A DNA stretch of 28,296 bases, the filler included, from an uncultured virus (IMG/VR IMGVR_UViG_2061766007_004279) (lineage: Duplodnaviria; Heunggongvirae; Uroviricota; Caudoviricetes). It is 2 parts of one record of this genome, joined end to end, with 100 filler letters (N's around TTAATTAATTAA, not from the genome) between each part and the next. Parts side by side here need not be neighbours in the genome. Positions count along the whole stretch, not along the records: positions 1 to 10,847 come from IMGVR_UViG_2061766007_004279; 1 more part is not named here. One strand, 5' to 3'. The notes under the pieces are model-generated. The model made no database searches. It worked only from the letters and a program-made list of their open reading frames with translations, and had not been told where the DNA came from. Position 1 is the first letter of the stretch; each line of letters opens with the position of its first letter. The position numbers and the translations under genes are program-made. Positions 1 through 28,296 of this stretch are shown one piece after another.

Positions 1-3000
1 ATGACGCTCCCCGCGGGGCTGGCGGCAGTGGAGAAGTTTGCCTTCTACGGATGTGAAACCTTAGAGGACCTGAACCTTCCATGGGGCCTCACCGAAATCG
101 GAGGAGGGGCGTTCGATATGTGCGTTGCTCTCCGCTCGCTCACCATTCCTGCCACCGTAGCTTATATCGGCGGTTGGAGCTTCGGCCATTGCAACAGTCT
201 GGCGGACGTTTGTTTCATGCACCGTGAAGAGGACAGCCTGGCCATAGAGAGAAACGCATTCGGTTATGATCAGGGGGGGCAGATCCTGGTTACCCGGATC
301 CGTGTGAGCGACCCTGCCGTCCCGCACCCGGCGCTGCGGAACTATAACTGGAGCGCCGATTATCGGTCGGCGAGTTTCCTTGGCGGCGATGAGTACGCCC
401 TGACATGGATCCTGAGCGGAAATGCGGTCACGATCACCGGCCTGACAAATCCGGAAACGAAAATGCTCCTGATCCCCGCCAAAATCGACGGATATCCCGT
501 GACCGCGATCGGCGATCACGCATTCCCGGGCAGTGCCCTGGAGGCAGTCACACTGCCGGACGGGCTGGCCGTTATCGGTACAGAAGCCTNNNNNNNNNNN
601 NNNNNNNNNNNNNNNNNNNNNNNNNNNNNNAAGGGCTTTTTCCGCCTGCATTGTCTTGACAGATATTCGTTTCCTCCACGAGGTCCGAGCGGACCTGACT
701 ATCGGAGATGGAGCTTTCGCACTGGAAACCGGCCTGACGCAGACAAAGGTTTTCGTACCGGACAAATGGGAGATCCACGCCGCTTTGTCGGACTATGACT
801 GGGTCGCCAGCCATCGGAGCGTCACCTTCCGGTCTCTTTTCACAGAAGACTCCGAGGGCAGCACGCAGGGCCTGATCTGGAAGATGACCGAGCACGGCCT
901 CACCATCACCGGCTGTACAGACAGTCTTCCCAACAACGTGGTGATCCCGGCGGAGATCGGCGGCGTGCCGGTGACCGCCATTGGAGACAGCGCCTTTATG
1001 AACAGCGACAGGCTCCGGAGCATCCGCATCCCAGACTCTGTGACCTACATCGGCGCTTACGCGTTTATGGGTTGCTCTGTACTGGAGACCGTGCTGCTGC
1101 CTTCCGGACTCCGGGAGATCGAATACTGTACTTTCTCCGACTGCAAAAAGCTTTGCGCCGTGACCCTGCCGGCCGGCCTTACAGCCATTCGGATGTCGGC
1201 TTTCGCCGGCTGTTGGGCCCTGGAGGAGATCACCATCCCTGCCGGCGTAGCTGAGATCGACAAGTGGGCTTTCAGCGATTGCCATAATATGACGGACATC
1301 CGCTTCCTGCACACGGCTTCGGAAGCGCTGGCCATCGGTGAGAGCGTCTTCTCCATCGCGAACGGCGGGGNNNNNNNNNNNNNNNNNNNNNNNNNNNNNN
1401 NNNNNNNNNNNNNNNNNNNNNNNNNNNNNNAACGAATCCCGGATACTGCCGCTTCGTGACCTATACCTCCGAAGCTACTGCCGGACTGCTTTGGCGGGAG
1501 GAAAACGGGGAGATCCTCATCACCGGCTATACCGACGAACTGCCCGGCTGGGTGATCATCCCCGAAACCATCATCGGAAAGAACGTCACCGCCATNNNNN
1601 NNNNNNNNNNNNNNNNNNNNNNNNNNNNNNNCGGGACGATCCAGCAGCTCGCGCTGCCCGGCAGCGTGAAGACCGTAGGAGAGCGTGCCTTCCGGGACTG
1701 CAGCAACCTGCGCAGCGTCTCCTTTGACGGGGACGGCCTGCTTGAGATCAGCGCGGAGGCTTTTGCCGGCTGCCGCCGGCTCTGCAATNNNNNNNNNNNN
1801 NNNNNNNNNNNNNNNNNNNNNNNNNNNNNNNNNNNNNNNNNNNNNNNNNNNNNNNNGGGAGCCTTTGAGGACTGTGCTGCCCTGACCGGCCTGCGCTTCC
1901 TTCAGGCTGCTGCTGATCCGCTCGAACTGCAGGCGGACGCCTTCCTCTGCGGAGAGCTGACCGACACCATGATCCGCGTACCGGACGCGTCCAAAGTCCA
2001 CCCGGCTCTCGCCGTCTATGACTGGGCAGGGGACAGGCGGAGCGTTTCCTTCGTCTCCATGACCAAGGCTAAAGCCACCGCGGGCCTGCTCTGGCAGGTG
2101 CAGGGCGGCACGGCGGTTATCACCGGCTATACCACAGGCTTGCCCGCAGCGCTCACCATCCCGGCGGAGATCGAGGGCCTCCGGGTGACCGCCGTCGCCG
2201 AGGGCGCCTTCCGGAACTGCACAGTGCTCAAGAGCGTGGCGCTCCCGGCCGGCATGACCAACATTGAAGAGCAGGCGTTTATGGACTGCAAGAACCTGAA
2301 GAGCGTAACGCTGCCCGGCACCCTGACGGCTGTCGGAAAGGACAGCTTCGCCTGGTGCATCGCGCTGACGGCTGTCGACATTCCCGCTTCTGTGGGCTGT
2401 CTGGGTGAAAATGCCTTCCAGGACTGCCTCGCTCTTACGGACATCCGCTTCCGGCACGAGCGCTCCGACGCGCTGACCATCGGCGAGAACGCCTTCGGGC
2501 TCCTGAACTCCGACTGCGACCTGCCCACCACCGTGAGTGTGGCGGATACGGACCGGATCCATCCTTCGATCGAACGCTACGACTGGCTGGGAAGCACCGA
2601 TGAGCAGCATCAGAGCCGGATCGTTACCTACACCTCCGTAAAAGACGCCGCTGTGGCAGCTTCCACCGTCAAGATGACGGGCGCCGTGTCGGTATACGGC
2701 GGCGTGACCGTGACCTGGCAGAAGGCGGAGTACGCCGAATCCTACGAGATCTTCCGGAAAGCCGGCTCTGCGAAAAAGTGGACCTCCGTGGAGATCGTTT
2801 CCGGGACCTCCTGGCTGGACACGAATGTTAAGAACAACACGAAATACGCCTATACGATCCGGGCCCTGCGCGGCACGGTCCAAGGCCTGTACGACTCCAA
2901 GGGAAAGACGGTGACCTATTATGCCGCCCCGGCGCTCGCCGCGCCGCAGAACACGGCGTCGGGGGAGAAGCTCAGCTGGGGCAAGGTGGGCGGTGCCAGC

Positions 3001-4176
3001 AAGTACCGGGTCNNNNNNNNNNNNNNNNNNNNNNNNNNAGCCTCACCCCGGTGGGCGTCACGACCAAGACCAGTCTGACGGACACCGGCGTGGTCTCCGG
3101 CGACGAGTACACCTACACGGTGCAGTGCCTGAACAAGAAAGGCGCGCCCATCAGCGGCTATGACCCGGACGGGGTCACCGGGCTGTTCGTGGCGGCGCCG
3201 GCGCTGCCCGTGCTCACCGTAACGGAAGACGGGATAGCCCTTGCCTGGGACGCCCCGGAGCATGCCGACGCATATGTGATCTACAGGAAAGCAGGCTCGG
3301 CCAAGACCTGGACGGCGGCGNNNNNNNNNNNNNNNNNNNNNNNNNNNNTACACCTACACCGTTCAGGCCGTCTGGAACGGCGTCCCCAGCGGCTACAACA
3401 CCACAGGCAGGAGCGTAAAGTTCTATATGCCGCCGGTGATCACCGAACTGAGCGCCACCGTGTCCGGCGTCAAGGTGAAGTGGGGCAAGGTCGGAGGAGC
3501 TTCCAAGTACCGGCTGTTCCGGATCGAGGACGACGGTACGCTCACGATGATCGGAGACACCAAAAAGCTGACGCTTACGGACAAGACCGCACCCTCCGGC
3601 ACCGTGTGCACCTACACGCTGCAGTGCCTGAACAAGAAGGGGGCCGTGCTGAGCGGCTGCGACAGTGAGGGCGCAGGCATGTACTATCTGGCAGCCCCGG
3701 CCCTGCCGGTGCTCACGAATGAGGCGGACGCCGTGCTGGTGAGCTGGGAGCCTGTGGGCGGCGCAGAGACGTACACCGTCTTCCGGAAGGCGGGTTCCGC
3801 CANNNNNNNNNNNNNNNNNGCCTACCGCGATACCGACGTTTCGAGCGGCGTAAAGTACACCTATCGGATCCAGGCTGTGTCCGGGGAAACGCTCAGCCCG
3901 ATGCAGTCCAAGGGCCGCGCGGTCGTTTTCCTGGCGCCGCCGGAGCTTACGGGCGCCGCAGCGGTGAGCAGCGGCATCAAAGTCACCTGGCAGAAGGTCC
4001 CCGGCGCCAAAGGCTATTACGTCTATCGCCGGACCGGGGACGGGGACTGGGCGAAGGTCGGCACGATCAAGAAGGGCGGCACGGTCTCGTATACCGATAA
4101 GAACGCGGCCATCGGGACTGCGTACTTCTATACCGTGGCAGCCTATAATGGCAAGAGTGTCAGCGAGCGTGACCCG
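1..4176 (+). CDS. BspA-like leucine-rich-repeat (LRR_5) surface protein with C-terminal fibronectin type III-like repeats; partial, broken by gaps
   Basis: Many LPxxLxxIxxxAFxxCxxL repeats and IPAEIxGxPVTAIGxxAF caps in ORFs 1..798, 533..1459 and 1456..3078. FN3-like repeats (V/LxWxKVxGAxxYxVYR...Y.Y.V) from about 2660 to 4176. Frame changes coincide with N runs, so this is treated as one gene. Confidence 0.8.
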
Positions 4177-4659
4177 NNNNNNNNNNNNNNNNNNNNNNNN
4201 NNNNNNNNNNNNNNNNNNNNNNNNNNNNNNNNNNNNNNNNNNNNNNNNNNNNNNNNNNNNNNNNNNNNNNNNNNNNNNNNNNNNNNNNNNNNNNNNNNNN
4301 NNNNNNNNNNNNNNNNNNNNNNNNNNNNNNNNNNNNNNNNNNNNNNNNNNNNNNNNNNNNNNNNNNNNNNNNNNNNNNNNNNNNNNNNNNNNNNNNNNNN
4401 NNNNNNNNNNNNNNNNNNNNNNNNNNNNNNNNNNNNNNNNNNNNNNNNNNNNNNNNNNNNNNNNNNNNNNNNNNNNNNNNNNNNNNNNNNNNNNNNNNNN
4501 NNNNNNNNNNNNNNNNNNNNNNNNNNNNNNNNNNNNNNNNNNNNNNNNNNNNNNNNNNNNNNNNNNNNNNNNNNNNNNNNNNNNNNNNNNNNNNNNNNNN
4601 NNNNNNNNNNNNNNNNNNNNNNNNNNNNNNNNNNNNNNNNNNNNNNNNNNNNNNNNNNN

Positions 4660-4828
4660 GATCTACGAGAACGCGGACTCCCTGCTCGCTACAAGGAAAC
4701 GCTATTTCGCCGTGTTCCGCCAGCTGGAAGGGCGCGATAAGGTCTGCATCATCAACGCCGACCGCCCGAAGGAAGAGGTGGCGGACGATATTTTCGCCGA
4801 AGTGAAGCGGATCCTTCCACCGCTCTGA
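4660..4828 (+). CDS. tmk: C-terminal fragment of probable thymidylate (dTMP) kinase
   Basis: IYENADSLLATRKRY...IINADRPKEEVADDIF resembles the dTMP kinase C-terminus. The P-loop would lie in the gap, so the call rests on the tail only. Confidence 0.6.
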
Positions 4829-4837
4829 CATTTTTCG

Positions 4838-4867
4838 TTGACAATCCGAGCCCGGGTATGATATTGT
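4838..4867 (+). promoter_or_regulatory. sigma70-type promoter of the tRNA
   Basis: TTGACA at 4838-4843; TG-n-TATTGT at 4859-4867, just upstream of the tRNA. Confidence 0.65.
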
Positions 4868-4880
4868 ATCCGGGCGGTCT

Positions 4881-4972
4881 GGAGAAGTACCCAAGAGGCC
4901 GAAGGGGCTCCCCTGCTAAGGGAGTAGGCGGTGTTGAGCCGCGCTCGGGTTCAAATCCCGACTTCTCCGCCA
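4881..4972 (+). tRNA. tRNA-Ser (anticodon GCT), probable prophage integration site
   Basis: GGAGAAG/CTTCTCC acceptor stem plus G-CCA; anticodon stem CTCCC-CTGCTAA-GGGAG (GCT at 4915-4917); long variable arm; GGTTCAAATCC T-loop. Confidence 0.97.
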
Positions 4973-5023
4973 AAAAGCCCGGAAATGCTTGAAAAATCAG
5001 GCATTTCCGGGCTTCGTCTTTTT
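4973..5023 (+). terminator. Intrinsic terminator hairpin after the tRNA, likely bidirectional
   Basis: AAGCCCGGAAATGCTTGA-AAAA-TCAGGCATTTCCGGGCTT followed by a T-run, with an A-run on the other side. Confidence 0.8.
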
Positions 5024-5106
5024 CGGTTTTGAGGTCGGGTCCGTCCGAAAAAAGTGGAGAGAAATGGAGCAAAATTTATCTCCGTTACCCCACTTATTTC
5101 CCCACC

Positions 5107-6673
5107 TCAGACAGCCGCCGGAGGCTTGCCGATCGCGTTCACGCCGGCGCGCATATCGGAAGTATCTTTGTGGATGTATCGCTGCGTCGAAGAAAATTTT
5201 GCGTGGCGCATGATCTTCTGGATCAGCGTGGAGGAGAGCTGCGCTTTGTCCAGCGCCGTGCCGGTGGTGTGCCGGCAGCTGTACGGGGGAAGATCCCGGC
5301 AGCCGATGCGCTGCAGCGTGGCGTGGTACTCTTTGTAGAAGCCGTCGCGGTTCATGGAGAGGAGCTTCGCGCCGGAGGCATGCTCGCAGAGCTGGCGGAG
5401 CACCGGCTCGATGATGTCCGGGAAGACGATCGGCGTCTCGCGGCGCTTCTCCGTCTTCTTGCCGGCGCCTTCGATGGTCATGGCGTCCCACCGGATCATA
5501 TCCTTGCGGCAGGCCATGAGCTCGCCCGGCATCATGCCGGTGTAGATCATCAGCAGGATATAGCCGGCGATCATGTCGCCTTCGGTGTACGCGTTCCAGA
5601 TCTTCGTCTGCTCCAGGTCGTTGAACGGGACCGGCTCGCCTTCCTCCAGCTCGGGGAGGGTGATCATCCTGGCGAGGTTGATGGTGACGTCCTGGTCCGC
5701 CATGGCGCGCTGGTACAGCTTGGAGAGCAGGTTCTTGAGGTCGCGGGCAGTGTAGTAGGTGCTGCATCGGGCGTCCACGGCCTCCTGCAGGTCGCTGAGG
5801 CGCAGATCCGTGATCCGGCGGAATACGATGTCCGTCTTCAGAAGACGCCCGTGGGCGATCTTGTAGGCGCCCTGCTTGGAGTCGGAGAGCTTCGTCATGT
5901 CCGACGTGCTCCACGCCTGCCAGAGCTGCTCCAGCGTGGGGACGGCCTTCTTCCGGCGCTCCTCCTCGCAGCGGTGGCACCAGTCCATGGCGGNNNNNNN
6001 NNNNNNNNNNNNNNNNNNNNNNNNNNNNNNNNNNNNNNNNNNNNNNNNNNNNNNNNNNNNNNNNNNNNNNNNNNNNNNNNNNNNNNNNNNNNNNNNNNNN
6101 NNNNNNNNNNNNNNNNNNNNNNNNNNNNNNNNNNNNNNNNNNNNNNNNNNNNNNNNNNNNNNNNNNNNNNNNNNNNNNNNNNNNNNNNNNNNNNNNNNNN
6201 NNNNNNNNNNNNNNNNNNNNNNNNNNNNNNNNNNNNNNNNNNNNNNNNNNNNNNNNNNNNNNNNNNNNNNNNNNNNNNNNNNNNNNNNNNNNNNNNNNNN
6301 NNNNNNNNNNNNNNNNNNNNNNNNNNNNNNNNNNNNNNNNNNNNNNNNNNNNNNNNNNNNNNNNNNNNNNNNNNNNNNNNNNNNNNNNNNNNNNNNNNNN
6401 NNNNNNNNNNNNNNNNNNNNNNNNNNNNNNNNNNNNNNNNNNNNNNNNNNNNNNNNNNNNNNNNNNNNNNNNNNNNNNNNNNNNNNNNNNNNNNNNNNNN
6501 NNNNNNNNNNNNNNNNNNNNNNNNNNNNNNNNNNNNNNNNNNNNNNNNNNNNNNNNNNNNNNNNNNNNNNNNNNNNNNNNNNNNNNNNNNNNNNNNNNNN
6601 NNNNNNNNNNNNNNNNNNNNNNNNNNNNNNNNNNNNNNNNNNNNNNNNNGGCGCCGCATCGTTTGCAGTTCAT
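5107..6673 (-). CDS. int: Phage tyrosine integrase with N-terminal zinc ribbon (middle part in gap)
   Basis: Start MNCKRCGA at 6673 behind an AAAGGAGG RBS. Catalytic domain 5107-5990 has YTGMMPGE, YSCRHT and IMRHAKFSSTQRYIH. Linking the two pieces across the gap is inferred. Confidence 0.88.
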
Positions 6674-6727
6674 GGGGACCTCCTTTCTGAGGGGATGAGG
6701 GGAAAACAGGTATGAAACTATTCTTAT

Positions 6728-7414
6728 TCAAGGATCTTCGCGCTGAGATCCAGACTTTAAAAATGGATTGCCGCAGCTTCGATGGCCATCAATGTGTTCA
6801 ACCAGCGGGTTATCGTCAGAGAGCGTCTCTTCCAGACTATCCAGAATAACATCTATACCGGAAGTTCGAGCCAGCTTGATCGCAGGGACATAATCTCGGT
6901 CATTGCCTATGATAACGATCTGATCCACGATCCGATTGTACGCAAGTGTTGAGATGTCGACGCCCATTTTCATATCGACACCCTTCTGGGATACAGTGAG
7001 AATAAAATCTTTCTCCGTCAGATTCTCGCGTTTAAGAGTGCCGTTGCAGATTTTCTTAACAGCATCATACTTAAGAGTATAAACGGTATTCTCTGTATCG
7101 AGTTGACCTAAACGTAAGGCGACCTTACGTTTTCGTTTCAAAGCGCAAAGGAATTCCGTCATCCATTTGTATATATCTTGATTCCGCAAGTTGACGTCTT
7201 TCCCGGTAAGAGGGTGGTACGCTTGTTTGTCTGCGGGAGGGCAATCGTAATAAAAGATGCGATAGAGTTCATGTGAACGCTGGCGCTCCTTCAGATGCCT
7301 ATGGCAATAGGCAAACAGAGCATCTGCCGTCTCCACGGCGGAGTGGTCACCATAAAGGGTTTTGACACGGCGGCGAAAGAATCCACCATCTACAAGGATC
7401 GCTGTTTTCGACAT
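6728..7414 (-). CDS. NYN-domain (LabA/DUF88, PIN-fold) ribonuclease, low-GC cargo
   Basis: ILVDGGF, RIFYYD, QKGVDMKMGVDI and GNDRDYVPAIKLAR acidic motifs; GAGGTG RBS before ATG 7414; visibly AT-richer than the flanking phage DNA. Confidence 0.9.
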   Translation of the reverse strand: MSKTAILVDGGFFRRRVKTLYGDHSAVETADALFAYCHRHLKERQRSHELYRIFYYDCPPADKQAYHPLTGKDVNLRNQDIYKWMTEFLCALKRKRKVALRLGQLDTENTVYTLKYDAVKKICNGTLKRENLTEKDFILTVSQKGVDMKMGVDISTLAYNRIVDQIVIIGNDRDYVPAIKLARTSGIDVILDSLEETLSDDNPLVEHIDGHRSCGNPFLKSGSQREDP

Positions 7415-8139
7415 GTTTATCACCTCTTGAATAAAATAAAAGCCTTCAGAATAGGCACACCCCTTATGGTGGGGGACCTTATCNNNNNNNNNNNNNNNNN
7501 NNNNNNNNNNNNNNNNNNNNNNNNNNNNNNNNNNNNNNNNNNNNNNNNNNNNNNNNNNNNNNNNNNNNNNNNNNNNNNNNNNNNNNNNNNNNNNNNNNNN
7601 NNNNNNNNNNNNNNNNNNNNNNNNNNNNNNNNNNNNNNNNNNNNNNNNNNNNNNNNNNNNNNNNNNNNNNNNNNNNNNNNNNNNNNNNNNNNNNNNNNNN
7701 NNNNNNNNNNNNNNNNNNNNNNNNNNNNNNNNNNNNNNNNNNNNNNNNNNNNNNNNNNNNNNNNNNNNNNNNNNNNNNNNNNNNNNNNNNNNNNNNNNNN
7801 NNNNNNNNNNNNNNNNNNNNNNNNNNNNNNNNNNNNNNNNNNNNNNNNNNNNNNNNNNNNNNNNNNNNNNNNNNNNNNNNNNNNNNNNNNNNNNNNNNNN
7901 NNNNNNNNNNNNNNNNNNNNNNNNNNNNNNNNNNNNNNNNNNNNNNNNNNNNNNNNNNNNNNNNNNNNNNNNNNNNNNNNNNNNNNNNNNNNNNNNNNNN
8001 NNNNNNNNNNNNNNNNNNNNNNNNNNNNNNNNNNNNNNNNNNNNNNNNNNNNNNNNNNNNNNNNNNNNNNNNNNNNNNNNNNNNNNNNNNNNNNNNNNNN
8101 NNNNNNNNNNNNNNNNNNNNNNNNNNNNNNNNNNNNNNN

Positions 8140-8450
8140 TCGTTCAGCGCGTCATAGATGGAGTCGATCTCCCGCACCGGCATCGCCACCATTTGGTCGC
8201 GCGGGAAGCGTGCGTGCTCCGCCTTCGGCTCCTCAGGCTTCTCCGCGCTTTCCTCCCACCCCATCAGATACGCCGGTGTGGTGTGGAGGGCTTCAGCGAG
8301 CTTTGCGATTTTATCACGGCGCATATTTTCGATATAACCGGTCTCCCATTTCCGGACCGTGCTTTTGCCAACGCCGACTACTCTCGCGACATCTTCCAGA
8401 GTCATACCGAGCTCATGACGGCGGATTTTGATTTTGTCCTTGAGTTCCAT
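8140..8450 (-). CDS. CI-like repressor, XRE HTH (variant A; C-terminus in gap)
   Basis: IKIRRHELGMTLEDVARVVGVGKSTVRKWETG...KIAKLAEALHTTPAYLMGWE; divergent from the cro-like gene. Confidence 0.9.
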
Positions 8451-8547
8451 GGCACTTCTCCATTCTATAGAGTGACCATACAATACCATATAAGTATCTT
8501 AAAAGCAACAAATTTATAGAATTGAAGAAAAAAGTTTCCTTTAGTAC

Positions 8548-8577
8548 TTGACAGGCGCAAAAGAGATATGTTATCTT
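8548..8577 (+). promoter_or_regulatory. Rightward (lytic) promoter
   Basis: TTGACA at 8548-8553; TG-n-TATCTT at 8569-8577. Confidence 0.7.
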
Positions 8578-8581
8578 CGTA

Positions 8582-8597
8582 GTGTCCTAAAAGACAC
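8582..8597. promoter_or_regulatory. Repressor operator palindrome GTGTC-N6-GACAC (second copy 8827-8842; degenerate copy 8494-8509)
   Basis: GTGTCCTAAAAGACAC over the predicted transcription start; GTGTCCTAAATGACAC over the cro stop; GTATCTTAAAAGCAAC in the cI-cro spacer. Confidence 0.7.
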
Positions 8598-8613
8598 GCA
8601 AGGAGGTGACATC

Positions 8614-8835
8614 ATGAACAAGGCGCGTTTACGCTATGAGATGGACACACGGGCAGTCAGCGTAGAGGATCTTTGCGCTTATGTCGGTATAAGCAAATCA
8701 GCGTTCTATAAGAAGCTCAACGGGAAATCTGAGTTCACCCGCCGGGAGATCGAGANNNNNNNNNNNNNNNNNNNNNNNNNNNNNNNNNNNNNNNNNNNNN
8801 NNGTTGATATTTTTTTTGCAGAGAAAGTGTCCTAA
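8614..8835 (+). CDS. Cro-like XRE HTH regulator (variant A)
   Basis: AAGGAGG RBS; SVEDLCAYVGISKSAFYKKLNGKSEFTRREI...IFFAEKVS. Confidence 0.88.
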   Translation: MNKARLRYEMDTRAVSVEDLCAYVGISKSAFYKKLNGKSEFTRREIEXXXXXXXXXXXXXXXXVDIFFAEKVS

Positions 8836-8855
8836 ATGACACCGCATCTCATTAT

Positions 8856-8961
8856 CCGAGCGAAGCCCAATGAAATGGGTTCGCGAGGAAAAGGACGAGC
8901 ACCGGAATGAATGAGCCCTGCCGCAGGCGGTCAGGGCGAACGATATGGAGGTTGTGAGGAC
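8856..8961 (+). repeat. Palindromic interspersed element (copy 1); diverged copy at about 11010-11110
   Basis: Shared GCCCAATG(A/T)AATGGG...GCGAGGAA(A/G)AGGACGAGCACCGGA...TTGTGAGGACG in both copies; the core hairpin recurs inverted at 24003-24016. Confidence 0.65.
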
Positions 8962-9174
8962 GTGCAGACACTTACCGAAATCGAAGCCTGCGAGCGGGAG
9001 ATGCTGGTGCCGGCGGACATCGCGCCCATCCTGGGGAGCGATCCGCAGACGATCCGGCTGATGGCGCACCAGTGCCGGGAGCAGCTGGGCTTCCCGGTGA
9101 GCATCATCGGGAACCGCGTGAAGATCCCCAGGGCGGCGTTCCTGGCGTTCATGCGCGGGGAGAAGAGCTCTTAA
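8962..9174 (+). CDS. Excisionase-like small HTH DNA-binding protein
   Basis: MLVPADIAPILGSDPQTIR...LGFPVSIIGNRVKIPRAAFLAFM fits a winged-HTH Xis pattern; same N-terminus repeated at 11124-11174. Confidence 0.7.
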   Translation: MQTLTEIEACEREMLVPADIAPILGSDPQTIRLMAHQCREQLGFPVSIIGNRVKIPRAAFLAFMRGEKSS

Positions 9175-9187
9175 AGGAGGAAGGACG

Positions 9188-9399
9188 ATGGCAGAGGGAA
9201 TCTGTTTCCTGTGCGGGAACTACGAGACCGTGGAGCGGCACCACCTGTTCGGCGGGGCGCTGCGGAAGAAGGCGGACCGGCTGAAGCTGACGGTGATGCT
9301 GTGCCCGTGGTGCCACCAGTACGACGCCGACAGCGCCCACCGGAGCGCGGAGGCGCGGCTGTACCTGCACCGGTACGGACAGCGGAAGGCCATGGAAGA
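9188..9399 (+). CDS. Small Zn-binding HNH-like phage protein (truncated by gap)
   Basis: CFLCG...ERHHLFGG...LCPWCHQ...SAH; AGGAGG RBS. Confidence 0.65.
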
Positions 9400-9409
9400 N
9401 NNNNNNNNN

Positions 9410-9432
9410 GCGCCGCATCGTTTGCAGTTCAT
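9410..9432 (-). CDS. 5' end of a second integrase allele (variant B)
   Basis: 9410-9469 is nearly identical to 6650-6708, encoding MNCKRCG with the same RBS, then diverges. Confidence 0.7.
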
Positions 9433-9486
9433 GGGGGCCTCCTTTCTGAGGGGATGGGAGGGGAAAACATTTTATGGCTTTCGGAA

Positions 9487-9515
9487 TTGACAAAAAATTA
9501 AAGATATCATATACT
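9487..9515 (+). promoter_or_regulatory. Near-consensus sigma70 promoter with no downstream sense ORF
   Basis: TTGACA (9487-9492), 17 bp spacer, TATACT (9510-9515). Confidence 0.85.
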
Positions 9516-9521
9516 CTTATT

Positions 9522-9606
9522 AAGCTAACTCGTGAAGGAAGAAAGCTGGGTTNNNNNNNNNNNNNNNNNNNNNNNNTAGAATTCCCAAGCTCCTGGGGTT
9601 AGCTTT
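9522..9606 (+). ncRNA. Putative structured small RNA convergent with the HEPN gene
   Basis: Starts 7 nt after the -10 box. 5' AAGCTAACTC pairs with 3' GGGTTAGCTT (9596-9605); inner AGCTGGG (9544-9550) pairs with CCCAAGCT (9584-9591); T-rich tail; centre (9553-9576) is N. Confidence 0.65.
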
Positions 9607-10588
9607 GATTTTTCTTAAAATGGTCTTTCAGATTCTGAACGATATGTTCAGGGTCTTTTTTTATTTCGTCAACGATAAAGTCGATCGCCTGAATGGAATA
9701 GCTATAAGTCGGTGTATCGTACTGGGTGTGGGTGTAGCAGTAACGCTGGTCATCTTTAAGGCTGTAGTATTTGACGAAAAGATTAAAGTGATAATTATTA
9801 AACTCTACGGGAGCATTGTTATAGATGAGATCAATGCCAAGACGTTTCAGACGAGCCCGGACCTCCCTGTAGCACTTTTTCGCGGTGTATGGGTATATGC
9901 CATTAACGTCCTTGATTTCCTTTATGATCGTCGCTCCTGCTGCGGCGTTGCGATCGATGTGAACAATGTCCGTTGCCTTGTTCTTGTCTTTGGTTATNNN
10001 NNNNNNNNNNNNNNNNNNNNNNNNNNNNNNNNNNNNNNNNNNNNNNNNNNNNNNNNNNGTGGTGATCAGGCGTTCGGAGATCTGGCCGGGATACTTCGCG
10101 CGGATCTCTTCCTCTGTAAGGGAAGACATGGATACCGTGAGAGTAAGGAAGTTTGCCGGTATCACGGACGTCATATCGATCCCATGGAACTCCTGCATCT
10201 TCTCCACAAAGTTGAACACGCAGGCCTGGAACAGAGGGATGTATACCATCTCATACTCTTCAACGATGAAGTGGGTGCTGGTATTACGAAGGTCAACGAT
10301 CCGGCTTAAGTTTTTACGAAGGGGTGCGTGTTCGTTGGTAAAAACCTCCCTGATGCAGTTTTCAAGGGTGATAGTACGCTCGGGGTGGTCTTTATAGTAG
10401 ATAGAAGCCTCGCCCTTCGTGTTCACAAGATGAGCTTTCAGCATCAGTTCCCAGGCGTTGCAGATGAAGAAGCTGAACCCTTCGACCCGGTAACGGATGG
10501 ATGGCTTGTTATACACTTCTATGGCCAGAAGGAAAGCCTCCTTGGATTTATCCAGAAGCTTAGACACAAAACCGTTATCATTCTCCAT
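9599..10588 (-). CDS. DUF3644-like HEPN-domain predicted ribonuclease, low-GC cargo (variant B)
   Basis: KSKEAFLLAIEVYNKP..YRVEGFSFFICNAWELMLKA N-terminus recognised as DUF3644-like; HEPN Rx4H motif RNTSTH at 10271-10288; start ATG 10588 with AGAAGGTG RBS. Confidence 0.8.
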   Translation of the reverse strand: MENDNGFVSKLLDKSKEAFLLAIEVYNKPSIRYRVEGFSFFICNAWELMLKAHLVNTKGEASIYYKDHPERTITLENCIREVFTNEHAPLRKNLSRIVDLRNTSTHFIVEEYEMVYIPLFQACVFNFVEKMQEFHGIDMTSVIPANFLTLTVSMSSLTEEEIRAKYPGQISERLITXXXXXXXXXXXXXXXXXXXXXITKDKNKATDIVHIDRNAAAGATIIKEIKDVNGIYPYTAKKCYREVRARLKRLGIDLIYNNAPVEFNNYHFNLFVKYYSLKDDQRYCYTHTQYDTPTYSYSIQAIDFIVDEIKKDPEHIVQNLKDHFKKNQS

Positions 10589-10657
10589 ATGTGCACCTTC
10601 TTTCGTTATTCCANNNNNNNNNNNNNNNNNNNNNNNNNNNNNNNNNNNNNNNNNNNN

Positions 10658-10847
10658 GACGAGGCGGAGGTCGCGGCCGGAGTCGGGGGCGACGTCGTCG
10701 TCGGCGTCGGAGCGGCTGCGGTTCAGGGAGAAGAGGTGGACGCAGCCGAGGGCGTCGAGGCAGAACTGCTTGACGAGGAAGCCGCCGTCGAGGAAGAAGG
10801 CGGCCACTTCGCCGTCGCGGGGGACGCGCTTGACGCCGAGGGCGACG
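10658..10847 (-). CDS. Fragment of S24 peptidase (LexA/CI-type) domain, probably the variant B repressor
   Basis: RVPRDGEVAAFFLDGGFLVKQF...LFSLNR resembles the S24 C-terminal region with catalytic Lys; it sits between the cargo and the second cro. Confidence 0.6.
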
Positions 10848-10947
10848 NNNNNNNNNNNNNNNNNNNNNNNNNNNNNNNNNNNNNNNNNNNNTTAATTAAT
10901 TAANNNNNNNNNNNNNNNNNNNNNNNNNNNNNNNNNNNNNNNNNNNN

Positions 10948-11003
10948 TGGCGATATCACCAGAGGAAGCTGCGCATATTTTTTTGGCCGAGAACTCGCAA
11001 TAA
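10948..11003 (+). CDS. 3' end of a second Cro-like gene (variant B)
   Basis: LAISPEEAAHIFLAENSQ* is a typical Cro-like tail, followed by the same repeat element and xis start as variant A. Confidence 0.6.
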
Positions 11004-11285
11004 TGCGAGAAGAGCCCAATGTAATGGGTCTGCGAGGAAGAGGACGAGCACCGGAGCGGATGAGCTTTCGAACCTGAGAGGAAGCGAATGATGCGAAGTT
11101 TGTGAGGACGATTGGAGGACGTTATGCAGACACTTACCGAAATCGAAGCCTGCGAGCGGGAGATGCTGGTGCCGNNNNNNNNNNNNNNNNNNNNNNNNNN
11201 NNNNNCGAGGTCAAGAACATGAACCTGCTTGAACTGGCAGAGGCGAAGGAAGAGATCAGAGCGATCGAGCGGGAGCTGGGGATCC

Positions 11286-11480
11286 ATGGCTGACAAAGAG
11301 AGGATCATGGCGCTCGACTGCGATCTCTGCCGATGGCCGGGCGAGTACAAGGATCCCGATGCTTTGTGGGAGCAGAAGTGCGACACCTGTCCGCTTCTGG
11401 CGTATCTGGAGGAAGAGGAAGAAAGAACATTTCCGAGCATGAAAGAAGCCGCTTCGGAGCGGGCACTCCGGAGCGGCTGA
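11286..11480 (+). CDS. Small Cys-rich phage protein
   Basis: CDLCRWP...CDTCPL; start overlaps the preceding short ORF. Confidence 0.6.
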   Translation: MADKERIMALDCDLCRWPGEYKDPDALWEQKCDTCPLLAYLEEEEERTFPSMKEAASERALRSG

Positions 11481-11513
11481 GAAAGGAACGGGAACAGCAT
11501 GGAATACTTTTGG

Positions 11514-11855
11514 TCAATCTTTCTCGGCTGTCTGATCTCCTACCTCATAGTCGAAATCATCAAGGGATATGTAAAAACAATCAAGGACGGTTTTGTACAT
11601 TCGGAAAAGGCTGAAAGCCACGTGGATGGAGCACGCGATCATAAAAATCAGATACAAAGTTCCGCCTTTGATAAGGCAGGTGAACGAAACATCGGCAATC
11701 AAAGCTAATACGCAAAAAGCAAATCCCATGAGACGTTTCTTATAATTCGATGCTTCTTNNNNNNNNNNNNNNNNNNNNNNNNNNNNNNNNNGCCAGATAA
11801 TAAACGCAGAAGTAAGAGCTGCCGCGACTGTTGTATAGAACACTTTCATATCCAT
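11514..11855 (-). CDS. Low-GC membrane protein oriented against the early operon
   Basis: Three hydrophobic segments; AAAGGCGGTG RBS before ATG 11855; small internal gap. Confidence 0.55.
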   Translation of the reverse strand: MDMKVFYTTVAAALTSAFIIWXXXXXXXXXXXXEASNYKKRLMGFAFCVLALIADVSFTCLIKGGTLYLIFMIACSIHVAFSLFRMYKTVLDCFYISLDDFDYEVGDQTAEKD

Positions 11856-12011
11856 ATCACTCACCGCCTTTCCATCCCAATATACCATGAGAGGCGGAAA
11901 AACAACAAGGGGGAGATCAGGCGTGAATCCATATTCTCAGCAGGCCGAGGAGAAGCTGCGGGCGGAGGCCGAGAAGGGCACGTACGACCGCTGNNNNNNN
12001 NNNGGAAGAGG

Positions 12012-12385
12012 ATGACGATCGATAAGAGCGCCGAGGAGAAGCTGCGGGCGGAGGCCGAGAAGGGCACGTACGACCGCTGTGCCAACGTGATGAAGAAGCC
12101 GGTGCTGGAGCAGCTCGTCGCCTTCTGCAGGCAGAACGAAGAGTTCGCCGAGGCCGTGGTGCAGGGCGGATCCTTTGAGGAGTGCATGAAGGCCGTGGCC
12201 AAGGGCTGCGGGCAGGCGCTCTCCGATCTGGAGGCGTACAAGCGCGCCGCCGCCTTCTACTTCAAGGGCGCGGACGTGGCGATGCAGCTGACGATCCGCC
12301 TGGCCGGGGATCCGGAGAAGCCGGCNNNNNNNNNNNNNNNNNNNNNNNNNNNNNNNNNNNNNNNNNNNNNNNAGACTTCCTATGA
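12012..12385 (+). CDS. PcfK-like phage protein
   Basis: LVAFCRQNEEFAEAVVQGGSFEECMKAV...LSDLEAYKRAAAFYF and a DFL* end overlapping the PcfJ start. Confidence 0.65.
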
Positions 12386-14277
12386 GAGGTCCGGCGTGCA
12401 ACATGCCCGCGGCAGAGCGGGAGCGGCTGGCGGGGCGCTTCGCTTATCCCTCGCTGGAGGAACTGATCGAGGCGAAGCGGGCCTTTCCCCGGTACATCTT
12501 CTACGACACATGGGGAAGGAGGGGGTTCCGCGAGGTGTTCTGCCCGGAGTGCGGGCGCTTCGATATCGAGAAGGAACGCGCGTACGACGTGTACACGGAC
12601 AACTTCTTCGACTTCCACCACGGCGACAACGCCAACTGCCCCCAGTGCGGGGCGGAGGGCATGCTGATCTGCCTGGGGAAGATGCGGAACATGAANNNNN
12701 NNNNNGAAGATGCGGAACATGAACTCCCTGGCGCAGACCCGGAAGGCGCTGATCCTGCGGGGAGGGGACGAGGCCCTCACGGCGATGGCCGGCACCTTCA
12801 CGATGGAGTACGCCTTCAACGACCTGGACCCGTATCCGATGTGGTACCNNNNNNNNNNNNNNNNNNNNNNNNNNNNNNNNNNNNNNNNNNGCGGGACGCG
12901 GATGAAGTGGACGCGCGAGGAGCGGGGGCGCTTTGAGAAGGGGCGCTGGGTGTGCGAGGGCGAGGTCTGGCGGGAGAACAGGACCGTGACCGAGCCGTTC
13001 CCGGACGGGTACAACATGGGCGGCGGGTTCCTGGACGGGAGCTACGACGTGATCGGGGCGTGGGAGATCCAGAGATCGCCGCTGCGGTATTCGCAGCTGG
13101 TCGAAGCCTTCTTCTCCATCGCGGGCGTGGACCTGACGATGCCGGAGGGCGAGGCAGTGCGCGGGGTGATCCCGTATCTGGCGGAGTACACGCGGCGGCC
13201 GCAGATGGAGATGCTGGTGAAGCTGGAGCACACCGACGTGATCGAGGACCTGCTGCGGGGCGAGACGCACGCCTCCGTGCTGGACTGGAAGGCAAAGACG
13301 CCGGNNNNNNNNNNNNNNNNNNNNNNNNNNNNNNNNNNNNNNNNNNNNNNNNNNNNNNNNNNNNNNNNNNNNNNNNNNNNNNNNNNNNNNNNNNNNNNNN
13401 NNNNNNNNNNNNNNNNNNNNNNNNNNNNNNNNNNNNNNNNNNNNNNNNNNNNNNNNNNNNNNNNNNNNNNNNNNNNNNNNNNNNNNNNNNNNNNNNNNNN
13501 NNNNNNNNNNNNNNNNNNNNNNNNNNNNNNNNNNNNNNNNNNNNNNNNNNNNNNNNNNNNNNNNNNNNNNNNNNNNNNNNNNNNNNNNNNNNNNNNNNNN
13601 NNNNNNNNNNNNNNNNNNNNNNNNNNNNNNNNNNNNNNNNNNNNNNNNNNNNNNNNNNNNNNNNNNNNNNNNNNNNNNNNNNNNNNNNNNNNNNNNNNNN
13701 NNNNNNNNNNNNNNNNNNNNNNNNNNNNNNNNNNNNNNNNNNNNNNNNNNNNNNNNNNNNNNNNNNNNNNNNNNNNNNNNNNNNNNNNNNNNNNNNNNNN
13801 NNNNNNNNNNNNNNNNNNNNNNNNNNNNNNNNNNNNNNNNNNNNNNNNNNNNNNNNNNNNNNNNNNNNNNNNNNNNNNNNNNNNNNNNNNNNNNNNNNNN
13901 NNNNNNNNNNNNNNNNNNNNNNNNNNNNNNNNNNNNNNNNNNNNNNNNNNNNNNNNNNNNNNNNAGGAGCGGCGCTGCGGCACTGCGTGGCGGGCTACGC
14001 GGAGCGGCACGTGAAGGGGATCAAGACGATATTGTTCCTGCGGTGGAGCGACGATATCGGCACGCCGTACGTGACCGTGGAGATGAACGGGAGCACGGTG
14101 GTGCAGATCCACGGCTACCGGAACGAGCGGAACGCCGGCCAGTGCCGGCCGGAGGCGATCCACGCGGGATTCCTCAGCGAGTGGCTGCGGTGGCTCCGGC
14201 AGGGCAGCCCGAGGATGCAGAACGGAAAGCCCGTAAGGGCGATCATTGATACAGAGACGGAGGTCAAAACGGCATGA
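12382..14277 (+). CDS. PcfJ-domain protein (gapped)
   Basis: N-terminal CPECG/CPQCG zinc ribbons; C-terminal GAALRHCVAGYAERH...ILFLR...PYVTVE...QIHGYRN is characteristic of PcfJ. Confidence 0.8.
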
Positions 14278-15139
14278 ATGAAACGGGGAAAGATCCTTCG
14301 CTGACGCTCAGGATGACAGAGGCGGAGAACATGACGCCGGAGCAGCTGGGCGGGGAGATCCGCCTGCTGACCGGGCAGGCGCGGCGGATGGCGCTGAGCT
14401 ACGCGATCCAGATCGGGTACCGGCTGAAGCTGGCGCACGAGAAGGTGGGGCCGCACGGCTGGGCGGAATGGCTGGGGAAGGAGACGGAGTTNNNNNNNNN
14501 NNNNNNNNNNNNNNNNNNNNNNNNNNNNNNGTTCGGTGTGGGAAATAATTTTCCAACGTTGGAAAAAATCAGCGTTTCCAATGCTTTGCGGCTCCTTGCC
14601 GTACCGGAGGAGGAGCGGGAGCAGGTAGCGGAAGAGCTGGACGCGGAGCACATCTCCGCCCGCGAGCTGGAGAAGGCGCTCAAGGAGCGGGACGAGGCGA
14701 AGAAGGCCGCCGAGAAGGCGGAGGCGGANNNNNNNNNNAGAAGGCGAAGGAGGCCGGGGACCTGGCCGAGCGGATCAGCGGCGAGAGGACCGAACTGAAC
14801 GGCGCGCTCGGGCAGATGAAGGCCGAGAAGGCAAAGCTGGAGCTCCGCGTGCGCGAGCTGGAGAGCCGCCCCGTGGAGGTCGCGGTGGAGAAGGACCCGG
14901 AGGCGGAGAANNNNNNNNNNNNNNNNNNNNNNNNNNNNNNNNNGAAGCTGGAGAGCGCGGAGAGCGGCGCGGACGCCGCGATCCTTCTGGCCAGGCAGGC
15001 GCAGGAGGGCTTCGCCGGCGCGATGGACCGGATCGAGGCCATGAAGGGAACGCACCCGGAGACCGCGGAGAAGCTGCTGAAGGGCATGGAGAAGATCGCC
15101 GCAGCCCTGACGGAACGGGTGAAGGAGGCGATGGGATGA
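14274..15139 (+). CDS. DUF3102-domain coiled-coil phage protein (gapped)
   Basis: AIQIGYRLKLAHEKVGPHGWAEWL...SNALRLLAVPEEERE...SARELEKALKE...ELESRPVEVAV. Confidence 0.75.
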
Positions 15140-15218
15140 TGCGGTTCCTGGCGGGCATGCTGGTGGGCGCGATCGTGGTGATCGACGTGGCGATCATCCT
15201 GTCGAAGGGAGGAAGACT

Positions 15219-15530
15219 GTGACCGACTACACGGAGATGGTCAAGCGCCTGCGGGCCTGCGCCGAGGGAGACTGCCGGCATTTCCTGCGAGTAGCGGGCG
15301 AGGCCTGCGTGGCGCCCCTGCTGCGGGAGGCCGCGGACGCGATCGAGGCGCAGCAGACGGAGAACGAGGCCGTCTGGAAGGNNNNNNNNNNNNNNNNNNN
15401 GGAGCAGGGGTGCGAGCTCAATCTTTACGACCAGGAGGAGATCCACGACGACTGCACCGTCATCATCTGGCGCAACTCCGTCACCGGCGAGGAGAGCGTC
15501 GGGTGGTATGAGAACGGAGGCGAGGCATGA
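15219..15530 (+). CDS. Hypothetical phage early protein
   Basis: GGAGG RBS; LLREAADAIE motif; EEIHDDCTVIIWRNSVTGEESVGWY tail. Confidence 0.6.
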   Translation: MTDYTEMVKRLRACAEGDCRHFLRVAGEACVAPLLREAADAIEAQQTENEAVWKXXXXXXXEQGCELNLYDQEEIHDDCTVIIWRNSVTGEESVGWYENGGEA

Positions 15531-16125
15531 CGGACCGGAAAAAAGAACCGTCCCCGATTCCGGCGGCACCGATCCCGGAGGATCCGAAACGGTATACCTG
15601 CGAGAGGACGGACTGCCGCTNNNNNNNNNNNNNNNNNNNNNNNNNNTGCAATTACATGATGATCACCGGGAAGAGCAAGATCGTCCAGCTCTCCATCGAG
15701 GAGCGGAAGCACGGAAAGTGCCACCTGTACGATCCGACGGACACCTCATCCGCCCCTGACGGGGCACCTTCCCCTCGAGGGGAAGGCTTCCGGGCGAGGG
15801 AGCACAAGTACGCGCCGGAGCCGGGAAAGCCGGCACGGGCGAAGCAGACGAGGAACGCGCTTCCCACACGCCCCGTGGAGCGGGAGCGGAGCCGGAGGAT
15901 GCGGGAGCTGTACGAGCAGGGGCTGAACGACTGCGAGATCGCCGAAGCCATGGGCATCACGTCCGCGANNNNNNNNNNNNNNNNNNNNNNNNNNNNNNNN
16001 NNCACAGGGGGCTGGTGTCCCACCGCGTCCTGCAGTCGAAGGATCTGGCGGAGCGGATGCGGGAGCTGTACGAGCGGGGCCTGAACGACGTGGAGATCGC
16101 CTGCGGCGCCGGGTGCATGCGCAAG
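15527..16125 (+). CDS. Phage protein with Cys cluster and repeated HTH (RELYExGLNDxEIA); gapped
   Basis: CERTDC...CNYMMITGKS...CHLY, then MRELYEQGLNDCEIA and MRELYERGLNDVEIA. Confidence 0.55.
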
Positions 16126-16393
16126 ANNNNNNNNNNGAGGAGGGGAAAACCATGACTTCCAAAAGCAAGGCGAAACTTCTGACGGCGCTGATCACCGTGC
16201 TGCTGATCCTGCTGGCCGCCGACGCGGTGGCCATCTGGCCGGCGGCGCTGCCCTGGGNNNNNNNNNNNNNNNNNNNNNNNNNNNNNNNNNNNNNNNNNNN
16301 NNNNNNNNNNNNNNNNNNNNNNNNNNNNNNNNNNNNNNNNNNNNNNNNNNNNNNNNNNNNNNNNGGCGTGGTACGCGGAAAAGGAGAGCGGCG

Positions 16394-16749
16394 ATGTTTG
16401 ACGGGAAACGGCTTCTGAAGGCCATCGAGCGCGAGGAGAAGTACGGGGTCGTGCTGGTGTTCGACGAGATCATGTTCACGGTGATCGGCAGCGACTGGAT
16501 GGCCGAGACCACGCGGGGCCGCCTGCTGGACAGCTACCGGGAGGTGCTGGGGCACATCGCGGAAGTGCTCGGGTTCATCCCGGAGACGGAGTGCCTGCGC
16601 GNNNNNNNNNNATTCCGGCCCCGGGAGGACACGAGCTCCGAGCGGGAGATCGGGCTGTGGAGGCATCTGGAAAGCGTGAGCTGGAACGAGTGGGCCGCCG
16701 GCCCGGGAGAGGAGGANNNNNNNNNNGGAAGAAGGAGGAAGAGGCGTGA
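16394..16749 (+). CDS. Hypothetical phage protein (gapped)
   Basis: AAAGGAG RBS; open frame with phage-like codon usage; end approximate. Confidence 0.5.
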
Positions 16750-17063
16750 CGCTGGGGCGGATCGAGATCAACACCGCGCTGGGGACGCCGCTGACGCTGC
16801 GCCGGTACCCGGTGGTGAAGGAGACGAAGCGGAACATCCATTACCGGAAGGAAAACGGCGTGACGGGCACGGTCGCCCGGCAGCAGCTGTTCCGGCCGAT
16901 CGTNNNNNNNNNNNNNNNNNNNNNNNNNNNNNNNNNNNNNNNNNNNNNAGGCGCCGAGGAGAGCATGGTCTGCCTGGACCTGCTGACGGACGCCCTGGAG
17001 AAGGAACTGCAGTTCTGCGCCAACTGCCTGCTGGAGATGAAGCGGGCGATCGAGGACTACTGA
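16746..17063 (+). CDS. Hypothetical phage protein
   Basis: GGAGG RBS; YPVVKETKRNIHY. Confidence 0.5.
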   Translation: MTLGRIEINTALGTPLTLRRYPVVKETKRNIHYRKENGVTGTVARQQLFRPIXXXXXXXXXXXXXXXXGAEESMVCLDLLTDALEKELQFCANCLLEMKRAIEDY

Positions 17064-17075
17064 AAGGAGAAGACC

Positions 17076-17243
17076 ATGGAACAGACCAACGAGACCGTAT
17101 GCTGTGAGGAGTGCCAGAAGCAGCTGGAGGAGGCCGGGTTCGAGGTGATCCTTATGGGGAACGGGGAGAGCGGCGAATGCGGCGTGTGCAACGAGAAGCG
17201 GATCGTGTACCGGGCGATCTGGAAAAAGAAGAAAAAGAAGTGA
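17076..17243 (+). CDS. Small zinc-finger protein with poly-Lys tail
   Basis: AAAGGAG RBS; MEQTNETVCCEECQKQL...ECGVCNEKRIVYRAIWKKKKKK* (55 aa, absent from the ORF track). Confidence 0.6.
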   Translation: MEQTNETVCCEECQKQLEEAGFEVILMGNGESGECGVCNEKRIVYRAIWKKKKKK

Positions 17244-17440
17244 ACGGAAAAGCCCGGGCGCGTACNNNNNNNNNNNNNNNNNNNNNNNNNNNNNNNNNNN
17301 NNNNNNNCGAGGGCCGGAGGGCCGATACTTATATACTCACGCGCACGGGCGCGCGGATTTATGGCGGGGCTCATTAGCGTCTAACGTTTCGACAAGAAGG
17401 GAAGACGCACGCTNNNNNNNNNNNNNNNNNNNNCAGGCTG

Positions 17441-18187
17441 ATGGAGTACAGGATCATTTCCGGGAGGACGACAGAGATCCGGAGGACCATGATGCCCTGG
17501 CGGGAGTCAGGGTGTAAGGTCCGCCGGGGGACACGGGTGAAGGGGAAGACCTCGCTGCGGAAGATCCTGGCCAATGAGCGGGAGAGCGTGAAGAACCTTG
17601 CCCGCATCCTCAACTGCAACTTCGGGCAGGGGGACTGCTGGATCACCCTCACCTATCCCGAGGACGCCCTGCCGGAGAGCCGGGAGGACGCCAAGGAGCA
17701 GCTGGGAAAGTTCCTCCGAAAGTGCCGGGACGCCTTCCGGAAGGATACCGGGAAGAGCCTGCGCTACGTGGTGAGCGTGGGGGACCGGGACGGGAAGACC
17801 GGGGAGACGGGCAAACGCCTGCACCTGCACATCGTGATGGACGCGCTCGCCTATGAGACCGTGACGAAGCTCTGGCCCGCCGAGGACGTCACCTACCGCC
17901 GCCTGGACGGGCGCGGGGACTATACCGGCATCGCCCGCTATATGGTCACCAACGCCGGGCCCGCCGACGGGAAGAAGCGGTGGAGCTCCTCCAAGGGACT
18001 GGAAAAGCCGATCTTCACCGAGCCGGTGCCCGTGTCGGAGAAAGAGAGGATCCCCGTGCCGCGCAATATCAGCGTGAAGGAGCGGGAGGAATACCGGGAC
18101 GAGGAGACCGGGATGTATTCGGCCTACCTGCGGTATACGACGCCGAGGAAGCCGGGAAGGCAGGCTTCGGAGCGGAGGAGAAGATGA
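17441..18187 (+). CDS. HUH-family rolling-circle-type replication initiator (Rep)
   Basis: Motif I WITLTY, motif II RLHLHIVM, motif III IARYMVTN; WSSSKGL.KP tail. Confidence 0.8.
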   Translation: MEYRIISGRTTEIRRTMMPWRESGCKVRRGTRVKGKTSLRKILANERESVKNLARILNCNFGQGDCWITLTYPEDALPESREDAKEQLGKFLRKCRDAFRKDTGKSLRYVVSVGDRDGKTGETGKRLHLHIVMDALAYETVTKLWPAEDVTYRRLDGRGDYTGIARYMVTNAGPADGKKRWSSSKGLEKPIFTEPVPVSEKERIPVPRNISVKEREEYRDEETGMYSAYLRYTTPRKPGRQASERRRR

Positions 18188-18523
18188 GGTTTAACGCGAT
18201 CGGAGGATGCAGGAGGAAAGTCCGCGAACAGAAGTACATCTTTGCGATGCTGGGGGCATGGGACAGCCTGCCCCTGGAGCGGCGCGCCGAGCTGCGCCTT
18301 CTGATCAGCTCCGTATGTAGCGGAGCGGAAGAGGAGAGGGCGCTGTTCGACGTGCTCGTACGGCAGAGNNNNNNNNNNCAGCGGAGCGGAAGAGGAGAGG
18401 GCGCTGTTCGACGTGCTCGTACGGCAGAGAGAACCGGAGACGGCGGCAGCCAGGACGGGGATCACGATCCGGAGACTGTACGCGCTGCGGAGGGAGTTTT
18501 ACGAGCGGGCGGAGATCCGGTAA
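18184..18523 (+). CDS. Small HTH protein, probable late-gene regulator (internal assembly duplication)
   Basis: ERALFDVLVRQREPETAAARTGITIRRLYALRREFY; located just before the terminase genes. Confidence 0.5.
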
Positions 18524-18600
18524 AAAACTGCAAGAAAGTGCAAGCCGCGCGCACGCCTCTCTGTGCGCGGGCGAACGATTAACGGGGCGGTGAAAAAGCT

Positions 18601-19047
18601 GTGGGAAAACACCTGAATCCGAAGCAGAAAAAATTCGTGCAGGAGTACCTTCGCATCGGGAACGCGACGGAGGCCGCCGTGAGCGCCGGGTACAGCCCGA
18701 AGAGCGCCGCGAGCTGGGGCAGCCGCCTGCTGGACCTGCCGGAGGTGCAGGCGTACCGGCGCGAGATGGAGCAGGAGATGTTCGAGGAGATGGGCGTGAG
18801 CCGGGCGTGGATCGGGCGGCGGCTGGTGGAGATCACGGAGCGGTGCATGCAGAAGACGCCGGTGCTGGAATGGAACAGCGAGACGCGGCAGAAGGAGTTC
18901 TGCGGCGTATGGCAGTTCGACCCGTCCGGGGCGCTGAAGGCGCTGCATGAGCTGGCCGCGCAGATGGGCTTCGCCGAGGGCGGCGAGGCGGAGCAGGCCG
19001 TGAAGCTGATCGTGCTGGGCGACGGCACGGAGGGGATCGATGAGTGA
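18601..19047 (+). CDS. terS: Terminase small subunit
   Basis: LNPKQKKFVQEYLRIGNATEAAVSAGYSPKSAASWGSRLL...ALKALHELA. Confidence 0.92.
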   Translation: MGKHLNPKQKKFVQEYLRIGNATEAAVSAGYSPKSAASWGSRLLDLPEVQAYRREMEQEMFEEMGVSRAWIGRRLVEITERCMQKTPVLEWNSETRQKEFCGVWQFDPSGALKALHELAAQMGFAEGGEAEQAVKLIVLGDGTEGIDE

Positions 19048-20644
19048 GACGGTGTGGGAGCTGCGGCTGAGCGAGAAGCANNNNNNNNNNAAGCCTTCCC
19101 TACGAGCTGCGCGAGGCGTGGCTGTACGGCAACTGGGACGTGATGGCCGGGCAGTACTTCAGCGAGTGGGACCGGAACGTGCACGTTTGCGCGCCGTTCG
19201 AGATCCCNNNNNNNNNNNNNNNNNNNNNNNNNNNNNNNNNNNNNNNNNNNNNNNNNNNNNNNNNNNNNNNNNNNNNNNNNNNNNNNNNNNNNNNNNNNNN
19301 NNNNNNNNNNNNNNNNNNNNNCCGGGAGCGGCGAGGTGCACCGCGGGCTGGTGATCTGGGAGGCGGCAGAGCGGGTGCTGGCGATGGCGGACGGCCGGAG
19401 GATCTACCAGTACCTGGCGCCGCCGGACCTGTTCAGCGCGCGGCAGGAGACCGGGCGGAGCGTGGCGGACATCTTCGCGGAGAAGGGTATGGCGCTGACG
19501 AAGACCAGCAACGACCGCGTGGCCGGGTGGATGGCGGTGCACGAGATGCTGCGCGTCACCGAGGACGCGACGGGGAGGCCGACGGCGAGGCTGAGGATCT
19601 TCCCGCGGTGCGTGAACCTGATCCGCTGCCTGCCCCTGCTGCAGTACGACGAGCGGAGGCCGAGCGACGCGGCGACCGAGCCGCACGAGATCACCCACGG
19701 TCCGGACGCGATCCGGGGCTTCTGCGTGCAGTACATCGCGGCGGCGCACCGGCCGGCGGAGCCNNNNNNNNNNTCGGCTACGGCGGGGCGCGCGGCGGCG
19801 GGAAGAGCTGGGCCGTGCGGCACAAGGCGGCGCTGCTGGCGCTGCGGTACGGCGGGATCCGGATCCTGATCGTGCGGCGGAGCTTCCCGGAGCTGGAGGA
19901 GAACCATATCCGGCCGATGCGGCAGGAGCTGGGCAGCATGGGGACATGGCGGGAGCGGGACAAGAGCTTCCTGTTCCCCAACGGCTCGCGGATCCGCTTC
20001 GGCTACTGCGACAGCGAGAGCGACGTGCTGCGCTACCAGGGCCAGGAGTACGACTGCATCTTCCTGGACGAGGCGACGCAGCTGACGGAGTTCCAGTTCC
20101 AGACCTTCAAGGGCTGCCTGCGCGGCGTGAACGACTTCCCGAAGCGCATGTACGTGACCTGCAACCCCGGCGGCGTTGGGCACGCGTGGGTGAAGCGCCT
20201 GTTCATCGACCGGCAGTACCGCGCCGGGGAGCGGGCGGAGGACCACACGTTCATCCAGGCGGGCGTCTACGACAACAAGGCGCTGATGGAGAAGGACCCG
20301 GAATACGTGGCGCGGCTGGAGAGCCTTCCCTACGAGCTGCGGGAGGCATGGCTGTACGGCAACTGGGACGTGATGGCCGGGCAGTATTTCAGCGAGTGGG
20401 ACCGGAACGTGCACGTTTGCGCGCCGTTCGAGATCCCGGAGCACTGGCGCTGGTACGTGACGATGGACTACGGCATGGACATGCTGGCGGCGTACCTGAT
20501 CGCCGTGGACACGGAGGGGAACGCCTTCGTGACGCAGGAGGTGTACGAGGGCCGCGACCTTGGCGAGAGCGGGCCCGGGGAGATCCACAGGGGACTGGTG
20601 ATCTGGGAGGCGGCAGAGCGGGTGCTGGCGATGGCGGACGGCCG
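19040..20644 (+). CDS. terL: Terminase large subunit (fragments out of order in the scaffold)
   Basis: N-terminus at 19040; Walker A GYGGARGGGKS and Walker B IFLDEATQ, TCNPGG and MDYG in 19774-20644; nuclease end HEITHGPDAIR in 19322-19763. Confidence 0.9.
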
Positions 20645-21473
20645 NNNNNNNNNNNNNNNNNNNNNNNNNNNNNNNNNNNNNNNNNNNNNNNNNNNNNNNN
20701 NNNNNNNNNNNNNNNNNNNNNNNNNNNNNNNNNNNNNNNNNNNNNNNNNNNNNNNNNNNNNNNNNNNNNNNNNNNNNNNNNNNNNNNNNNNNNNNNNNNN
20801 NNNNNNNNNNNNNNNNNNNNNNNNNNNNNNNNNNNNNNNNNNNNNNNNNNNNNNNNNNNNNNNNNNNNNNNNNNNNNNNNNNNNNNNNNNNNNNNNNNNN
20901 NNNNNNNNNNNNNNNNNNNNNNNNNNNNNNNNNNNNNNNNNNNNNNNNNNNNNNNNNNNNNNNNNNNNNNNNNNNNNNNNNNNNNNNNNNNNNNNNNNNN
21001 NNNNNNNNNNNNNNNNNNNNNNNNNNNNNNNNNNNNNNNNNNNNNNNNNNNNNNNNNNNNNNNNNNNNNNNNNNNNNNNNNNNNNNNNNNNNNNNNNNNN
21101 NNNNNNNNNNNNNNNNNNNNNNNNNNNNNNNNNNNNNNNNNNNNNNNNNNNNNNNNNNCTGGAGCGGCAGCAGAAGCGGCGGAGAAGGCGGTAGGGAAAA
21201 ACCAGAAAAAAGAACCGTCCCCGATTCTTGCAGGTGATCCCGAAAACAGAGTCGTCATTTTGACGGAAGAGTTTCAGATATTTGGCGTTTCAGCCGGATA
21301 TCTGAAATTTTTATTGCAATTTCATATTGATAACTCAGGGGAAAAACAAAATCAGCGGAATCAACAAAAAAGTTGCCGACGGCTGCTGACTGCCCTGTGC
21401 GAGGATGTATGCGGGCTATGATAAAGCCTCATTCGCGTTCGCCGGCTGTACAGGCGAGGAAAGGAACGATCCC

Positions 21474-22259
21474 ATGGAAGATTTCGAAATCCTGGATATG
21501 GACCAGGAGGGGGAAGCCGTGACTCCCCGGGACGTGGACGATGGAAACGGGACCCCGGCCGAGGAAGCCGATGGCGTAAAGAGCTCTGACAGCGCCGAGC
21601 AGAGCGGGAAGAACGCCCAGAGCCACGAGGACAACCGCCGCTACCAGGCGGCGCGCCGGTCCGGCGAGAAGGCCGGATACGACAAAGCGCTGAGGGAGAT
21701 CAACGAGAGGATCGCCCGGAGCGGGATGCGGGACCCCGGGAGCGGGGAAACGATCCGCAGCATCGAGGCGCTGGAGTCGTACGGCGAGAGCTACCGGAAG
21801 GCGCAGATCAAGCAGAGGGCCCAGAAGGAAGGCCGCAGCGAGGCCGAGGTGGAGGAGGAGGAAGCGAACCGCGCGTTCGTGACCGAGAGCCGCCGGAAGG
21901 CCGAGGAGGACCGGAAGCAGAAGGACGAGGAGAAGAAGCGCCTGGACTGGGCGCGGCAGGACGCCGCGGCGTTCGGCGAGGAATACCCGGACGTGGATCT
22001 GGGCGCGCTGACCGGGAACAAGGCGTTCATCCGCTTCTGCGGGAGCCGGTTCGGCCGCGAGCCGCTGGCCGGGCNNNNNNNNNNCGAGGCCGGCAAGGCC
22101 GCTGCCGCGAAGGCGGAGAGCAAGGACAGGCGCTCCACCGGGACCGGGGCGGGATCCGGAGCGGAGGCGCTGACCGCCGCCCAGCAGAAAGAGCTGGACG
22201 AGTGGAACCGGAGCTATCCGCAGATGAAGATGACCGCGAAGGAATACCTTGCGCGGTAG
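21474..22259 (+). CDS. Capsid scaffolding protein
   Basis: Acidic N-terminus, coiled coil, YQAARR, YPDVD and a GTG-rich tail; immediately upstream of the head genes. Confidence 0.7.
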   Translation: MEDFEILDMDQEGEAVTPRDVDDGNGTPAEEADGVKSSDSAEQSGKNAQSHEDNRRYQAARRSGEKAGYDKALREINERIARSGMRDPGSGETIRSIEALESYGESYRKAQIKQRAQKEGRSEAEVEEEEANRAFVTESRRKAEEDRKQKDEEKKRLDWARQDAAAFGEEYPDVDLGALTGNKAFIRFCGSRFGREPLAGXXXXEAGKAAAAKAESKDRRSTGTGAGSGAEALTAAQQKELDEWNRSYPQMKMTAKEYLAR

Positions 22260-22265
22260 AAACGG

Positions 22266-22315
22266 CACCTCATCCGTCAGCCGGAGGGCTGACACCTTCC
22301 CCTCAAGGGGAAGGC
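22266..22315 (+). repeat. REP-like double-hairpin repeat; second copy at 15742-15787
   Basis: CACCTCATCCG-hairpin-CACCTTCCCCTC(A/G)AGGGGAAGGC in both places. Confidence 0.75.
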
Positions 22316-22351
22316 TCAAAAAACGAACAAAACGAAAGGAGCAATGAGAGC

Positions 22352-23035
22352 ATGAGACCTATTCAGAACGCGGGAGGGCATGTGGGCCTGACCGCAAGGG
22401 AATACCCCATCGCGACCTCCACCGCCATCAGCGCGGGCGAGGTGGTAAAACTGTCTGCCGGCCTTGTGGTGGCTTCCGCNNNNNNNNNNNNNNNNNNNNN
22501 NNNNNNNNNNNNNNNNNNNCATCCCGGCACGGCCGACGCGCTGAACCCCCGGGCCAACGGCACCGGGATCCTGGTGTACGACAACCCGGAGCTGATCTTC
22601 GAGTGCCCGGCGCCGGTGATCGCCGCCGCTGCCTCCGGCAACGACGCGACCTCCATCACGCCGAAGTCCGGCGACGTTGACAGCACCAGCGCCGACGATT
22701 CCTTCAACAACAGCATCCTTGTGCTGATCAAGAAGGGAGCGTCCAGCACCAACACCGACCCCGTCGGCAAGAAGATCACCATCACGGACTACGCCAAGAC
22801 CAACACCGTCATCACCAAGGCCAGCGGCGGGATCGCCTGCGAAGGCGACCAGTTCGAGGTGTACCCGGCCCTGGGCGCGGCTGTGGGCGGCATCGCCAGC
22901 CTGGACAGCACCACGATCAGCAAGCTGGTCGTGACCACCAAGGGAGCCACCAAGATCAAGTGCGTGGGCCATGACTATGACCGCCACATGATCCGCCTGA
23001 TGGCTGTGGAGCACAGCCTGGGCGTGGAAGACTAA
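22352..23035 (+). CDS. Probable head decoration/minor capsid protein
   Basis: AISAGEVVKLSAG...VYDNPELIFE; Ala/Gly/Thr-rich; lies between scaffold and major capsid genes. Confidence 0.6.
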   Translation: MRPIQNAGGHVGLTAREYPIATSTAISAGEVVKLSAGLVVASXXXXXXXXXXXXXXHPGTADALNPRANGTGILVYDNPELIFECPAPVIAAAASGNDATSITPKSGDVDSTSADDSFNNSILVLIKKGASSTNTDPVGKKITITDYAKTNTVITKASGGIACEGDQFEVYPALGAAVGGIASLDSTTISKLVVTTKGATKIKCVGHDYDRHMIRLMAVEHSLGVED

Positions 23036-23053
23036 GAGAGGAGAGTGAAAGAA

Positions 23054-23987
23054 ATGCCGAATTTTTCTGCGTGGAAGACCGATAACTACAAGTTCGTGGG
23101 CAAGGCGTTCGACTTTGCCTACGCCGACCGGCTGAACAAACTCAGCCCGGTGGTGGGCGAGGTCAATGCCAAGAGCATCGACTACGAGATCACCGGCTCC
23201 GGCGGCTACGGCGAGCTGGCCCGGTACGAGGGAATCATCAACGAGGGAAGCCTGCACCGGGGCTTCAAGACCATCATCCGTCCCGAGGAGTTCAGCCTGT
23301 CCATCCCCGTGGACTACAAGGCCGCGAAGATCGACAAGATGGGCGAGACCAAGAAGGTGGGCACCAAGCTGGGCGACAGCGCCGCGCTGACCGTGTACCT
23401 GCANNNNNNNNNNNNNNNNNNNNNNNNNNNNNNNNNNNNNNNNNNNNNNNNNNNNNNNNNNNNNNNNNNNNNNGGCGAGCAAGGGCAGCTCCGGCCGGAC
23501 CTTCGTGGCCGATCCGGACGCCGGCACCTACTCCAACGTGAGCACCGACGCCTTCAGCGTAAGCGCCATCACCGCCGCGCAGGCCCGTGCCAACCGTTTC
23601 GTGACGCCGGACGGCATGCCGTTCCTGTGCGACTTCGACACGGTGCTGATCGCTCCCGAGCTGGAGGAGAAGGCCAAGAAGATGTTCGGCGAGAACGCCC
23701 GCCTGATGCCTTCGAAGGATCCGGAGAGCGACTACAATGCCGCGAACCCGGTGTACGGGATGCAGTACATCGTGGTGGGCGGCGGCGCGGACGGCTTCGG
23801 CCCGACCCAGTGGGCCGTGTGCGACCGGCGCCTGATGAAGGAGCTGGTGAACATCGTGTACAACACGAGGCCGACCGTGATGCAGAGCCAGCTGGACAAC
23901 CCGCTGAAGGACATGTACACCGCGTACGTCGACTTCGGCGTGGGCTGGGGCGACGCGCGGCAGATCATCTTCGGGAATCCCTCGTAA
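23054..23987 (+). CDS. Major capsid protein (Mu gpT-like HK97 fold; gapped)
   Basis: DTVLIAPELEEKAKK...NAANPV...WAVCD...YVDFGVGWGDARQIIFGNP pattern; position in the head module. Confidence 0.75.
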
Positions 23988-23992
23988 TTATT

Positions 23993-24027
23993 TCGTCCGC
24001 GACCCATTTCATTGGGCTCGCGGACGA
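23993..24027. repeat. Hairpin after the capsid gene, related to the 8856/11010 element; possible terminator
   Basis: TCGTCCGCGA-CCCATTTCATTGGG-CTCGCGGACGA. Confidence 0.55.
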
Positions 24028-24136
24028 GAGGGNNNNNNNNNNNNNNNNNNNNNNNNNNNNNNNNNNNNNNNNNNNAAAACGATCCCGATTCTTTCGCGCC
24101 TGCGGGCGCGAACTCTGTGAGACTGGAGTGTGAAAA

Positions 24137-24422
24137 ATGCTGAACAAGATCGTGAAAATAGAGAAACTGACGCTGGGGACCTCCGCGCAGAGCGTGAAGG
24201 TGAACGGGCTGGCCTGCATGGTGCAGAACCTGAGCGACAGCGCCAGCGTGTACTTCAAAGAGAAGAGCGAGGACGGGAAGGCGGCGACCGCGTCCAACGG
24301 CTGGNNNNNNNNNNNNNNNNNNNNNNNNNNNNNNCGAGTTTCCCCTGGTGGCCCGTGAGCTGAGCCTGATCTCCAGCGCGTCCTCAACCGACGTCCGGGT
24401 GATGATCCTGGATCTGGGGTAA
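24137..24422 (+). CDS. Small virion structural protein
   Basis: Beta-rich, VQNLSDSASVYF...LSLISSASSTDVRVMILDLG*; frame changes at an N run. Confidence 0.55.
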
Positions 24423-24490
24423 GAACAAGGCCGCGGCCCGGATGTACCGGGCGCGCGGCTGCGGCTTTTGAAGGGAGACCTGACCGCGAT

Positions 24491-24833
24491 ATGACGATAA
24501 CAGGAACGAACATCAAAATGGTGCGGGGCGACACCGAAACGCTGACCGTGACGCTCGACGGCGGGAGCTTCGAAACGGGCGACACGGTCTATCTCACCGT
24601 GCGGCCGTCGGTCGACGAGGACATCAGCTTCCAGAAGATCGTAACGGTCTTCATGGAAGGAGCGGCGTTCTTCATCATCGAGCCGGACGACACGGCGGGC
24701 CTGGNNNNNNNNNNNNNNNNNNNNNNNNNNNNNNNNNNNNNNNNNNNNNNTCCAGCTCACCGCGGCCAACGGGACCGTGGCGACGCTGGTGAAAAAATCC
24801 AAATTCACACTGGAGGAAGAGGTGACCTACTGA
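24491..24833 (+). CDS. BppU-like baseplate/fibre adaptor protein
   Basis: IKMVRGDTETLTV...IEPDDTAGL...QLTAANGTVATLVKKSKFTLEEEVTY*. Confidence 0.6.
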
Positions 24834-25108
24834 TGGCGATCAGCGGAGGCGGGAAGATCCGGGCGACACTGGCCTCCGGGGGNNNNNNNNNNNNNNNNNN
24901 NNNNNNCGGAGGGAACCTGACGGCGACGCTGGGGCGCGACGTAACGGTCTCCGGATACTACGGAGGGCCATACGAGGTGACGCCGTCCGGGGAGACGCAG
25001 ATCCTCGCGGCAGCCGGCAGGATCGCCGAGAGGGACATCATCGTGAACCCGATCCCCAGCAACTACGGCCGCATCACATGGGACGGATCCGTCCTGACAG
25101 TTTCATAA
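24833..25108 (+). CDS. Small tail-associated protein (variant 1)
   Basis: YGGPYEVTPS...IIVNPIPSNYGRITWDGSVLTVS. Confidence 0.6.
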   Translation: MAISGGGKIRATLASGXXXXXXXXXGGNLTATLGRDVTVSGYYGGPYEVTPSGETQILAAAGRIAERDIIVNPIPSNYGRITWDGSVLTVS

Positions 25109-25123
25109 AAAGGAGATAGTAAC

Positions 25124-25416
25124 ATGGCACAGAGTGTTGTCATCAATGGCGTAACTTACAGCAACGTACCGTCAGTCGAGATCCCGAAGAGCGGTTCGGG
25201 AACAGCGGCATTCTACGACACAAGCGACGCGACACTTGATTCCGGCGGCAAGATGCTGTCCGGAAACACGGCTTATGCCAACGGCACCAAATACACCGGC
25301 ACCATCACCACGAAAGCTTCCTCTGATGTAACGGTCAGCGGCGATACCGTGACCGCGCCTGCAGGATACTACGCCAGTAGCGTGAGCAAAAGCGTGGCAG
25401 CAGGCTCGGCGACCGC
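25124..25416 (+). CDS. Tail fibre-like protein N-terminus (variant 1, truncated by gap)
   Basis: MAQSVVINGVTYSNVPSVEIP...MLSGNTAYANGTKYTG...PAGYY. Confidence 0.6.
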
Positions 25417-25427
25417 NNNNNNNNNNA

Positions 25428-25877
25428 ACCGGGACCGAAAGGCGAGCCGGGCGAAGACGGGCAGGACGGCGAAGACGGCGCCGACGGAGTTACCTTCACG
25501 CCGGCGGTGAGCAGCGCGGGCGTGATCTCGTGGACGAACGACGGAGGCCGGCAGAACCCGGAGAGCGTGGACCTGGCGGCGGCGNNNNNNNNNNNNNNNN
25601 NNNNNNNNNNNNNNNNNNNNNNNNNNNNNNNNNNNNNNNNNNNNNNNNNNNNNNNNNNNNNNNNNNNNNNNNNNNNNNNNNNNNNNNNNNNNNNNNNNNN
25701 NNNNNNNNNNNNNNCGGCGCGGACGACTACCCGGGTCCCTACACCGTAACGCCCTCCCCCTCCGTGCAGACCCTCCTGACCGCCGGGCTGAAGGCGGTGA
25801 GCAATATCACGGTCAATCCCATCCCATCCAACTACGGCCTCATCACGTGGAACGGGGCCATACTTACAGTTTCGTAA
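25428..25877 (+). CDS. Collagen-like tail-associated protein (variant 2, partial)
   Basis: GPKGEPGEDGQDGEDGADGVTFTPAVSSAGVISWTNDGG, ending ITVNPIPSNYGLITWNGAILTVS*. Confidence 0.6.
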   Translation, partial: TGTERRAGRRRAGRRRRRRRSYLHAGGEQRGRDLVDERRRPAEPGERGPGGGXXXXXXXXXXXXXXXXXXXXXXXXXXXXXXXXXXXXXXXXXXXXGADDYPGPYTVTPSPSVQTLLTAGLKAVSNITVNPIPSNYGLITWNGAILTVS

Positions 25878-25890
25878 AGGAGAAATCAAT

Positions 25891-26545
25891 ATGGCACAGA
25901 ATGTTGTCATCAATGGCGTAACCTACAGCTCGGTACCTCGTGTAGAAATCCCGCTTGCTGGTTCAGAAACCGGCAAGGCTGTGTTCGTGGATACCAGTGA
26001 CGCTACCTTGAATAACGGGAATAAGATGCTATCCGGAAACACAGCTTACGCCAACGGTACAAAATATACCGGCTCCATCGTCACGAAAACGTCCTCTGAC
26101 GTATCGGTCAGCGGCGATACCGTGACCACACCCGCCGGGTACTACGCCAGCAGCGTGAGCAAAAGCGTGGCGGCTGGTTCGGTGAGCGTAAGCGGTACTG
26201 GATCTGCGACTGTGGATGCGCTGACTTATACATGGAATTCAACGAATNNNNNNNNNNNNNNNNNNNNNNNNNNNNNNNNNNNNNNNNNNNNNNNNNNNNN
26301 NNNNNNNNNNNNNNNNNNNNNNNNNNNNNNNNNNNNNNNNNNNNNNNNNNNNNNNNNNNNNNNNNNNNNNNNNNNNNNNNNNNNNNNNNNNNNNNNNNNN
26401 NNNNNNNNNNNNNNNNNNNNNNNNNNNNNNNNNNNNNNNNNNNNNNNNNNNNNNNNNNNNNNNNNNNNNNNNNNNNNNNNNNNNNNNNNNNNNNNNNNNT
26501 GCCAGCTCGCTCGGCATAGACGGCGATATCTATATCTCTACCTGA
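25891..26545 (+). CDS. Tail fibre-like protein (variant 2, gapped)
   Basis: Paralog of the 25124 ORF; probable end SSLGIDGDIYIST* at 26545. Confidence 0.6.
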
Positions 26546-26554
26546 GGTGGCGCC

Positions 26555-27191
26555 ATGGGACAGTATGCGAAAGTCAGCGGAGCCTGGGTGACAGGTTCCG
26601 GACTGTACCGAAAAGAGTCCGGCGTCTGGGTACAGTACTCCCACCCGGAACAGATCCTCACGGCAGCCTCGAAACATATCTTCTTCGACAAAAGGTCTAC
26701 AAAGGTAACTATAGCCGTTCATGGCGCTCCCGGCGAAAACGTGCATATCGCCGCCTCACCAAGTGTATTTGTGAATCTGGACAGCGCAGGAGAAGGGACG
26801 GCGACGATCGATGCAGGAACGTGGATTTTTCATGCCGGGACCAGCGGATATTCGGAAACGATCGAGGTCACGTCCGGCACAACGGATGTGTACCTGTATC
26901 CGGAAGGCTATATCTACTGGTACGGGAGGATCCGGTCGGGAGCGACTCTCGGCACGGCGAAAGGAAGCACATCTTATGCTACCCCGTCGATCACGCAGAA
27001 TACGAACAACATCGTCCTGAGCGCGACCGCGAGATATTACCAGGCGCGGCACAACACCTACGCGACCGTGTATTTCACCGGCGTGAGCGTCACGGGATAC
27101 ACGAACCTGAAATTCGTCATCAGCGCCGTATCCGGCAGTTCGGGCACCAGTACGCGGACGATCGGGCAGGCCAGCTCAACGACGGCAGGCT
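26555..27191 (+). CDS. Putative receptor-binding/tail fibre tip protein (end in gap)
   Basis: YAKVSGAW...YRKESGVW N-terminal repeat followed by Thr/Ser/Gly/Tyr-rich beta domains. Confidence 0.55.
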
Positions 27192-27317
27192 NNNNNNNNN
27201 NNNNNNNNNNNNNNNNNNNNNNNNNNNNNNNNNNNNNNNNNNNNNNNNNNNNNNNNNNNNNNNNNNNNNNNNNNNNNNNNNNNNNNNNNNNNNNNNNNNN
27301 NNNNNNNNNNNGGCAAA

Positions 27318-27739
27318 GTGGCACAGTATATCATTCCCGCTTTGGCGGCGATCATCGTGGCGCTCATTGAAGTGCGCGGCGCGAGGGACCGCAAGCGCAC
27401 GGACGCCAGGGCGGCAAGGCGGGCGAAAGAATCCAGGCTGGCGATGGACATGATGTTCGCGGTCTCGGAACAATGCGACGTTTTGTGCATCGCGCTGCAG
27501 GGCGGGAAGATCAACGGAAATGTGGAAGCCGCGCGGGCGACAGCGCAGAAGGCGCGGGACGCCTACCAGGCNNNNNNNNNNTAAACATTCAGGATGACTA
27601 AGAAAAGGAGGAACGAAAAATGAAACTTCCGGNNNNNNNNNNCAACGTGGAAGCCGCGCGGGCGACAGCGCAGAAGGCGCGGGACGCCTACCAGGCGTTT
27701 CTGCGGGACCAGGCGGCAGACCAGGTGACGAAGGTGTGA
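27318..27739 (+). CDS. Single-TM lysis-region protein (split and duplicated by assembly)
   Basis: IIPALAAIIVALIE...LCIALQGGKINGNVEAA...AFLRDQAADQVTKV*. Confidence 0.6.
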
Positions 27740-27776
27740 AAGATCCTTCGCTTCGCTCAGGATGACNNNNNNNNNN

Positions 27777-27964
27777 ATAAGGTTTACGACGTACTCAAGT
27801 GGATCGTGATGATCTGCATCCCCGCGCTGGCGACGGCCTACGTGGGCTGTGCGGCCGTGTGGGGCTGGCCGCTGGCGGAGGAGGTATCCAAGACCGCGAA
27901 CATCGTGTGCGTCCTGCTCGGCGCTCTGCTGGGCATCAGCACTGCGCAGTATTACAAGGGATGA
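27777..27964 (+). CDS. Dp-1-type phage holin (start MKLP displaced to 27620/28042)
   Basis: KVYDVLKWIVMICIPALATAYVGCAAVWGWPLAEEV...LLGALLGISTAQYYKG*; this frame is not in the ORF track. Confidence 0.85.
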
Positions 27965-28296
27965 AATACCGGGAAGGGACACCGCCGGCCGTCNNNNNNN
28001 NNNGAAACATTCAGGATGACTAAGAAAAGGAGGAACGAAAAATGAAACTTCCGGNNNNNNNNNNCCTACCGCGAAGCCTGCGAGCTGACCGCGTACCTGT
28101 GCGTCCTGTACGGGCTGGATCCTTTCGGGACGGCGCTGTACGCGGGCACGGAGGTGCCCGTGATCCTCTGCCACAGGGACAGCGCGGCGCTGGGGCTCGG
28201 GTCCAGCCACGCGGACGTGCTGCACTGGTTCGGACGCTACGGGCGGACGATGGACGACGTGCGGCGGGACGTGGCGGCGCTGATGGCGGAGCGGGA
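27961..28296 (+). CDS. Endolysin, N-acetylmuramoyl-L-alanine amidase (partial)
   Basis: Start MKYREGTPPAV overlaps the holin stop; 28065-28296 reads YREACELTAYLC..YGLDP...ILCH.DS..LGLGSSHADVLHWF, amidase_2-like. Confidence 0.8.

Follow-up and report, generated by a model that had tools for sequence, protein, structure and literature searches.

Current thinking places the origin of Cas13 among RNA-controlled HEPN nucleases. For abiF, the RNA is encoded upstream of the gene, on the same strand. Type III toxin-antitoxin (TA) systems carry their RNA antitoxin as tandem repeats upstream of the toxin, also on the same strand; they often reside on mobile elements and act as abortive infection. Type I toxins are small hydrophobic membrane peptides, and the antisense RNAs of the Bacillus pairs txpA/RatA and bsrG/SR4 are convergent and overlap the toxin transcripts at their 3' ends. 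The non-coding RNA RCd22, which contains two abiF motifs, binds the HEPN toxin AbiF directly and so neutralises it (bioRxiv 10.1101/2025.04.15.648962). The DUF3644/EC042_2821 family is described, in the accessible part of its source, as a HEPN domain fused to an REase domain, often encoded in RM operons (Anantharaman 2013). Two published DUF3644 defence proteins, Ishtar and HEC-08 (the latter with zinc-finger C-terminal domains), appear without an RNA partner in the portions of their descriptions that were available.

Here we describe a locus in 28,296 nucleotides of DNA, filler included, from an uncultured virus of the Caudoviricetes (IMG/VR IMGVR_UViG_2061766007_004279; this whole stretch is hereafter the window). 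The locus resembles AbiF/RCd22 in logic, not in anatomy. As far as the accessible account of AbiF goes, both combine a prophage HEPN-domain toxin (here a candidate) with an adjacent conserved structured RNA and no protein antitoxin. However, AbiF belongs to the Abi_2 family, whereas the window protein joins DUF3644 to an REase-like domain; the window RNA is convergent, overlaps the 3' end of the gene and adopts a single three-way-junction fold, whereas RCd22 is described there as two motifs; and no Rfam family, including any abiF model, matches the window RNA. The proposed logic, an RNA antitoxin that inhibits an RNase toxin, is that of ToxIN and its type III relatives, but the window RNA is single-copy, has its own promoter, runs in the opposite orientation and forms no tandem repeat array (the one array found between 9000 and 10850, at 10678-10710, is of an unrelated 6-nt unit), and the toxin candidate is HEPN/REase-like rather than of the ToxN-type fold. 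As in type I systems, a small RNA transcribed from a separate promoter runs towards the gene and reaches into its 3' end (here 20 nt of the ORF), but the protein is a 329-aa two-domain nuclease instead of a small membrane peptide, and the RNA sequence is conserved across phyla, unlike type I antitoxins. The RM-operon context found among relatives matches the available text of Anantharaman (2013), and the EC042_2821 REase-like domain sets the window protein apart from HEC-08 with its zinc fingers, as that protein is described in the portion available.

The nuclease gene and its setting

An earlier note on this DNA had pointed to an AT-rich gene with two HEPN motifs. The gene and its features are:

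9599-10588, - strand: nuclease gene, 329 aa, with DUF3644 (HEPN) and EC042_2821 REase-like domains (ORF, Pfam, PADLOC)
9599-9601, - strand: stop codon of the nuclease gene, inside the 3' arm of RNA helix P1
9998-10058: masked bases within the gene
10271-10288, - strand: HEPN R-x4-H motif RNTSTH, residues 101-106 (R101, H106), read from the sequence
10436-10450, - strand: ELMLK, residues 47-51 (E47-K51), in an invariant NAWELMLK block (sequence and relatives)

Judged from its sequence, the protein is clearly a member of the DUF3644 plus EC042_2821 HEPN family (PADLOC PDC-S19). Residues 10-176 match Pfam DUF3644 (1.7e-59; 200.9 bits against a cut-off of 27.6), residues 227-321 match EC042_2821 (1.3e-30; 106.2 bits against 24.9) and residues 7-326 match PDLC04952, the PADLOC model of the candidate system PDC-S19 (2.7e-133). 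Both motifs named in the note are present, and neither the catalytic R nor the H of the HEPN motif varies in two sets of relatives (66/66 and 56/56). The gene is indeed AT-rich, with a GC content of about 42% against about 60% in the flanks. A fold search returned weak matches to HEPN toxins (5yep_B, probability 0.95, E 0.32), with no Foldseek match at E <=0.001, and no solved structure matched by sequence. We regard the gene as a candidate phage-defence nuclease.

The setting is prophage-like, with a tRNA-Ser (4881-4972), an integrase and a repressor/cro pair. On the far side of the RNA, homologous genes have varied neighbours, among them integrases, subunits of type I RM systems, helicases and housekeeping genes. 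Of the 58 neighbour proteins scanned beside the RNA, none emerged as a conserved partner, in agreement with the earlier remark that no protein antitoxin accompanies the gene.

The small RNA and its promoter

The elements on the strand opposite the gene are:

9487-9492, + strand: -35 hexamer TTGACA of the small-RNA promoter, conserved across homologous loci
9510-9515, + strand: -10 hexamer TATACT, after a 17-nt spacer, likewise conserved across homologous loci
9521-9618, + strand: structured small RNA, family model R1 (covariance model, 62 bits, E 3.8e-13)
9522-9531, + strand: 5' arm of P1, AAGCTAACTC, pairing with 9596-9605; covariation in the family
9544-9550, + strand: 5' strands of P2b and P2c (AGC, then GGG; AGCTGGG), paired in the family structure
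9553-9576: masked stretch of 24 N, spanned by the covariance-model alignment
9584-9591, + strand: 3' strands of P2c and P2b (CCC, then AGCT; CCCAAGCT), paired in the family structure
9596-9605, + strand: 3' arm of P1, GGGTTAGCTT, pairing with 9522-9531; covariation in the family
9606-9618, + strand: U-rich tail after P1, tail columns at least 90% T in the family
9630-9666, + strand: another terminator-like hairpin plus T run, within the 3' part of the gene (window sequence alone)

The promoter is of sigma-70 type (TTGACA-17-TATACT, 9487-9515, + strand; 11/12 against the consensus) and points into the structured element, with a transcription start predicted at about 9521-9523. As the note had claimed, it drives no ORF: the sole + strand ORF across the region begins at 9474, upstream of the -35 hexamer. 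The match alone is within chance, as three promoter-like sites were found against 1.4 +/- 1.3 in shuffles. The promoter is credible because it is conserved at the same place across loci, not because of its score: a promoter of at least 10/12 occurs at the matching place in 66 of 74 homologous loci, and the reverse-complement control reaches 9/12 at best. Among the best -35 hexamers of these 74 loci, TTGACA occurs 35 times and TTGACT 19 times; among the best -10 hexamers, TATAAT occurs 30 times and TATACT 25 times. P1 begins 5-8 nt after the -10 hexamer in 58 of the loci. The TTGAC of the -35 hexamer is kept in the 75-sequence alignment.

The RNA is about 95 nt long and is the only match to model R1 in the whole window. 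P1 closes a rod (P2a, P2b, P2c) that leads to a three-way junction with hairpins P3 and P4, and a U-rich tail follows; by position in the family model, the masked stretch should hold most of P3 and P4. The outer stem recognised in the earlier note proved to be the covarying family helix P1. The nested stem AGCTGGG/CCCAAGCT does pair, but in the family it consists of two short helices, RGC/GCY and GGG/YCC. The T-rich tail, also seen earlier, is conserved and is likely the intrinsic-terminator run of the small RNA, and its opposite strand encodes the Lys-rich C-terminus of the nuclease. The reported overlap with the stop codon is also present, the complement of that codon (9599-9601) lying within the P1 3' arm. 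The hairpin at 9630-9666 could halt small-RNA transcripts that pass the first terminator, or could have arisen by chance.

The element is a genuine structured RNA on the + strand, with its fold kept by covariation. Across the 74 homologs from which structure and covariation were computed, base pairing is kept in 98.0% of cells, compared with 93.0% in shuffles and 39-63% with slid partners. Eleven pairs change on both sides (within P1, five of nine do), and none of 500 shuffles reached the observed values. Of 135 distinct sequences, 79 have G-C and 51 have A-U at the R-Y pair of P2b. The strand follows from G.U cells (322) far outnumbering A.C cells (16); read as the gene strand, pairing falls to 81.2%. 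About 50 positions are invariant across phyla, unpaired junction bases among them. P4, a self-paired hairpin, is the sole variable part, and there is no variable guide-like segment. Thermodynamic stability was dropped as support, single-sequence folds on the RNA strand being of ordinary stability (z-scores -0.87 to +0.91) and the minimum-energy fold of one homolog (L010) departing from the consensus structure. An extra pseudoknot was rejected, as the top mutual-information pairs all lie within the nested helices.

We identified the RNA in Bacillota, Actinomycetota, Bacteroidota, Spirochaetota, Fusobacteriota, Pseudomonadota and Melainabacteria (taxa as labelled). Plasmids gave one partial match only, and a blastn search of E. 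coli genomes with the Oxalobacter copy, within whose reach distant versions do not fall, gave no match. No Rfam 15 family was found for the element in the window, in 10 whole loci (E <=0.1) or with the RNA alone (E <=10), for which the best scores were 7-16 bits against gathering scores of 39-70. Reading the 77-nt P1-to-P1 span as a tRNA was rejected: ARAGORN finds only the tRNA-Ser (4881-4972) in the window, and the Rfam tRNA model has no match at the element in unmasked homologs. Integron attC, att-site and dispersed-repeat/MITE readings were rejected given one match in each of five genomes, the promoter and RNA-type covariation. A plain intrinsic terminator was likewise rejected, the conserved promoter, covarying three-way junction and invariant unpaired bases being present besides the stem and U run. 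Supplements aside, literature searches found neither the 24-nt RNA core string nor the name PDC-S19, and nothing on this RNA in work on HEPN proteins, type III TA systems or structured-RNA covariation; they found no link between DUF3644 and an RNA either, although catalogues such as PMC8040213 could hold the RNA unnamed. The small RNA is thus a family absent from Rfam 15 and previously undescribed within the literature searched.

Linkage of the RNA to the nuclease gene

Sampled by gene (in genomes, a full-length homolog with at least 100 nt of downstream DNA), the RNA element lies convergent at 75 of 75 genome loci and at 73 of 73 informative viral loci. None of these 148 full-length genes has a decayed RNA, although the locus counts overstate independence because many viral loci are near-identical copies. 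Four homologs lack the RNA (L032, L069, L357 and L384), all clipped at the 3' end, RNA included. The arrangement is convergent in all loci. The earlier note proposed looking beside homologs for a conserved convergent promoter and covarying structure, and searching Rfam. Both features were strongly evident (66/74 promoters, 11 covarying pairs) and no Rfam family matched; because of this, the HEPN-plus-dedicated-RNA module is real.

Sampling by RNA gives a different picture. Among 80 genome loci, 39 have an intact gene, two a frameshifted gene and 10 remnants, 25 are geneless and four are cut by contig ends; the RNA therefore stands beside a decayed or absent gene at 37 of 76 informative loci. 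The 80 viral loci comprise 42 with an intact gene, two frameshifted, 33 geneless and three uninformative. In three genomes with an orphan RNA, a homolog of the gene occurs nowhere in the assembly, and 13 of the 25 orphans look intact and have a promoter of at least 10/12. Variant copies also occur in phage late and tRNA regions, after phage tRNA genes and late-activator genes, and both orphans and phage variants keep the RNA core without any cognate mRNA. The expectation that the RNA is tied to the nuclease gene alone therefore fails, as it is an orphan in about one third of RNA-first loci and has phage variants besides. Other, more distant DUF3644 proteins lack the RNA in three of six cases in an unbiased sample.

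At orphan loci the convergent slot holds Abi_2, HsdM, MmeI, HNH, AAA_14-DUF4143, SEC-C or MazEF-like proteins. Abi_2 was rejected as a second partner: among the query (from locus L145) and four relatives, one of which has little downstream DNA, the RNA occurs only at the query's own locus.

Proposed function and alternative explanations

We tentatively read the locus as a two-part module in which the RNA may act as antitoxin or negative regulator of the nuclease, a reading that we prefer while holding it with less than even confidence. The RNA would be made constitutively and would hold the nuclease inactive, mainly by binding the protein, as type III RNA antitoxins and RCd22 do; base pairing with the nuclease mRNA, whose 3' end is complementary, could add a second layer. 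Should the RNA run short, because a phage shuts off host transcription, the RNA decays or the element is lost, the nuclease would be freed to cut RNA, and perhaps DNA, so that infection would be aborted or prophage-cured cells killed. An antitoxin role fits the asymmetry of linkage, in which full-length genes never lack the RNA and the RNA often lacks the gene, as one would expect of an antitoxin. The earlier note had already proposed an RNA antitoxin. Its proposal gains from a conserved, dedicated RNA with a promoter, covariation and gene linkage; it loses in that the antisense potential is larger than supposed and the RNA also occurs without the gene. Because orphans with good promoters and phage variants exist without the nuclease, the primary role of the RNA may lie outside nuclease control.

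A type I-like antisense mechanism we consider unlikely: here the RNA would bind no protein and act only by pairing with the 3' end and 3' UTR of the nuclease mRNA, or of the operon transcript, and the outcome would be RNase III-type cleavage or interference with transcription. The layout does suit it. The transcription units are convergent and overlapping, with 20 nt of ORF overlap in the window (model-defined RNA, tail counted) and as much as about 45 nt at loci whose stop codon falls further into the RNA. Read along the gene strand, a T-rich run comes after the complement of P1 and corresponds to the interval separating P1 from the -10 hexamer; from it we infer that the nuclease mRNA probably ends only past the whole RNA gene; in RM operons the next gene lies on the strand of the nuclease gene; and 3'-end overlap has precedent in the Bacillus subtilis type I pairs txpA/RatA and bsrG/SR4. 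The earlier note had put the overlap at about 8 coding nt and argued that so small an overlap favours protein binding over antisense. With 20 nt overlapped, and an mRNA 3' UTR that probably spans the whole RNA gene, that figure is too low and an antisense mechanism may yet play a part. Conservation nevertheless speaks against pairing as the only mechanism. Complementarity in cis is automatic, yet the RNA has a pairwise identity of 85.5%, the protein one of 61.6% and third codon positions one of 44.5%; because of this, and because unpaired junction bases are invariant, selection on the RNA, as judged from these alignments, exceeds what cis-antisense pairing would require. Orphan RNAs and phage variants retain the core without a cognate mRNA. 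The stop codon falls at at least three different places in the 3' part of the RNA across loci, so that the coding overlap is no fixed or conserved feature, and the 329-aa nuclease is unlike the small membrane peptides of type I systems. Pairing in trans with the ribosome-binding region of the nuclease gene was rejected, as 5' regions are unconserved and duplex energies are about those of shuffled sequences (mean z -0.11 over 45 loci, mononucleotide shuffles).

That the RNA is instead a required structural or activating subunit of the nuclease, comparable to scaffold RNAs, seems to us distinctly unlikely. An essential cofactor would also be found at every full-length gene and could be more conserved than the protein, and the asymmetry of linkage is expected of it too, more weakly, because the gene, ten times the size of the RNA as a mutational target, would probably decay first. 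It would not explain why orphan RNAs stay intact in genomes without the gene, why none of the 148 full-length genes has a decayed RNA, or why only the self-paired P4 varies and no guide-like segment does. We give little credence to an independent mobile-element RNA with its own function in phages or islands, linked to the nuclease by position; it might serve both genes as a bidirectional terminator or insulator, or mark the conserved edge of a hotspot, beside integrases and RM operons, where cargo is swapped. The RNA does stand alone at 25 of 76 informative genome loci and 33 of 77 viral loci, other cargo occupies the convergent slot there, variants follow phage tRNA and late-activator genes, and P1 with T runs on both sides resembles a bidirectional terminator. 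Yet a terminator requires no promoter of its own, three-way junction or invariant junction bases; gene-first linkage (148/148) is far tighter than a hotspot neighbourhood; Abi_2, the sole alternative partner tested, lacks the RNA in relatives; and each of five genomes, with 150 first-look candidates scored in each, has one match and no dispersed repeat. Very improbable, finally, is a sensor RNA whose three-way junction would be an aptamer for a small molecule or phage product, with P1, by forming or not, selecting either termination or read-through antisense to the nuclease gene. The layout resembles that of an aptamer (a closing P1 then a U run, invariant junction bases, a peripheral hairpin of variable length), the fold is marginally stable with an alternative conserved pairing, GAAGGA/UCCUUU, in one minimum-energy fold, and a further terminator-like hairpin lies deeper inside the gene. 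However, no Rfam riboswitch class matches, the alternative pairing does not covary (column 15 is A, U or C against a fixed U) and the neighbouring genes suggest no ligand.

Implications and phage-borne copies

With this nuclease, a dedicated structured RNA is seen to accompany a second HEPN family, one that is not related to Abi_2, which supports RNA-controlled HEPN nucleases as a recurring design; the RNA is a new family outside Rfam 15 that spans many bacterial phyla and isolated phages. Annotation and testing of PDC-S19 change accordingly to those of a two-component system, and because the system has two components, an ORF cloned without the RNA may be toxic or give no useful information.

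Whether RNA can confer immunity to such nucleases, or help to evade them, can be approached through the orphan and phage-borne copies. Phage RNA decoys are known, among them the pseudo-ToxI of phage PhiTE and RNA anti-CRISPRs, and the present copies are similarly trimmed versions of a defence-system RNA in phage genomes, outside the defence locus. We offer the conjecture, for which we claim only a slight likelihood, that the trimmed RNA-core copies are decoys and that the pair represents a new class of RNA-gated HEPN defence with the RNA as its conserved heart. If so, the decoys would be a counter-defence made of RNA that keeps the host nuclease off during infection. The RNA is present, unannotated, in isolated phages of Listeria, Corynebacterium, Streptococcus and Flavonifractor.

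Genomic setting of the nuclease gene and its convergent RNA

The left-hand piece of the window, in which the element lies, appears prophage-like from its gene content, with the following order of features:

4881-4972, tRNA-Ser
5107-5988 (-), Phage_integrase-family ORF
6728-7423 (-), NYN-domain ORF, between integrase and repressor
7479-8489 (-), XRE-type repressor, facing the Cro-like ORF
8548-8835, Cro-like HTH ORF, followed by small ORFs (+)
9487-9515, promoter of the structured small RNA
9521-9618 (+), structured small RNA
9599-10588 (-), nuclease ORF (DUF3644 and EC042_2821)

The promoter described in the earlier note (TTGACA-17-TATACT) is present and matches the consensus at 11/12 positions; as it claimed, no ORF starts behind it. 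Both paired stems that it named occur in the sequence, and the stop codon of the nuclease ORF falls inside the outer stem, in its 3' arm. GC content changes from ~60% to ~42% across 9600-10400. A 12-pair hairpin followed by TTTTTTTATTT occurs within the nuclease ORF on the strand of the RNA (9630-9666, +), and could provide a second stop for small-RNA read-through.

Masking in the window amounts to 58 N runs (5066 bases in total). The 100-base spacer at 10848-10947 (44 N, TTAATTAATTAA, 44 N) appears to be an artificial joint between contigs. The window is probably two contigs placed end to end, and genes flanking the joint need not be neighbours. At the contig end, just past the nuclease gene, is a short fragment (10658-10807, -) with an N-terminus (...FLDGGF...) resembling that of the NYN-domain ORF. 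An identical stretch of ~47 nt is present on each side of the joint (8966-9012 and 11128-11174), the preceding sequence is also alike (about 8860-8915 and 11010-11070), and both copies lead into an ORF starting ...QTLTEIEACEREMLVP. There may be two related prophage early regions in the sample.

The nuclease ORF encodes 329 amino acids, of which 21 are masked, with matches to DUF3644 (1.7e-59), EC042_2821 (1.3e-30) and the PADLOC candidate system PDC-S19 (2.7e-133). The HEPN motifs reported earlier were located at residues 47-51 (ELMLK) and 101-106 (RNTSTH); across relatives, the NAWELMLK block does not vary, and nor do the R and H of R-x4-H. For L004, the closest relative (62% identity in the best segment), AlphaFold2 gives a model with a mean pLDDT of 81.7, in which the N-terminal half is helical and the C-terminal domain alpha/beta. 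Foldseek returned only weak matches, including the HEPN toxins SO_3166 and HepT, and no solved structure related by sequence was found.

Fold, strand and conservation of the RNA

Although 24 bases are masked, the covariance model of the RNA family (R1) scores 62 bits for the element (9521-9618), its sole match in the window. The alignment on which R1 is built (A2, 74 homologous elements) supports a closing helix (P1), a rod of short helices (P2a GG/CC, P2b RGC/GCY and P2c GGG/YCC) and a three-way junction with two hairpins, P3 (stem UUCCC/GGGAG, loop GAAU) and P4, which varies in length and sequence; a U run follows P1. Pairing holds in 98.0% of 1820 cells, compared with 93.0% in shuffles and 39-63% with slid partners, and both sides change in 11 of 26 pairs (150 cells). 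None of 500 shuffles attained the observed value on any of five measures. Among 135 distinct sequences, the pairs of strongest mutual information are exactly the A2 helices, and this measure points to no additional pairing. Folding energies of single sequences do not stand out (z from -0.87 to +0.91), and the case for structure rests on covariation rather than stability.

On the gene strand, the same pairs form in only 81.2% of cells, and G.U cells number 322 against 16 for A.C. Thus, the RNA is read from the + strand of the window. The promoter scores at least 10/12 in 66 of 74 loci (spacers of 16-18 nt), whereas reverse-complement controls reach a maximum of 9/12; the end of the -10 hexamer lies 5-8 nt from P1 in 58 of 74. 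The comparative test proposed in the earlier note, a convergent promoter and covarying structure shared by homologs, is passed.

Over 1540 pairs from 56 loci, the RNA (taken without the P4 loop) is 85.5% identical (minimum 74.7%), the protein 61.6%, codon positions 1+2 75.2% and position 3 only 44.5%. About 50 RNA positions are invariant, many of them unpaired. The 5' half of the RNA is outside any ORF, and within its 3' part the ORF ends variously in or just past the P1 3' arm, at TAACCCC, or as far in as CUUAGAA. Because this end position varies among loci, conservation of the RNA is beyond the reach of coding constraint. From these comparisons, we conclude that the RNA and nuclease genes converge and overlap, and that the RNA has a conserved fold, a promoter of its own and is under very strong selection.

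Linkage to full-length nuclease genes

One genome per species was scanned for nuclease relatives, and the best 80 of 263 were kept. A near-invariant element motif lies just past the stop codon in 75 of these 80. Of the remaining five, one has no stop codon before the locus end (L020), two have only 9 nt of downstream DNA (L039, L054), and two lack the element and have clipped genes, with matches ending at residues 287 (L032) and 274 (L069) of 329. In a second sample of 80 loci from viral contigs, the element is convergent at the 3' end of the gene in 73; of the seven others, five end no more than 6 nt from the match. In the last two, L357 and L384, homology of both gene and element is lost at a breakpoint, which falls in the last 16 codons of L357 and about the last 4 of L384. 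In both samples together, every gene reaching the family C-terminus has the element (148/148, which are not 148 independent events because many viral loci are near-identical), and the four genes without it are all 3'-clipped. At the L357 breakpoint (1520-1593, ~16 codons short), a new ORF starts (MKKGQIIEGVIERVDFPN...), which we take to resemble the start of an rRNA methyltransferase; this breakpoint may be a prophage-host junction.

DUF3644 was found in six of 301 genomes sampled from one phylum, with the RNA present in three and absent in three; one of the RNA-less proteins has the same two domains. The RNA is a feature of one clade of DUF3644 proteins.

We surveyed 58 proteins beyond the RNA, one per locus. 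They include tyrosine integrases (5 loci), serine recombinases (4), HsdS (5) and HsdR or ResIII helicases (6), the remainder being Cas3, WYL, transposase or housekeeping genes. No conserved third component was found among them, in agreement with the claim that no protein antitoxin is visible. The module is located beside prophage integrases or within type I RM operons. Anantharaman et al. (2013) describe the same RM context for the DUF3644 family, with HEPN fused to REase. An Oxalobacter locus (L079:1036-1218) has a C4 antisense RNA (70.6 bits) together with an isrK-like RNA (48.2 bits), some 1.8 kb from the nuclease gene on its upstream side; they mark a P1/P7-type phage immunity region.

RNA copies without the nuclease gene

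A scan with only the RNA core identified at least 120 genome stretches from many phyla and at least 111 matches in viral contigs. R1 matches all 80 genome loci fetched with flanks. Scored with a protein-family profile against six frames, these comprise 39 intact genes, 2 frameshifted, 10 remnants, 25 loci with no gene (orphans) and 4 cut by contig ends; all protein matches are convergent with the RNA. The 80 RNA-first viral loci comprise 42 intact, 2 frameshifted, 33 without a gene and 3 uninformative. Genome orphans score like non-orphans (77.6-112.8 bits in 23/25; the core-only variants reach 46.1 bits in L101 and 34.0 bits in L156), and 13/25 have a promoter of at least 10/12. The nuclease homolog is absent genome-wide from three orphan genomes and present in two control genomes. 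When RNA copies were counted per genome, five of five genomes had one match each. Across these samples, full-length nuclease genes never occur without the RNA, and the RNA often outlasts the gene.

The convergent slot by orphans is occupied by Abi_2, HsdM, MmeI, HNH, AAA_14-DUF4143, SEC-C, MazEF-like or unrelated genes. Abi_2 was rejected as a partner, as the link is not kept in its relatives. In L141, L114 and L123, the orphan is convergent to a gene for HsdM (type I RM methylase); in L141 it separates hsdM from hsdS and is antisense to the operon, which would fit the loss of an embedded nuclease gene. In L142, a protein of >480 amino acids with a SEC-C motif at its end (1575-3023, -; N-terminal part cut by the locus end) overlaps the 3' end of the orphan RNA as the DUF3644 gene does elsewhere.

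A minority of viral matches are variants that keep the junction core and have a different closing stem. Some are found 25-30 nt past phage tRNA or tRNA-like genes, in the same orientation (L220/L242/L299, L251, L252/L260); several of these tRNAs have odd anticodon loops (ARAGORN tRNA-???, 2- or 4-base anticodons). Others follow the late-activator gene phrog_36 (L245, L251, L294). L101 and L156, from bacterial genomes, are of the same kind, and the L101 copy precedes the DNA-packaging gene GP3_package. The phrog_36 and GP3_package neighbours place these last copies in the late region of phage genomes, remote from any DUF3644 gene.

Possible function of the RNA

The best-supported reading, though unproven, is that the RNA restrains the HEPN nuclease in the manner of an antitoxin, most likely by binding the protein. 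Base pairing to the 3' end of the nuclease mRNA is also likely and may contribute. P1 and the T-rich runs on both sides look like a shared bidirectional terminator, in which case that mRNA would include the complement of the entire RNA. Support for pairing with the nuclease ribosome-binding region was not found. Protein binding is favoured because conservation, including that of unpaired bases, far exceeds the needs of automatic cis-complementarity, and because the RNA core persists where the cognate mRNA is absent. Competing with the antitoxin reading are pure antisense control, an essential cofactor of the nuclease, an RNA of a mobile element that is independent of the nuclease, and a sensor aptamer.

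Relation to described RNAs

The Rfam scan proposed in the earlier note gave no match to Rfam 15 for the window, ten unmasked loci or the RNA alone with lax filters. Neither 'PDC-S19' nor the 24-nt core string of the RNA was found in the literature searched, and the portions consulted of the Anantharaman (2013), HEC-08 and Ishtar descriptions mention no RNA partner for DUF3644 proteins. The element is an undescribed RNA family with an obligate link to one clade of candidate defence nucleases. It is present and unannotated in Listeria phage LP-HM00113468, where it adjoins gp39 ('DUF3644 domain-containing protein'), in Corynebacterium phage Poushou, between an integrase and gp31, and in Flavonifractor phage Chenonceau. 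Two Streptococcus phage records are also among the matches listed.
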